A stretch of DNA of 64,000 nucleotides, taken from an uncultured virus (IMG/VR IMGVR_UViG_3300024251_000006) (Duplodnaviria > Heunggongvirae > Uroviricota > Caudoviricetes). The translations under genes were made by a program, and so were the position numbers. The notes under the pieces are model-generated. The model saw only the letters and a list, made by a program, of their open reading frames with translations, made no database searches and had not been told where the DNA came from. Shown in pieces: positions 1-64,000 of this stretch; within the stretch, counting starts at the first letter, position 1, and each line of letters starts with the position of its first letter. The stretch is taken from the IMG/VR virus record IMGVR_UViG_3300024251_000006. One strand, 5' to 3'.

Positions 1-447
1 ACCTTCCTCAAGACCTTCACCATGTGCGATGGAGTGGATTGCCGTCCTCCCGGCCGTACCTTCTGGTTCAAGTACGAGGGTCCCGACAAGGTACGCAAGT
101 GGAACCGTCTCGGCCCCACCGGCCAAATCGTCCCTCTCGCCACTTGGGAACAGGTCGGCAAGTTCGACGAAGTGGAAGGCATCTTCTACGACGGCGAGTA
201 TCCTTCAGAATGTTTCCGGTGCAAGCTGCCTCCGGTCTACGCCGTGACCAACTTCCCGTACATCCATCTGCACAACCAGTCCATGAATCCCTGGGGCGAT
301 CCAGCTCCCAACGGATTCGGCAACACTGGCGCGGCGTACGAGCGGCGTTATCACGCAGACTGGCCGGGCTTCTGGGGCGGAGATTGGGAAGAAAAGTGGA
401 AGGATGAGCATGAAGATCTTGTATCTGTCCAGTGCAAGCGGAGCTGA
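1..447 (+). CDS. 5'-truncated probable GT2-like glycosyltransferase (C-terminal part)
   Basis: Frame is open from base 1. WEQVGKFDE...FYDGEY resembles the vGgFDE motif of GT-A/GT2 enzymes. Lies within the glyco cluster. Confidence 0.4.
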   Translation, partial: TFLKTFTMCDGVDCRPPGRTFWFKYEGPDKVRKWNRLGPTGQIVPLATWEQVGKFDEVEGIFYDGEYPSECFRCKLPPVYAVTNFPYIHLHNQSMNPWGDPAPNGFGNTGAAYERRYHADWPGFWGGDWEEKWKDEHEDLVSVQCKRS

Positions 448-1255
448 CTATCAGTGCGACATGATCTTCCACGGTTTGCGCTCGCTATTGGGACCAGATT
501 GTGTCGACGTCAACAAGCTCGACTTCATGTACCAAGGCTGGCCTCATCCGCCGTTCTATTCCATCTACGCTCTCTTGCCCAACATTGAAGTGGACCGCGA
601 AGATATTCAATCCAAGATCTCCCGCCACTACTTCGACCTCATCGTCTACGGCTCCGTACAGCGCCACCGCCAGCATTTTGAATTGGTACGCACGCTCTAT
701 CCCACCGACCGTATCGTATTCATCGATGGAGAGGATGATCAGTCCACGGTAGACTTCGTCGGCGCTGGCATCTACTTTAAGCGCGAACTAACCGACCAGC
801 ACCATCCCGATATCAAGCCTATCCAGTTCTGCATTCCCAAGGAGAAGATACGCTCAGGCCCGTTCCATAAGACTCGCCTGATGTCTCCGCTCATCCCCGG
901 CGACTACTCCACCTACGTCTACTACGGCGACGAGTCCAAGTATTACGACCAATACAGCGAGAGCTACTTTGCCAAGACGCGCAAGAAGGGTGGCTGGGAC
1001 TGCTGCCGGCACTACGAGATTATGGCGGCTGGAGCTATCCCTTACTTCGATGATCTCGAGAACTGTCCATCCAAGACTCTATTCAGGATGCCTAAATCAG
1101 CCTTGCTTGCTGGCCGCCAACTTCACGATAGAGGATTTAGTGATGGCAGTTCAGAGTGGAGTGAAATCTTTGATCAGGTACAAGTTGCTTTAATGAACGA
1201 CCTGACCACCGAAGCCATGGCCAAATACATCCTCGACACCGTCGGTATATCATGA
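410..1255 (+). CDS. Putative glycosyltransferase (GT-B/exostosin-like)
   Basis: KKGGWDCCRHYEIMAAGAIPYF, FIDGED and YFKREL motifs typical of viral glycosyltransferase-like proteins. Confidence 0.6.
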   Translation: MKILYLSSASGADYQCDMIFHGLRSLLGPDCVDVNKLDFMYQGWPHPPFYSIYALLPNIEVDREDIQSKISRHYFDLIVYGSVQRHRQHFELVRTLYPTDRIVFIDGEDDQSTVDFVGAGIYFKRELTDQHHPDIKPIQFCIPKEKIRSGPFHKTRLMSPLIPGDYSTYVYYGDESKYYDQYSESYFAKTRKKGGWDCCRHYEIMAAGAIPYFDDLENCPSKTLFRMPKSALLAGRQLHDRGFSDGSSEWSEIFDQVQVALMNDLTTEAMAKYILDTVGIS

Positions 1256-1782
1256 ACATTGAACGAGCTTTAGCTATTGATGGCTGGATGGAGGAAAAAG
1301 AACTTGTCTGGCTCGCCCGAGAAGCCGCTCTCCATACCGACATTGTTGAAATCGGCTGTTGGATGGGCCGTTCTACTCGTGCTCTTGCCGATCACGCTGC
1401 TGGCACTATTTGGGCGGTGGATACGTGGAACGGTAGTGAAGAGCATCAATCGGCGCTAGTTGACAAGCATCCCGACTGGCTCTATCAGCAATTCTGCGCC
1501 AACTTGCAGGACCGTATTGCCAGCCTGAAAGTTGTTCCAATCCGCATGGAATCCATCAAGGCGGCATCGTTGCTCGGTAAGAACTCATTCGACATGGTAT
1601 TCATCGACGCCAGTCACGACTTTGAGGCGGTCTCCGCCGACATCCAAGCTTGGAAGCCGCTCATCCGTTCAGGTGGTATCATCTGCGGACATGACCGCGG
1701 CTATCCTCCGGTAGCACAAGCAGTGGCAACGCACGTAGGCGAAGTCGGCGGCGATACGGATATCTGGGTGAAACAACTATGA
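1252..1782 (+). CDS. Class I SAM-dependent methyltransferase (Methyltransf_24-like)
   Basis: VEIGCWMGRS, AVDTW, FDMVFIDASH, GGIICGHD. Confidence 0.85.
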   Translation: MNIERALAIDGWMEEKELVWLAREAALHTDIVEIGCWMGRSTRALADHAAGTIWAVDTWNGSEEHQSALVDKHPDWLYQQFCANLQDRIASLKVVPIRMESIKAASLLGKNSFDMVFIDASHDFEAVSADIQAWKPLIRSGGIICGHDRGYPPVAQAVATHVGEVGGDTDIWVKQL

Positions 1783-2786
1783 GATGCTGCGTGACCGGCG
1801 GGGCCGGAATGATAGGAAGCCATGTCGTAGACCATCTTATTGCTGCTGGCCATGAGGTCGCAGTGCTCGACGACTTCTCAGGAGGCTTCGTTGAAAACAT
1901 CAACCAGAAAGCCCGCATCTATTCCGGCACCATCACGAACGGAAAGGTCGTTGATCAGATCTTTGACAACTGCCAGTTCGACTACGTTTTTCACCTCGCT
2001 GCGTACGCTGCAGAAGGACTATCCCACTTCATACGCCACTTTAATTACACAAACAACGTGCTTGGTTCAGTTAATCTTATCAATGCCTCCATACGGCACG
2101 AAGTCAAGTGCTTCGTATTCACCTCGTCTATAGCGGTTTACGGCTCAGGTCAAACGCCGTTCACGGAGGACATGACGCCTGCGCCAGAAGATCCTTACGG
2201 CATCGCCAAGTATGCCGTAGAGATGGACCTAGCCGCCGCCAACCGTCAATTCGGTCTGCCGTATATCATCTTCCGTCCGCACAACGTCTACGGCGAGCGG
2301 CAGAATATTGGCGATCCTTACCGCAACGTGATTGGTATCTGGATGAATCAGATCATGCAGGGCCAGCCTTGCACCGTATTCGGTGACGGTTGTCAGACTA
2401 GAGCTTTCACGCACATCGACGATGTGGCACCTATCATCGCCAAGTCGGCATTCGATCCCGGGCTGTACGGCGAAACCTTCAACGTCGGCGCATCCACGCC
2501 GTACACGGTCAACGCTCTGCTGGAATTAGTCCAAGTAGCCATGGACGCTGATACCGGAGTCAAGCACCTGCCGCCGCGCAATGAAGTGGTGCACGCTTTC
2601 AGTTCGCACGAGAAACTCAGTGAATGGTTCCCCGGCAGGAACGTCGAGTTGATTACCGGCCTCACACGAATGGCTGAATGGGCCAAGAAGCATGGTGCCC
2701 GCACGAGCAAGCCCTTCACTAAACTGGAACTGGAGAAAGGCCTGCCACCGTCGTGGAGCAAGGCGAGGGAGCATGCGCTATGCTGA
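1779..2786 (+). CDS. NAD-dependent nucleotide-sugar epimerase/dehydratase (extended SDR)
   Basis: TGGAGMIG Rossmann motif, HLAA, TSSIAVYG, catalytic YGIAK, RPHNVYG, RAFTHIDD. Confidence 0.92.
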   Translation: MRCCVTGGAGMIGSHVVDHLIAAGHEVAVLDDFSGGFVENINQKARIYSGTITNGKVVDQIFDNCQFDYVFHLAAYAAEGLSHFIRHFNYTNNVLGSVNLINASIRHEVKCFVFTSSIAVYGSGQTPFTEDMTPAPEDPYGIAKYAVEMDLAAANRQFGLPYIIFRPHNVYGERQNIGDPYRNVIGIWMNQIMQGQPCTVFGDGCQTRAFTHIDDVAPIIAKSAFDPGLYGETFNVGASTPYTVNALLELVQVAMDADTGVKHLPPRNEVVHAFSSHEKLSEWFPGRNVELITGLTRMAEWAKKHGARTSKPFTKLELEKGLPPSWSKAREHALC

Positions 2787-3427
2787 AGCTATACACAGCT
2801 CCGATATTCCAAGGAAATCTGATTGATTGTGCAAAGTTGATTCGGGAGTCGTATCCACTGTCAAAGTATGATCACCGTGAGGCGCTTCCCGCTGCAGGAA
2901 CTGCTGATTATTACTATACGGAAGAGTTCCGCATCGGCTATGCCGCATTCAAGCGCGAAGTAGCGGCGGCTCTCAAGCCTGAATCCATTATAGAAATTGG
3001 CGTCGGCATTGGTGTTAGTGCTCTAGCCTTCCTAGACGGTGCGCCACACGCCACCTACGTCGGCATTGATAACGACTGCGAATCCAACCGCGACTTCCCG
3101 GTCACTCCATCCACTTTTGTCAGCAACCTGCTCGGCGACCGTGGCAAGATCTGGCTCAAGGATAGCACCAAGATCGACCGCCTGCCGCAAGTGGATCTCA
3201 TCCACGTAGACGGCGCACACGACTACGACTCCTGCTATCTCGACGTGCTGCTGGCATGGCGCTCCAATGCCCGCTGGATCCTGGTGGACGATGCCAGAGA
3301 TTCGGTGGTGGCCGCAGCCACGATGGATGCTCTCAGATTTAAGTCTCCCGGATCGGTAGACTGGGCATACTTTGAGGATACTTGGACGGGAAACATTCTC
3401 ATCTCGCGTGTAAAGGAAAGACCATGA
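2780..3427 (+). CDS. Class I SAM-dependent methyltransferase
   Basis: IEIGVGIG, GIDND, DLIHVDGAH, LVDD. Confidence 0.8.
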   Translation: MLKLYTAPIFQGNLIDCAKLIRESYPLSKYDHREALPAAGTADYYYTEEFRIGYAAFKREVAAALKPESIIEIGVGIGVSALAFLDGAPHATYVGIDNDCESNRDFPVTPSTFVSNLLGDRGKIWLKDSTKIDRLPQVDLIHVDGAHDYDSCYLDVLLAWRSNARWILVDDARDSVVAAATMDALRFKSPGSVDWAYFEDTWTGNILISRVKERP

Positions 3428-4422
3428 AGTTCATATTACCAACTGGTATAGGCGATAGTGTTTGGGGACTTCATAAGTGTCAAGCCATCCGTGACGCCAA
3501 GGATCCTAACGGTCCCATAGAAATCTACCTCGTTGGCGCCGACACCGGCATCGACTCCCGCGCTCTCGACTTCGTGCGCCGCTTCGACTTCGTCAACCAC
3601 TCTGCTATGAAGTCCATAGCTCTACATGCTGGTTCCATGTTCCGTCCTGATGGCACGTATAACTACATCGAAGACGGCTGGTACGAGTTCGATGGTGCCG
3701 GCACGGAAAAGTATTGCGTGCTCATTCCCAACGCCGCACTCGAGCACGGCATCCGCTTAGAGGACTGGCTGCCGCATTATGAGATCAACTGGAACATCTG
3801 GCGGCACTTCAAGATCGACTACATCGAACGGGTGCACGCTCAGGAAGTGTACGATCAGATCGGCCCATTCTGCGTGTTCTATCCCGGGCCGCTCAACGGC
3901 AACACTCGTGACGGTCACAACCGCAACGCCATCTGGAAGCCGCAGGACTGGGTGGAACTGGGACGGCGCATCCATAAGGAATTCGGACTACACATCCTGG
4001 TGGTTGGAGCGCATTACGACGCTTCCTACTTCGATATGCTACTGGAGCCGGAACTGGGCCACGAGAAGTCCTACTGGACCTCGGTGATTGGCAAGACCAA
4101 CCTGGGTGAACTGTGGGCGCTGACTAGCATATCCAAGTTCGTTATCAGCTACCAAGCCGGGGTCGGCATCATCAGCACCTATCTAGGCACTCCCACCGGC
4201 ATCTTCTGGCGCCAGCATGGCGACTCGATCAACCCTCACGTGCTGCTGACCTTTGATGAGAAGATGGCCAGCGCATGGGTGCCACCAGCTATCCTCAAAG
4301 CCGGTACACATTTACCGCTTTATTATGGGAAATCTAGTGTAGACTCCATCCTGAACGAGATTCGTCAACGAGGGTGGCATGAAGCGCCTGCTCATTCTGT
4401 CGCTGCTCCTGCTGGGATTTAG
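3424..4422 (+). CDS. GT9/heptosyltransferase-like glycosyltransferase
   Basis: N-terminal GIGD, WKPQDWVEL, IGKTNLGEL, and a SYQAGVG variant of the DSG motif. Confidence 0.65.
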   Translation: MKFILPTGIGDSVWGLHKCQAIRDAKDPNGPIEIYLVGADTGIDSRALDFVRRFDFVNHSAMKSIALHAGSMFRPDGTYNYIEDGWYEFDGAGTEKYCVLIPNAALEHGIRLEDWLPHYEINWNIWRHFKIDYIERVHAQEVYDQIGPFCVFYPGPLNGNTRDGHNRNAIWKPQDWVELGRRIHKEFGLHILVVGAHYDASYFDMLLEPELGHEKSYWTSVIGKTNLGELWALTSISKFVISYQAGVGIISTYLGTPTGIFWRQHGDSINPHVLLTFDEKMASAWVPPAILKAGTHLPLYYGKSSVDSILNEIRQRGWHEAPAHSVAAPAGI

Positions 4423-5404
4423 CTCAACTGTATACGCAAGGGATTCTGTCAAAGGGTGGTGTGAAGAGGGCAATCGGCCGGTTGTGACCTCGGGCCTCAA
4501 TAGCACAACTCGCGTTCAAGCCTCGCATCCATCTTGCACCATCACGGTTTATGTCCACGGAGCTGGCCTCGCTACCATCTACGCCGACAACAACAACACC
4601 CCTCTCGCCAATCCTTTCACGGCTCAATCTGGTGGCAGGTGGCAGGCATACGCCAACGATGGCCGCTACGACGTGACGATGAGTTCTGCTGGATTTAGCC
4701 AGACAGTGACCTACAGCGATATCATCTTGTGCGATCCTTTCGTTCCCGGGGCAATCTGCGCAGGTGGCAGTGGCGGTAACGCTCATAATCTTCTCTCAAC
4801 CACGCATCTTGATACGGTGCCATTCTCTCCTCCGGTTCAGGGTGATATCATTACCGCGCAGACAACCGCTTCTCCCACTGGCATTACTCCAGCTTGGTCG
4901 AGACTCGCGCTCGGCACTAACGGCCAGGTACTCACCTCCAACGGAACGGACGCCATCTGGAGCACTCCGGCAGCCGGTGGCAGCATCACTATCAACGGTT
5001 CTACCTGTACGGTAGGCAACACCTGCAACTCCGGACACCACGGCCTAGAATTCACTATCTACAATGGTGGCACGGCGCTGACTTCCGGCACTACGGTGGC
5101 GTCTTACGCGCTCATGGCCACGATACCCTTTGCCTGCACCATCAACCGTTACAGCCTCGCTGCCGACCAAGGAACTGCCACGGTAAAGTTTTGGAAGGTG
5201 GCAACTGGCACGGCTATCCCCGCCGTCGGCAACTCCATCAACACCAGCGGCGTATCGCTCGCAACTGGTACCAAGATTGATTCCACGACGCTCTCTGACT
5301 TCACCACCACCGCCATCGCGCTAAACGACAGCATCATCATGGACATTACAGCAGTTGCAGGCGGCATGACCTATCTCGACGGAGTGCTCGGATGCTCAGA
5401 GTAA
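4379..5404 (+). CDS. Tail fibre/tailspike-like protein with predicted Sec signal peptide
   Basis: MKRLLILSLLLLGFSSTVYA signal, followed by ATIYADNNNTPLANPFTAQSGGRWQAYANDGRYDV, which resembles podovirus fibre virion-anchoring N-domains. LALGTNGQVLTSNGT is a fibre-type repeat. Confidence 0.65.
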   Translation: MKRLLILSLLLLGFSSTVYARDSVKGWCEEGNRPVVTSGLNSTTRVQASHPSCTITVYVHGAGLATIYADNNNTPLANPFTAQSGGRWQAYANDGRYDVTMSSAGFSQTVTYSDIILCDPFVPGAICAGGSGGNAHNLLSTTHLDTVPFSPPVQGDIITAQTTASPTGITPAWSRLALGTNGQVLTSNGTDAIWSTPAAGGSITINGSTCTVGNTCNSGHHGLEFTIYNGGTALTSGTTVASYALMATIPFACTINRYSLAADQGTATVKFWKVATGTAIPAVGNSINTSGVSLATGTKIDSTTLSDFTTTAIALNDSIIMDITAVAGGMTYLDGVLGCSE

Positions 5405-6798
5405 AGTGGCTGCTGCCGCTGATAATTCTGGTCCTGGCTCCGTGCGCTCAGTCGGCCACCAGACCTTACTGGACCAACCGTTGCGCCAGTCCGCGGTCTA
5501 ACTTCAACGTGGTTTCGTCCATTACCTGCACTCTATCCAACACGGTAGCCGGACGAACCATCATCGTGGACGCTTCGAGCGCCTCAACCTCAATAAGCAT
5601 CATCATCTCCTCGGAATCGCTGACCTGTCCCGCGGCGGCTGTCGGAGGCTCAGCCGGCGTCTCCGTTATAACCAAGAAGTGCTACATCGTTCCGGCCTCC
5701 AATCACGCTAGCTTGACCTTCACCATGACGGCTGTCGGTGGATTCGCGCAAGCCTACTTTGTGGGAGCGCGGGAATATGTTGGCTTAGGCGCATTTGATA
5801 CTGCGTGTGCCAGCGGTGCGGGACCAGCCTCTTCTTGCTCGCTCACTACGGCCAACGCCGGCGAATGGCTTGACGTTCTTGGCTCGGACGATTGCAACGA
5901 CTTGGTGCCCCAAACCGGCTTCTTCCAGCAACAGTATGGCACTGCAAATTCCGGCACCAGCAGCCAGTTTGTGCGCACCGCCAACTGGTACATGATTACC
6001 GGCACCGCTGGCAGCTACACCGCTCAATACACCATCACCAACTCGTTGCCTGAATCAAGCGTGGCGGCCCTGGCGTTTCAGGTCAGCAGCCCTCCGGCAC
6101 TACCATCGGTCGTGGTGGTCCAAAGCTGCACCTTCGCCTATCCAGACACCACGCGAAGTTCTATCGCTTGTCCGCTACACAACTATACGGCCAACGATGT
6201 CGTGGTCTTTCCATTCACCTCACATATTGAAGTTGCACCCATGGGAGCGTGCTCTGGCCCCAACTGCGCTTGCCCAGCCAACGCCACTGTATTCAACGTT
6301 TACAATCCTCCTGCTCCGGGTGTCAGTTACGGTACCGGCGTGTGCTACGGTTTTGACTCGGTGGACACGGCTATCACTGCGTGGGGACCGCAAACGCACT
6401 TTGGCTCGGGACAATCGCTATTGGAAATGGAAACTTTTGAACTCTCTGGCGTCCTCAATTCGGTAGACGTAGGCTCAGAAGCCGGGGCTGCCGCTCTCAC
6501 CGTAAACTACACCACTATCTCCGACAACGAGTACACGGTAACCTCATGCTTCGATAACGCCGCCAATCCGCTCATCTCCACGGCTCCGGCCATCCAATCT
6601 GGCGGTGGCAACGACCACGACAGCTCGTTCCTACAGACTCAGCAGACGGTGACCACGCAGGTTACTCCCACCGCTGGCAGCGGCCATACCACAGCGTGCA
6701 CGGAAACAGGTAGTTCTGTTCCATTGATTGCTACATTATCTTTTGGCATCATTGCGTCACCAAGTTCAGGACATCGTAAACAGGCTCAGATCTTCTAG
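5392..6798 (+). CDS. Secreted Ser/Thr/Cys-rich beta-sandwich protein (putative virion appendage)
   Basis: Hydrophobic signal ending AQSA, about 15 Cys, two similar halves joined by a Pro linker. Confidence 0.55.
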   Translation: MLRVKWLLPLIILVLAPCAQSATRPYWTNRCASPRSNFNVVSSITCTLSNTVAGRTIIVDASSASTSISIIISSESLTCPAAAVGGSAGVSVITKKCYIVPASNHASLTFTMTAVGGFAQAYFVGAREYVGLGAFDTACASGAGPASSCSLTTANAGEWLDVLGSDDCNDLVPQTGFFQQQYGTANSGTSSQFVRTANWYMITGTAGSYTAQYTITNSLPESSVAALAFQVSSPPALPSVVVVQSCTFAYPDTTRSSIACPLHNYTANDVVVFPFTSHIEVAPMGACSGPNCACPANATVFNVYNPPAPGVSYGTGVCYGFDSVDTAITAWGPQTHFGSGQSLLEMETFELSGVLNSVDVGSEAGAAALTVNYTTISDNEYTVTSCFDNAANPLISTAPAIQSGGGNDHDSSFLQTQQTVTTQVTPTAGSGHTTACTETGSSVPLIATLSFGIIASPSSGHRKQAQIF

Positions 6799-6806
6799 GA
6801 GGAATC

Positions 6807-7049
6807 ATGCGAGACAAATCTTATGCGAGTGAAGCGGCCAACGCCCGGGTCTTTGGCGCTACGCGGCTGCACTGCGACAGTTACAAGGACGATCTTTACA
6901 GCGAGGACGACTACTACGAGACTGGCGGCGGCTTGACTGAACGCGTTATGGGCCGTGGCCACGTCACCGACTCGCAGTCCGAGCGCTTCAACAAGTGCTT
7001 GCGCACAGGCCAGCACGGCGAACGCATCCGATTCAGAATAGAGGACTAA
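6807..7049 (+). CDS. Hypothetical protein
   Basis: AGGAGG RBS; packed in the operon. Confidence 0.6.
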   Translation: MRDKSYASEAANARVFGATRLHCDSYKDDLYSEDDYYETGGGLTERVMGRGHVTDSQSERFNKCLRTGQHGERIRFRIED

Positions 7050-7050
7050 T

Positions 7051-7266
7051 ATGGCAATGCTCAAGGTATATCGCGGCCCGTCTATCGAGTCGCAATCGAA
7101 GGACTTTGGCACGCCCAAGTCCGATCCGGCCGCTCTGGGCGGTACCGGCGCATTTGGAATGAATATCAGCGCATCCAAGGTTGGCGCACCGCACAAAAGG
7201 GGTGTGAAGACGCTGGGATCGAAGGCGTTGAAGCCGAAGGCTGCTGGCACAAAGGCAGGGTACTGA
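7051..7266 (+). CDS. Small Lys/Gly-rich basic protein
   Basis: GAGGA RBS; basic composition. Confidence 0.6.
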   Translation: MAMLKVYRGPSIESQSKDFGTPKSDPAALGGTGAFGMNISASKVGAPHKRGVKTLGSKALKPKAAGTKAGY

Positions 7267-7267
7267 T

Positions 7268-7468
7268 ATGGCTGAGAAGTGGATTCAAGGCGCTCGCGAG
7301 AAGATGGAAGAGAAGGGCTCTGTCGGCTCTTTCGGCAAGGCCACCAAGTCGCACATTGCCGCTGCCAAGAAGGAAGGTGGCGTCGAGAAGAAGAAGGCCG
7401 TGTTTGCCGAGAACATGAAGAAGATTGCGGCTAAGCATAAGCATCATGGAAAATCTGGGAGTAAGTAA
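7268..7468 (+). CDS. Small Lys-rich basic protein
   Basis: MAEKWIQGA...KKKAVFAENMKK, a type of small basic protein seen in phage virion modules. Confidence 0.65.
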   Translation: MAEKWIQGAREKMEEKGSVGSFGKATKSHIAAAKKEGGVEKKKAVFAENMKKIAAKHKHHGKSGSK

Positions 7469-7638
7469 TGCCCTACGATGAGGTGATGCACAAGTTCAAA
7501 GAGGGTGAGCTTCACAGCGGCTCCAAGTCTGGCCCCAAGGTTGCCAATCGCAAGCAGGCCATCGCCATCATGTTGAGCGAGAAACGCGCCGCGAAAGCTG
7601 GCAAGAGCGAGTATAAGAAACGTGGTGGCAAAAAGTGA
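7468..7638 (+). CDS. DUF6496-like small basic protein (56 aa; not in the ORF track)
   Basis: Translated by hand: MPYDEVMHKFKEGELHSGSKSGPKVANRKQAIAIMLSEKRAAKAGKSEYKKRGGKK; TAATG coupling to the upstream gene. Confidence 0.7.
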   Translation: MPYDEVMHKFKEGELHSGSKSGPKVANRKQAIAIMLSEKRAAKAGKSEYKKRGGKK

Positions 7639-7847
7639 GCTGGGACGGCTTCCTTGGATCGCTTGAGACTGACGGCGGCAAGCTGCTGGTGCTGCTGACC
7701 ATGCTAATGTTCCTGCTTGGAGCAGCGATGGTGATGGTCATGACCGGACACACGCCACAGGAAGCGGGCCGCCAGATGCTGGTAGGCGCGGTCTCATCTT
7801 TGCTGGGCATTCTGTACGGGTATCTAAAATCGTCAGGGAAGACTTAA
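7635..7847 (+). CDS. Small two-TM membrane protein (holin-like)
   Basis: Two hydrophobic segments and a basic C-terminus. Confidence 0.5.
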   Translation: MSWDGFLGSLETDGGKLLVLLTMLMFLLGAAMVMVMTGHTPQEAGRQMLVGAVSSLLGILYGYLKSSGKT

Positions 7848-7851
7848 GTGA

Positions 7852-9288
7852 ATGGCAACGCAAGCGCTACCGTATGCCTACATCTCGCTGGGAACACTGA
7901 GGCAACAGTTAGCCAACCGTCTCTACGACGGATTCATGGTGTTCTGGAGTTCAGCGGAACTTACGGCTTACATTCAGGAAGCGTTGCGGACCTGGAACGC
8001 ACTCACCGGCTACTGGAGGGGCGACTTCACGGTCCCCACCGTCTCCTTGACTACCTGGTACGACATTCCATCACTTACTAATACTCTCCGGCCGTACACC
8101 ACCACCGACCAGGACGTCTACTCGCTCATCTTCTATCATCTGCTCGAACCTATCACCGGTGTAGTCTCAGCCCAATATACCAACGACGATATTGTAAACG
8201 CAGTCCAGCGGAGGCGCGATGAGCTACTCTCAATCACGAGCTGTACGCAAACTGTCCGAACGGTTGGCGCTGTCGCAGGAAGAATTACGCTCCCTGACAC
8301 CGTCATCGACGTCCGGCGGATGGCCTATCTCCCAACTGAGTCGGTGCTTACGGGCAAAGGTTATGGCACTGGCCGCTACGGATTTGGTATCTATGGAAGA
8401 TCGGCGCAAGCGCAAATCGACATCCCTGCCCCGACTGTGCTGTGGCCGGAAGATACGTTCGCTGAACAGTCCTACGACGCCCTCTACACCTTGAATCAGG
8501 CTGGCACGCCGGGATTGCCGTCGACGTATCTGCTTTCGACGCAGCCGCCGTTGTCGTTTGATACCAACTGTCCACCGTCGTTTGCAGGAAGCTACGAGTT
8601 GCTGACAGTGGAGGCTGGTGGGACGCTAACCTTCGGCACGCCATCGAACTTTACGATACCGGATGATTGGATTCCAGCCATCAAGTGGGGAGCGCTGGCG
8701 GACTTGTTCTCAAGAGAGTCTAACGCGCAGGATCCGCTACGGGCGCAGTATTGCGAGCAACGCTATCGCCAGTTGTGTGCCATCCTGCGGGATTCGGCTC
8801 CGGCGTTGCTGGCCATGCGGGTGAACAATGTTCCGGCGCAGGTAAGCTCGGTGCGTGGCGCTGATCTTTACAACACGCTGTGGGAAGGTGCTGACCCAGG
8901 CGTACCACGATCGGTAAGCTACGCGGGCTTGAATCTCTTCGCACTCAATCCTCCGGCTGACGCTGGCATCAACGGCGTGCCATACGACCTCACCGTAACC
9001 GTAGTAGAGAATGCTCCGATACCTTTGGCAGACGGCGATATGGTGCAAGTGGCACGAGAAGACCTCGACGCCATTCTCGACTATTGTGTGCACATTAGTA
9101 TGGTCAAGGCTGGCGGTGCAGATTTCATGGCCACCATGCCATTATTCCAGCGCTTCATGAAGGCTGCGACACTCTATAACCGCAAGCTCAGTGAGTTCGG
9201 CGAGTATACCGATACACTCATGGGCATGGCGGTGAGAGAGCGCAACCTGAATCCGGTGCAGCAGCCGGTTGGTGATGACGATGCCTAA
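7852..9288 (+). CDS. Head-tail adaptor / tail tubular protein
   Basis: LRQQLANRL..FWSSAELTAYIQEA adaptor-type N-terminus, apparently duplicated internally; lies directly before the nozzle gene. Confidence 0.55.
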   Translation: MATQALPYAYISLGTLRQQLANRLYDGFMVFWSSAELTAYIQEALRTWNALTGYWRGDFTVPTVSLTTWYDIPSLTNTLRPYTTTDQDVYSLIFYHLLEPITGVVSAQYTNDDIVNAVQRRRDELLSITSCTQTVRTVGAVAGRITLPDTVIDVRRMAYLPTESVLTGKGYGTGRYGFGIYGRSAQAQIDIPAPTVLWPEDTFAEQSYDALYTLNQAGTPGLPSTYLLSTQPPLSFDTNCPPSFAGSYELLTVEAGGTLTFGTPSNFTIPDDWIPAIKWGALADLFSRESNAQDPLRAQYCEQRYRQLCAILRDSAPALLAMRVNNVPAQVSSVRGADLYNTLWEGADPGVPRSVSYAGLNLFALNPPADAGINGVPYDLTVTVVENAPIPLADGDMVQVAREDLDAILDYCVHISMVKAGGADFMATMPLFQRFMKAATLYNRKLSEFGEYTDTLMGMAVRERNLNPVQQPVGDDDA

Positions 9289-12200
9289 TGAGACCTTCAC
9301 ACGCAATCGTCAGGGCAACCGTGCGATATTCAAGGGTTGGAGTCCTAACAACCCACCTGATTCGCTGCCACCCGATAAATATCCGTATGCCCAAAATGTC
9401 CGCGTAGTGAACGACGACTCCATCGAGACTCGTCCCGGGCAGGTGCTCTCCTTCGCTACGGGCGGCGCACCTGTCACCGACCTGCGCTCCTACGTGGAGC
9501 TTGAGACGGACGGCCTGCCACGAACATTGGCTCGCGATACCAACGACGCGGTGTGGCTGGATAATGCGGCTCAGGTGGGCACTCTTGCCGCTGGCGGTCC
9601 TGGCGCAACGTTCATTCCATTTAGACCTAACCAGTCTCCCGACCCGTACATGTATATCGCCAACGGTGCGGACTATCAGAAGTTCTCGGCACCGGAAGCT
9701 GGGGTGGTCACTGCATCCAAAGTAGGCATCGCCGAGCCGCAGACGGGCTGTGAAGCGGCACCGGTGGCGCAAACGTTCACTGAAGTTCTGTCACCCGGCG
9801 GAACATGGAATACCGGAGGCACTGGCTCAGCGTGGACCAGCGGCGACCGCTCCACCGACATCATCGTCTCGAGCTTCAATGACCCAGTGAATCCTATCCC
9901 TGAAGGTGGCATCCATCCCGCCGTACCGCCGCGGTGGTCGCTTGAGGTCAGCCCCACCGTACAGTACCAGCGTGGAGAGGTGCTATACCTGAACGGTTCA
10001 CCAACGCTCATCACGGTCATTGAAGAAGTTATCCCGCCGCTAGCTATTTCCATGACGGTGCAGGCTATGTATTACAATCCCGGGCCTCTAGGACGAGCTA
10101 TTGTCGCGCTGCAAGGAGTGACGTCACCTTCCAAGTCACATCCGGTGGAGAACCAATCGGGCTCATCGCTGCCGCCGTCCGAGACTATCGCCCAACTGAA
10201 GCGCGGCGCTATCGTACAAGTTGGCACTGAGAAGGTCTTTGTGGAGTCGGTCACGACTGGCGCTACGGGACAGCTGTGCTTCGAGGCGGTATTCGGCGTC
10301 CTCCATGCAGCGGGTGAGACGGTTATCGGCCTGCCAACCATCATCATCAACGGCGTGCAGAATGCGTCTTCGGTGCTGCCAGCTACGCCGATCATCGGTG
10401 ATCAGGGCAACGTCGAGAATTTCACCATAGCGGCGGGCATCGGTACACTCACCACTGGTCCGGCCGGCGGAGGTCCTACTGGAACCATCATCGCCACACC
10501 GACAACGACACTGAATGGCTGGGGACCCAACGCGCACGTTGGTGCCTACGAAATGGGAGTTAACCAAGGCTTCAACTGGGGCCTGGATCCATCCACAACT
10601 TCCGGCTACAACAATCCCAACAATGTGGCTGACGGCAACACTACGACTTACGCCGACGCCACCGGCCAGCATACGCACAACTATTACGGCTGCGTGTGGG
10701 GATTCTTGTCTGGCACGCCGCAGTCCAACATGGTGCTGAACATCAACTCCCGCGTGCTGGCTAATGGAGACGATGGGCTGGTGGTCAACACCCGTAGCGC
10801 CGGCATCTGGTACTCCCTTGACAATTCCGTGACATGGAATCAGGTCTACAACATGGGACCGGTACTGCCCTCCAGCCAGCCATTGTCGCGCCCGCAGCAG
10901 TGGGACTCCATTCCCTTACCTGCCAGCCAGGACATTACGCAAGTGCAGGTGATGGCCTTCACCGACTCGCATGACGACATGGTGCACCGGGTGTATGAGA
11001 TCAATATCAGCGCTGGGGCGGCGTCGATCGGTGTGGATACGGGAGCCTTCCAAGACGATGATTATCTACACTTCTCGGTGAACGTGGACAATCCGGCAAA
11101 CCTCGCCGAGATGCGGCTGCAGTTCGATGTGAGCGACGGAACATTCCTGTCGAACTACTACTTCGCGGGAGTCCGGCCATCGGATCTCGTTAGCGCCACT
11201 ACCGCCGCGACTCCAGTGACCTTACTCGCCGCCACGCAGGCTATCATCTCCGAGACCAATACTTACCAGGGCGCTGGAAAGCTCAACGTGCAGATGTCCA
11301 CGCCATCGGTTGCCGGTGAAGGCCAGTGGACCGAAGTGTGGATGCCTATCAGTGCGCTGACTCGTATCGGTGGTGATCAAACTAAGACGCTGGCCAATCT
11401 CAACTCGGTGCAGGTGTATGTCAATGCTACCGCCACGGTCAGGGTCAGCATCTCCAGCATCATCTTCATTGGCGGTTCGCAGCCGGATATTGGCGACATT
11501 GGCGAGCCGTACCGCTACCGTGTGCGGCCACGTTCCAAGGTTACCGGAGCTAAGGGCAATCCTTCGCCTGAGATGCGCTACGGTGTAATTGCTCACCGCC
11601 AGCCGGTACAGGTCAACCTTCCCTCGGCGGTCTACGATACCCAGATTGATACTTGGGACGTCTTCCGCTTTGGCGGCAGCGTTACTTCATGGCGCTATAT
11701 CGGGTCTATCGCCTCGACACACGCATCGTTTCAGGATGATTACAGTGACGAGGCCGCACAGGCTGGCGATGCACTGGAGTTTGATAACTTCGAGCCGTGG
11801 CCAACGATAGACTTTCCGTTGAACGCCACCGCGTCCACCGTGGTTGGGACTATTGCTGTGGTCACTATTCTCGCGCCAACGCTGGCACTGCGCTATCTGC
11901 CTGGGAATCTGGTGAACCTTGGCGGTCAGTCGACTTACACCTTGCGCAAGCGGCCAACGCTCATCTCAGGCACCGACTATCTATTCGAGTTCGTTGAGTG
12001 CACCGCCGGATTCAATCAGGGCGCTATCAGTGACAATGGTCAGACCAACATCTATGAGCCTGCGGTAGCACGGCAGTTCGTGCCCTACATGTGGGGGCCG
12101 GATGTGAATGGTACGGTATTCGCGGTGGGCGATCCGTTGCGGCCGGGCACGCTGTACTTCGCCAAGGGTAACAATCCTGACTCGGCTTCCGATAGCTTCA

Positions 12201-13501
12201 ACATGGAACTAGTACCACCGTCTGAGCCGCTGATGGGCGGACTGGTGCTCGACGGACTCAGCTTTGTTGGTTCAACCGAACGTTGGTGGGCGCTCTATCC
12301 TCAGCCGACGAATCCTTTGCAGCGATACAATCCGGTCCAGCAACCGTTACCGCGGGGACTGGCGGCGCCGTATGCTTGCTGCACGGATGGCTCACAGATC
12401 TTCTTCTGGGCCAAGGATGGCATATGGTCTACCGGCAAAGGCAGCCTGACCGACGAGGACCTGTATAATCTCTTCCCGCATGATGGTACACCTGGCGAGG
12501 AACAGACTTATGGGCCGCCGGGCCTAGCACACACGGTGCTTCCGCCAGACTACTCTCGAGCAGGAACCTTCCGGCTCACTTACTGTAATTACTATCTCTA
12601 CGCCACATATCAGGACTCGGCTGGGAATTACAACACTCTGGTCTACGACGTCCGGCGCAATGCGTGGTGTGTCGACCTCTACGGCACTCAAGTCTGCCGG
12701 TTCTATCATCCTGAGCAGCAGGCCGGGACGTTGCTGACCTCAACCACGCGCTATCCAGAATTGCTGATGGCGGATATTCAAGGCCGGGTATCGGTTCAGA
12801 CTCCATTCAGCAACGACCTCGACGGCGGGATTCAAGTCCTACTGGCCACCAACGAAGACCCTGGCGGCGATCTGCGAGCGCCTAAACAGTGGGGCGATAC
12901 CTTCATCGACGCTATCTGCCCCGCCGGCATGGCTATCAACATGATGTCGCAGGCGGTTCAGGTTGGAGCTCCGCTAGCCGTAGCGGCATCGGCAACCCGG
13001 GCTCGCCAGCCTATCAGCGTTGGCAATGCTCTCGTCGTCAGCGCCTTCATGGGCTTGTACTTCAGCTGGACCGACGACTTCACGACACAGACTGCGCCGA
13101 CAACGCTATTCATCTGGCAGACCAGCTTCGTCATCCAGCCGGCACAGACGATCCAGTGGCAGACGCTGGGCACCAGTTTCGGGATGCAGGGCTACGGCCA
13201 CATACCGCAAGTGTCCATGGCCTACATCTCGACAGCCGACGTGACCTTGCAGATTACCAGCTACGATGGCCAGTCTCCTGCGGCGATCATCCTGCCAACT
13301 TCCAATGGCATCTACGTGAAAAAGGTCTTCCGTGTAAGCGCCAACAAGGGCCAGCTCTACGCTTTCTCTGGAACTTCCACCGCGCCATTTCAATTCTTTT
13401 TGGAGGATTGCGAGATTCTAGTTGGGGCGTTCAATCGACAAGATCCTTATGCTGTAATCAAGTCCTTCCTCTCCGGCCCGGTTGATGGAGCACCGTTATG
13501 A
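9281..13501 (+). CDS. Podovirus tail nozzle / packaged-DNA stabilisation protein with inserted domains
   Basis: GWSPNNPPDSLPPDKYPYAQNVRV...IETRPG N-terminus typical of P22 gp10/T7 gp12-like nozzles; beta-propeller-like C-terminal half; about 1400 aa. Confidence 0.6.
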   Translation: MPNETFTRNRQGNRAIFKGWSPNNPPDSLPPDKYPYAQNVRVVNDDSIETRPGQVLSFATGGAPVTDLRSYVELETDGLPRTLARDTNDAVWLDNAAQVGTLAAGGPGATFIPFRPNQSPDPYMYIANGADYQKFSAPEAGVVTASKVGIAEPQTGCEAAPVAQTFTEVLSPGGTWNTGGTGSAWTSGDRSTDIIVSSFNDPVNPIPEGGIHPAVPPRWSLEVSPTVQYQRGEVLYLNGSPTLITVIEEVIPPLAISMTVQAMYYNPGPLGRAIVALQGVTSPSKSHPVENQSGSSLPPSETIAQLKRGAIVQVGTEKVFVESVTTGATGQLCFEAVFGVLHAAGETVIGLPTIIINGVQNASSVLPATPIIGDQGNVENFTIAAGIGTLTTGPAGGGPTGTIIATPTTTLNGWGPNAHVGAYEMGVNQGFNWGLDPSTTSGYNNPNNVADGNTTTYADATGQHTHNYYGCVWGFLSGTPQSNMVLNINSRVLANGDDGLVVNTRSAGIWYSLDNSVTWNQVYNMGPVLPSSQPLSRPQQWDSIPLPASQDITQVQVMAFTDSHDDMVHRVYEINISAGAASIGVDTGAFQDDDYLHFSVNVDNPANLAEMRLQFDVSDGTFLSNYYFAGVRPSDLVSATTAATPVTLLAATQAIISETNTYQGAGKLNVQMSTPSVAGEGQWTEVWMPISALTRIGGDQTKTLANLNSVQVYVNATATVRVSISSIIFIGGSQPDIGDIGEPYRYRVRPRSKVTGAKGNPSPEMRYGVIAHRQPVQVNLPSAVYDTQIDTWDVFRFGGSVTSWRYIGSIASTHASFQDDYSDEAAQAGDALEFDNFEPWPTIDFPLNATASTVVGTIAVVTILAPTLALRYLPGNLVNLGGQSTYTLRKRPTLISGTDYLFEFVECTAGFNQGAISDNGQTNIYEPAVARQFVPYMWGPDVNGTVFAVGDPLRPGTLYFAKGNNPDSASDSFNMELVPPSEPLMGGLVLDGLSFVGSTERWWALYPQPTNPLQRYNPVQQPLPRGLAAPYACCTDGSQIFFWAKDGIWSTGKGSLTDEDLYNLFPHDGTPGEEQTYGPPGLAHTVLPPDYSRAGTFRLTYCNYYLYATYQDSAGNYNTLVYDVRRNAWCVDLYGTQVCRFYHPEQQAGTLLTSTTRYPELLMADIQGRVSVQTPFSNDLDGGIQVLLATNEDPGGDLRAPKQWGDTFIDAICPAGMAINMMSQAVQVGAPLAVAASATRARQPISVGNALVVSAFMGLYFSWTDDFTTQTAPTTLFIWQTSFVIQPAQTIQWQTLGTSFGMQGYGHIPQVSMAYISTADVTLQITSYDGQSPAAIILPTSNGIYVKKVFRVSANKGQLYAFSGTSTAPFQFFLEDCEILVGAFNRQDPYAVIKSFLSGPVDGAPL

Positions 13502-13800
13502 ACGACAAGTCCGTCCGTTGGTATCCCACCCACATGCAGTTGAAAGATCCACAATCCACCGAACGTTCCTTCCGCGAGACTTTGCGCATGCTGTATGAAT
13601 TACAAGACTCGCATGAACAGTTGAAAGCGCAGATTAAGAATGGGTCTCAAGGAGCTAACAAAGAAGCTGTTCCGGCGGGGAATAGCGCTTCAGATCAACG
13701 CATGCTGGGGCTTCCAGTTGAGCCTAGCGACACCACACAACTGGCTGATGGAACTGTGCTTACCTACGTAGCAGCTACGAGGAGCTTCAAGTTCTTATGA
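13498..13800 (+). CDS. Hypothetical tail-associated protein
   Basis: Coiled coil followed by DGTVLTYVAAT, a fibre-like motif; coupled to the nozzle gene. Confidence 0.5.
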   Translation: MNDKSVRWYPTHMQLKDPQSTERSFRETLRMLYELQDSHEQLKAQIKNGSQGANKEAVPAGNSASDQRMLGLPVEPSDTTQLADGTVLTYVAATRSFKFL

Positions 13801-13937
13801 TGATTGTCAGCTCACCTCAGCCACCTGACATTGGGCAGCAACGACGCCAGCGGCGCTTTGAGACCGCTATCTATAGCATCCTGGTGATTCAAGCTCTGGA
13901 ACTGCTCATCCTCACCATGCTACTGGTGCGGCGATGA
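13797..13937 (+). CDS. Small single-TM peptide (46 aa; not in the ORF track)
   Basis: MMIVSSPQPPDIGQQRRQRRFETAIYSILVIQALELLILTMLLVRR; ATGA overlaps with both neighbouring genes. Confidence 0.5.
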   Translation: MMIVSSPQPPDIGQQRRQRRFETAIYSILVIQALELLILTMLLVRR

Positions 13938-14368
13938 CCGCTACCATCCAGCGCGACGTGCACGGCCCGGACTGGCCGCTGGGTTTCATCCAAGTCGTCA
14001 CTCCCGGCACACCGGCGAGCTTCATGTCCGTCGTGGATCCAACCTCCAACAACGCTCCCGGCACGCCTACCAATCCCACCAATTACCCTACTACGGTGCG
14101 CGCTGAAGAGATCATGGTGCAGGCATTCAGACCGGGCACCTCGGGTACTCAACTGAACCTTGGGAATATCTACATTGTCAGGCGCGGCGCTGGAGGAGGT
14201 TCCGGCAACCGTGATGATACTGGCAGTATTGTCGCTACACTTGTTCCCGGGCAGACTCTCTTCTTCACAGCTGCTGCTGTTAACGTGAACGTATGGAATC
14301 CCTATCGCTATTCGATTGACGCGGACAACGCGGGAGACGGAGCCTTTATCACGCTGATCGTACAATAA
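13934..14368 (+). CDS. Virion beta-sandwich protein, paralogue A (of 23047..23487)
   Basis: Shares WPLG..VTPGTP..MS.VDP, GNIY and IDADNAGDGA.ITLI with 23047..23487. Confidence 0.65.
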   Translation: MTATIQRDVHGPDWPLGFIQVVTPGTPASFMSVVDPTSNNAPGTPTNPTNYPTTVRAEEIMVQAFRPGTSGTQLNLGNIYIVRRGAGGGSGNRDDTGSIVATLVPGQTLFFTAAAVNVNVWNPYRYSIDADNAGDGAFITLIVQ

Positions 14369-14369
14369 T

Positions 14370-15065
14370 ATGAACTATTCCACTTCTTTTACAGGAACGG
14401 AGAATCCTCTATCTGAAGGTGGTGTTTGGATCAATGGCGGCAGCGTAGGGCTGGATTGGTCCAATTGTCAAAAGTATGCGAATCATGCGACAGGTACGGT
14501 AATAACTGGTGGTAGTTCAGGAGCGGATGATGCCACGGCCGTACTAGCCGGAAGCTGGCAAGCGGATCAAAGGTGCTGGGGTACGCTACTAACAGATTCT
14601 GTAAATAACATTGGAACCGAAGTAGAGCTAAGACTTAATACCACCATAACCGCCAACTCTATCACTGGGTATGAAATAGACTGCGGTTTACAATCCGGGC
14701 TTCAAGGGATCCAGATCGTGCGCTGGCTTGGGCCTATTGGTTCGTTTATCATTCTACCGCCGGGTTTTGTACCCCCTCCTGCCGCATTTACAACTGGCGA
14801 CATCATCTATAGCAGTAATGTAGGAGGGCTGATCAGCGTTTATTTGAACGGAACTTTAGTCGTCCAAGCAACCGACACTGCTTATACCAATGGGAGTCCG
14901 GGTATAGGATTCTGGAACTCCAACACATTGGGATTATTCGACACCTTTGGCTTAAAGAATTTCTCGGCATCTGACGGCACTGGTCCGGTAGTTGGAGGTG
15001 CATCTATTTCTATCTTACGTGGGCCGCATCGCGGTTCTCGCGTGACACCACCATATAATCCATGA
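14370..15065 (+). CDS. Lectin/ConA-like beta-sandwich protein
   Basis: FTGTENPLSEGGVW...ISVYLNGTLVVQATDTAYTNGSPGIGF; locally AT-richer DNA. Confidence 0.5.
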   Translation: MNYSTSFTGTENPLSEGGVWINGGSVGLDWSNCQKYANHATGTVITGGSSGADDATAVLAGSWQADQRCWGTLLTDSVNNIGTEVELRLNTTITANSITGYEIDCGLQSGLQGIQIVRWLGPIGSFIILPPGFVPPPAAFTTGDIIYSSNVGGLISVYLNGTLVVQATDTAYTNGSPGIGFWNSNTLGLFDTFGLKNFSASDGTGPVVGGASISILRGPHRGSRVTPPYNP

Positions 15066-15080
15066 TATGAAAGCGATATA

Positions 15081-17888
15081 ATGATAAGACGATTATTCCT
15101 TTTAACTTTACTGATCTTTATATGTCCCGCCGTCATCCATGCACAATGTTCAGGAGTAACTAACTGTACTGCGGCCGGGCTGTCTGTAGCACAGATTCAA
15201 GCCGCATTGAACAGCATTGACCAGGACAATACAACGTTGCACCTGCCTGCCGGAGCAGTTACATGGACCGGAACCACGATAGTTCAATACACCGCCACAT
15301 TGTCGGTTACGGTTATGGGCGCAGGTGCGGTTTCGGCAACTACAGATGGAGCGAGCACCACTGGAACGGATCAGACAACTATTACGGATAACATCAATCA
15401 CTCCTCCGGCCCTGGCCAGTCTTTCCAAATCAGTACCACTGCGGGGAAGTCTTTCCGGCTGACCGGGATATTTTTCAAGATGGATAGCGGCAGCACCGTG
15501 GCCGCAAACGGAATATGTTTAATCGGCGGCACTTCAACAGCACTCCGCGTAGACCACATGCACTTTTTCTTAACCAGCTTTGGCGCTCAGGGCATACGTT
15601 TCGGCGGATCGGCTATCGGTGTCGCGGACCACAACTACTTTGACGCCCAAAGTCCCAACCTGACGTTCAGTTATGCGGTGCATACTGGAGAAAACTGGCT
15701 TGGCAGCACTACTGGCTTCGGAGATAAATCGTGGGCGGACAGCGATCATTTCGGCACTAGCCAATTTATGTTCATCGAGGATAATCGTTTCCACAATGGA
15801 GACTTTGGAGACGGAAATGTTGGCGGTAGATATGTGCTTCGCCACAGCACATTCGTTAACGATGTTGTTGGGCAGGGTCAGGTATTCGGCCATGGAACGA
15901 CCGATGGGAGAGACAGAAGTATGCGGGCGGCTGAAGCCTATCTCAACAATTTCATTCAGCCTTCGGTTACCGGAGCGGGAAATCCGGCCTACTCAATCAA
16001 TGGCGGAACCTTGCTGTTTTGGGGAAACACTGTTTCCAATTACAGGGGCGCAGTTCAGATAGATTACACACGCAAGAATAACAACACGTATAACTATCAA
16101 CCCACGCCAAACGGATGGGGGAATTGTGGTACGCCACCAGCAGCGCCTAACGGGCCTAGCAACTGGGACCAGAACACGAACTCTCTAGGTTATGCGTGCA
16201 TGGATGCTCCGGCACGCGGTGGTGGCGACCTGTTAAATGGCCTGCAATTTCCTAATGTGCTAAACACGACTACTGGAACAATCGCGTGGCCGCATCAAGC
16301 TCGCTCTCCTGTATATATCTGGAATATAACCTATACACCGTCAAGCGGATACTCGGGAACTTGCTCGGGGCAGAGTTGCTTGGTGGCGAATAGCTGGTTA
16401 ACAGATAACTTGGATTTGTACCAGCAGTTTAGCGCTTTTGCCAACGCAGGAAGTTTCAACGGTACGATTGGTGTTGGTCAAGGTTCGGTGACCCCGACAA
16501 CGGCTGGTGCGTATTCGGGAGCGCCAAACTGTACCGCTGGCCCTGGGGGTAATACTCCCGGTGTCGGTTGGTGGGACACAACGAACAGCACGCTCTATGT
16601 TTGTACGGCGACTAACACTTGGACCGCCTACTACACGCCGTTTACTTATCCGCATCCGCTGGCTAGTGGTGGAGTGGTGCCGCCGCCTCCGCCGAATGCG
16701 CCTACTGGCCTTACAGGAACAGTGTCGGCATCCACGGTAAGCCTGAGTTGGACCGCTTCGTCAGGCAGCCCGGTGCCTACCGCGTATACGCTCTACCGCG
16801 GAACAGTTCATGGTGGTCCATACAGCGTGGTGAAGTCCGGCCTGACCTCTACCAGCACCACCGATACGCCGCCGAATGGCACATGGTTCTATACCGTTGC
16901 GGCCTACGTTGGAGGGATTGTCTCGAACATCTCTGGCAGCGGTTCTGTGGCCACGGTTACCTGCACCACGAGCTGCGCGTTTCCAACCGGAGCCACATTG
17001 ACAGTTGGAGGGAACAGCACGGCTGGATTCAATGTCACGACATCTTCCACCAGCCAGCCCACTTCATCTACTTTCACTTTTGCATCATCAACCAGTGGTA
17101 CTGGAACCGGTGGCGGAGCTTGGCAGACGGCCAGCGAGTCGGCTAAGTCCAATGAGATTACGGCGACCGTTCCGGCGGCGTTGACGGCGACGTTCCTTCC
17201 AGCGTCACGTACCTTCGCTTCGCAGACCGTGGGTACATCGTCGGCCAGCCAGTCGTTTACATTTACCAACACTTCCGGCCCGGGCGGGACGATTACCATT
17301 AGCGGCAAGGCTCTCTCGGGAGCGAATCCCGGGGACTATGGCTTCACCGACAACTGTCCATCGCTGCTGCTCTCAGGATTGAACTGTACGGCCAATGTGA
17401 CCTTCACTCCTACGGCGGCTGGGACAAGGAATGCAACGCTAGTGTTCACGGACAATGCTACGGGCTCGCCACAGTCTGTGGCCATGACCGGTACTGGCGT
17501 GGCGCAGGCTCCCGGCGTGAGCTTGAATCCTACCAGCTTGAACTTCGGGGACCAGACGCTGTCCACGACCTCGACCACGAGGAGCATCATTCTGACCAAC
17601 ACCGGCTCAGGTGCGCTCACCGTAACTTCGGTTGTGGCCTCGGGAGACTTCGCGGTGGTGACGGTTCCGGCAACCAACTGTGGCGGGACGCTGGCATCGC
17701 TGGCAACTTGCTCGCTGAACGTGACCTTCACGCCGACAGCTACGGGCGGCAGGACAGGCGCCGTGACCGTAACCGACAATGCTAGTGGCAGTCCTCACGT
17801 GGCCAGCCTGAGTGGAACTGGCATAACAACCAAGTGCCAGATGACTGGAAACGTGACATTATCCGGTGTAGGGAGCGTGTGCCAATGA
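15081..17888 (+). CDS. Secreted adhesin/depolymerase-like protein: beta-helix + FN3 + two choice-of-anchor-D (ASH) Ig-like domains
   Basis: Signal peptide ending IHA-Q; YTPFTYPHPL; PNAPTGLT..VSLSWTAS (FN3); two CxxxLxxxxxC.VTFTPTA.G.R repeats. Confidence 0.7.
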   Translation: MIRRLFLLTLLIFICPAVIHAQCSGVTNCTAAGLSVAQIQAALNSIDQDNTTLHLPAGAVTWTGTTIVQYTATLSVTVMGAGAVSATTDGASTTGTDQTTITDNINHSSGPGQSFQISTTAGKSFRLTGIFFKMDSGSTVAANGICLIGGTSTALRVDHMHFFLTSFGAQGIRFGGSAIGVADHNYFDAQSPNLTFSYAVHTGENWLGSTTGFGDKSWADSDHFGTSQFMFIEDNRFHNGDFGDGNVGGRYVLRHSTFVNDVVGQGQVFGHGTTDGRDRSMRAAEAYLNNFIQPSVTGAGNPAYSINGGTLLFWGNTVSNYRGAVQIDYTRKNNNTYNYQPTPNGWGNCGTPPAAPNGPSNWDQNTNSLGYACMDAPARGGGDLLNGLQFPNVLNTTTGTIAWPHQARSPVYIWNITYTPSSGYSGTCSGQSCLVANSWLTDNLDLYQQFSAFANAGSFNGTIGVGQGSVTPTTAGAYSGAPNCTAGPGGNTPGVGWWDTTNSTLYVCTATNTWTAYYTPFTYPHPLASGGVVPPPPPNAPTGLTGTVSASTVSLSWTASSGSPVPTAYTLYRGTVHGGPYSVVKSGLTSTSTTDTPPNGTWFYTVAAYVGGIVSNISGSGSVATVTCTTSCAFPTGATLTVGGNSTAGFNVTTSSTSQPTSSTFTFASSTSGTGTGGGAWQTASESAKSNEITATVPAALTATFLPASRTFASQTVGTSSASQSFTFTNTSGPGGTITISGKALSGANPGDYGFTDNCPSLLLSGLNCTANVTFTPTAAGTRNATLVFTDNATGSPQSVAMTGTGVAQAPGVSLNPTSLNFGDQTLSTTSTTRSIILTNTGSGALTVTSVVASGDFAVVTVPATNCGGTLASLATCSLNVTFTPTATGGRTGAVTVTDNASGSPHVASLSGTGITTKCQMTGNVTLSGVGSVCQ

Positions 17889-18289
17889 CGACAACACTTA
17901 ATCTGACGCTGCCAACGGTGGGCGGATCCGCGAATCAATGGGGGACGATCCTGAACACGGCACTGGGTATCGTCAACACTCTTGGCGGCGTGCAAGTGGT
18001 TAACGTAAACTCGGCTTACCTTGCGGTGTTCACACCTTATCCCGAGACGGTCATCCGCGGCACGACTTCTGGCCTGAACGTGCCAATTACCTTGCCTGAT
18101 TCTGCATCCGTTCAAGGCAAGCTGTGGGTAGTGAAGAAGCTGGATGCTGGAGCCGGCGCGCTACAGATACTCGTGCAGGGTACCGACACCATTGATGGCC
18201 AGACCGAGTGGGATCTTACGAACCAATACCAATACGTTCGTCTCTACGCTAATGGAACCACGGGGTATGACGTGATAGGGAGCTCATGA
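17885..18289 (+). CDS. Short tail-fibre-like protein
   Basis: [19 protein letters not shown]-terminus and TLP..GK..VKK..DTIDG C-terminal module common in fibres. Confidence 0.55.
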
Positions 18290-20697
18290 TGAAGAAATTC
18301 TACCCAGCCTTGCCATTCATTGCGCTCATGCTTTCCGGTTGTCCGATGTCGCATGCTCAGGGAAACAGCGGCAAATCGACGCTGGTGCAGTCTTCTCCAC
18401 AGCCGCTACCCAACTGCAATCCTGCCACGACCGGCACGCAGGAGCCGATGATCTGGGACTTGACCGCGCAGTTGCTCAAGACTTGTGGACCTGCGGCCAA
18501 CACTTGGACCGCCGTAGGTTCGGGAGGTGGCGGTGGCGGAGGTACTGTTGTTAGTTTCAGCATTGCTGGTACTACTTCTCCTTATTTCTCTGCTGCGGTC
18601 ACTTCGCCGACGTCCACCCCGGTTCTGACCTTCACCATTACGCCGCAGAGTGCCAACACAGTGGCGGCCGGGCCAACAACCGGAGCGGCGGCGGTGCCGA
18701 CATTTCGCAGCTTGGTAGCAGCGGATATTCCGGTCATCAATCTTGCATCATCGGCAGCGGGTGGTGTTACCGGCAACCTAGCTGTTACTCATCTCAACTC
18801 TGGCACAAGCGCGGGTGCGACTACCTTCTGGCGCGGCGATGGGACGTGGGCGGTGCCGGGCGGTGTTGGCTCGGTCAGTTCTGTTGGGACCGCTTCGCCG
18901 CTTACGGGTGGGCCGATTACTACTACGGGAACGATCGCTTGCCCAACGTGCACTACGTCGGCTGCGGCGCTCACTGCTAATAGAATTCTACTCGGCAACG
19001 GCTTGCAAGCTATCAGCGTAGTGGCATCGCTTGGCACTACAACCACGGTGCTACACGGCAATGCCGGAGGGGCACCTACGTTTGGAGCGGTAGCGCTCTC
19101 GACCGACGTAACGGGCAACTTGCCGGTAACCAACTTGAATTCAGGAACCAGCGCCAGCGCGACTACGTTCTGGCGAGGAGACGGCACATGGGCAGCGCCA
19201 CCCGGCAGCGGCACGGTAACCAGCATCACGTTCAGCGGACCGCTTACCGGTGGTACTGTCACTACGACGGGCACCGTTGGCTGCACAACTTGCGTAACCA
19301 GCGCGGCATCCCTAACCGCAAATGCCATCATGGTAGGGTCGGGGTCTCAGGGAAGTCAAACACTGGGCTCATTGGGGACCACCACCACCGTTCTGCACGG
19401 TAACGCAGCAGGCGTACCCAGTTTCTCAGCCGTAAGTCTTTCTGCTGATGTGACAGGAAACCTGCCAGTGACCAACCTGAACTCTGGTACATCGGCATCT
19501 TCCAGTACGTTTTGGAGAGGGGATGGCACATGGGCGACACCGGCGGGAAGCGGGAATGTGACGGCGGCGGGGACGCTGACGATCAATCAGCTCGTTATTG
19601 GCGGGAATACGACCGCCGTGTCAACGCTTGGATCGCTCGGTACCTCGACAACCGTGTTGCATGGAAACGCTGGAGGAGCACCGACTTTTGGTGCAGTATC
19701 ACTGTCAGCAGACGTGACCGGAAATCTTCCAGTAACAAATCTGAATAGCGGTACCGCTGCGAGTAGTAGCACATTCTGGAGAGGAGATGGAACATGGGCG
19801 AGTCCACCGGCGACAGGTATTACGAGTCTGAATGGCTTGACAGGAACAACCCAAACGTTTGCTACTGGTACATCGGGAACGGACTTCGGGATATCCTCCA
19901 GCGGGACTACGCACACTTTCAATATCCCATCGGCTTCTGCCTCGAATCGCGGCCTAGTGACGACGGCAGCACAGACCTTCTTAGGTGCAAAGCTATTTAC
20001 ACTAGGAACGATTAGCGCAGCGGCCAGTCCTATCGCCTCAACCGCTACATGGAACAACGCCGGCGTAACCTTTGATGGTCTGCTGACTGACGTGACTGAC
20101 ACTGCCAGCGCGGCTGGCTCCTTCCTCATGCGCTTGCGCGTTGGCGGCACGTCGCAGTTCAGTGTGAACAAGTCCGGTGTTGTCACAGCGCTTGGTGCCC
20201 TGACCGCGGTGAGCCTGACATCTAACGGCGCTGGAAGTGGAAAACTAGCACTCACCGCTTCTGGCGGGGGAACGTTTGGGTGGCAGGCTCCTGCGGTGGT
20301 GACGAGCTACACATGGACGGTACCGGGAGCCGATGCGGCGGGTGACATCCGCTCAGACGGTGCTGGAACATTGACCATCAATCCCGGTGTGAAGACGGCT
20401 ACCAACTGCAACTCTTCGGCGTCCCCAGCGGTGTGCGCGGCGGCTTCGGCTGGCAGCGTGGCCATCGCTAATCCGGCAACAACGGTGGTGGTGAATACGA
20501 CGGCGGTGACCGCCAACTCTCAGGTCTTCGTCTTCGAGGATTCCTCGCTCGGCACGCGGCTGGGCGTCACCTGCAATACCAGCACTGGCCGCACATACAC
20601 CGTCTCAGCCCGCACGGCGGCAACGAGCTTCACAATCACCGCCAGCGCAACTCCCGGTGCCAACAACGCTTGCTTGAGCTATCTAGTGGTGAACTGA
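18286..20697 (+). CDS. Repeat-containing tail fibre with signal (possibly lipoprotein) peptide
   Basis: [47 protein letters not shown] and four [10 protein letters not shown] fibre repeats. Confidence 0.7.
18766..19800 (+). repeat. Four intragenic protein repeats ([29 protein letters not shown])
   Basis: [10 protein letters not shown] codons begin at 18823, 19165, 19507 and 19771 (spacing 342, 342, 264 nt). Confidence 0.9.
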
Positions 20698-23037
20698 TTG
20701 CCCGTAATCTCCAACCTGGTCTACACGGCAACGGATTCAACTATCGTTGCGACGTGGACCACGGATACCTCGTCTGATTCCAACCTGAGCGCAGGTGGCA
20801 AAGCGGCGATCGACAACGGTGTAGCAGCGAACTCCACTAGCCATCAAGCCGTGGTTACAGGTCTTTCGCCCAGCACAGTCTATTCTTGCGTGGTCACTTC
20901 AGGCGGTACTAGCAGCTCTCCACAGAATGTCACCACCAGCACTGCTCACACTAGTACCCCTATCACCAGCGTTAGTTTCGGCACCGTTACCACTACTGCG
21001 CCGGATGGCGACATCCCGTATAACTTTACTTCCAACGATAACAATACCTACATGATGCGGGACGATGCCCGGACTCCGCCTGGAGGTTCCGGCTCCAACC
21101 AGCAACTGGACATAATTACCAATGAGAGCACGCTGGCGATCACGCAAGTCAACGCACTCAGTGCTTATGGATTGTATTCGACCAACAACGGCACTGATGG
21201 GCCGGGTGGTATTGCGTTATCGAATAAGGGTAACGGCATGTTCGGCATGGCCGGATCGCTATTCATGTTCACGGGGCGCCATGAGATTAACGGCTCCACT
21301 CGCCGTCAGTTCTACGGCAACGTGATTCGCTCGGATGACAAGGGTGTAAGCTGGAGCAACTTCAATAACCCGACTACCTTCAACGCCAACGGGATTCCGG
21401 CTTATCCCAACAGCGGCAACAACTCGGTGGCGCCGTTCTTCTTCGGAGCAAACTCCAACTGGGGATGGGTCACTCCGGTCAGGTACGCTGCCGATGATGG
21501 CACGCTAGGCTACACCACGGCGGGCAACGGCTTCGATGGCGGCAATGCTTACTGCTACTTCACCATCATTGAGCAGGTCAACGACGCCGCCGACTACATC
21601 TACCTGGGCCGCATCCCGCGCATTCAACTGTTCGCGCTGAACTACGCTACCACGCAGCAGTTCTGGGTTGGCCCGACTTCACCAACACCCGCTAACTTTG
21701 TCAACGATGCCAACTGGTCCAGCACTCCCAGCGGGCTGACTAAGATTTATACCAACGTAGGTAAGGTTGGCTGGCAGGATATCTGCTTCATTCCCGGCAT
21801 CAACCGTTATCTGTTGTTCAGCGGCTATCGTCCCAATGTGGCGGTAACGTCGAATACGGTATGGTTGGTGCTCGAAGGCGAGACACCGGCTGGTCCGTGG
21901 ACTCAGGTGGGTTCACTTACCAACAACCCCAGCGGCTACTACGGGCATACGGTTCTGCATCGTTCAGCTTTCAGCAACGCATTGACGCAGTTCATTCCCA
22001 TAACGGTGGTGTATAGCGGTGACTTCAACAACCAGGTGCCTTTCTATCACCCGACATTCAGCACCTTAACGTTGATAACTGGAGGAGTTGTGGCAAACAC
22101 ATTTGTGCAGGCGAAAGGAGTAGCGGCGACGCAGTCAGGGACTACCGCCACGCTGGCATATACCTCTAGCGTCACCAGCGGGAATTTACTGTGCATGGCA
22201 TGGCGCTACAACGGGACTGGAGCAGTGCATCTTTCTAGTGTCACCAGCACGCAAACCACCGGCAACTGGACCATTGTTTACGACCAGAGCGATGGCGGCG
22301 CAACTCCCATCCAGGGTGGCTGGGCCTATGCCTTCGCAACCGGTACCGGTGCTTGCACGGTCACCATGAACTTCGATACCTCGGTGGTCGGGATTTACAT
22401 GGCCCAGGATGAATGGAACGGACCGGTAGCTCTGCGGGCATCCTCCACGGCGGCGGTGACCAACGAGACTGCGCTGACCAGCAACGCCGCCACGGCGGTA
22501 GCCGGAGACTTGCAACTTGGCTTTACCACCATGGGTGCGGCGGTCACCAACACCATCACCGCAGGGTCTGGTTACAATATTCGTGCCATCGGCCTTAGCG
22601 CTGGCGGCACGCACTTTGTGGGCACGGAAGATAAGTTAAGCTCGGCGGGCGGAAGCGTAACCGCCAGCTTCACATCCAGTGAGAACAATGCCACCATCAA
22701 GGCCACGGTTGGCTTGGGTATCTTCACCTCGGTATTCACGATCACCGGCAACGCAGGGGTAGCAGGGGCTACGGTAGCCTGGACCGGCACCAGTTCCGGC
22801 AGCGTCACCGCGGATGGCAGCGGTAACTTCAATACCGGCAACCTGGGGGTGGGCTCCTACACCATCACGCCCAGCCTGACCGGGTATACCTTCACTCCGA
22901 CCAGTTCCGTGCAAACTATCACCAACGCCAACATAACTGGTGTAAACTTCACGGCAACGGTGTCCACTGGGGGCGGGAGTTTCGATATTACTTTCCGTGG
23001 TAGATTGTACATCACTCGGGTAGTGAGCGGCTTATAA
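20698..23037 (+). CDS. Multidomain virion/adhesin protein (FN3-like, beta-propeller with Asp-box, Ig-like C-terminus)
   Basis: SHQAVVTGLSPSTVY; SDDKGVSW Asp-box; ADGSGNF..YTITPSLTGYTFTP; TTG start with GGTGA SD. Confidence 0.6.
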   Translation: MPVISNLVYTATDSTIVATWTTDTSSDSNLSAGGKAAIDNGVAANSTSHQAVVTGLSPSTVYSCVVTSGGTSSSPQNVTTSTAHTSTPITSVSFGTVTTTAPDGDIPYNFTSNDNNTYMMRDDARTPPGGSGSNQQLDIITNESTLAITQVNALSAYGLYSTNNGTDGPGGIALSNKGNGMFGMAGSLFMFTGRHEINGSTRRQFYGNVIRSDDKGVSWSNFNNPTTFNANGIPAYPNSGNNSVAPFFFGANSNWGWVTPVRYAADDGTLGYTTAGNGFDGGNAYCYFTIIEQVNDAADYIYLGRIPRIQLFALNYATTQQFWVGPTSPTPANFVNDANWSSTPSGLTKIYTNVGKVGWQDICFIPGINRYLLFSGYRPNVAVTSNTVWLVLEGETPAGPWTQVGSLTNNPSGYYGHTVLHRSAFSNALTQFIPITVVYSGDFNNQVPFYHPTFSTLTLITGGVVANTFVQAKGVAATQSGTTATLAYTSSVTSGNLLCMAWRYNGTGAVHLSSVTSTQTTGNWTIVYDQSDGGATPIQGGWAYAFATGTGACTVTMNFDTSVVGIYMAQDEWNGPVALRASSTAAVTNETALTSNAATAVAGDLQLGFTTMGAAVTNTITAGSGYNIRAIGLSAGGTHFVGTEDKLSSAGGSVTASFTSSENNATIKATVGLGIFTSVFTITGNAGVAGATVAWTGTSSGSVTADGSGNFNTGNLGVGSYTITPSLTGYTFTPTSSVQTITNANITGVNFTATVSTGGGSFDITFRGRLYITRVVSGL

Positions 23038-23046
23038 GGAGATGGT

Positions 23047-23487
23047 ATGGCAAATGGAGTGGCAAAGTGCCCTAATGGACCGTTTTGGCCGTTAGGCAAT
23101 ATCGTCAACGTTACGCCGGGAACTCCGGTGAATATGATGAGCTTGGTGGATCCCAGCAACCTTAACGCTCCGCAGACCGCAACTCCTGGAACTGCCGGCA
23201 CTGGCGAGTATACGGTGCGGGTCAACCAGATTGTCATACAGGGAATGAAAGCCAGCGGTAGCGGATTGGGTGACAACACTGGGAACATCTATGTGATCTT
23301 GAAGGCCACGGCTTCACCAGGGACCAATAACCGTTCCGATTTTGGCTCGATTATTCTAGTAGTGAAATCTGGGCTGACTGGCGTGATCGCGGCTCCGGCG
23401 CAGGAGACGTTGAAGTTCAGCCCATATCTTCTGTGGATTGATGCGGACAATGCAGGTGATGGGGCGCAGATCACGCTAATCATATGA
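23047..23487 (+). CDS. Virion beta-sandwich protein, paralogue B (of 13934..14368)
   Basis: See paralogue A; AAGGAG RBS. Confidence 0.65.
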   Translation: MANGVAKCPNGPFWPLGNIVNVTPGTPVNMMSLVDPSNLNAPQTATPGTAGTGEYTVRVNQIVIQGMKASGSGLGDNTGNIYVILKATASPGTNNRSDFGSIILVVKSGLTGVIAAPAQETLKFSPYLLWIDADNAGDGAQITLII

Positions 23488-23888
23488 GTAACGTAACCTA
23501 CCGCTGGATTGATGGGCCGACGTGCACCGAGGTTGACTGGGCCAAGGTGGATAAGATTCTTGAGTCGCAGGGATGGATGCCGCTGAATCGGGAGACCTCG
23601 CGAGTATATCTGGCGGAGCAAGGTGATCAGATTGTGGGATTGTTCACGCTACAGCTCATGCCGTTCGCGGGGCCGTTGTGGGTTAGTAAGCAACTGCGGG
23701 CGACGGGTGTTACCGATCGTCTCGTGGATGATGGGATAGGATGGCTTGTGGATACGCATGCCCGGGGATGGTTTGTGGTGGCGGACAGCCCGCATGTGCC
23801 GAAGTTCTGCGAGCGGCATAAGATGCGGAAGATTTTATCTCCGGTATATATCACGGATGAGCAAGGACAGAAGCAGGAGGTAGCGTAA
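23484..23888 (+). CDS. GNAT-fold acetyltransferase-like protein
   Basis: VYLAEQGDQIVG, LWVSKQLRATGV acetyl-CoA motif; usual position just before podovirus ejection genes. Confidence 0.65.
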   Translation: MSNVTYRWIDGPTCTEVDWAKVDKILESQGWMPLNRETSRVYLAEQGDQIVGLFTLQLMPFAGPLWVSKQLRATGVTDRLVDDGIGWLVDTHARGWFVVADSPHVPKFCERHKMRKILSPVYITDEQGQKQEVA

Positions 23889-24559
23889 TGGCCGGATTGA
23901 TTTCAGGTGTAGGACAAGCGTTTGGACATCTGGGCGGGTCATCGGCTAAGACCGATCGTTCCAACCAGCTTACCGCGTTCAGCGATCTGAAGAATGTATT
24001 CAACTGGGCGTTACCGTTTGGGCAGTCGCAGGCTAGGACAGGGCAGGCTACGACAGCGGCGGGTACGCAGAACTTAGGGCAGGCAGGAAGTTATTTTGGC
24101 AAGCTAGCTTCGGGTGACCGGCCGACAGCATTGCAGGCTGTGGCTCCGGCGTCCAATGCTGCATTAGCTCAGTCCGATGCGCAGAAGAATGAGCTGGCCA
24201 ATATGGGCACGGCGCGAGGTGGTGGAGCTGTAGGAGTCAACCAGCAGCGCGATACCAACCTGATGTCGCAGATAGATAACATGCTGTTTGGGGCGAGGAC
24301 GGCGGGAGCGCAAGGACTGGCTGGAGTGGGGCAAGCACAGGCTGGAGTGGGATTGGGTGAGACCGGGCAGGGAATTCAGGCAGGTGGGCTGGCGACCGGT
24401 GCGGCGAGTGATCTTGGTAAGCAAGCTCTCTACTCTCGAGAGCTATCCGATGCCATGCACCGTGAGGCGGTAGGAGATTATTCCAATGCGTTTGGTTCTC
24501 TGATGGGTGGAGATCTAGGCAAGGACTTAACAAAGCTGTTGGGTAAGATTGGTATCTAA
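23888..24559 (+). CDS. Putative DNA ejection (pilot) protein 1
   Basis: Gly/Ala/Gln-rich composition; position after the GNAT gene. Confidence 0.6.
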   Translation: MAGLISGVGQAFGHLGGSSAKTDRSNQLTAFSDLKNVFNWALPFGQSQARTGQATTAAGTQNLGQAGSYFGKLASGDRPTALQAVAPASNAALAQSDAQKNELANMGTARGGGAVGVNQQRDTNLMSQIDNMLFGARTAGAQGLAGVGQAQAGVGLGETGQGIQAGGLATGAASDLGKQALYSRELSDAMHREAVGDYSNAFGSLMGGDLGKDLTKLLGKIGI

Positions 24560-24562
24560 CCT

Positions 24563-26596
24563 ATGGCAAAAGACGATCCAACGTTGACGCAAGATCCGTT
24601 CTCTGAGGCGGAGCAGCCGCAGCTACCGGTGGCACAGACTCCATTTGAGCGTATGAATACTGGCAGTGGCATTCCCATGATTGATGCGGCTGTCCAGAGA
24701 GATTTCCAGCAACGACAAGCGCAAGCAAATCTCTATAAGAAGAATGCCGCTGATATTAACGGGCTATTGTTCCATCTAGCCGATCCCGAGGCTAGGAAGA
24801 GTTATCTCAATCCTCAAACTGGCCAGCCGTATACCGACGATGACATTCAGCAGTTGCAGATGCAGGTTCAGCACGCTACGGGGCAATATGAGAAGTTAGT
24901 TGGAGTCGACAAGGAATCCAAGAATGCGCTGCAGAAGGCGCGAGGCATCATTGATTTCATCCACGGCAAGCGCCGGGAAGCGATGCAGCCTCCGCCTACG
25001 CCAGATTATCCGACGACTGTTGGCGATGCAGGAGTAACCACTAGTGGAGTGAATACACCGAGACAAGGTCCGGTGGCTACGCCTTCTTCCTATGCTACCA
25101 ATGTCAGCGATACTGGCGGAGTGCAGTATAACCCTGCTGTAGCCAATCAGATTACGCCGCCGCCGTTGAGTCCTAGGCAAGAGGCGATACGGGCGTCGAT
25201 GCAGCTGCCGTTTGCAACTCACCAAGGCAAGGTTGAGCAGTTGGGTTTGGACGAGAACACCTTGCAGAGAATGGGTGCGCAGGGACGTCGTGCTCTTGTC
25301 CAGCAGATGGACATGGATGAGAAGAAGCCGTATATCCAGGACTTTATTCTGACTGGAAAGATTACCGGGAATATGGCGGCATCGTTGCGGCCACCTCCGC
25401 GGCCTGCTGGGTCTTATACCACCAGCGTTCTCGATGCGCGTAAGCGTGCGGCCAATGGTGAAGTCTTCCGTAACATTGCTGGAGAGATTTTAGATCCTGC
25501 GGACTTTGATCCCTCAATGGGATTCAAGGGAATGCAGACTCTGAATCCTGAGACTTCGCAGTGGGAGATTCGTTACGAGCCGTTTAGTCCGAATCAGGCT
25601 ACGGTCACCGCTGGCAACCAGATCGTAGCTGTCAACCCGGCTGATAAATCCAAGATACCTGAAGGGGCTGGGACGGTACTTGGGCCGCACAATGTCGAAA
25701 CTACAACTAAGACAAGGGATCCTGCTACGGGGCAGACCACTGTCAGCACTAAAACTCCACAGACACCTGGGATAGTTGGACGACCTGGTGGTACTCCATT
25801 GCCGCCAACTCCGGGTGGGGCCGCACCATCTGTTGGGCAAGTTTCTAAAGCTCAAAAGCAAGGTGGTGTTGGTGGCGTAGGTAAAGCTGCCCAGATTCCC
25901 ACGGCTTCGGTACCTGCTTTGGATGAGAGCGGACATATTCCAGCCACAGCTGCTATTGGCTTGACTCCGCAAGTTGTGGAGGGTGCTAACCAGCTATTGG
26001 ACGGCAAGGATGTGAAGGACATTCCAGCTAAGACCAAGGAGCTTTCAGCCTCTCTTGCCAGAAAGTATGGCTGGGAACAAGGGAAGTTCACTCCGCGAGA
26101 ACAGGGAGCGTTGCGTAACGCCACTCAGTTCATTGACGACATGTTGAGCGATCCGGCTACCTTTGCCGTGCTGGACAACACTTTGTCCCGGCTAAAACTG
26201 AATCAAGTCATGGCTGGAACAGAAAAGCAGGGAGCATTGGCAAGTACGATGACCACCCTTGCGGCGTCTAATATGACCGATCAGGAAGCTAAGTTTATTC
26301 GTCAGTACAACATCATCACGCAGACCTTGGCTGGTATTGCTCCGGCTATTCGTGGCAGTGGGAACAGGACAACCGAGGCGGCGATTCACCGCTTGTTATC
26401 GGATATGCCCAATCCCAAAACCACACAGAGCGCAAAGGATGGTATAGAGCGGCTGCAATTACTGAAGAAGGAAGTTGCGCGCGCTTTGGCTAAGGGACAA
26501 TTTACCGAGGCACAGGCTGCGGCTCCAAGTGGCGCAAGAATGACACCACCTCCTTCAGCGAGTGGCCGTCCTCCGCTTTCATCGTTTGAACACTAA
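24563..26596 (+). CDS. Putative DNA ejection / internal virion protein 2
   Basis: 677 aa, Cys-free, Q/P-rich; position. Confidence 0.55.
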   Translation: MAKDDPTLTQDPFSEAEQPQLPVAQTPFERMNTGSGIPMIDAAVQRDFQQRQAQANLYKKNAADINGLLFHLADPEARKSYLNPQTGQPYTDDDIQQLQMQVQHATGQYEKLVGVDKESKNALQKARGIIDFIHGKRREAMQPPPTPDYPTTVGDAGVTTSGVNTPRQGPVATPSSYATNVSDTGGVQYNPAVANQITPPPLSPRQEAIRASMQLPFATHQGKVEQLGLDENTLQRMGAQGRRALVQQMDMDEKKPYIQDFILTGKITGNMAASLRPPPRPAGSYTTSVLDARKRAANGEVFRNIAGEILDPADFDPSMGFKGMQTLNPETSQWEIRYEPFSPNQATVTAGNQIVAVNPADKSKIPEGAGTVLGPHNVETTTKTRDPATGQTTVSTKTPQTPGIVGRPGGTPLPPTPGGAAPSVGQVSKAQKQGGVGGVGKAAQIPTASVPALDESGHIPATAAIGLTPQVVEGANQLLDGKDVKDIPAKTKELSASLARKYGWEQGKFTPREQGALRNATQFIDDMLSDPATFAVLDNTLSRLKLNQVMAGTEKQGALASTMTTLAASNMTDQEAKFIRQYNIITQTLAGIAPAIRGSGNRTTEAAIHRLLSDMPNPKTTQSAKDGIERLQLLKKEVARALAKGQFTEAQAAAPSGARMTPPPSASGRPPLSSFEH

Positions 26597-28068
26597 TGCC
26601 TGACGACAAACAATTCGACGTTGAGGGAGCCCGTAAGGCTGGCTACTCCGATGATGACATCATCCAGCATCTGTCTCAGTCGCGTAAGTTTGATGTAGCC
26701 GGAGCGCGGCAGGCTGGGTATAGCTCGCAAGAGATCATTGATCATTTGTCGGGAGTTCCTGCAACTCCTGCGGCGGCTCCCACAACACCTGCAGCCACTC
26801 AACCTGACAGTTTCTTTGGCGGATTCGGACGTCGTGCGATTGATACCGTTAAAGGAATTGCGTCCACCTTAAATCCAATTCCTGCTGATACTGGCGAGAA
26901 AGCTGCCATGGTGATCGGCGGAGGTCCAGGCGGCCTTGCGGCCTACCGTATTGGCAAAGGGATTGTTCAAGGATACCAGCAGAAGGCAACGGACTTGGCT
27001 CAGAACCTTGCTGCCGGTAATTATGGCAAGGCTGCCATGGGTGCTGCGCAACTTGCTCCTGGAAGTCCTATTGGTCCGGCATCGCCAACGGGCTCTCTTG
27101 TGGATACGGCGATGGAAGGGCGTTACCGAGAGGCACTGGGTGGTGCGGCGTTTGATGCGCTGACCATGCTTCTGGGAGCAAAGATGGGTAAGAAACCATC
27201 GGCCAGAGCTCAGACTGCGAATTTAACCTCCGCCATTGGCAAGACAGGCGAGACTGGTGAGATATTGCAGAATATCCTTCCTGATCTGAATAAGACCGTT
27301 CAGCAAGTGGGCGCCAAGCCAGAAACGCTGGGTGATCTTCGCCATGTTGCGCAGACCTCCATTGATGGCAAGGAGAATATCTTCAACCAAGCGCTGGCTG
27401 GAGTGAATAATCAGTTGGTGGATACGTCGGCAGTGCGGCAGAGAATTCTCAGTTTGATTAAGGCGGATTCATCTCCCGAAGAGATGGCCGCTATTCACAA
27501 CGCCGCGAATGAGTATCTTCAACCTAAGACCATGCAATGGTTGAACGACCGGCGTGGGCGGCTGAATGCTTCGAGTTCTCCGATCTTCAATAAGACTTCC
27601 CGTGCTGCGGCGAGCCAGATGAAGTCGGACTTGGATATGGCGATTGACCGGACAGCACGGAATGCGGTAGCAGACTTGGAATACGATGTGATGAACCGCG
27701 CTTACCCGGGACAAGACTTTGGGCAGATGAAGTCGCAGGTAAGCTCGCTGTGGAAGTTAAAGGATATTCTGGACGATAGGATTGGCAAGCTCACTGACGC
27801 ACAGCTAGAGCATGAGTCGGAAGGATTGTTTGAGCGTATCCGGCCGTCAGCGTATGCATCCAAGAGCGGCATCCATGGTTACTTGGGTGGGATAGCGGAT
27901 GCCTTCTCACTAGGGCCGGAGCTTGAAAAGAATATCAAGGTGCGTAAGGCTTTCACCAAGCCAGAAGCAGCGAGAGCTATTGTGCTGGCATCTCCGCTCT
28001 CAAGGCTGGCTACCACTAAGGACCAAGAACAGCGTCCCGGCGGGTTGACTCCTCCTCCAGCACCATGA
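26596..28068 (+). CDS. Putative DNA ejection / internal virion protein 3
   Basis: Duplicated N-terminal FDVxGARxAGYSxxxIIxHLS repeat, Gly/Ala-rich segment, Cys-free. Confidence 0.6.
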   Translation: MPDDKQFDVEGARKAGYSDDDIIQHLSQSRKFDVAGARQAGYSSQEIIDHLSGVPATPAAAPTTPAATQPDSFFGGFGRRAIDTVKGIASTLNPIPADTGEKAAMVIGGGPGGLAAYRIGKGIVQGYQQKATDLAQNLAAGNYGKAAMGAAQLAPGSPIGPASPTGSLVDTAMEGRYREALGGAAFDALTMLLGAKMGKKPSARAQTANLTSAIGKTGETGEILQNILPDLNKTVQQVGAKPETLGDLRHVAQTSIDGKENIFNQALAGVNNQLVDTSAVRQRILSLIKADSSPEEMAAIHNAANEYLQPKTMQWLNDRRGRLNASSSPIFNKTSRAAASQMKSDLDMAIDRTARNAVADLEYDVMNRAYPGQDFGQMKSQVSSLWKLKDILDDRIGKLTDAQLEHESEGLFERIRPSAYASKSGIHGYLGGIADAFSLGPELEKNIKVRKAFTKPEAARAIVLASPLSRLATTKDQEQRPGGLTPPPAP

Positions 28069-29063
28069 GCTTTACCGTTGATGCTGCGTCGATCAATGAT
28101 TTTCAGACTTGTCGGCGTCGCTTTATTTTGAATACCTCATGGCGACTAGCTAGGTTTCGTCCAAAAACACTTTTTGACCTTTTGCTACGCCGTGGCATCC
28201 TCAAGTTAACTAAACAAGTTAACGTAGGTGAAGTAGCGGCTGACGCTAAGGCGGTGTTCCTCGAGCGGGCGGCTGATCCTGGCCTAGATGTCATTGGTCG
28301 GAATCCCTACCAGATGTCGAAAGGGTGGACATCTCTCCTTGAATCAGTGCTACATGGGATAGCTAGGACGGTGCTTCCGGTGCTGCACGATCCGCCGGTT
28401 GTTAAGCTGACCAGCTCGATTGACTGGAGATTATTGAGCTGGGCGGATGATACAGGGACGTTACATCGGTGGGTAACGGCTGAGAGTTGGGATGAGGATA
28501 CGTTGTCGAGGGAGCTTCATTCGTGGAGGACGTTTGGTGACTTGGTGATGTCCGGGTGTCCCATGGTGCTGCATGCCATTGTGCTGGGGCAGAACAGGGA
28601 TGGAAGATTCCTCTCGCCGTGGACGAGGACGTATGTTCATCCGGCCATGCCGAGTCTGAGATGGAGATGGACGAAGCCCGAGGATACGAGTTGGAAGCCA
28701 CTGCAACTGGTAGAGCAGTCGAGGATGGATGTGAGCGAGTGGATGGATGCGGCGTGGAGTCAGGGAGCAATTCAACCGTTGATGGTCGACCAGCAAGTGG
28801 AGTTGCCAGCGGAGAGCGTGGTTAGAGACACCAAGTATCAGATAGCGCGTGAGGCGGCGGAGATGGCAAGGCTCATTGAGGAGCGCACATCGTATCTGGC
28901 GGAGCCGATGTCTCGAGGAGCGTGTGATCTGTATTCTCCATGCCACTTTCAAAGCGTTTGCCACTCGCCTGAGCCGGTGGACCTAGTACAGATTGGGCTG
29001 TACGTTAACAGAAAGTCCAAGTACAGTAATGCGCAGTCCCAGACGGAGGTCCTAGCCCGATGA
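28065..29063 (+). CDS. Cas4/AddB-like PD-(D/E)XK-fold protein, apparently catalytically degenerate
   Basis: SINDFQTCRRR and PMSRGACDLYSPCHFQSVC 4-Cys cage present; no recognisable D...D/ExK motif. Confidence 0.6.
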   Translation: MSFTVDAASINDFQTCRRRFILNTSWRLARFRPKTLFDLLLRRGILKLTKQVNVGEVAADAKAVFLERAADPGLDVIGRNPYQMSKGWTSLLESVLHGIARTVLPVLHDPPVVKLTSSIDWRLLSWADDTGTLHRWVTAESWDEDTLSRELHSWRTFGDLVMSGCPMVLHAIVLGQNRDGRFLSPWTRTYVHPAMPSLRWRWTKPEDTSWKPLQLVEQSRMDVSEWMDAAWSQGAIQPLMVDQQVELPAESVVRDTKYQIAREAAEMARLIEERTSYLAEPMSRGACDLYSPCHFQSVCHSPEPVDLVQIGLYVNRKSKYSNAQSQTEVLAR

Positions 29064-29350
29064 GCCAAGTTTGGAGTTTCATCACTCTGCATTCTACGAT
29101 CAGCTCTCTGGTGGCTTATTACATCGCCATCTCGTTCGTCGGATCGTTGCCCGCGCCGCAAGCTACGTCTAGTATGTTCTACCAGTTCGTGTTCAAGTTC
29201 GTGAATACGCTAGCTGGCAATCTGGCCCGGGCTTACGCCTCTAAGGTGGAGTCCAGTCCCAACTTCGCCGCGGCGGTCAACATCCAGAATGCCAAGACTG
29301 GCGAGCCTAAAGTGGTGGTGCCGCTATCTCCAGAGGAAGCTAAACCTTAA
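29060..29350 (+). CDS. Holin-like membrane protein
   Basis: TM helix, SLPAP, YQFVFKFVNTLAGN. Confidence 0.45.
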   Translation: MSQVWSFITLHSTISSLVAYYIAISFVGSLPAPQATSSMFYQFVFKFVNTLAGNLARAYASKVESSPNFAAAVNIQNAKTGEPKVVVPLSPEEAKP

Positions 29351-29352
29351 CC

Positions 29353-29637
29353 ATGAACCTCTGGACCCTGGCCCAAGTTCATTTCGACAACACGATAACC
29401 CTAGGGAATCTGGTTTCAGCGGTGACGTTTCTGGTGTTGGGTGCGGCAGCGTGGGCCGACCTGCGCTGGAGAGTATCGAACCTCGAGATCTGGCGCCAAG
29501 AGCATCAGATTGATGCCGATGCGCGGGATAACCTGCTGCTGGGGCAGAAGGAGATCCTGGACCGGCTGAGCTGGGTGGAGGAAGCACGGCAGAAGGCCAT
29601 TACCGCTCCGTTTGGTAAGAGAAGGATACATGATTGA
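29353..29637 (+). CDS. Single-TM protein with coiled coil (holin/antiholin-like)
   Basis: FDNTITLGNL followed by a TM segment and coiled coil. Confidence 0.45.
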   Translation: MNLWTLAQVHFDNTITLGNLVSAVTFLVLGAAAWADLRWRVSNLEIWRQEHQIDADARDNLLLGQKEILDRLSWVEEARQKAITAPFGKRRIHD

Positions 29638-29699
29638 TGACTACATTACGGAAGCCGAGCGGCAGTTGATGATAGAGAATATCCTGATCATCCTGGCGC

Positions 29700-30122
29700 T
29701 TATAGAGGCCGATAGAAAGATAGCTTGCCAACCACCAGCGTCTTCACGTAGTTGGTCTCGCTACCCCAAGCCTTGGGGAACATGATGCTGGAATCGTGGT
29801 AATAGAGGGCGCCGTCGGTGAGGTCGGGATCCTGGCCGAAGAGGATGGCGGAGGCGGCGGAGAGGCAGTCGGTCCAGACAGGACTGTTGTCGGCGGGCCA
29901 GACGATAGAGTTGGGATCGCTGTCCAGAAAGCTCGAGAATTGGTACTTCTTCAGGATGACTGAGTGGATGTCGGTGCCCCACCACCCGGGCTTATTGGCT
30001 CTGTTCTGAATGACGTGGCAGACGCCGCGCTTGCCTTCGAATGGTTCGCCTCTGGCTTCCCTATAGCAGCATAGGGCCATAAGCGACAGGTCGGACATCT
30101 CTTGGTAGGAAGTGGCTTCCAT
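29700..30122 (-). CDS. Endolysin, cell wall hydrolase (SleB/Hydrolase_2 family)
   Basis: YREARGE..G..GVCHVIQNR, YQFS, DLTDGALYYH. Confidence 0.88.
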   Translation of the reverse strand: MEATSYQEMSDLSLMALCCYREARGEPFEGKRGVCHVIQNRANKPGWWGTDIHSVILKKYQFSSFLDSDPNSIVWPADNSPVWTDCLSAASAILFGQDPDLTDGALYYHDSSIMFPKAWGSETNYVKTLVVGKLSFYRPL

Positions 30123-30376
30123 CAGGCTACGCCAGCCAGCAAGATATGGACTTCCTTACATTCGCTCTGTGGTTTCATTATCCCGTTAGCCAGACAGGAA
30201 CGGCAGTATCCGCACCGCTCGCCTTCATCCAAATAGGCCGTCCGGTCTTTCATCCACGCCTCATGGACTTTATGGTAGGCAAGCTGTGCCTCATCCTTGA
30301 CGCGCTGGGCATTGTCCACTAGCTTATAAGACTGCTCTTGGGCCTTGCGTAGCTTGAGAAACTTAGCGGTAATCAT
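30122..30376 (-). CDS. Hypothetical protein with Cys cluster
   Basis: ORF coupled to the endolysin gene; CGYCRSC. Confidence 0.5.
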   Translation of the reverse strand: MITAKFLKLRKAQEQSYKLVDNAQRVKDEAQLAYHKVHEAWMKDRTAYLDEGERCGYCRSCLANGIMKPQSECKEVHILLAGVA

Positions 30377-30483
30377 AATAAAGGGGACAACCGATTCGGT
30401 GGTTATCCCCTAGCTCCTATCTCTGTCTTCCTATATCTACAGGCCGCCTTCTCTCATCCGGCGGGGCCATCACCGGGCTGAGG

Positions 30484-30948
30484 CTAAGCCGTCTGATCGA
30501 GCGTCACGTCCACGATCGAAGTCGGCGGCGGAGGCGGTGTCGGAAGAATCGGTACGCTGAATATTCCGGTAACCGTCGTTCCTTGGTCGTTTACGAGGCT
30601 TACGGTGAGGTTGAACGATGTCCCAGTATCCGTCGAGGCTACCGTCGCGGTGAACGTATTGTCGGCCGCAACCGCGCTCAACGTGACGCTGGTATCATCC
30701 ACCGTAACCGTGGGTCCTGAACTGGGCGGGATGAAATTCGTCGGCGGAACGAAACCGATCTTGAATGATCCTGTCGCCCCTACCACTACTCCAGAAATTG
30801 GCATGTAAGTATCTCCTCTGAGCTGATTGAGAGTAAACCCCACAATGTGCTCGCGGAGTTCCTCGCGTTCAAGGAAGACCAGTTCTTCCAGCGCGTTTGC
30901 GATGCGCTTAAGCTGTTTGACTTCTTCCTTGTCAGAGAAGATACCCAT
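30484..30948 (-). CDS. Ig-like protein with probable internal in-frame start at 30804
   Basis: GGAGG precedes ATG 30948 and GAGGAG precedes ATG 30804. Confidence 0.55.
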   Translation of the reverse strand: MGIFSDKEEVKQLKRIANALEELVFLEREELREHIVGFTLNQLRGDTYMPISGVVVGATGSFKIGFVPPTNFIPPSSGPTVTVDDTSVTLSAVAADNTFTATVASTDTGTSFNLTVSLVNDQGTTVTGIFSVPILPTPPPPPTSIVDVTLDQTA

Positions 30949-30988
30949 TACCAGCCTCCATATGCAATACCAAAATTGCACACTATCA

Positions 30989-31165
30989 CTATCCGCGCAT
31001 GGCGTCGAGATTAGACTTGTTGATCACGTCTTGTTTATGCGTTGCCAGCGCGTCGATGGCGGCCTGAATGGAGGCGAGAATCTCTGCAGGCACCTTGGCG
31101 CCCTTGAGGCCGGATAGATATTGCAGGAGGAATTGAATACCCATATCGATGAGTGTGAGGTACAT
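30989..31165 (-). CDS. Small amphipathic protein (58 aa; not in the ORF track)
   Basis: MYLTLIDMGIQFLLQYLSGLKGAKVPAEILASIQAAIDALATHKQDVINKSNLDAMRG; TGATG coupling. Confidence 0.6.
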   Translation of the reverse strand: MYLTLIDMGIQFLLQYLSGLKGAKVPAEILASIQAAIDALATHKQDVINKSNLDAMRG

Positions 31166-31542
31166 CACTTGCCTCCTGTGGCGGTCTTCAAATCGGCTGC
31201 AATCTGGTTATAGTTGGTGATGGCGGCACGGAGCTTGGCTTCGGCTTGCACGCTGGCTGCGGTATGCACGTCGGGAGCGTTGCAGGCACCGCCGTTATTG
31301 AAATCGGGGCCGGAACAGTAGACGGTGATGGCGTCGATGAGAGCATCTTTGGCGCCGACGGCCTTGCCGATGTCAACACAGACCGTGGAGGTTGGAGTCG
31401 TCGCACACTCGGGATGTTGCATCTTCTCTTTATCGAGGAAAGCCTTAGCTGCGACTACCGTGTTGTAGGCTGTTCGTTCGAGTGGTGTACATCCTGCTAG
31501 AACTACTGCTATTGCTACAAGGGCCGGGATCAATCTTTTCAT
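31165..31542 (-). CDS. Lipoprotein (o-spanin-like candidate)
   Basis: MKRLIPALVAIAVVLAG-C lipobox; near the endolysin gene. Confidence 0.65.
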   Translation of the reverse strand: MKRLIPALVAIAVVLAGCTPLERTAYNTVVAAKAFLDKEKMQHPECATTPTSTVCVDIGKAVGAKDALIDAITVYCSGPDFNNGGACNAPDVHTAASVQAEAKLRAAITNYNQIAADLKTATGGK

Positions 31543-31742
31543 TGGTTCTCCTCTTCAAACAATTCAGGATAACGTCGTTGGAATTCGAGTTCACCTTTGG
31601 CTACTGAGCCTTCCTGTTTGCACAAGAGTTCAAGAACAGCCTGACGCTTGGCTGGATCGGCTTTCATGTTGATTACGGCTTGCTTGCGTGCCCATTCGGT
31701 GGTGTAGCCGTACGGCGTAACAATACGAGGTGGTGTGCTCAC
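31539..31742 (-). CDS. Hypothetical protein
   Basis: Coupled ORF in the operon. Confidence 0.5.
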   Translation of the reverse strand: MSTPPRIVTPYGYTTEWARKQAVINMKADPAKRQAVLELLCKQEGSVAKGELEFQRRYPELFEEENQ

Positions 31743-32134
31743 TTCTTCTCCTCCTTGGGTAATGGTGCGCTGAAGGTGAGTGTATCAGGATTGAACTGCG
31801 TATCCGGCGGCCAGCCATTCTCGAGCTTGAACTTTTGGGCTGTGCTCATCAGGTCTGACACCTTCTCCTGAAATTGCCGCTGGATGTCCTGCATCTGTAC
31901 TTTCAAGAGCATGGCGTCCTTCTGTACCACTTGGAGCTTCAGGAGTTGTACTTCGGTGAGCTTGTACTCCTTCACCTTCTCCTGGCTCATAGTCCTGGAA
32001 GCCCATAGCAGGCAGAGCATCACCATGAGGATACCGGTGATCAGGATGATGGCAACGGTGCGGATGTCTCTTGTATTCAGCTCTGGTTGCATACGGTCAT
32101 TCCTTCCAGTCGACCTCGGACTTGAGCTTCCCAT
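31739..32134 (-). CDS. TM + coiled-coil protein (i-spanin-like candidate)
   Basis: N-terminal hydrophobic helix followed by heptad repeats; true start uncertain. Confidence 0.45.
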   Translation of the reverse strand: MGSSSPRSTGRNDRMQPELNTRDIRTVAIILITGILMVMLCLLWASRTMSQEKVKEYKLTEVQLLKLQVVQKDAMLLKVQMQDIQRQFQEKVSDLMSTAQKFKLENGWPPDTQFNPDTLTFSAPLPKEEKK

Positions 32135-32367
32135 AATCCAAAAAGCGTACCAGTTCTACCGTCGTGCTCATGAGATTCCATAGATGCTTCGGCCAACTCT
32201 TTGTTCCTTTTCCTTACGGCGGCTCGCCATTCCATTTCCCACCGTCTATCTTCCCACTCGAGAATCTTGGCCCAGTCCTTCTGGGAATCAAAGCAGGCAT
32301 CCCAGTACCAGTAAGGATCGCTGCTTATGTGTAGCGCCTGGCAGAGGGGGATGAAGGTCTGCTGCAT
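32077..32367 (-). CDS. Hypothetical Trp-rich protein
   Basis: First ORF after a sigma70-like promoter. Confidence 0.4.
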   Translation of the reverse strand: MQQTFIPLCQALHISSDPYWYWDACFDSQKDWAKILEWEDRRWEMEWRAAVRKRNKELAEASMESHEHDGRTGTLFGLWEAQVRGRLEGMTVCNQS

Positions 32368-32373
32368 ATATTC

Positions 32374-32402
32374 TCTATATCCTATAGTGTACTCTATGTC
32401 AA
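32374..32402 (-). promoter_or_regulatory. Sigma70-type promoter for the minus-strand lysis operon
   Basis: TTGACA-17nt-TATAGA on the minus strand. Confidence 0.65.
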
Positions 32403-32430
32403 CAACAATCGTACTTCCATTGTGAATAAC

Positions 32431-32742
32431 TTACGGCCTTACTGGATACATGGCCTTAAACTTTGGTGATATCTTTCCACTTAGAGAGCAGTCGTAAGCC
32501 CCTCTAACCTCGAATCCCATTTCCTTCATTATCAAATAAACCTTGCGCTCCACGGACAGAGCTTCATCTTTGGCCAAACCTCTTGCAATAACTTGCCAAC
32601 ACTTGACGCCATGCTTCTTAGTCCATACAGATCCTTCTTTACCCTTATGCTGCTCCATTCGGTGGCCCAAACACCCTGTTATTCCTACGTAGAAGTGGTT
32701 CGGAGTCTTACACTCAATGAGATATACGGTATAGGTCTTCAC
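32431..32742 (-). CDS. Stand-alone GIY-YIG nuclease
   Basis: YTVYLI..FYVGIT...RMEQH..WTKKH..E..VRG; AGGAG RBS with GTG start. Confidence 0.85.
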   Translation of the reverse strand: MKTYTVYLIECKTPNHFYVGITGCLGHRMEQHKGKEGSVWTKKHGVKCWQVIARGLAKDEALSVERKVYLIMKEMGFEVRGAYDCSLSGKISPKFKAMYPVRP

Positions 32743-32789
32743 CTACTCCTTATATCATTCCTTTAGAACCTTTAGTTCTTAAAACCAAG

Positions 32790-33271
32790 AACCGCTTCGC
32801 TCGCTCCGCGCTATCGCGCTCCGCTGGAGCGTTTTGATCCGCCAGGACGCAAGTGGCCTGCCAAAGTTAATAGGGCGTCCGTCCTGTTCGTCACGAGATG
32901 CTCGCCAGCAGAGCTCGTATTGGTGGCCAAACGCCCTATTGTTGTATATGCAGTGCCGTCCATGGTTACGTCTAACTTCCCGTCTATCCAACTCACCAGC
33001 TTGCTGGCAGGCGGCACCGCAACTTGTTCCCGGGACGGTGATCTCGGCTGTCCAATAAGCACTCGCCAAGGCCGGAGTAATTACTCGCTAGGCTCCCAGC
33101 TGACTGCAACAGGACCTAGACCAAGCCAGCCTATCCGCCTCACCGTAATTCCGCCCGGGATATTCGTATAAGAGATACCGTCCATGGATTGCTCTTATCC
33201 AACTCACCGGAACAGATTCAGGGCAAGGTAGTCACCTTCTCCCCGGACTCTTACCGGCAGGCGGTATCTCT
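32790..33271 (-). ncRNA. Putative large multi-domain structured ncRNA
   Basis: Consecutive closed helical domains at 33171-33271, 33028-33160, 32953-33017 and 32869-32940; two domains share a core motif; G-U pairs orient it on the minus strand. Confidence 0.6.
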
Positions 33272-33282
33272 GTAAACTTAAT

Positions 33283-33423
33283 CGTGGCGGCGGGCCTTGA
33301 TACCCGCTGTGTTCATGTGCCTATGGCGACCTCGGCTCACCCCCATTCTAGAGTCGCTGATTTCTCAACCACTCGTAGTCGCCCTCGTCGGGGGAATAGC
33401 GTGTCCTTCCACGCCGCGCCACG
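33283..33423 (-). ncRNA. tRNA-like RNA with ~90-nt structured insert replacing the anticodon arm
   Basis: Acceptor CGTGGCG/CGCCACG (7 bp); D-arm GCGT-GGAAGGAC-ACGC; T-arm GCGGG-TATCAAGG-CCCGC. Confidence 0.7.
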
Positions 33424-33444
33424 AAACTCTATCTCTTGACCTTG

Positions 33445-34050
33445 TCACCTTTTGACTTTGGTATCCACCGCGGCAACCTGCGTGATCTTGTGGAACCAAC
33501 CTTTGCGCTCTTCGTCGGTGGCCGACTTCTTCTCGGCGTCGGTTACGGCATGATCATCCATGCTGTCCGGGCTATCTTTGGCCCGCGTGGAGAGATAGAA
33601 GTCGGCGGCTACACCGATCATCTTGTCGACATCGAATCCACCGTGACCGTTATCCTCGATGGGGATGCCGGCACGTTCGAGCTCATGGAACTTGGATAGC
33701 GACAGGGAATCGCGGTTGTCCACTCCGGCGAGCCGCTCCTTGGCCGCCTTGCGGACACGCAGATCCTCTATGCGCTCTGGATCCAACGCTTCCGGCCGGT
33801 AGTTGATCATGATGTTCCTGTCCCGGGTGTCGTTGCCGTTCACCAAGGTCACACACAACTTCAGATTGCGGCTGTCACCTTTCTTACTAGGCGCATCCTC
33901 GGTCTTGTTGATCTTGGCGTAGTTACCGGTGGTCTCATACTCGGCAACAATCACTCCGCTGTACCAGCCATCGTCCCACGGCTTGCGCTCCTCTCTCTCG
34001 AATCCTGCGAATCTACTGACCTTCTGTGTACTGGTTCCTGCTTCAGACAT
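33445..34050 (-). CDS. Putative single-stranded DNA-binding protein (OB-fold, DUF669-like)
   Basis: WDDGWYSGVIV..E..SKKGD.RNLKL pattern; lies near the annealase gene. Confidence 0.5.
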   Translation of the reverse strand: MSEAGTSTQKVSRFAGFEREERKPWDDGWYSGVIVAEYETTGNYAKINKTEDAPSKKGDSRNLKLCVTLVNGNDTRDRNIMINYRPEALDPERIEDLRVRKAAKERLAGVDNRDSLSLSKFHELERAGIPIEDNGHGGFDVDKMIGVAADFYLSTRAKDSPDSMDDHAVTDAEKKSATDEERKGWFHKITQVAAVDTKVKR

Positions 34051-34077
34051 TGTGTATCTCCTTTTTCGTTATCCCAT

Positions 34078-34287
34078 TCAGAATGGAATTTCATTGCCGT
34101 CCTCATCTACTAACCGAGGCTTCGGCGGAACTTTGTTACGGGCGTTACGCTGAAGCTCAGCCAACTTATCAGCCCGCTCGAGCTTCTTCTTCTCCTCGGG
34201 AGGAAACAACTCCTGTTGCTTCTCCTTATCATTCACCTCGTGCTGGAGCTTCCATAAGAGGATCTTAGCTTTCCAGTCGTCCATCAT
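34078..34287 (-). CDS. Hypothetical protein
   Basis: ORF ending DEDGNEIPF (acidic, SSB-like tail). Confidence 0.5.
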   Translation of the reverse strand: MMDDWKAKILLWKLQHEVNDKEKQQELFPPEEKKKLERADKLAELQRNARNKVPPKPRLVDEDGNEIPF

Positions 34288-34484
34288 TTCGCATCCTTTG
34301 ACTGTACAGTTCCTAACTGTTGTACAAATCCCCGACGCTTGATGAACTCTAGAACCTTCTCACCGAATTCAGTGGTTATATAGCCGGTTCCATTGCAATA
34401 GGAACATTTGTCCTGATTTCTGGATGTACACCTGTAGCAGTACTGCTCCAATTCCAGATCGTCTTTATCGAGTACGTATGCCAT
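34284..34484 (-). CDS. Small Zn-finger protein (DnaJ-type CxxCxGxG)
   Basis: CYRC...CSYCNGTGYITTEFG. Confidence 0.6.
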   Translation of the reverse strand: MAYVLDKDDLELEQYCYRCTSRNQDKCSYCNGTGYITTEFGEKVLEFIKRRGFVQQLGTVQSKDAK

Positions 34485-34486
34485 AC

Positions 34487-35278
34487 CTACCTCACAAAAG
34501 GAGTTTCCTTGGGGGCTTTAACTTCTTGCTTGACCGGCTCAGACGGTAGTGAATCCACCAACTCCTCACTTACTCCTGTTCCAGTAGCAAACTTGATGCA
34601 GTGCATCTCTGCCCGTACTCTCAGCATATGAGGCATCTTCTCTACCCAGTTGGGATTGGTGCCCACCATCCACTCGCTGGCCCAAGCGGTATACTCCATG
34701 GGCTCATCATTTATCATCAGCGTACACTTCACTCCCTGGTCTTGCTCCATGGTGGCGTCACGCTTGATCTTATCCTGACCTCTGACTTGTAGGATCTTGC
34801 CAACAGGCCATGGCCGAGTGACTTCCTCAAACTTGGGATGACCGAACTTGGTACCTTTGTGTTCAGCCTTGATCTTTAAACCCTCGAGCGAGGTCCCAAT
34901 CTTTCCGGCTGGAGTCATGTAGACGTGCCCTTCGGCCGGATCAACCTTGTAGTCATACTTGGCGCAGTGATACGCCATCAGCACCGATTGCGGTACTGTC
35001 CAGCCCCAGTTCATCGAGTAGTACAGCTCAGCCATCTTGACGATGCCAATCTCTTGGTAGCTGTAACCGGAAAGAGAGGCCCATTGCTCCATCTTGGACT
35101 TCTGCTGCGTCTGTGAGGCGATAGCTTGCAGCTCAGCCAGCTTGTTACTAGCAGGAAGCGGAGTAGCCAGTCCCTTTCTCGCTAACTCGTTTGCCGCGCT
35201 TGGAGTAAGAGGCTCAGGCTTCTCCACTTCATTCTTCAGTTGCTGTGCCAGATCCAGTTGCTCTGCGTTCATGTTCAT
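34487..35278 (-). CDS. RecT/Red-beta-like single-strand annealing protein
   Basis: DPAEGHVY..SLEGLKIKAE..NPNWVEKMPHMLRVRAEMHCIKFA. Confidence 0.7.
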   Translation of the reverse strand: MNMNAEQLDLAQQLKNEVEKPEPLTPSAANELARKGLATPLPASNKLAELQAIASQTQQKSKMEQWASLSGYSYQEIGIVKMAELYYSMNWGWTVPQSVLMAYHCAKYDYKVDPAEGHVYMTPAGKIGTSLEGLKIKAEHKGTKFGHPKFEEVTRPWPVGKILQVRGQDKIKRDATMEQDQGVKCTLMINDEPMEYTAWASEWMVGTNPNWVEKMPHMLRVRAEMHCIKFATGTGVSEELVDSLPSEPVKQEVKAPKETPFVR

Positions 35279-35435
35279 CTCCTTGTTCCTCGATACGGTC
35301 GAGGGCCGTAAACTTGTTTAGCTCATCGCAGATTTCCTGTAAGTCCAACGAGATATCATCTCGCAGTGGAATGTATATCCACTTGCCGCTCAAACCTCTA
35401 CCTCTCGCGCATCCTTGATCTTATACAGCTTCTCT

Positions 35436-35885
35436 TCACGCCGTAACTTCCCACCGGATCTTTTTTTGTAACGGGTGCAAATCGACACGTGGTCTGTTTT
35501 CTCTGCTCCACTTTCCACCTCCAGTTTCGCCAAGATTTCTAAACCCAGCACCTCGAAGGCTCGACCCACCTTCTTCTGGTAGCGTGTAAGTGATGAGTTT
35601 TTTGTAGCCCAGCGCCCAAGCTGCACGACGGCATGCTCCATAGAGAAAAGAATTAGCGTTCCTCGACCCATCTGTACAGGTTCGGTTAACTTCAAGCGTC
35701 CATCCGTCATCGAGCATCCTTGCAACTGGCCTTCCGACAATCGCAACACCGCAAATTTCTCTCCCATTGGCTACTCCTATACAGAATTTGGCCCCTGGTA
35801 CTGGCTTATGGTGGCGATGATGCTTGGCCACAAAAGTGTTAGCCTCTTCCAGCGTCACCGGTACCAGTTGGAGACTATTGCTCAT
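35436..35885 (-). CDS. XF1762-family (Mom-like GNAT) putative DNA-modification protein
   Basis: EANTFVAKHHRHH..GVAIVGRPVARMLDDG.TLEVNR.CTDG..NA.SFLYGA..ITYTL. Confidence 0.8.
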   Translation of the reverse strand: MSNSLQLVPVTLEEANTFVAKHHRHHKPVPGAKFCIGVANGREICGVAIVGRPVARMLDDGWTLEVNRTCTDGSRNANSFLYGACRRAAWALGYKKLITYTLPEEGGSSLRGAGFRNLGETGGGKWSRENRPRVDLHPLQKKIRWEVTA

Positions 35886-36087
35886 ATTTCTTTGCACATT
35901 CCTTACAAACTTCTTTGCGCTCGGTGCAGTAGCCACCCATTTCAGTGCCACGATCATCAACTACACTGCGGAACAGCACTATTTTGGCTTCCATCACTGT
36001 CTTACAATCGGCGCAGCGATCTTCTTGTGGCACTTTCATCGTCCGCATCAAGGCTTCATATTGGTCTTTATTCATGTAGGTGGTCAT
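35875..36087 (-). CDS. Small Cys-rich hypothetical protein
   Basis: CADC...CKEC; RBS lies in the end of the upstream gene. Confidence 0.5.
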   Translation of the reverse strand: MTTYMNKDQYEALMRTMKVPQEDRCADCKTVMEAKIVLFRSVVDDRGTEMGGYCTERKEVCKECAKKYEQ

Positions 36088-36091
36088 CTTA

Positions 36092-37015
36092 TTAAACCTC
36101 CACCTCACGAGCGTCTTTGATCTTGTACAACTTACTGTCATTGAGAGTAGTCTTCCCACTACACACCGGTAGGAAGTCACACTCTCCCCACATACTCATA
36201 CAAGCCGTATTGCTCATCGGCCACGGCTCGGCATCGGCACACTTGGAGTAGAACTCGCATATCTCCCTAATGGCCCAGTCCATCTGCTGGATGAATACCG
36301 GCTGGAAGGCCAACACCTCGTCGGTTACGTCGATGGTCTCAATACGAGGATCGCTTCCGCGGTAGGGCTTGACGATGATTTCGTATTCAATCTTAGTTGG
36401 CTCGGCGTAAGCCTCCGTTATATATCTTAGGTAGAATCCCATCTGTGGTTCACGTAGCAACCTTTTCTTCAGGTCAGATTTCCATACCGGACCTACTGCC
36501 GATGCCGTCTTGGTATCCACCAGTCGACCTTCGGTAGTTAACCGGTCAACAATTCCGTTGCACCATACTTCTATGCCAGCATACTCTCCCCACTCCCACT
36601 CAATGGTGGTCTCATTCATCTCAGGACGATTAGTCAGCGCCTTATCCCCATGATACCCATAGTAGATCGTCGTAATCGGTGCTATCGCATCCTGCAACGC
36701 CGACCACTTACTCTGATCCTTGCTATTGAGTAGCCGGATATCCAGCTCCTGCGCCACCCTCAGCGCTTCATGGAACGATTCCATATACGGCTTACCACTC
36801 CAGTAACCTTCCGCCATCTTGTGGATCACTGAGCCAAAGTGGTAGTGGATGGAAGGCTCGACGGCGGACTTACCCAGGAGATAATGAATACGATGAAGCT
36901 CCTTACAGGTTGACCACTCCTTAAGTTGAGTGGCGTTCACCCGCAGAATGCCCTTCTCCTTGAACTCACGGTAGGACTTGAGAATCTCTTGGTGGATATC
37001 TTGGATCATTTCCAT
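36092..37015 (-). CDS. Cas4/AddB-like PD-(D/E)XK exonuclease with Fe-S cysteines
   Basis: STC..FGSVIH..GIVDR..LVDTKT..QMGFY..ACMSMWGECDFLPVC. Confidence 0.85.
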   Translation of the reverse strand: MEMIQDIHQEILKSYREFKEKGILRVNATQLKEWSTCKELHRIHYLLGKSAVEPSIHYHFGSVIHKMAEGYWSGKPYMESFHEALRVAQELDIRLLNSKDQSKWSALQDAIAPITTIYYGYHGDKALTNRPEMNETTIEWEWGEYAGIEVWCNGIVDRLTTEGRLVDTKTASAVGPVWKSDLKKRLLREPQMGFYLRYITEAYAEPTKIEYEIIVKPYRGSDPRIETIDVTDEVLAFQPVFIQQMDWAIREICEFYSKCADAEPWPMSNTACMSMWGECDFLPVCSGKTTLNDSKLYKIKDAREVEV

Positions 37016-37482
37016 TCCTCAATAAACGCTCCATCCAACTCACATTTGCCAAGGCGAATCACTGCCTCTTCTCCGTAAGCAACGAGAACTGACGGTGCTC
37101 CACTATTGCCTTTGGCAGTCTTGCCGTCTCTAACGAAATGAATCCTCTTAAACAAGAACTTCAGCGCGGTAGCTGTGTCCCATACCGTGTTCTTAAACCA
37201 ACGGGTCTCAGTTCGAGCGAATACTAAGGCGATTCCATTGTTGTGATCAGACATCCGACGCAGCCACCTACCACATTCAGGTCCGTAAGGTGGATTACAC
37301 CATACAAATCCATTCCACGGTCGAGTTAGTCCATTAATCTGTCCCGGCATTGCAGGATCGTCATCGAACGGACCAAGAGCATCAAGAATGTACTGAGGTG
37401 TATGCCACTCATTTGTTTCTCCATGATGCGGTCGCTCATGTCCACCTGCGCTTCTGCCATTACTTCTACCTGCCATCATCAT
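37006..37482 (-). CDS. Phage DNA N6-adenine methyltransferase (Dam-like)
   Basis: EWHTP..DDDPA..WCNPPY..ARTETRWF. Confidence 0.85.
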   Translation of the reverse strand: MMMAGRSNGRSAGGHERPHHGETNEWHTPQYILDALGPFDDDPAMPGQINGLTRPWNGFVWCNPPYGPECGRWLRRMSDHNNGIALVFARTETRWFKNTVWDTATALKFLFKRIHFVRDGKTAKGNSGAPSVLVAYGEEAVIRLGKCELDGAFIEEWK

Positions 37483-37645
37483 TGTCACCAAGAATGTTTT
37501 CAACGGTAAAGATTCCTATGTATGGATCAATACTCTCAATTACCTTGCGGACCTCGTTTTTCTTCTTCCGCAACTTCTCAGTGGTATCTACTTCATCTTC
37601 GTCAATAGTTACAGTAACTTCTAACAGCAATTCCATTACACCTCC

Positions 37646-38062
37646 TCAGTTTATCGTCACCAACACCTGTACGCCTTCCTTGCCCGCCTCGATCCACTGC
37701 TTAGTCACTCCCAAGCTCCACACCATGCAGTCATCGGTGAACAACACTCTCTTCAGGCCATCCTCACAATTTTTAAGTAAGTTCGTACAATCGGGATCCT
37801 GTAAATGCGGATCACCGACTCTCAGCTCCTTACGGCTCTTGGGAATCGGGAAGTAGAAGTCTAGGCTCAACGTTACCCTCCCCGACTGTGGCTTATATCC
37901 CGCTCCTGCCGCTACTACCGCCGACTGAGTCACTGCTTTCCTCCAGGCTACTGCACGTCCTACGTTGTAGATCACGCCAAATTTGGTCTGACGATATTGC
38001 GTTGGCATGGGATGGCCGGGGACGAAGAACTCGAATTTAATCACGCATACCACCGTGTCCAT
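37646..38062 (-). CDS. rusA: RusA-like Holliday junction resolvase
   Basis: PDCTNLLKNCEDGL..FTDDCMV. Confidence 0.8.
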   Translation of the reverse strand: MDTVVCVIKFEFFVPGHPMPTQYRQTKFGVIYNVGRAVAWRKAVTQSAVVAAGAGYKPQSGRVTLSLDFYFPIPKSRKELRVGDPHLQDPDCTNLLKNCEDGLKRVLFTDDCMVWSLGVTKQWIEAGKEGVQVLVTIN

Positions 38063-39019
38063 TCTTCGTATATCGCTATTCCTTCTCCGTAACCCATCTC
38101 ACGGAGCAACTTGCACATCAGATCATCGGCCTCAGAGTGCATGGCTTCATTGTCTCCACCGTGAGTTTCCTCAATAGCGCGAATCTTGTCGGCAAACTCT
38201 TGTGGAGTCATTACCTTCTTACTCATGACAGCGTCTCCACAATTAGAACTCTCTTCCCTGGGCGTACATATATCCTGCACGGCCGTCCCGTCTTATCGTT
38301 AATCCCTTCCAGCAACGCCATGGTCCTCAACACTGACGGTACCCATACCTGCTCTCTCTCAAAGTGATCCTTGATAGCCAGGCAGAACAGCGTGTCCCAT
38401 TCGTCCTCAGAGAGATTGAGGCCAGCCAACGGGTTGTCCGTGGGTCGAGCACGAGAGTTCAGCTGAGGGACTGAACTTTGAGTCGCTGGCTGGCCGGGGT
38501 GCGGGACATCCTTCACGATCCCTTTCGCCTGCGCCACTGTCGTGTTCTTCCGCAAAGAACTGACTAGTGGCTTCTTCATTGCAGACTTCCGGTTACGGGC
38601 TGGGTGTCCCATCTCTTTAGAACGCTTCCTTGAGGATCACTGCGTGCAGTTCAACCTCAATGTCGTCATCAATCTCGTAGTCATCTGAATTGATGATACG
38701 GAGAGAGTCATACATCCCGCTCTCCGCCTCATTGAAACGGATCAGCACGCGCTGTTGCTTATCGGTGAACTGCGATCCCGACTCAATCTTCACTACCTTC
38801 CCTGTCAGCTTCATGATGCCTCCTCATGTACTGGTCCAGATCCTTTGCAAGAAATCGAATTGGGATCTTCGCGTATGAAGATTCCACTCTGTTGTGGTCT
38901 GCTACAAAAGCAGCACGGCTCCGCTGTCTCATCAAGGAATTCTTCCTTAATCCGAACAGGTTCCCGCTCAGGATTCCGTGAATTCCAGCAAGAGATACAA
39001 ATTGCGTGAGTCCACCTAC

Positions 39020-39190
39020 TCATGATGCTTCCTCTGTAGCCATCACCGGCTCTCTATCCCAATACGGACTCTTGCACTTCCCACAACGTACCGGCCTGTG
39101 ATTCGACCTGGGATGCCATTCATGCTTGCAACGCTTGCATCGTAGAGTCGGCAGCCGATACGGTAATGCGCCCTTCTTCTTTGTACTCAT
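39020..39190 (-). CDS. C4 zinc-ribbon protein (putative regulator)
   Basis: CKRCKHEWHPR..PVRCGKCKSPYWD; ATG lies 9 nt after the -10 box. Confidence 0.7.
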   Translation of the reverse strand: MSTKKKGALPYRLPTLRCKRCKHEWHPRSNHRPVRCGKCKSPYWDREPVMATEEAS

Positions 39191-39199
39191 GGTGCACAC

Positions 39200-39228
39200 A
39201 TTGTTGCACACTACGGTGTAGAAGTCAA
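39200..39228 (-). promoter_or_regulatory. Sigma70-type promoter of the recombination/replication operon
   Basis: TTGACT-17nt-AACAAT. Confidence 0.5.
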
Positions 39229-39236
39229 GGTTTATT

Positions 39237-39407
39237 TCAGTCTTTATAACCCTTTGCGACCCACTCATACACTTCTTCGTCGAGATACTCACTCAATGCG
39301 GACAAAACCGATTCAATGTCAGTGTGGATTGAGGTGGACTGTCCGCCTTTGTAATAGATAACGAAACCGTTCTTGGCTTTATCTACTGAGAATTCAAATT
39401 TAAGCAC
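39237..39407 (-). CDS. Small acidic protein (56 aa; not in the ORF track)
   Basis: GGAGG + GTG start; MLKFEFSVDKAKNGFVIYYKGG... Confidence 0.5.
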   Translation of the reverse strand: MLKFEFSVDKAKNGFVIYYKGGQSTSIHTDIESVLSALSEYLDEEVYEWVAKGYKD

Positions 39408-39642
39408 GGGCGCCTCCGAGAAAGCGCCACCCTAGCACCGTTTATTCGTCTGCGCCACAACAAGATGCAGCGGGTTGTAAGCCCACCTAAACACCACTAA
39501 TGGTATTGAATTTCAGCCTTAACGGGCTTGACATCGGGAGTAATATGTAAGGGCGAGATTCGCGGTCTCGCCCGTTGACCAACGGAATCAGGTGGAAGGG
39601 CTGGTTCTCCAAGGCTGGCCCTTCACACTTACTTGGAGCCCT

Positions 39643-40443
39643 ATGACTGACCAGTCTGACCCTATCCAAGATTCACCAACGCAATTCATTATTGAACCGT
39701 TCCTGCCCACCCAGGAGGTTCACCTATTAGCCGGCACATCCGACGCTGGCAAGACTCGATGGCTATTCAGCTGGCTACTCGAGTGGCAGCAGGGCAACGC
39801 GGTAGTAGGCTGCAAGTCCTACCCTGTACCGTGGGTCTACGTGGCCGGCGACCGCACGGAGCGCACGGCTAACCGCACGCTACTGGATATGGGCATAGAT
39901 CCTGAGAAGGTTCCCATCATCCCGGCATTTGGCAAGGACCGGAAGACTAAGCGTCAGCTAATGGAAGCCATAGCCAAGAGCGGAGCCCGCTTCGCCGTCA
40001 TAGAAGCCTTCCAGCGATATATCGAGCCTCCCGGCCTCTCCTACCAAGTAACGGCGTTCCTGGACGAAATGAGCTGCTATACCGAGGTATCCAAGGACTT
40101 CCCTGAAGGTCTGACCATCCTAGGCGTGGTCGAATCTCCCAAGCTAAAACCACAGGAACGCTATCAGGATGCCCGCCAGCGCGTCTCCGGCGTCTCCGCA
40201 TGGGGCTATTACAGTTCTACCGTGCTTCTCATCGAGCGTAAGGATCCTACCGCGGCCGACGATCCCAGGCGCATTCTGTACGTCTGCCCCAAGGCCGGAA
40301 GGCGAATGGAAATAGAAGGTTCCTTCAGTGAGAATGGGATACTCAATTTTAATCGAAAAACCACCGAAATCGACCTATCCAAAATAGCCTCTAAGTCTTT
40401 TAGTTTCAGTGAGAGGTGTATTAGGAAGGGTCGCGTACAATGA
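39643..40443 (+). CDS. AAA_25/RepA-like P-loop helicase domain protein
   Basis: FIIEPFLP..VHLLAGTSDAGKT Walker A; SGVSAW motif. Confidence 0.75.
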   Translation: MTDQSDPIQDSPTQFIIEPFLPTQEVHLLAGTSDAGKTRWLFSWLLEWQQGNAVVGCKSYPVPWVYVAGDRTERTANRTLLDMGIDPEKVPIIPAFGKDRKTKRQLMEAIAKSGARFAVIEAFQRYIEPPGLSYQVTAFLDEMSCYTEVSKDFPEGLTILGVVESPKLKPQERYQDARQRVSGVSAWGYYSSTVLLIERKDPTAADDPRRILYVCPKAGRRMEIEGSFSENGILNFNRKTTEIDLSKIASKSFSFSERCIRKGRVQ

Positions 40444-40505
40444 CCGTCCCGTAGTGTCTTCTTAAAATACTACTATTACACCTCTCACCGAATCTAAAGG
40501 ACTTA
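40392..40505. repeat. 33-bp imperfect inverted repeat in an AT-rich region (origin candidate)
   Basis: 40392-40424 matches the reverse complement of 40473-40505 at 29/33 positions. Confidence 0.7.
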
Positions 40506-40610
40506 AAGTTTCGTGTTTTCAATAGGTTAAAAATCTTAAAGTATTACTTTATGAGGGAACAAAAAGCGAACTAAGTCTTCGCTTTTTCTTCAGAGTACTA
40601 GTATGGGGAA

Positions 40611-43600
40611 TCAATTCCGTTTGGAATTGAATGCCGTGCGGGATTCTTTATCTAGTTCAAGGAACTTCTTTGTGAACTCTTGTGCCGAGGTTGCGGGGTG
40701 GAGGTAGAGGTCGGGATCGCAATTACACTCTCCTCCGTTGTAGATAAGGCACCAGTCGTCATGCCGTACTTCAAGATTTGCAACCCCGGGTGAGATCTTA
40801 AGAAGCCTGAGCTTCAACAGGTAATTGTGCATGGTCTCTCCTCTAAGGAAATTTTGGTAATTAACGCCCATGTTAATTCGTATTCCACGGTATTGCATCG
40901 CTATTCGAGCTCTGCTTATTCTGCCGCCCATGATGGAGCCCTCATTCCGCGAGTTCACCACACCCTTGGATAATGCCCGGGTGTCCTACCTCATCAGCGA
41001 GGAGATCGCCTCGTGCGTCATGGAGCTGATCCGGCTGGAACACCAGGAACGAGACTATACAGCCATGCTGGAGCGCAAGGCGGAGCTGGAACAACGGATT
41101 GCCTATCTGCAGGGGATGGAAGCCAAACTTTAACCCTCGTCGTTTACCGCCCGGGCCACTTCGTCGTGGTTGCTGCTAGCCTGAGTAACGTCAATAATCC
41201 GCCAAATCGTAAAGTCATAGCCTCTGGCCTCATGGCCTCCATAGAAGTTCATTATGGCGTGGTGCGCCGTCTTGCCGCGGACGTAGGCCATTTCGTCGTG
41301 GACTGAACTGCCACCAGAAGCATTCCACGGTCGGATAGTGATATTCCAAGTTGGTGGCTTCATGCGCGTATCACCCGGCACCCTTCCCCCCAAGCCCAGC
41401 GGTCCCGCCACGCCGTAGCCTGCGCTCGGCTCTTGAACCAGCAAGGCCAGACTATCTCGCGGTGCGGTCCGGTAATCCAAAACCTGTTCATATCTCCTCC
41501 AGTAAACTCTTTGGGTGGCGAGCAGCCATAACAACCGCAGGTGTGTACTCGGCTTGCGCCTTTTCTCTCGCCCGCGACATTCCGTGCCGTTATGCTCCAG
41601 TACTTTGGCTTAGGAGCGTCCCAAACTCTTTTGTTCCCTGTCTGCACGACGCAACATTGCAAAGTAATGCAGCCCGCACAATTTCTCTCCGTTCCTGAGT
41701 CGCCATCTAGCTTTCAGCGAGCAACTAGAAACGTCTGGGCGATACGACATGCTCGCCTCACATGGCACATTTCCCTTAATCGGCTTAGCGGGAATGAATC
41801 TTTGCATCATCGCAGCCCAACTATCCAGAATCGCTTCATGGTGTCTCCGATCATGGCTTCCTCGTGGCGTAGGTAATTACAGAATGAATCTCTTCTGGTG
41901 CGGCCCTTCCAAGGCCAACCATCCAGCAGCGTGAACAGGTTTCTTCTTTACCGTCGCTAGACTCGCACTCCGAAAGAACGCAGTCATAGCTCTTTTGGCA
42001 GCATGGGCAGAAATGCTTGTGGTAGTAAATCTTGTCGCTCATCGGCTTCTCCAGTAGCGGTGCTGGCTAAAGTTAATCTTGAATCCGATTGTAGGTAACG
42101 GGAAAAAGTACAGCACTCGCCGTTCTTTATCCCAATAGAACCCTACCCACAAGTCGTACCAAGCGAAAATTGGCTTAATGCTCATGGCTTAGGCTCCTGC
42201 GGCGGCTCGACGGCGGCAAGAGCGCGAATGGTCGCTAGAAATGCTGTCCTGACTTCTTGCGTCGTCATGCCACCAATCCAGATGTTCGTAAGCTCCTGCC
42301 CCGCCTTCTCAGCCATAGACCGCTCCCCGCCGATGAATCCAACCTTGATTCCTTCGCGTAATCCCTCATCGTGTGCTTTGGCTAGTGCGTCTTGTGCCTC
42401 CGGTGGCTGGCTGGCCTGGGTAGCTAGGGCTGCTTCATCTAGCTGGTCAAGCAATGCATACAGGTCTTTCCAGAACTGACTGTCCTTGTAAGCTGAATCG
42501 GCAATATCTCTTTTCCGTAGTTTCGCTACCAGCTGCCGTACCTGCTGGCTGGCGGTTGGCTCTTGAGGGCGGGCGGCGTCGGTTGTTAGGCCATTCAAAT
42601 ACAGCGCAGCGCACCATGCGCGCCACGCCAGAATCATCTGCCCGTCCAATGTAGTTACCTGCTCGAAGTTGCTTGGATTGCTGCGCCAATACCAATCGAA
42701 TGCGGATGATGGCTTAGCTTCTTTCTTAATTATCATTAGAAATCTCCTTCACAAGCCTGTTCTCGCTTTGTCTCTGCAATTGCTTTGTAATACTTCCTCC
42801 AAATCTCCAAATCCTGCGGACTAGCTTTAGAGAAATTTTTGAATTTAACGCATCCGCAAAAACACCACGGTTTGTGCTGACAGCGGAAGTCGCCACAGGT
42901 ACAAATATCTGATGGATGTTCCGGGCTTTTACTCATAGCTCCTCTCCTCGAACAGTCCAATGGCATGCTCAATGGCATCCTGAATCACTTGTGCCAACTC
43001 AGCGATAGCTTCTGGCGTACCACGAGGCAGGAAATACCTTGCCAGTTCTTCACACTTTTCATCGTAGCTATATTTCGTTTCGCTCATTTCGTGCTCCTCT
43101 TCCCTCGCGCTGGACCGGCTTCACGGGCGGGTGGTAGCACATGCTTGTAAATTTCCTGCGACATTGAGACTCTTCCTTGAACGAAAACTTTCCCTAGCAG
43201 ATGAGCCAAGTCATCAGTAGCGCAAATCGCGCAGAAATGTCCGTTCCAATGCATACAGTACTGAAGCTTGTGTGCGTCTACGAATTGTTCCGCTAATTCG
43301 TTTAGAACAGCCATTGGTGTAGCTATCAGAAACTTCTTCCCCTTACTTCCCATCCCGATCCTCCAGTGTGGCCAGCGCATCGTCCCAAGCTCGAATGTAT
43401 CGGTTGTCACTTTGGCTGCAATCGGGGTCTAGTGCCATCTCGTCCCGCATCGCCTGCCCAGCGCGAAGCAGTGGGCCCAACTCTCGATTCATTATCCCCA
43501 CCGCGAACTCCCGATAATCCGTGTCATTAGCGCGAGGATTCTGCTTGGCGAACTGAGTGCCTTCGCGCTGAATCATTAGGCCCACATGCTCCAGCAGCTT

Positions 43601-44850
43601 ACCTATCCGGTCAGTCATCGCTCCACCCACCAGCGGATCACCTTGACCGCTACCACCACTAGCACCACCGCCCATTCCCATAGCTCAGTCATGACTTCAC
43701 CACCTTCGTACACCCACAACGCCAAGCCCGCCAGCCAATATCGGGATCAGGCACATCCTTCTCATACTCGCAGCCGTATTCGGCCTCATGCAGGCTTACC
43801 GGATGGTCACAATGCTCGCAGATTTCCTCATCTTCGCCCATATCATGCCGCCTTTCCACAACCGCAATCCCATTCCCGCTCCAGATCCGTTGCCCGGTAC
43901 GCACACGGCTGCTGTACGCATGGCCGGAGATGAAAACACTTGCAACAGGCGTGGGCATGCATCTTAGGCCTGTTCAGGAGTCCCCAAGTACGTTCCAGCA
44001 TCAACTGTAAAGGGTCATTAAACGCATTCCCAGTGCTCTGCAAGCCACGATCGCCTTCTGGTTGACCTTGGACATCATCCACAGGGAGATCGCCCGTCTG
44101 AGCCGTCCTAGCGGCATCCGTAGCATGATCCTCAAGCCACCCAGCCATGTTTAGTTCTCCCATGACGTTATTCCTTCCCCTTGTGCACGCGCATATGCTC
44201 CTTGCACTCGTCGTTCCCATACCGCCATGTCGTCATCCCTGTGCGGCATATACACCCTCGCATCTTCACTATCCACATCCGCCAGCAGGTCTGCCAGGTC
44301 ATGCTCAATCGCCTGATACGCCCGTATTGAGCCTCCGTATCTCATATCCGCCCCTCAGCCTTGGCGATCGCCGTACTCGCTTGGGCATCGGCCACCATCA
44401 ACGAATAGTGTTTCCTAACGTCTAGTTTTATGGTGCTGTGAAGCCTCTCTTGCAGGTCACGCAATGCTTGCAACAGCTCTTTCTCAATCGTACTCATGGT
44501 TGCCTCCTTAAACCGTCAAATCATCCTTTTACGTTGTAAAGCTCAAACCTTAAAGCTCTTGAACCTCTATTCCGACAATTCCCGTACATCCCTCTTGACT
44601 ACCCACAACAGAATTCCCAGCCCAGCCAGTCCTGCCAGCGTGACTAGCAACGTACTCATAGGCGTGGCCCTTCCGCCTTCGCTATTGCCGCATTAGCTAT
44701 TTTCCAGACTGGATCATCCATCGCATCAGGTGTGGCGTACATGGTTTCGATGGTTGCCCGGATGTCCTTCAATGCCAATAGTTCTGGCGATTGATCTTGA
44801 CCACATTTCGGGCAAGGTTCGTATTCCGCTAAATCATCCTCATGCCCCTG
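40611..44850 (-). other. Array of short, often Cys/His-rich early hypothetical ORFs
   Basis: Densely overlapping 50-180 aa minus-strand ORFs with GGAG RBSs; individual boundaries are uncertain. Confidence 0.55.
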
Positions 44851-44900
44851 TCCTGCGGCTTTTACTTGCACTACTCGCTCACTATTGCATACCTTGCAAG

Positions 44901-45494
44901 TCATGACCTTGCCTCCTTCCGAATCACCAACAACCCAAGCAGTCCTACCAGTACCATCGCCCACACTGCCGGCTCAGGCGTAGGTACCACCGGCTGTTCC
45001 CCAAAGTTGACTACAGTCGTATCAAATCCCCCCGTAAGCCGCGGATCAATCGCAATGGTGCTCTGCAGCCACACGATACTAAATTCAGTATGGTCCTTGG
45101 TTATCTCAGTAGGCCCACCCGGCCACACATACAGGCTAATCGCCCGGAGGACGCTCTCAATACTCAACGTGAGGCTACCGTCCAGCCATTCTTTCCCCCA
45201 CGTCTGGTTCTGTGCTTGGATCAAGTTTCCCGCAAGCTGTACGTCTACGCCACCAGCCAACGGTAGCACCGTGCCCTGATCCAATTCCGACGCTACAAAC
45301 GACACGTTTATACTGTCTGCCTTGCTCTCCGGCGCCAGCAATGCCATGCCTAAAAGGAGCAGTACTAGGCCTACGAACCACACCAGCGCTTTGCCTAGTT
45401 CAGCTGCCCACACTTTAGCCGGAACTGCCGGCCATAGTCTCGCCTGCTCATCCAGCCACACTTCGGTTAACGCTACTTCCCTTGTGATCCTCAT
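44901..45494 (-). CDS. PEP-CTERM sorting-domain surface protein
   Basis: Hydrophobic leader ending SKA-DSI; C-terminal TPEPAVWAMVLVGLLGLLVIRK. Confidence 0.8.
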   Translation of the reverse strand: MRITREVALTEVWLDEQARLWPAVPAKVWAAELGKALVWFVGLVLLLLGMALLAPESKADSINVSFVASELDQGTVLPLAGGVDVQLAGNLIQAQNQTWGKEWLDGSLTLSIESVLRAISLYVWPGGPTEITKDHTEFSIVWLQSTIAIDPRLTGGFDTTVVNFGEQPVVPTPEPAVWAMVLVGLLGLLVIRKEARS

Positions 45495-45694
45495 TGTTCT
45501 TTCCTTTCCGTCGAAAGCCACTCTTCTGAACCCTGAAACCTTCCCTGACATCCCGCGTCAATATACACACTCTTGTCGTGATTCAATTCGATCAACTCGG
45601 CGATAGTCTGCCGCTGCCTGTAATCTACATAGATCAGCAGCATGATCCCCAAGAGCATGACAATGGCAATTCCCTGTCTCATGATCCTGCCTCC

Positions 45695-46087
45695 TTATAC
45701 TCCAAACCAGAATTGCCGCGCATACTCCAACAATGTTGCCTCATCCTCATCGCTTAGTCGCGCCACTGTCCACGGCTTGAACCAGTCCTGATACTCAAAC
45801 TTTGCGTTTATTACCTGTCCGCGCTCATCCAATTCGCCCACGATGCGCGAGGCAGGACCGCCGGTACTAAGTAAGATGCGGTACTCGCTCGGAAACGCAT
45901 CAGCAACGTCTCCTGGAGCGTACCAGTCTGAGCGTACTTCCACACTCAATGCGCCTTCGCTCGCAATGCGCTCGCGCTCTTCTTCGCCTGCTGCTAATTC
46001 TTCGCGCATACTCGAAATAGAGTGCTTTGCGTGTTCGTCCGTTAATTGCTGAAAGTCCAGTTCTTTCACTGCCAGTTGCTTTGCCAT
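45695..46087 (-). CDS. Acidic phage-type hypothetical protein
   Basis: GGAGG RBS; YRILLSTGGPA..QDWFKPW. Confidence 0.6.
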   Translation of the reverse strand: MAKQLAVKELDFQQLTDEHAKHSISSMREELAAGEEERERIASEGALSVEVRSDWYAPGDVADAFPSEYRILLSTGGPASRIVGELDERGQVINAKFEYQDWFKPWTVARLSDEDEATLLEYARQFWFGV

Positions 46088-47067
46088 ATTGCCTCCGTGT
46101 TTATCGTCGTGTCCCGACGTAGCCCCTTCCCGGCGAGCTTGCCGTATTACCAACTACTACGCTGCTACTGCCAATTCCCGTGTCGCTACCATGCCATAAT
46201 TCGTTGGCGTCCTCTTATCATTCCTCCGGTATATCGCATACAGTTTCGCCGGATCGTCAATCGCCATAAGCAGGCGAAACGCTTCCATCTCGCATGCCTC
46301 TTTTAGCTCTGCGTACGGTTGGCGACCTAGCACTTCAATCGCCGCTTCCGCCTTGCGTACATCCTCTTGATACTTGGCACTCCCATTCGACTTGCTAGTG
46401 CGAACTGGAATTGCCATACCGCAGTGTGGACAGTTCATTAGTTTGCCTCCTAGTGAAAGTGTGTCCCATCCCAGCCATTCCCCGCCGCTGGTGCGGTACT
46501 ACTTGGATAAAACCTTAAGAATCTCTCGAAAATATGCCGCATCCTCTAGCCACATTTCACGTTGTTGTCCACTCTTTTCTTTAGCTAATCGAATGCAATT
46601 CTCGTAACGTTCCAACACCCATTCATCTAGCGGCAAGAGTCTGTTCCGTGTAGCCCAATATAGTTCTGCTAATTCCTCGGGACTCTCACCGCTCATTGCG
46701 CTTTACCTGCCATTCCCATGCGTCCCTATATCCTTCCATGTATGAATCCGCACAATCGGTTTCGCATGTATTAGGACAAGTTTCTTGTTTCGCGTTACCA
46801 TCTAGCGCGTCCAATCTACCGGCCTCGCGTCCCATACGGCGGTAAGAATCTAGGCGAATGGAGCGCAATTCTGCTTTAGTGAACTGTTTTCCTTGTGTTC
46901 CTACGATTCTTGCCATTACAACCTCGCCAATGAGAGAATGTACGTCAACGCCACACCTATCGCCACAAATCCCACCACCGTACATACCAGCCTACTAAGT
47001 AGAGTTAACATGGTTGCCTCCGTTGTATTCAGTGTGCACTACAGTGCATACCGTGTCAAGAGAAAAG

Positions 47068-47565
47068 TTAAACTCTCACCCACAAAAGATAAGGCCACTT
47101 ATACTCAATCGGCGCATGCCGTCCTTCGGCATTCAATCTAGCGTGTTCTTCGCGCCACTGTGCCAATTCAGGCCATGCTGCCATCTGTGCTTTGGTAGCA
47201 GGACGTACACGCGCAGGGGCACCGTGGTCAGTAGCATCCCACCAATATGTATAGGTCAACTCTTCGGTGATCTTGTGCGTACTCTTCGGACCACCAGCGC
47301 GGTTAATGGCCTGTGCTTCAGCGTAGACGTTCTCACCTACAGCTTTCAGTTCATAGCGCACACCGTCGATCTTGGCGTTGCGCGTGGGCCTCACACCGTC
47401 CGCCGTCCGCATGCAACCGTGATTCTTTCCGCCACAAGAGCAGCGGCAAACATCTTCCCGCGCTTCCCAACATGCCTCACCGCAAGTGGCCTCAGACAAG
47501 AATGCGATAATCGGCGATATGCCGGCCGCTATCTTGCGCTGGATAGGATTCATAGGCGTGTCCAT
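47068..47565 (-). CDS. Cys-cluster hypothetical protein (first early gene)
   Basis: CGEACWEAREDVCRCSCGGKNHG; GAGGG RBS. Confidence 0.6.
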   Translation of the reverse strand: MDTPMNPIQRKIAAGISPIIAFLSEATCGEACWEAREDVCRCSCGGKNHGCMRTADGVRPTRNAKIDGVRYELKAVGENVYAEAQAINRAGGPKSTHKITEELTYTYWWDATDHGAPARVRPATKAQMAAWPELAQWREEHARLNAEGRHAPIEYKWPYLLWVRV

Positions 47566-47584
47566 ATTACCCTCACTAGTGTCC

Positions 47585-47614
47585 ACTATACGGGCACACA
47601 AGAATACTTGTCAA
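47585..47614 (-). promoter_or_regulatory. Near-consensus early sigma70-type promoter
   Basis: TTGACA-18nt-TATAGT. Confidence 0.7.
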
Positions 47615-47679
47615 CTGTCAATATCCTGTAGCCGTAAACGGTCATATACCTGTGAATAACTCAGGACAATATCAGAGTG

Positions 47680-47801
47680 TGTCAACCTTGACATATGTGT
47701 AATATTTGACACACAATGGAGGGAAAAGATGACAGTACACGGCGGCGTTTCACCGCCCGAGCCCTATCGTGTCAGCCTTGACACATATGTCAGAACTGAC
47801 A
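47680..47801. promoter_or_regulatory. Two tandem pairs of TGTCA-N4-TGACA palindromes
   Basis: Sites start at 47680, 47698 (one mismatch), 47770 and 47788. Confidence 0.75.
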
Positions 47802-48066
47802 CACACCTATTGTCAGTCACAGTCTGGTTAGTTTGACAGTCCAGTCCCATAGTCCGCACACCACTCACAGCTGCCATACTGGTTAGCTCGCTCGCCGCGC
47901 GATGCCGTAACCCCGCCCGCCTGGCGCCGGCAGCCGGCCGCAATCGTGCACAATAGGTAGGCATAGGTCGTCAGTTGTCCGGCATATAGAAGAGGGACGG
48001 CGGGGACGCGTCTGCTCCTGTGCTGGCCTTTTTTTATTTTTTATTTTCAATTCATGGTATAAGGGT

Positions 48067-48141
48067 GAGCCGGGCCAAGCCTGAGTCAGCCTTGTATGAG
48101 GCAGGTGAAGCGGCGGAGCGGTAACCTCCGCACCGGCTCCA
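48067..48141 (+). ncRNA. Possible tRNA-like RNA ending in CCA
   Basis: GAGCCGG/CCGGCTC closing stem, GCGGAG-CGGTAAC-CTCCGC T-like arm; lies 3 nt upstream of tRNA-Asp. Confidence 0.4.
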
Positions 48142-48144
48142 GAC

Positions 48145-48218
48145 GGGGTCGTCGTCTAGTGACAAGACGCTCGACTGTCGCTCGAAGAACGGCGGTTTGA
48201 TTCCGCTCGACCCCGCCA
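48145..48218 (+). tRNA. tRNA-Asp(GUC), non-canonical
   Basis: GGGGTCG/CGACCCC acceptor, GTCT/AGAC D-stem, CTGTCGC anticodon loop, GGCGG-TTTGATT-CCGCT T-arm, GCCA end. Confidence 0.8.
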
Positions 48219-48223
48219 ACTAT

Positions 48224-48655
48224 ATGCGCACCAGTATTCTAACGCTACTTATGCTGATGGTAGTTAATTCGGCGGAGGCACGGCCGAAGCATTGGTATAC
48301 GGATCCGAAGTGGTGGGTAGGGGAATTCTTTATAGCGGCGGCGATCGGGGCGGATGCGCAATCTACGGTGTTGCGGACGAACCGCCAGGTAGAGGGGAAT
48401 CACCTCCTGGGCAAGAATCCGTCGCGGCAATCGGTGATTGGCGTCGCGGTATTGAGCATGGGCTTGCAGACGACGTATCACGCATTCTGCTGGAAGCTGA
48501 CGGTCGGCGAGGACGATCTGAAAGGCTGGCGCATCGTCGGCTATACGGCGATACCGACTGAAGTGGTGGCCATTTACGGCCTGAAGGGTGCCGTTCACAA
48601 CTACCATCTGGAGTTCCCTAAAGCCAAGTTCTCGCCGCACATGGAACAACATTAA
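48224..48655 (+). CDS. Secreted/membrane hypothetical protein
   Basis: Signal peptide ending AEA; hydrophobic segments. Confidence 0.55.
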   Translation: MRTSILTLLMLMVVNSAEARPKHWYTDPKWWVGEFFIAAAIGADAQSTVLRTNRQVEGNHLLGKNPSRQSVIGVAVLSMGLQTTYHAFCWKLTVGEDDLKGWRIVGYTAIPTEVVAIYGLKGAVHNYHLEFPKAKFSPHMEQH

Positions 48656-48712
48656 ATCCGATTGACATACTGAGGCCGTTCGCGCTACCGTCCTCGTCCA
48701 AATGGAGGAACC

Positions 48713-48955
48713 ATGCTCACCTCACTAGCACTACTGATCGATCACCGTGTAGGGTTCTTCGGCCACGAAGGGGTGGTATGGGCGTTCATCGGCCTGATCG
48801 CCACCGTCGTCATCATCGCCATATTGTTCAAGATTATGAAGCTGGTATTGCCGGCGCTGGGAGTAGGGGAGCCGTGGGTCTCGGTGATCTACTGGTTTGC
48901 CGTGCTGCTGTGCGTGCTGATCTTCCTGAACTACTCGTTCGGAGGGTGGTTCTAA
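48713..48955 (+). CDS. Two-TM membrane protein
   Basis: GGAGG RBS; two hydrophobic helices. Confidence 0.6.
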   Translation: MLTSLALLIDHRVGFFGHEGVVWAFIGLIATVVIIAILFKIMKLVLPALGVGEPWVSVIYWFAVLLCVLIFLNYSFGGWF

Positions 48956-48979
48956 CAGCTACCATAGTCCACTTATCCC

Positions 48980-49008
48980 TTGACCAATAGATAGGTTAGT
49001 GCTATATA
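48980..49008 (+). promoter_or_regulatory. Sigma70-type promoter of the packaging operon
   Basis: TTGACC-17nt-TATATA. Confidence 0.55.
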
Positions 49009-49020
49009 GGCTACCTATCA

Positions 49021-49581
49021 ATGTCCGTATCGTTCTCATTCAAGACTCACTTACCTCTTCCGGCCACCGGTCAGGAGCTGCAGGACCGTATCAAGCATCT
49101 CTTCGCCATCCGTGAGGCTCTGGATCAGGAGATAGAGACGCTGATGGGCGTCAAGGCTGAGACGGCCAAGCTCTATCACTGCGTACGTTGCGACTACAAG
49201 TGGAAGTCCCGTCTCGCTCATCGGCCGAAGATGTGCCCAAGCTGCCGCGTCAAGCGCTTCGATCGGCCGCCGCTCTATACCTATGAGGAGAAGATTGCAC
49301 GGAAGAAGGAGCTCGCAGCCAAGCGCGTTGAAGTGACCTCGTCGACGCCGGTAGAAGCTCCCATGCCGCATTCCGTGCTGACCCGTCAAGTCTCTCTCGA
49401 GTCCGACAGCATCCAGAACGTGACACTCACCCCGCCGCCAATGCCGATGTCGTTGCGAGAACGCCTGGAATGGATGAAGACGCAGCCGCCGCCAGTTGTG
49501 GTAGTAGAGTCTGAGCCAATCATTGAACATACTGAGGAAGAGTTGATGGAGGCTATCAACGGTGAATCCGATGCTACTTAA
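49021..49581 (+). CDS. C4 zinc-ribbon protein (similar ribbon to 39020..39190)
   Basis: CVRCDYKWKSR..PKMCPSCR..FD. Confidence 0.65.
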   Translation: MSVSFSFKTHLPLPATGQELQDRIKHLFAIREALDQEIETLMGVKAETAKLYHCVRCDYKWKSRLAHRPKMCPSCRVKRFDRPPLYTYEEKIARKKELAAKRVEVTSSTPVEAPMPHSVLTRQVSLESDSIQNVTLTPPPMPMSLRERLEWMKTQPPPVVVVESEPIIEHTEEELMEAINGESDAT

Positions 49582-49910
49582 GGTAACTCCCCGCCTAGAA
49601 GAGAGAATCAACGCCCGCTGGCTCTACTGGTCCCCATGGATGCTCATCCTGGCCCGCAAGAAGCTGCCGTTCATCTCTATCGACGTCTCGCTCGGCAGCG
49701 CCAGAATGCTCCATCGCGTTCGTTATCTCGACGCCATGAACCAACGCTTACCGGAACATATCATCAAGAAGCGTTCCCTCGACGATCCGCGGCTGCATCA
49801 GGATGAATACCGTATCAAGATGGAAGAAGCGCTACGCAGGAGCACGCTCCATCGTGGTAAACGTAAGGGTATCCGCCGCACACATAAGGAGATTCTGAAA
49901 GGACTGAACA

Positions 49911-50372
49911 ATGTCGCCAGTACAGAATGAGAAGGTCGTCAATCGTCCTCTTACCGGAAGCGAACTGAAAGCGTATTTGATGAGCATCTGTGAGAAATTA
50001 CTTAGCGCTGAAGGGCTTTTATCCGAGCATATCGCCTTCGGCAAAGTCTCCGGCAACATCAAGCTCACTCTCAAGCTGGATAATGCCTACTTTCCCGAGT
50101 CGGTCACCTCTATCGACTTCCAGAAGGAAGATCCATCAGCTCCACCCTCCAACGACAACGAATTCGCCCAACAAACCGCTACTTGGACCATGGATAATCC
50201 TAACGCTGAGCGCGTCCGTCTCGGCCTGAAAGTCCCCGTAGAGACCAAGCAACTCGACGGCACGCGGCAGATTGAGCACATCTTGTATCCATCCGATATG
50301 GAAGAGTTGCCGCCTCAACAGGTAGAGATCCGGGACACTACGGTAGAAGGTAAGAAGGAGTGGAAACGATGA
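49911..50372 (+). CDS. Hypothetical protein
   Basis: ORF in a tightly packed operon. Confidence 0.55.
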   Translation: MSPVQNEKVVNRPLTGSELKAYLMSICEKLLSAEGLLSEHIAFGKVSGNIKLTLKLDNAYFPESVTSIDFQKEDPSAPPSNDNEFAQQTATWTMDNPNAERVRLGLKVPVETKQLDGTRQIEHILYPSDMEELPPQQVEIRDTTVEGKKEWKR

Positions 50373-50561
50373 GCGTACATCCTATTCTCTGGCCCGATAT
50401 CATCCTAGGCGTCCTCATTGCCGAAGCTATCCTGCACACTACCCGCACCGTGCTGCATCACTTCTCGAGCAAGAGCCGTAACAACATGATTGCTCAACGG
50501 GTGAACGACATGCGGCCAGCGGCGCTGGATACCTACAGAGCGCGACAGGAACGAGACTTAC

Positions 50562-50801
50562 ATGCGCCTCTTGGATGAAGCCAAACAATTCTTCTGGCTC
50601 CGCCGTATCGCTCTGGCCCTCGAGCGCCAAGCCACCATCGCCGAGAAACAGTTCGAGTTCGCTCAGCAGGAATGGCTGGCTAAGAATGCTCCCATCCCGC
50701 GCAAGAAGACCGAATTCGCCATCATGGACCAGGATGAGATCAATAAGGACTACCTCCGCAGGCTTGAAGCTCAGCGCGACGGTATAGAGCTGGACGAGTA
50801 A
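50562..50801 (+). CDS. Hypothetical coiled-coil protein
   Basis: LRRIALALERQA; packed ORF. Confidence 0.5.
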   Translation: MRLLDEAKQFFWLRRIALALERQATIAEKQFEFAQQEWLAKNAPIPRKKTEFAIMDQDEINKDYLRRLEAQRDGIELDE

Positions 50802-50843
50802 CCTTGTGGCGCAAAGTTCTTTACGCAACAGAAAGATTGAGAG

Positions 50844-51479
50844 ATGATCAGCAAATCCCTCGCCCTCCGCAAGCTCGGCCTGCAGCCCAAATCCCTGCTC
50901 AACGTCCCGCAAATCACTCCTCTGCTCACCGAGATCATGTCCGGCTTGAAGAAGCGCGGCCTGCCTACCGATCCGTATCACTACCTCGACGCATCCTCGG
51001 ACCTAGAAGCCCGCGGCCTCATGTCCGTCTATAAACACTCCTGGAAACAGGTCAGAGATGTGCTCCCACTCGAAGCCTTCTGTGTAGCCGCCGGCGTCGA
51101 TCCCAACCGCATCCTGGACTCTCTGGTCCGCGTCATCGAGCGGGTGAAATCCCTAAAATCAGCAGTGAATCTCTCCGTCTCCCAGCCCGAGATTGTCGAG
51201 ACCAACATAGAAGCCGCCATGGATGTTGACAACGGCTACAAGGACCGCCGCCTGCACATGCAAGTCTCAGGGTTGATGCCTATGCCCAAGGGTGCCCGCA
51301 CCGTCGTCAACGTACAAACCTCAGCCACATCATCATCATCTCCGGTGCAACAGACGGTAGTGGCCGCTCCGGCGCCAGAACAAACAGTGAGACGCCTCAG
51401 CGAGCGCTTACATGCCATCAAGGGCACGCTACCCGAGATTCAGAAGGTTGAAGACGCCATACTGGTTGACGAAGAATGA
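50844..51479 (+). CDS. Probable terminase small subunit
   Basis: Position upstream of TerL; helical, with an HTH-like LEAFCVAAGVDP segment; no definitive motif. Confidence 0.45.
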   Translation: MISKSLALRKLGLQPKSLLNVPQITPLLTEIMSGLKKRGLPTDPYHYLDASSDLEARGLMSVYKHSWKQVRDVLPLEAFCVAAGVDPNRILDSLVRVIERVKSLKSAVNLSVSQPEIVETNIEAAMDVDNGYKDRRLHMQVSGLMPMPKGARTVVNVQTSATSSSSPVQQTVVAAPAPEQTVRRLSERLHAIKGTLPEIQKVEDAILVDEE

Positions 51480-52126
51480 TTCAGCCTAAGCGAGTGCTAG
51501 ACCTATTCTGCGGAGCCGGTGGTGCTGCAATGGGACTACACCGCGCATGGCCAGATGCTGAGATTGTTGGTGTAGATATTAAGCCGCAGCTAAATTACCC
51601 GTTTACGTTTGTGCAGGCTGATGCAATGACATTTGATGTGATAGGTTTTGATTTCATTTGGGCCAGTCCACCGTGCCAGAGATATTCCTGCGTGACACCA
51701 AAAACTCATAGGAATGGCCATCCAGATTTGCTAGTCGGTGTGCGAGATAGATTGTTAGGTCTTAGGGCGGTGGATAAGATTCCTTACGTGCTTGAAAATG
51801 TAGTTGGTGCCCGTAAACACCTCTTAGTTCCAATGATGCTCTGCGGATCAATGTTCAACTTGCGTTGTAGAAGGCATCGCCTTTTTCAATTAGGTTTTCC
51901 TTGTGCGTCGCCACCCAAAAAATGTGATCATGCTAAGCCTATTCTTCTTGTGACTACCGCAGGAGCTAATAGCCGTAGGATAGGAAATTTTAAGTCAGTA
52001 AAGAATGCGCCGTTGGCCTACGGAATTGATTGGATGAGTGGAGATGAGCTTAAAGAGGCCATTCCTCCCGCTTACTCTGAATATATTGCCCGTCAGTGGT
52101 CTCTGGCACAGAAAGTAGCCGCCTGA
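51476..52126 (+). CDS. DNA cytosine-5 methyltransferase (short phage type)
   Basis: VLDLFCGAGG, WASPPCQ, ENV, RRHRLF, EAIPPAY. Confidence 0.88.
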   Translation: MIQPKRVLDLFCGAGGAAMGLHRAWPDAEIVGVDIKPQLNYPFTFVQADAMTFDVIGFDFIWASPPCQRYSCVTPKTHRNGHPDLLVGVRDRLLGLRAVDKIPYVLENVVGARKHLLVPMMLCGSMFNLRCRRHRLFQLGFPCASPPKKCDHAKPILLVTTAGANSRRIGNFKSVKNAPLAYGIDWMSGDELKEAIPPAYSEYIARQWSLAQKVAA

Positions 52127-54339
52127 TGTATCACCCCTCCCGCGTCGCTCAACGTATCGAACTCGCCCAGCGCGAATTCAGCGTCACTCTAGAACCACAT
52201 TCCATCGCCGACGTCGACTCCTTCGAGGACCATCTCAAGCGCTACAACAAGTACGAACTGGACCAGAACGGCGCTCCCAAAGGTATGCAGCACCTTACCC
52301 AATTCGAGCACGACTGGATCCTCAACGAACAACTCCTCGTCTCTTGCGACGCCATGTACGCCCTCACCCGCTACGCCATCATCAAGGATGAACAGAACAA
52401 CATCCGCCGCTTCGAGCCGCGCGTCCCACAACGCCTGATCTTCGACGTCATCTCCGACCTCGAGCAACGCGACGCCGCCATCGAACTCATGCTCCTGAAG
52501 GCCCGCCAGCTCGGCGTCTCTACTCTCATCGAACTCCTTATCGGCCTCCGCATCATCTTCGGCTACGGCGTCAACGCAGTCATCGGCTCCGCCGACCAGA
52601 CTAAGACCGCTCTCATGGCCGGCATGATGTTCATGCTCTACGACCGCCTGCCCGTCTGGCTGCGCCCGCAGTGGACTAGGCGCGTCGAATCCGACCGCGG
52701 CATGCTCATCTTCGGCCACAGCTTCTCCGGCGTATCCTTCCAGCACGGCGCCCAGATGTCCGGCATCGCCCGCGGTACCACGCCAACCGTCTACCATCTC
52801 TCCGAATGTGCCAGCTTCACCGATCCTATCAACCAGATTGAAGCCGCACTCTTCAAAGCCGTTCATGCCTCTCCCAACGTCTTCGGCGCACTTGAAGGTA
52901 CCGGCGAAGGCGACAAAGGCTGGTGGCCGGATACTTGGCGCCACGCCAAGGAGAACTGGCAGCATAACCGGGCTCGCCTCTGCCCTCTCTTCCTGCCATG
53001 GCTATGCGGAACGGATATCTATCCCACGCCCACCTGGCTCAGAATGCGTCCCATCCCCGACAACTGGTATCCCAATCCCGATACGCGAGAGCACGTTGCC
53101 AAGTCCGAACTCTACGTCCGGTCTCACCCGCTCCTAGCCAAGCATCTCGGCTCAACCTACCACATGCCCAAAGCCCAACAATGGTTCTGGGAAGTGGAGC
53201 ACGAGCAGGCTAAGGCTAAGAACATGGAGGAGATCTTCCTGCAAGAGATGGCTGGCGACGACGAAGAAGCCTTGCAGAAGTCCATCACCTCCGCCTTCAG
53301 CCACCAGACACTCGCCGAGATAGAATCCCGCCGAGAAAAGACCATGGACATGTTCTGCCTCGTCGGCCAGTCCATCGAAGCCGACCACGAACCTCCCACC
53401 GAGTATATCGACTACGATAAGCCGCGCATTCCCATTAAATACACCAACATCCAAGAGAAGACGTACCGCTGGGAACTGATCCCTCTCCTTGAGCAGCAAA
53501 TCCAGCCTAATCCCAAGGATCCCGCCACCGCCACCGGAATACTATTCATCTGGTCTCATCCTAAGCCCGGCGTGCGCTACTCGATCGGGGTAGATACAGC
53601 CGCCGGCAGAGGCGAAGACGCCACCGCCATCTCTGTCTGGGCTCTAGGTAAGAACAGCGACGATCCCGACACCCAAGTCGCCGAACTGGCCAGCTCCTAC
53701 ATCAACCACGCCGAAGCCTACGCATTCGTTATCGGTATTGCCGGATACTACGGCACCTACATGAAGCAAGAATACTCAAACAAGTGGCGTGAACCCTACG
53801 TCACCGTGGAAGTATTGGCCTCGGTTGGCGACATGTGCCTGAAAGATATGGCCAACATGGGCTACTCGCATTTCCACATGATGAGCCGCTACGACGGCAA
53901 GAACCCTCGCCGGGACAAAGCCATGGCTCGCAAGCGCGGATTCTTCACTGGAGCATGGGCTCGCGTGACGCTTACCACCTCTTTCGCCACCTGGGCCAAG
54001 AACCTGTGGCTGCATATTAACTCTCCTTGGCTACTCGAAGAGATGCGCACCTTTGAGGCCAAAGTCACCGCCACGGGCAGGGAGAAGCTCGAGCACGAAG
54101 ACGGCAAGCACGACGACCGTATCTTCGCCGCCGCCATGGCCTGCTTCGCTCCGCACGACCTCGAGCCCAACGCCGAACGGAGCAAGAAGCGCTCTTTCAA
54201 CCCGTCTACACTCCCTCCGCTCAACTTGCAGCCCTCTAGGCCCTCAAATGTGTTCAATCCTAGGGATATGCAACAATCAGACATTGCAACTGTGGACGAT
54301 TTAGCATTTACTATGGACCAGATGGAAAGGTACCGATGA
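52126..54339 (+). CDS. terL: Terminase large subunit
   Basis: LLKARQLGVST Walker A, HLSE Walker B, IGVDTAAGRGED and HDDRIFA nuclease motifs. Confidence 0.92.
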   Translation: MYHPSRVAQRIELAQREFSVTLEPHSIADVDSFEDHLKRYNKYELDQNGAPKGMQHLTQFEHDWILNEQLLVSCDAMYALTRYAIIKDEQNNIRRFEPRVPQRLIFDVISDLEQRDAAIELMLLKARQLGVSTLIELLIGLRIIFGYGVNAVIGSADQTKTALMAGMMFMLYDRLPVWLRPQWTRRVESDRGMLIFGHSFSGVSFQHGAQMSGIARGTTPTVYHLSECASFTDPINQIEAALFKAVHASPNVFGALEGTGEGDKGWWPDTWRHAKENWQHNRARLCPLFLPWLCGTDIYPTPTWLRMRPIPDNWYPNPDTREHVAKSELYVRSHPLLAKHLGSTYHMPKAQQWFWEVEHEQAKAKNMEEIFLQEMAGDDEEALQKSITSAFSHQTLAEIESRREKTMDMFCLVGQSIEADHEPPTEYIDYDKPRIPIKYTNIQEKTYRWELIPLLEQQIQPNPKDPATATGILFIWSHPKPGVRYSIGVDTAAGRGEDATAISVWALGKNSDDPDTQVAELASSYINHAEAYAFVIGIAGYYGTYMKQEYSNKWREPYVTVEVLASVGDMCLKDMANMGYSHFHMMSRYDGKNPRRDKAMARKRGFFTGAWARVTLTTSFATWAKNLWLHINSPWLLEEMRTFEAKVTATGREKLEHEDGKHDDRIFAAAMACFAPHDLEPNAERSKKRSFNPSTLPPLNLQPSRPSNVFNPRDMQQSDIATVDDLAFTMDQMERYR

Positions 54340-54785
54340 GAAAGCCTGGCTGCGTCGCCCCCGTAATCTACTTCCGCTACCCTTCCGGCCACCTCGTGCT
54401 CGCACCGTTCTCCGACTGTCCCACTCCCGACGGTGCCATCAAGGAAGAAGCCGACACACTGCCAGCTATCGACCGCCTCGTCGACCAGTTACGCAAGCAG
54501 GAATATGAGAATAGCCAGCGCGAGATGCGCTACGACATGAATCTGATGGCCGCCCGGGACAAGGAGATCAAGGATCGCATCTACGCCCGTATCTCATCCA
54601 ACGTAACCACCGAATACGAGAAGGAATTCCTGCGCTTCTATCTACAACTACGCGATGACCGCAAGCGCGAGAATTACCGTCAGAGATTCCTTGAAGCGCA
54701 ATGGTATCTGCACGCGAGAGAGAATGAACTTGGCAATCGTGACGCAGCAGCTGAGACTGTGAACTTGGACAAGGTACACTTCTAA
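54336..54785 (+). CDS. Hypothetical protein
   Basis: Coupled ORF between terL and the portal gene. Confidence 0.6.
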   Translation: MRKPGCVAPVIYFRYPSGHLVLAPFSDCPTPDGAIKEEADTLPAIDRLVDQLRKQEYENSQREMRYDMNLMAARDKEIKDRIYARISSNVTTEYEKEFLRFYLQLRDDRKRENYRQRFLEAQWYLHARENELGNRDAAAETVNLDKVHF

Positions 54786-54996
54786 TGAAACTAGCCTACA
54801 AGGACCTGCTTGAAGGTATCTTCTCTAAATCGACTCCAACTTTCATCTTTATGAATGCCAACACCAAGGCCGAAGCCGTGAAGTTGGGCGGAGAGAACTG
54901 GGCGAAACAGCTTCCTCCTAACGTAACCTTGGGACTCGACAATCTTCCAGACGGTGAAGTTAAGGTAGAATTCTCTTTCAAGTGGGATAAATCCTA

Positions 54997-57069
54997 GTGG
55001 CTGAGAAACTCTCATTCAAGAGTTGGCAGTGCCCTCCCGGCGCAACCGACGAAGCTAGTCGCCTAGGCTGGCTCGACGATGCCACCGGCGACGGCCTCGC
55101 CTGGCTAAAAAGCCAGCGCGGCTTCCGCGACTTCCGTAAAGCTCTCGACACCATCTCCGGCATGGATACTCAGCCAACCTATAACGCCTCCTACCGCAGC
55201 CGGATTAACACCAACCGTCTCAAGCGCAACATCCGAGAAGTCGTCTCGGTCATGTCCAAGCTGCGTCCCTTCTGGGGCTATCACAGCGACAACAAAGCCT
55301 ACGCCGACCAAGCGCTGATGATGAACAAAGTCACCCGCGCATGGTATCTCGAGAGTTTCGCCGACCGTGCGGTAAAGGAGGCACTCCAATATGCGGCAGC
55401 GACTGGACGCGGCTGGATTCATCCCGTATACCGCAGAGATATGCATGGCACCGGAAGGGGTGACATTAAGTTACTCACATACGGCGCTCCCTCTGTCCTA
55501 CCCACCCAACTCCCTAGCTCAGGCAACTGGCAAGAAGCCTACGCGGTTACCATTCTGGATGAAATGCCTGTTGCTATGGCGCACGGCATGTTTCCTTCTT
55601 TTCAGGATAGATTAGTCCCTTCCAGCTCAAAGTATTGGTACCAGAACGACTCCGTCCACAAAGCCGCCCTCGGCAACGTCCTGCAACGTATCTTCGGCAA
55701 GACACCTCGCGCCGAGACTGCCGGCCTGCCCGACCTTCTCGTGCCAGTGAGAAAAACGTGGGTGCTCGACCTCAGTATCAACACCACCGACCGTCCCATC
55801 CCCATGGGCGAACCGGGCTCCACATGGTCTTACACCGTGCCGCACATCGGCCAGGAAATCCCCGTAGGCACCGACACCAACGGCCGTGCCCTAACCCGCA
55901 AGGCCGACGAGAACGATGCCCGGCTCTATCCCTACCGCCGCCTGCTCATCAGCTCCGACCGCTGCATCATGTATGACGGCCCCGGCTTTGACTGGCACGG
56001 CATGTTCCCGGGCATCAGCTTCAGCCCCGACAGTTGGCCATGGGAACCTCTCGGCTTCAGTCTCGTCCACGACGGCTACGATCTCAACGAATCCATGAAA
56101 GAGATCATGCGCGGCAACATGGACAAGATCAGGAGTCAACTCGATCCTCCATTGAAGTTTGATACCAACGCCACCTCCATGAAGGAGATGCGCCGCTTCG
56201 ATCCCATGCAGCCCCGCGCCCGCATCGGCCTCGACGGCAACGCGGTAGACGGCATCGGCGTAGACCTCGCCGTGCCCATGGACGTCCTCAAGGTCTATCC
56301 TGAATCCATGCAGATGTACGAGACTCTCGGCGCCGCCATGGACGCTCAGATGGCTATCAACGACGTGCAAGCCCTAGCCAAAGCCCGTACCGTCGGCTCC
56401 ATGGATGAGCTAGAAAAGATCATGGAGACGCAAGGCCCGATCGTCGAGGACATGTCCCGCTCCATGGAACCACCCATGCGCGACTTGGGCGTCATGGTCA
56501 AGTATCTCGTCCTGCAGTACTACACCACTCCTAGAGTGATGCAGATCGTTGGCATGGATGGCGTACATCCCGAGGTATTCGACTTCGACCCTGCCAGCCT
56601 CGTGCCTTCTCACCTGCCCGGCGAGGATCCCAAGTTTGGCTCAGCGTCAGACAAGATCACCAGAGCTCGCGTCTTCGCCGACAACCTGCGCTTCTTCATC
56701 CTGCCTAACTCTCTGCACGAGATGACGCAGATGGCCATGAAGCTCGGGCTCGTGCAACTGAGAAAAGCCGGTGTGAAGATTGACTCCCAGACCATCGCAG
56801 AATCTTGGGAATTGCCAAACTACGGCAACCTACAGGGCAATACCATCATCGAGCGTTACCAGTCCGAGCAGGAACTAGACCTAGAATTCGCCGCCAGGAT
56901 GCAACAAATAGCCGGCGCCGAAGGACTTATACCACCAGGTACGCCCCCGGGAGCCGCCGCACCTCCGGCTAAGCCTAATCCCGAAGGCCGACCACCTTCC
57001 GGCAACGCTCCACCTCGTCTAGTTTCCAAGGATAACGGTGCCAGAAGCACGATTACAGAGAGTCGGTGA
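54997..57069 (+). CDS. Portal protein (P22-like podovirus type)
   Basis: 690 aa after terL; NRLKRNIREVVS..LRP, A...GRGWI, Pro-rich C-terminal tail. Confidence 0.8.
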   Translation: MAEKLSFKSWQCPPGATDEASRLGWLDDATGDGLAWLKSQRGFRDFRKALDTISGMDTQPTYNASYRSRINTNRLKRNIREVVSVMSKLRPFWGYHSDNKAYADQALMMNKVTRAWYLESFADRAVKEALQYAAATGRGWIHPVYRRDMHGTGRGDIKLLTYGAPSVLPTQLPSSGNWQEAYAVTILDEMPVAMAHGMFPSFQDRLVPSSSKYWYQNDSVHKAALGNVLQRIFGKTPRAETAGLPDLLVPVRKTWVLDLSINTTDRPIPMGEPGSTWSYTVPHIGQEIPVGTDTNGRALTRKADENDARLYPYRRLLISSDRCIMYDGPGFDWHGMFPGISFSPDSWPWEPLGFSLVHDGYDLNESMKEIMRGNMDKIRSQLDPPLKFDTNATSMKEMRRFDPMQPRARIGLDGNAVDGIGVDLAVPMDVLKVYPESMQMYETLGAAMDAQMAINDVQALAKARTVGSMDELEKIMETQGPIVEDMSRSMEPPMRDLGVMVKYLVLQYYTTPRVMQIVGMDGVHPEVFDFDPASLVPSHLPGEDPKFGSASDKITRARVFADNLRFFILPNSLHEMTQMAMKLGLVQLRKAGVKIDSQTIAESWELPNYGNLQGNTIIERYQSEQELDLEFAARMQQIAGAEGLIPPGTPPGAAAPPAKPNPEGRPPSGNAPPRLVSKDNGARSTITESR

Positions 57070-57585
57070 TGACGCCAGCTGAAGCACTCGAACACCAGCG
57101 CAAGGGCGGCAAGCTCTACGAATACATCTCTCCACGTGTCACCTGGACCTTCGATGCCGATGCCTACTACCAAGCCCGTGGAACCAAGGTAGTCTGCTTC
57201 ACCATCCCGGCCACCAATCCAGCCCACGAGCACGGCGGCTACTCCAAGGAGTACCATGAAGAAGCTCTAGCCGCCTCGCGTGATGGCCGCATCAGATGGC
57301 AAATACTATGAGCGTAACCAGTATCCGCACCACCACCACGGAGACAATGACTCCGCTTCGCGATACTTACCACCTCGTGCGCGAACGTGTCTACCAGGGC
57401 TCCCTCGACTTCGTACAAATCCTCATCGGCCTGCGCACCGAAAAGGCCACCGGTACCCTCGAAGTAGCACTCTCCCAAGGCGGTATCTGCCGTGTCCGGT
57501 TCCGTGAAGAGCAGGATATCCGCTACTCTTCCATCCATCCCTAACGATTTCTCTTGACAACACCTAGTCCTGTTACTGTAGAGTC

Positions 57586-57712
57586 CCCACAGTGGGATTC
57601 GTTATCCCCTGACACCACAGTCAGGTTAGATACGGCCGACTGCTATTAACGCACCTCTTGCTTGGTTGCCTCCGAGCCCGACACATGCGTTAGTGGTAGT
57701 CGGCCTTTTTGT
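57586..57712 (+). ncRNA. Structured 5' leader / attenuator of the capsid operon
   Basis: 20-bp stem 57634-57653/57686-57705 with G-U pairs followed by T5; smaller upstream hairpins; TTGACA at 57554. Confidence 0.6.
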
Positions 57713-57727
57713 TTCCAGAGGAGCCCT

Positions 57728-57814
57728 ATGAAGCATCACGGTAAGGATGGCAAAAAGGAAAAGGACGGTAAGAAGGACGGTAAGGGCGCGAAGCTATTCG
57801 GCAAGAAGAAGTAA
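57728..57814 (+). CDS. 28-aa Lys-rich peptide (not in the ORF track)
   Basis: GAGGAG RBS; MKHHGKDGKKEKDGKKDGKGAKLFGKKK. Confidence 0.6.
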   Translation: MKHHGKDGKKEKDGKKDGKGAKLFGKKK

Positions 57815-57827
57815 CGGGAGACATTCG

Positions 57828-57983
57828 ATGCGCGGACACAGTAAATCAGGCGGTTTCGCCGGTAATCTCACCAAGATCGGCGGCGCCGGCTCCAAGCTCA
57901 AGATGAAGTCCGATATGAAGGCCGACACTATGGTTGGCCCCAGTCTCAAGAAGGGTAAGAAGCAGGCGCACAAGAAAGCATAA
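57828..57983 (+). CDS. Small Lys/Gly-rich basic protein
   Basis: GGGAG RBS; MRGHSKSGG...KKGKKQAHKKA. Confidence 0.6.
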   Translation: MRGHSKSGGFAGNLTKIGGAGSKLKMKSDMKADTMVGPSLKKGKKQAHKKA

Positions 57984-58292
57984 ATGGCTGCCGCTCCAGT
58001 TGCGATGACTCCGCCCCCAAGTGCAGGGGGAAATGCCCCGCCATCGCCGGCGCAGGTCAATCCAACCTCGCCGCCGCAAGTATCACCGGCTCCGGCCACT
58101 CCTTCTCCACAAATGAATGAGGGAACGCAACTGGGTATCAGGATAGCTCACGACCTTACAGCCCTGGCCAAGATGTTTCCGGTGGTTACGCCAAAGATTG
58201 CGCAGATTAACAATATCTTGCGGGAAGTGGTAGCTGGAATCATGGAAAGTTCTCAGACGGGCGAACCCGCCGCGCCGCCGAGTAACGGGTAA
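57984..58292 (+). CDS. Pro-rich head-associated hypothetical protein
   Basis: Lies between the portal and scaffold genes. Confidence 0.55.
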   Translation: MAAAPVAMTPPPSAGGNAPPSPAQVNPTSPPQVSPAPATPSPQMNEGTQLGIRIAHDLTALAKMFPVVTPKIAQINNILREVVAGIMESSQTGEPAAPPSNG

Positions 58293-58301
58293 GGAGGCAA
58301 A

Positions 58302-59138
58302 ATGACATACGCAGAGTATTTGAAAGCCAATGGGGCCACAGAGGAAGAGATCAAGGTTTTGGATTCAGCGGTAGCCCGCCGCGCATTCGATAAGTCGCAG
58401 GCTGAAGCCGAGGAAGCCCGTCAGACTGCCGCTAAGCTCGAAGAGACCATGAAGAATTACGAAGCTCGCGTGCAGTCCTGGTACACCGAGAACGACAGCA
58501 AGCTCAAGCAGGTCCAGAATCAAGCCGTAGCCGCTGCTGCCGAAGCTGCTCGCGCCAAGGCTGCTCTCTTGGAAGCCCAAAAGCAGGGCATGGTGGACAT
58601 TGCCAAGGATTTAGGCTACGAAACGGAACCTCCTAAGCAACAGCCCGCCGCTCCTGACGATCGCTATCTCACCATGGAGAAGTTCCAGCAGGCCGGTGAC
58701 ACCTTCGCCGCCAATCTTACCGCCATGCTCGACGCGGCCAGCGAACACGCACGCCTCTTCCCCAACGTCCCTTTCAACGCCGAACAGCTCCGCCGTGAAG
58801 CTCAATCCCAGGGCAAAACTCTGCTCCCTTATTGGGAAGAGAAGTTCAAGGTACGCGATGCTCGCGAAGCCGCCGCCCAAAAGCAGCGTGACGCCGAAAT
58901 CGCCAAGTGGAAAGCCGAAGGCGCCAAGGAGAAGGAAACCGAACTGGTCTCCCGCTTCGGCAATCCCGAGACACGTCCCATGGTTCCTTCCAAGTCACCT
59001 TTCGCTGTGCGCCCCGACGATAAGCTGCGCGCTGACAACCAGCCGTGGAATAAGAGCGAAACGCAGCTTGCGAATGACCGTGTCGTACGCGGGGTTCAGA
59101 AATTAGCAGAGCGTCAGTCCGAGGGATTCAAGAATTAG
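58302..59138 (+). CDS. Capsid scaffolding protein
   Basis: AGGAGG RBS; Ala/Glu/Lys coiled coil directly upstream of the major capsid gene. Confidence 0.7.
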   Translation: MTYAEYLKANGATEEEIKVLDSAVARRAFDKSQAEAEEARQTAAKLEETMKNYEARVQSWYTENDSKLKQVQNQAVAAAAEAARAKAALLEAQKQGMVDIAKDLGYETEPPKQQPAAPDDRYLTMEKFQQAGDTFAANLTAMLDAASEHARLFPNVPFNAEQLRREAQSQGKTLLPYWEEKFKVRDAREAAAQKQRDAEIAKWKAEGAKEKETELVSRFGNPETRPMVPSKSPFAVRPDDKLRADNQPWNKSETQLANDRVVRGVQKLAERQSEGFKN

Positions 59139-59166
59139 CTGTCAGTGAGTACACAGGAGAGTAAAG

Positions 59167-60309
59167 ATGGCCGACCCAACATTTGATCAAATCTCAGCCA
59201 CAACACTGGCAGATCTCAAAGACGATGTACTCGTTGATAATTTTTTCGTCGAAACTCCATGGATGCGCAAGATGCGCGCCATGGGCGCTCTCGAAGACTT
59301 TGCCAGCGGTACCTTCATGCAGGATCCGTTTATGTACGACCGTGTGAACGGTGGCGCTATTGCTCCAGGCTCCGATGTGACCGTCGTGCAGAAGCAGATC
59401 ATCGCGGCCACCGCCTTCGTGCCCAAGGAATACGTGGAGCAGGTGCCATTGAACCTCTGGCAGACCAACGTAATCCAGGGTTCCGGCCCGGCGGTCAAGG
59501 TCAAGTTGATCGACGCTTACATGCAGAACGCGGTGCAGGCACTCAACACCGACGTAGCCATTGACTTCTACCGTCACGGGCAGAACATTACCGGCTCCAA
59601 CCGGCAGATCTTCATTAACGGTCTCTCCGAAGCGCTCAACGACGGTGTCAACCCCTCCTGGGACGGTAACGTGTTCACCACTTACGGCGGCCAGACTCGT
59701 AACGGCGCTATCGGCAACGTACTCAACTCAGTTCCGACATGGGTTGGCGACACCGCCGGCAACACCGGCCAGATCAGCTACAAGACAGTCTTCGAGGCGT
59801 ATCAAAACTGCGTGCAGCCTCCCGACATCGGCCTGTGCAACAAGGCTCTCTTCAGCTACTTGGCCGAGCGTCAGGAACCGAAGCAGCGCTTTGAGATGGT
59901 CTCAGACCTCAGCATTGGCGTCAGCGGCCTGAAAGTCCTCGATGGCACCATCTTCGTGGACAAACTGGCTCCGTCGACCAAGTACGGCACCATCCTGCCG
60001 TCCAACCTGAGCCAGACCACAAGCATCAAGCCGACAGCCTTCACCACTCCGACGCTCAGCACGACGCAGAACGCCATCTCTAACTACCCGAGCGCCACTT
60101 CCTGCACTCCCGGCGAGCCATTCTTCTGGCTGCGCGTCAAGGGATGGAAGCTCCGTCCGTCATCCGACCCGGAGTATAACTTCAACTTCACGCCGCCTAT
60201 CCGCAGCCAGAACAACGCGGACTTGGTGGTCATGTTCCTCAAAGCGGGCTTGAACCTCTACACCGTGCAGCCTCGCGATAACTGGCAGCTGGTTGGCGCA
60301 GGATTCTAA
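59167..60309 (+). CDS. Major capsid protein (HK97 fold inferred)
   Basis: 380 aa after the scaffold gene; ISATTL..LVDNFF..P, INGLSEAL, YGGQTR motifs. Confidence 0.8.
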   Translation: MADPTFDQISATTLADLKDDVLVDNFFVETPWMRKMRAMGALEDFASGTFMQDPFMYDRVNGGAIAPGSDVTVVQKQIIAATAFVPKEYVEQVPLNLWQTNVIQGSGPAVKVKLIDAYMQNAVQALNTDVAIDFYRHGQNITGSNRQIFINGLSEALNDGVNPSWDGNVFTTYGGQTRNGAIGNVLNSVPTWVGDTAGNTGQISYKTVFEAYQNCVQPPDIGLCNKALFSYLAERQEPKQRFEMVSDLSIGVSGLKVLDGTIFVDKLAPSTKYGTILPSNLSQTTSIKPTAFTTPTLSTTQNAISNYPSATSCTPGEPFFWLRVKGWKLRPSSDPEYNFNFTPPIRSQNNADLVVMFLKAGLNLYTVQPRDNWQLVGAGF

Positions 60310-60360
60310 ATGAGAATACTAAGTGGGTTCTCAGTGAGATTGGGATAAAGGAGATACACC

Positions 60361-61038
60361 ATGGCAGGCGGAATGCTCACGAAACAAGCTGACCAACTCA
60401 CAGCCAAGTGGCTCAACGACGTCAACGACTCGACTTCCGGTGGCGCATTAGTCAGCGTCCCTACCGGTGTCCAGTCGGTGCAGTCGAGCGCAACGCAGCC
60501 CGGCGACCGTATCGTGCTGGACGACGCTTCGGCTCTGGCTAACAGTGATACCACTGTCGGCACGCTCTACGGCGGCGTCTACATGTACGTCGGCACGCTA
60601 GCCACCTCGACAGCCTCACCAGTCCGCGGTGCCATTGCCTTCTGGCGCTCCAACGAACTGCCGGGTGGCGCAACACAGTCTTACGTGGTCACCGCTGACG
60701 CTCAGCCCACCACTGCCGTCCCGGGCTACATTGCCGGCGTATTCATCAACCCGACGACCTCCAGCGGCACCGGCGTAGCACTCACCAAGGGCAACTTCGG
60801 CTGGATTCAAGTGGCAGGCACGGCCTCAGTGTTCTTCGACTCTACTCTGACGGCTTCAGCTACTGCTACCACGGTCTCCGCCAAGGTCAGCGCAACCATC
60901 GCATCCACCGCCGACGCAGGCGTGGCTCTAACTACCACCACCCTGTCCTTCGTTCTCGGCGTAGCTATCGGCAGCCCGATCAGCTCTACGATCTCTAGCG
61001 TAATCATCACCCGCGGTAACTTCTGCGGCCGCATCTAA
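60361..61038 (+). CDS. Capsid decoration/cement protein (Ser/Thr-rich)
   Basis: Directly after the major capsid gene; GVYMYV, GNFGWIQVAG. Confidence 0.6.
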   Translation: MAGGMLTKQADQLTAKWLNDVNDSTSGGALVSVPTGVQSVQSSATQPGDRIVLDDASALANSDTTVGTLYGGVYMYVGTLATSTASPVRGAIAFWRSNELPGGATQSYVVTADAQPTTAVPGYIAGVFINPTTSSGTGVALTKGNFGWIQVAGTASVFFDSTLTASATATTVSAKVSATIASTADAGVALTTTTLSFVLGVAIGSPISSTISSVIITRGNFCGRI

Positions 61039-61051
61039 GGGAGGGACTTGA

Positions 61052-61444
61052 ATGGCATTCCCGCTTGGAAACAAAGTTCTCCCCGGCTATCCGCAACAGG
61101 TCGGCGCGAAGAATCAAATCATCTTTGACCATACCGGCCCGACGTCCTATACCCGGTACGTCACTGGAGCCGTGCCAACCGGCGGCGACGGCATTACAGC
61201 TATCAGCTTGGGCTTCGGCGGCTTCGACAACATGGACGATACCGCCGACGTTACCGGCCAGTTCAACGCCATCGTGGTCATGGACTTGGCTGGAACCGCC
61301 AACGCCGTACCTCGGGTCACCATCAAGTACTACTCACTGGTTACTGCCACGGTAGGCGGCCAATCCCAGACGGTGGGCGCAGAGGCTGCAACCGGAACCA
61401 ACCTATCCACTTTCAGCTTCCGCTTTGAAGCGTACATGGTCTAA
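61052..61444 (+). CDS. Virion structural protein (decoration-like)
   Basis: GPTSY..GGD, EAATGTNLS motifs; position in the head module. Confidence 0.5.
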   Translation: MAFPLGNKVLPGYPQQVGAKNQIIFDHTGPTSYTRYVTGAVPTGGDGITAISLGFGGFDNMDDTADVTGQFNAIVVMDLAGTANAVPRVTIKYYSLVTATVGGQSQTVGAEAATGTNLSTFSFRFEAYMV

Positions 61445-61465
61445 TCTGGACGCCGGAGGGCTACC

Positions 61466-62482
61466 TTGGCGTTCCAGAACATGCAAGCGGAGTTGAGAGG
61501 CGCGGTACCTAAGTTGCCTTTCAGCTACACCGGCACCCTCATCAATCGCGCTTGGGGCGTCATCCGCGACTCGGATATCTGGTCGTTCCAGCTCTATGAA
61601 TCCTCATGGCGCAGCCCGGCGGTAGTCACCACTGGTACCGTTACGGTGGTACTAGGCTCTGATACCGTCCAGTTCGATGCCGCCGCCGTCGCCGCTATCA
61701 ACCAGTCGCAGCTCGATTGCCCTACCAGTCTTATCACCCAGCGCCAACTCCGGCCAGGCTCATCCTCCGGCGTATCGCAAATCTACAACCTCATCCAGTA
61801 CGATCAGATCACCGGCGCCGCCACGCTCGACCGAACGTACTACGACAACTCTGGCACCAACATCTCCTATCAGCTCTACCAGCTCTATTATCCTGCCCAG
61901 TATCAGGACCACAAGACGTGGATTAGTGTGCGCAACATGTCGATGTATATGTGGCTAGGCACCACCATGGAGCGGGCAGAACTCGACATGATCGACCCGC
62001 AACGGTCCATCTATCAGTTCCCGTCTCAAGTCGTGCCGTACATGACCGACGCCAGAGGACAAGGTACCGACAATGCCAGTGCCACTCTGGGCTTCCCGCT
62101 CTACGAACTCTGGGGTCAGCCGGTCAATCCCTTCGTCTACGCCACCTACGGTCGGCGTCTCGGCAACGACCTAGTCAACCCGACCGACACCCTGCCAGTC
62201 CAAGTCGGCGAGGATTGCGTCATCGCTAGAGCCAGAATGTACGCTTACGAATGGGCCGAAGCCAATAAGGACTTGGCACCTAGAAACAATGGCCCTGACT
62301 TCCGGTTCCTCTACGGTGTCGCTGCCGCCGAGTACAAAGACCGCATGACCAAGTATCGCCAGCAGGATAAGGACTTCGTCGACGCATGGTTCAGCATCCG
62401 CGGCATCAACTGGATGGGCCAGAATTACGGGGCATATAACACCCAGTTAGGTGTATCAACAGTATATGGTGGGCAGTATTAA
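61466..62482 (+). CDS. Head-tail adaptor-like protein
   Basis: FQNMQAEL..LINRAW..I....WSF adaptor-type N-terminus. Confidence 0.55.
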   Translation: MAFQNMQAELRGAVPKLPFSYTGTLINRAWGVIRDSDIWSFQLYESSWRSPAVVTTGTVTVVLGSDTVQFDAAAVAAINQSQLDCPTSLITQRQLRPGSSSGVSQIYNLIQYDQITGAATLDRTYYDNSGTNISYQLYQLYYPAQYQDHKTWISVRNMSMYMWLGTTMERAELDMIDPQRSIYQFPSQVVPYMTDARGQGTDNASATLGFPLYELWGQPVNPFVYATYGRRLGNDLVNPTDTLPVQVGEDCVIARARMYAYEWAEANKDLAPRNNGPDFRFLYGVAAAEYKDRMTKYRQQDKDFVDAWFSIRGINWMGQNYGAYNTQLGVSTVYGGQY

Positions 62483-62488
62483 AAGTAC

Positions 62489-62517
62489 TTGACAATTTAC
62501 CTATAGGGTGCCACTAT
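62489..62517 (+). promoter_or_regulatory. Sigma70-type promoter preceding the glycosylation cluster
   Basis: TTGACA-17nt-CACTAT. Confidence 0.5.
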
Positions 62518-62543
62518 CCGAATCTCGGAGGCACCGTAGTTGC

Positions 62544-63758
62544 ATGATCCCTACCCTCAATCCTTTCGCTCCCAAATCCACCAAGACCAAGTGGGGCGAA
62601 GAATCCGAGATGCGCGTAGTCGACGCCGCCGACATCATCTCGGCTCCTATCACCGACAACTGGCAAGACTTAGCCAACCGGGCCTCGGCGCTCTATCTCA
62701 CCGGCCTCACTGATAAAGCCCTCGAAGTGGCTACCAAGGCTGTAGGAATCCAGCGCACCATCGGCACCCTCGTCAACATGTCAGTTATCCTCGAGACTCT
62801 CGGCCGGTTTGAGGAAGCGCTCGAATACGCTCACGACGCTGCCACCCTCGACCCTGACGACGGTCGGGCCCGCGCTCTCTACGGTGAAGCGCTCCTCCGC
62901 ATGGGTAAGCTGGCCGAGGGCTGGCCGCTGTATTGCGAGCAACGGGCGGCCTTCGACTGGCTCAAAGATTTCGGCATGACCGAGTGGGACGGCACACAGG
63001 AACTAAAGAACAAGCGTCTGCTGGTTATCGAAGGAGGCGGCTATGGTGACAATCTATACTTTCTCCGATGGCTGGACACTCTTCGGCAACGCGGAGCGGC
63101 GATCGACTACGTCTGTCAGCCCACATTTGCTCCGCTGGTACGCCACCTGGACTACCGAGCCCTTGAGAACTGGTCTGGAAACGTGGACATTCGCTTCCAC
63201 GAATATGACTACTACACCGGACTTCTCGCTCTCCCCGCCAAGCTCGGAGTGACGTTTGAGAACTACGAATATCAGCCGTACATCAAGTCTGAGGAACTGG
63301 TGCGCCAGCATATCAACTACGCCGGGACTAGTACCAAGCGTGTCGGCATCTGCTCTCTCGCCGGCGAAGGTACCTCTCCCCGTAAGCAACGTTCCATGCA
63401 CGACTCCCAGCTCCAGCCCATGCTCAACGCACTCTCCCGCAAGCATCAGTGGGTCAATCTCATTCATGGCCACAAGCTGCCCAAGGAAGTTGACAATCCC
63501 ATCCTCGACGACTGGCTCGATACGGCCAAGGCGGCGGCTACTTGCGACCTCATCGTAAGCGTCGATACAGGCGTCGCTCACCTAGCTGGAGCCATGGGCA
63601 TACCTGTCTGGGTCATCCTTCCCGGTGCCGCCGCATGGCAGTACCCGGTCTATCGTGAGAATCATCCCTTCTACCCTTCCATGCGCATGTTCTGGAACCG
63701 CAAGGAAGGCTTAGACGACGCAGTGGAGGCGGTCATTGACCATCTATCGAGGCTGTAA
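62544..63758 (+). CDS. TPR-containing GT9-family glycosyltransferase
   Basis: TPR helices, EGGGYGDNLYFLR, DLIVSVDTGVAHLAGAMGIP. Confidence 0.85.
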   Translation: MIPTLNPFAPKSTKTKWGEESEMRVVDAADIISAPITDNWQDLANRASALYLTGLTDKALEVATKAVGIQRTIGTLVNMSVILETLGRFEEALEYAHDAATLDPDDGRARALYGEALLRMGKLAEGWPLYCEQRAAFDWLKDFGMTEWDGTQELKNKRLLVIEGGGYGDNLYFLRWLDTLRQRGAAIDYVCQPTFAPLVRHLDYRALENWSGNVDIRFHEYDYYTGLLALPAKLGVTFENYEYQPYIKSEELVRQHINYAGTSTKRVGICSLAGEGTSPRKQRSMHDSQLQPMLNALSRKHQWVNLIHGHKLPKEVDNPILDDWLDTAKAAATCDLIVSVDTGVAHLAGAMGIPVWVILPGAAAWQYPVYRENHPFYPSMRMFWNRKEGLDDAVEAVIDHLSRL

Positions 63759-64000
63759 TCAAAGGATCCCTGAATACCACTCCTGGGTAGCTCTCAACCG
63801 TGGCATGGACATCCAATCCTACGTGGAACTCGGCTGCGGCAGCGCATCATTCCTGCAGGATGCCGGCGTACCCAAGATCATCACCGTAGACCTCCTACCC
63901 AACGGTCATCCCACCATTGAGCATATCGTCGGCGATACGCACTCACTAGAAATCCTGCATGACGTGCTCAACCGTCTCGGCGACAGGCCGGAGTGCGTAT
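63736..64000 (+). CDS. 3'-truncated SAM-dependent methyltransferase
   Basis: GGAGG + TTG start; ...SYVELGCGSA..ITVDL..IVGDTH..PECV runs off the window end. Confidence 0.65.
   Translation, partial: MTIYRGCNQRIPEYHSWVALNRGMDIQSYVELGCGSASFLQDAGVPKIITVDLLPNGHPTIEHIVGDTHSLEILHDVLNRLGDRPECV

Follow-up and report, generated by a model that had tools for sequence, protein, structure and literature searches.

A modular array of predicted RNA structures with an optional nuclease gene in uncultured soil phages

A folded non-coding gap and its neighbouring genes

The window analyzed here, a whole stretch of 64 kb from an uncultured soil phage, contains a non-coding gap of 702 nt (positions 32743-33444) whose minus strand folds into a row of closed domains. 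The original prediction had listed a set of minus-strand stems for this gap, and all of them were present when the sequence was read out at their positions. In the direction of the minus strand, the first domain (33423-33283) is closed by CGUGGCG/CGCCACG and the second (33271-33171) by AGAGAUACCG/CGGUAUCUCU; the third (33160-33028) contains the nested helices UCCCGGG/CCCGGGA, ACGGUGA/UCACCGU, and CUAGG/CCUAG, a fourth closed domain spans 33017-32953, and the last (32940-32869) is closed by AAUAGGGCGU/ACGCCCUAUU. We call the corresponding modules T, A-I, B, A-II, and C, where A-I and A-II are two copies of one motif. The linkers between modules are short and AU-rich. The minus strand of the whole gap folded at -272.3 kcal/mol in comparison with -245.0 +/- 6.1 kcal/mol for shuffled sequences (n = 20; z -4.46), none of the 20 shuffles being as good, and the plus strand gave a z score of -0.43 with 6 of 20 shuffles as good. 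A control gap between larger ORFs of the same window (44221-44900) gave z scores of +0.57 and -0.76. Folded singly, each domain closed on itself, with z scores of -3.67 for T, -4.69 for A-I, -2.00 for B, -2.14 for A-II, and -6.03 for C.

None of the six ORFs overlapping the gap had a Pfam match at E <= 1. A small ORF translating to MDGTAYT from the conserved AUGGACGGCACUGC was considered and rejected: the frame begun at the AUG of the motif ends after 7 codons in one related locus (L001) and after 17 in another (L035), and the peptide tails are unrelated. A role as a CsrA sponge was also rejected, as the counts of GGA and ANGGA are ordinary and were equalled in 19% and 17%, respectively, of same-size genome windows. 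The public runs containing the sequence, 24 of 24, are soil DNA, and no RNA run is listed.

Directly upstream of the array lies a minus-strand gene for a 201-aa protein (33445..34050), predicted to have an OB fold of the PrgE- or SSB-like type. The protein matched nothing in Pfam or PHROG and belongs to a small family of 21 protein clusters. Its AlphaFold model (pLDDT 87.8) was closest to PrgE of plasmid pCF10, with a VIA-align Z score of 8.9 at an rmsd of 8.4 A over 117 residues (5.2 for the next match) and a Foldseek E value of 2.1e-3; many SSB, RPA, and other OB-fold proteins ranked below PrgE, the SSB and RPA chains at Z 4-4.4. The earlier labelling of this gene as SSB has no backing from the protein families, and an SSB-like OB-fold protein is a plausible reading of the model.

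On the other side, the gap is followed by a minus-strand gene for a 103-aa protein (32431..32742), whose designation as a GIY-YIG nuclease was borne out by a match to PF01541 (E 1.4e-7, residues 4-53). Among solved chains, those of UPF0213 BH0048 (E 0.011) and the nuclease domain of SLX1 come nearest. The protein consists of the catalytic domain only; it has no second domain and thus no separate DNA-binding domain. Beyond it, a promoter-like site of TTGACA, 17 nt, and TATAGA (32374..32402, minus strand) could be read directly, with 6 nt between its end and the ATG (32367) of the next gene; a consensus scan overlooked it on account of the A at the end of the second hexamer. The same site is found in the related loci L029, L045, L032, and L043, and it putatively marks the end of the array's transcription unit. 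As the scan detected no promoter-like or terminator-like site between the 201-aa gene and the array, co-transcription of the array with the upstream operon is plausible.

Motifs A and C and the accompanying modules

Module T (33283..33423, minus strand) had been described as a tRNA mimic, a description that is borne out in part. The module is closed by a stem of 7 bp and contains a D-arm-like hairpin GCGUG-GAAGGA-CACGC and, beside the 3' strand of the closing stem, a hairpin GCGGG-UAUCAAGG-CCCGC in the position of the T arm. The 5-bp stem of the latter carries a loop of 8 nt, in contrast to the 7-nt UUCRANY of a tRNA T arm, and an anticodon arm is replaced by a variable core of ~85 nt with three small hairpins. 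ARAGORN reported no tRNA in the gap, the only one in the window being a tRNA-Asp at 48145, and none in the 20 related loci; the Rfam tRNA model had no match at E <= 10 between 32400 and 33600. In the locus L033, the same two T ends surround a different core and the first hairpin shows a compensatory change to GUGUG/CACAC. In the locus L031, the two A copies are separated by a tRNA-like relic with an acceptor stem of 7 bp and a canonical T arm (GGGGG-UUCGAAU-CCCCU). The tmRNA model of Rfam matched this T arm at a chance-level 12 bits, and we read the relic as tRNA-Ser-like.

Motif A is a three-way junction in which P1, CGCCUG, P2, UGAGUU, P3, AUGGACG, and P1' follow each other. The junction letters are fixed, with roughly 19 invariant letters in the core, and the stems are free to vary. 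The window has two minus-strand copies, A-I with a long P2 (33168..33274) and A-II with a P1 of GCGGUGC/GCACUGC (32946..33024), which scored 88.7 bits (E 5e-26) and 63.2 bits (E 1e-17) with our covariance model R1; the model matched nowhere else in the 64 kb. Across 26 sources (167 kb), R1 gave 34 matches, all in the region after the 201-aa gene, and the motif was found in all 15 complete arrays. The A-II subtype is also present in L001, a locus without the nuclease gene. A search with the exact motif pattern gave 25 matches in viral contigs, all by chance except on the L001 contig (two loci), and at least 120 in bacterial genomes, where none of the matches listed had the three-stem layout.

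Motif C is a long hairpin (32868..32941, minus strand). Its P1 begins with GGG and leads into a large conserved internal loop, and the loop closed by the inner helix P2 usually starts with CUCUG. The copy of the window scored 89.5 bits with the covariance model R2, and the motif was found in 14 of the 15 complete arrays. R2 was built on 9 rows and recovered five held-out copies, representing three variant types, at E values from 2e-6 to 3e-4. In the helices of motif A, 96.0% of 425 cells were paired (shuffles 78.0%, slid controls 28-44%) and 14 of 20 pairs had changed on both sides, while the corresponding figures for motif C were 98.2% (76.8% in shuffles) and 7 of 13, in alignments that were fitted to the models and thereby favour pairing; the sequences represent one narrow lineage, with proteins 75-96% identical, and many of the compensatory changes are therefore inherited and not independent. 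With these data, two motifs with clear compensatory variation are now defined, each with a covariance model. Motif A carries the hallmark of a functional RNA pocket, and its fixed junction, free stems, and tandem layout mark it as a promising subject for screens for ribozymes or ligands.

The helices also tell the strands apart. G-U cells outnumber A-C cells 32 to 3 in motif A and 7 to 1 in motif C, indicating that the minus strand is the functional one. The same numbers suit RNA better than DNA and bear on the idea that the structures act as single-stranded DNA, serving in lagging-strand priming, as part of an origin, or as a recombination site for the neighbouring exonuclease and annealase genes. 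The region does sit in a recombination and replication module, and the insertion of cassettes at module borders, described below, loosely resembles attC-type sites; on the other hand, no integrase or primase was identified beside the array, where most neighbouring genes lack a family match, and to our knowledge the invariant core of the three-way junction is unlike known single-strand origins. We give this idea only the slightest chance.

Searches for known families point to an undescribed RNA. No Rfam 15 family reached its gathering score in the window, nor did any in eighteen related loci, and at E <= 10 the region 32400-33600 gave a single chance-level snoRNA row; together with the tmRNA match above, sR16 (E 1.8) and SNORA52 (E 0.95) are the chance-level rows seen overall. 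The models of GOLLD, ROOL, HEARO, and OLE were unmatched in the window at gathering score, in the region at E <= 10, and in the eighteen related loci, and the likeness to GOLLD, ROOL, or HEARO considered earlier is not upheld. Intron models likewise had no match in the window or the region. Comparison with cultured-phage records gave no match for the region with blastn or for the 201-aa and 263-aa proteins with tblastn, and literature searches found nothing on the motif core sequences and nothing relevant on similar phage RNA arrays. Motifs A and C are new conserved RNA motifs without an Rfam counterpart, in agreement with the original prediction of an undescribed, structured minus-strand RNA locus. 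The models of known self-cleaving ribozymes and riboswitches gave only chance-level rows for motif A at E <= 10. Motif A might nevertheless be a self-cleaving ribozyme of a new type, splitting the operon tail into pieces: it is a small three-way junction with an invariant core and freely variable stems, its copies are in tandem, and clusters of ribozymes occur in phage regions with tRNA-like elements and nuclease genes, as found here. As the fixed letters contain no recognisable catalytic core and no Rfam ribozyme model fits, we consider a ribozyme improbable from the sequence evidence.

Module B (33028..33160, minus strand) is a closed domain in the linker between the A copies with a z score that 8 of 200 shuffles equalled, and none of the 20 related loci had a counterpart. 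Judging by this distribution, B would be an insertion seen in the window's phage alone, without comparative support. The 3' tail (32773..32867, minus strand; z -0.45 alone) contains a D-like conserved core, UGCGUCCUGGCGG, at 32851-32839, and two hairpins, GCGCGAUAGCGCG (32819-32807) and GUUCUU-GGUUUU-AAGAAC (32792-32775). The loci share a conserved D-core sequence; the consensus fold of D, at -3.18 kcal/mol, was too weak for it to be retained as a structured motif. The D-core pattern gave 3 matches in viral contigs, of which two are in GC-rich coding DNA without motif A or C.

Gain, loss, and exchange of modules among related phages

An RNA region directly after the same 201-aa gene is present in 20 related loci (19 on metagenome contigs and one in IMG/VR), a linkage that holds by construction because all of them were found through that gene; 15 of the arrays compared are complete. 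In the nearest record (G001) the region is absent. A protein-led search for further relatives returned only the L001 contig among viral contigs and nothing among genome contigs. In every locus, no more than about 20 nt separate the array from the stop codon of the 201-aa gene, and the order of the modules is fairly constant: T, A-I, A-II, C, and D. Their presence is variable. T is absent and A-I comes first in L032, L035, L036, L042, and L043; L035 has its two A copies directly side by side; and L001 has a single A copy with C and D in about 400 nt. In L029, L045, and L042, protein genes lie between modules.

These differences bear on the possibility that the domains co-fold into one integrated GOLLD- or ROOL-like RNA of ~630 nt. 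Large phage RNAs adjoining tRNAs are known, the whole region folds well, and the minimum free energy fold of the gap includes long-range pairs that enclose all domains. A single RNA is difficult to reconcile with modules that come and go independently, with protein genes that split them, with module B being confined to the window, and with the failure of the GOLLD and ROOL models to match, and we regard it as very unlikely. The variable modules, the restriction of B, and a first domain that is merely tRNA-shaped instead argue for an array, and the term "RNA array," which the original prediction offered beside a single large RNA, is the better description of modules gained, lost, and swapped among related phages.

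The nuclease gene is one of the variable parts. A GIY-YIG gene is present in 7 of the 15 complete arrays, in four divergent forms and always between the array and the next promoter, the alleles of L032, L039, and L042 matching PF01541 at E values from 2e-9 to 4e-11. Other cassettes in the complete arrays are HNH genes (in 3) and an RNA ligase gene (PF09414; in L042). The eight complete arrays that lack GIY-YIG all retain motif A, and seven of them also motif C; similarly, G002, a complete relative of 63,745 bp, has motif A and no GIY-YIG gene within 2.5 kb after the 201-aa gene. The original prediction had raised the possibility of an RNP of the RNA with the 103-aa protein and had asked whether homologous loci keep the gene; fewer than half of the complete arrays do. 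In such a complex, the RNA would guide or regulate the nuclease. In favor of a complex, GIY-YIG genes recur at the 3' end of the array, and a bare catalytic domain without a DNA-binding domain would need a targeting partner. The retention of the motifs in arrays without the gene speaks against it, as does the patchy, allele-rich distribution, which is the pattern of selfish nuclease cassettes. With the gene being optional and with HNH and RNA-ligase genes placed between modules elsewhere, the idea of a nuclease partner is left unsupported, and we rate it as highly improbable. The GIY-YIG gene appears from its distribution to be an optional passenger, and the bare domain can be set aside as an obligate partner of the RNA.

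Interpretation and comparison with known systems

The constant order of the modules and their constant adjacency to the same gene fit a cis-acting role equally well. The modules would then work on the mRNA itself, either shielding the upstream early message from 3' exonucleases or gating read-through into downstream genes, with the tandem motif A acting as a riboswitch-like sensor whose expression platform would be formed by C, D, and the tail hairpins. The close spacing to the stop codon and the lack of a promoter of the array's own in the scan are consistent with this, as are U-rich, terminator-like stretches behind the array in L035, L043, and L001. The combination seen in motif A, a fixed junction with free stems in tandem, is typical of ligand-binding RNAs. 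However, simple stabilisers do not need invariant junction letters, and a switch is not evident: no alternative pairing was seen between P1 of motif A and the downstream sequence, cassettes of unequal length separate A from the supposed platform, and the known riboswitch classes are unmatched. We consider a cis-acting tail unlikely, though a serious alternative.

The reading that we prefer is a modular minus-strand array that yields stable RNAs acting in trans, with the nuclease gene as a passenger, and we put the probability of this whole account at about one half. Its structural part, a real, modular, and undescribed RNA array with an optional nuclease gene, is highly probable, and action in trans, judged alone, has somewhat less than even odds. 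The array would most likely be made as the tail of an early recombination operon comprising exonuclease-like, Mom-like, 263-aa, 66-aa, 69-aa, and OB-fold genes. The tail of the transcript would give stable RNAs, each shut by a long end-to-end stem, and the modules may be cut free from one another. The conserved junction of motif A would be where the RNA does its work, binding a defined protein or small-molecule partner. The locus itself would be a hot spot where selfish nuclease genes (GIY-YIG and HNH) and other cassettes settle among RNA genes.

In a bolder extension of this reading, which we think improbable, motif A would be a new class of catalytic or ligand-binding junction whose tandem copies cut or gate the tail of the early operon. 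The stable RNAs freed in this way, some of them tRNA-shaped and others junction RNAs, would serve as decoys or sponges against host defences directed at tRNAs or relying on nucleotide signals. Were it true, the tRNA-like relic of L031 and the RNA-ligase cassette of L042 would be traces of that conflict. For the array itself, the loci provide a rare view of the turnover of RNA genes, with RNA modules behaving as exchangeable cassettes and with nuclease and RNA-ligase genes inserting exactly at module borders.

Several known systems share features with the array. Like HEARO and the omega RNAs of IscB or TnpB, it places a structured RNA beside a small nuclease gene; here, there is no IscB or TnpB gene, the nuclease is an optional GIY-YIG protein, and Rfam gives no match. 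Group I introns with GIY-YIG homing genes also bring a structured RNA and such a gene side by side in phages, but the array interrupts no exon, the intron models are unmatched, and the 201-aa gene is complete, its stop position being the same in the window as in L001, irrespective of the extra modules. Free-standing GIY-YIG homing endonucleases resemble the 103-aa protein in the PF01541 catalytic domain and in patchy presence at one site among close relatives, and differ from it in that it lacks a separate DNA-binding domain. GOLLD and ROOL are, like the array, long and highly structured non-coding phage regions with a tRNA association and no known function, whereas the array is a string of exchangeable modules and not a single conserved large fold. 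Motif A shares a fixed junction, covarying stems, and tandem arrangement with junction riboswitches and small ribozymes such as the purine riboswitch, hammerhead, and twister-sister; its core letters fit no known class, and it is known here from sequence alone.

The closest parallel is the cluster of tRNA and stable RNA genes of phage T4. SegB of T4 is described as a GIY-YIG homing endonuclease encoded inside the tRNA gene cluster (PMC2330249), and a separate account places nuclease genes at exchange boundaries between phages (PMC10448857). The array differs from the T4 cluster in having no recognisable tRNA module and in its main modules, A and C, being new motifs, and the GIY-YIG protein, with only 103 aa and no DNA-binding domain, is a candidate homing enzyme only. 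Both are phage clusters of small structured RNA genes that include tRNA-shaped RNAs of unknown role, and both have a free-standing GIY-YIG gene among the RNA genes whose presence varies from one relative to another. In its behaviour the locus resembles the T4 cluster, and its GIY-YIG gene would therefore be a passenger. The view gained from T4, of selfish nucleases in clusters of RNA genes, is here extended to an uncultured lineage of soil phages.

Folding, coding content and predicted transcription of the region

The array, a structured gap at 32743-33444 (minus), lies between a 201-aa gene (33445-34050) and a 103-aa GIY-YIG nuclease gene (32431-32742), both on the minus strand. As a 702-nt minus-strand RNA it folds to -272.3 kcal/mol, against a mean of -245.0 +/- 6.1 for 20 dinucleotide shuffles, none of which was as good (z of -4.46, negative values denoting greater stability than the shuffles), while the plus strand gave a z of -0.43 in the shuffle test. 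The original prediction of a minus-strand structured locus is thus borne out, and the stems that it listed are all present on that strand where it had placed them. The domains are all self-closing when folded singly, with z of -3.67 for T (33283-33423), -4.69 for A1, -2.00 for B, -2.14 for A2 and -6.03 for C; the final 126 nt of the gap gave -0.45, and a control gap between larger ORFs of the window (44221-44900) gave +0.57 and -0.76. This control, 680 nt without any ORF of at least 70 aa and folding no better than its shuffles, probably holds small genes.

A search of the whole window with Rfam 15 at the gathering score returned a tRNA-Asp at 48145 alone and nothing in the array, and at E <= 10 the array region drew a single, chance-level snoRNA row; the Rfam comparison proposed in the original prediction therefore places no known family there. 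ARAGORN found neither a tRNA nor a tmRNA in the array region, and the six ORFs overlapping it had no Pfam match at E <= 1. The window is a tailed phage, with PHROG matches elsewhere to terminase, portal, major head protein, exonuclease, a Mom-like protein and a methyltransferase. Neither blastn of the array region nor tblastn of two upstream proteins gave a match in 50,697 phage records, and by these searches the phage appears to be without a cultured relative. The public runs holding window sequence were soil metagenome DNA in 24 of 24 cases.

A promoter-like site (TTGACA, 17 nt, TATAGA; 32402-32374, minus) ends 6 nt before the ATG of the next gene (32367), and the same arrangement of site and ATG recurs in relatives, which suggests that this gene may have a leaderless message. 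Given the position of this site before the next gene, the array and the nuclease gene would close a transcription unit; a site scan between the 201-aa gene and the array found neither a promoter-like nor a terminator-like site. The 201-aa protein, from a small family of 21 clusters that are all metagenomic, had no family match in Pfam or PHROG. Its model (pLDDT 87.8) best matched PrgE of plasmid pCF10, an SSB-like protein, at a Z of 8.9 vs. 5.2 for the next, followed by SSB, RPA and other OB-fold proteins. The same operon also carries a Mom-like DNA modification gene (35436-35960, minus; phrog_1384, E 4.9e-39) and a 66-aa zinc-ribbon protein (34284-34484, minus) with a near-threshold match to Anti-TRAP (PF15777, 31.5 bits vs. 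a cut-off of 32).

Two recurrent motifs in related loci

Searching with the 201-aa protein, we obtained one IMG/VR contig, L001 (63,745 bp, a complete genome bearing terminal repeats), and 24 metagenome loci, 19 of which cover the gene's 3' end. In L001 and in these 19, structured non-coding sequence begins no more than about 20 nt past the 201-aa stop codon, and BLAST of the window region against the related loci showed shared and unshared blocks in mosaic. We counted as complete those arrays that reach the conserved downstream membrane-protein gene (n = 15, the window included).

The domains A1 and A2 proved to be two copies of one motif, A, a three-way junction consisting of P1, CGCCUG, hairpin P2, UGAGUU, hairpin P3, AUGGACG and P1', in which CGCC is paired with GG-CG around a bulged A. 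In subtype A-I, P2 is long and contains a conserved internal loop; subtype A-II has a P1 of GCGGUGC/GCACUGC. A covariance model of the motif (R1) gave 34 matches on both strands of 167 kb, 30 of them strong at E < 1e-13, and all were located in the region following the 201-aa gene. The window copies, at 33168-33274 and 32946-33024 (minus), are the only ones in its 64 kb, and at least one copy is present in all 15 complete arrays. Three weak matches (~16 bits) fall in the first domain of L038 (2738-2900, plus), L039 and L040, where a diverged A-like core with CUAGUU replacing UGAGUU is nested; these arrays thus hold three A-like junctions. In an alignment of 23 distinct copies fitted to R1, 96.0% of 425 cells showed standard pairing, compared with 78.0% after column shuffling, where none of 500 shuffles reached the observed value, and sliding the 3' partners by 1-3 columns lowered pairing to 28-44%. 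Both sides had changed in 14 of 20 pairs, including all four P2 and all four P3 pairs, many of these changes being inherited, since the copies come from closely related sequences.

Domain C, too, is a conserved motif, with a P1 opening with GGG (GGGCGU/ACGCCC, GGGACCG/CGGUCCC, GGGGAAUCC/GGAUUCCC or GGGCUUC/GAAGCCC), followed by a large internal loop holding conserved letters and then by a P2 (ACGAG/CUCGU, GUCAG/CUGGC, CCAAG/CUUGG, CCGGG/CCCGG, ACAGG/CCUGU or GCAAG/CUUGC). The model R2, built from nine copies, found 17 and recovered five held-out ones (L038, L001, L036, L037 and L032) with E values between 2e-6 and 3e-4. Motif C occurs in 14 of the 15 complete arrays, L044 being without it. Pairing reached 98.2% of 169 cells vs. 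76.8% for shuffles and 35-52% for slid partners, with both-side changes in 7 of 13 pairs. The original prediction had proposed covariation as a check, and compensatory variation among homologues is seen in both motifs. G-U outnumbers A-C in helix cells by 32 to 3 in motif A and 7 to 1 in motif C, so the working strand is the window minus strand. This strand is also the sense strand for the genes on either side, and a G-U excess there is consistent with RNA.

Variable modules and inserted genes

Module T has a 7-bp closing stem, two unpaired bases, the hairpin GCGUG-GAAGGA-CACGC and a core of ~85 nt, and a hairpin GCGGG-UAUCAAGG-CCCGC adjoins the 3' strand of the closing stem. It had been described as a tRNA mimic, and a tRNA-like outline is indeed there, but tRNA detectors reject it. 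L033 keeps both ends of T around a different core, its first hairpin GUGUG/CACAC representing a compensatory change, and the arrays of L038, L039 and L044 open with different domains, which are closed by CAUGGAUGCUC/GAGCAUCCAUG (z of -4.2 and -5.0). A tRNA-like relic (1106-1243, plus) separates the two motif A copies of L031. Its acceptor stem has 7 bp, its D arm resembles that of class II tRNAs, with a sequence that we take to be usual for that class, and its T arm is canonical (GGGGG-UUCGAAU-CCCCU). An anticodon arm is not clearly present, and the relic was called neither by ARAGORN nor by the Rfam tRNA model; we read it as tRNA-Ser-like, and the locus therefore has a tRNA-gene history. Module B was found in the window only, with no counterpart in the related loci compared, and sits exactly at the linker point where both A copies abut in L035. 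Module D, the 18-nt sequence UGCAUUCCGGUGGCAUAA, is conserved in sequence across loci, with slight consensus structure, and has a diverged form in the window at 32851-32839.

A GIY-YIG gene is present in 7 of the 15 complete arrays (window, L032, L033, L034, L039, L042 and L045), in four divergent forms and in each case placed after the array and before the next promoter. The window protein consists of the catalytic domain alone, and the solved structures nearest to it are UPF0213 BH0048 (E 0.011) and the nuclease domain of SLX1. The remaining eight arrays keep motif A in every case and motif C in seven, which led us to abandon the proposed partnership of RNA and nuclease, the gene being kept at only some of the homologous loci. 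HNH genes lie between A-I and C in L029 (3883-4266, plus), L030 and L045 (734-1087, plus), with frames continuing through motif C; those of L029 and L045 lack their own stop codon and end in unrelated C-terminal tails. In L042 an RNA ligase gene (2333-2989, plus; PF09414, E 1.7e-13) separates motif C from the D core and is followed by a fourth GIY-YIG allele.

Interpretation and known systems

The region is a modular set of RNA genes or elements, and we rejected the reading as one large RNA. The main rival to the function that we favor is a cis role in message stability or gated read-through. On the favored reading, the modules would be stable RNAs that act by way of the invariant motif A junction, perhaps once they have been released by cuts in the linkers; this preference comes from the end-to-end stem that closes each module, from linkers that are short and rich in A and U, and from the tRNA-like pieces scattered among the modules. 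The exact A pattern had 25 matches in IMG/VR, the L001 contig being the only real one, and none with three stems in bacterial genomes among the matches listed (at least 120); the D core pattern gave two chance matches. Within these searches, no copy of motif A, C or D turned up outside the lineage of the window. Nuclease genes are described as marking borders of exchange between phages (PMC10448857), and the closest analogue of the array is the T4 cluster of tRNAs and stable RNAs, which, as outlined in PMC2330249, holds the GIY-YIG gene segB.
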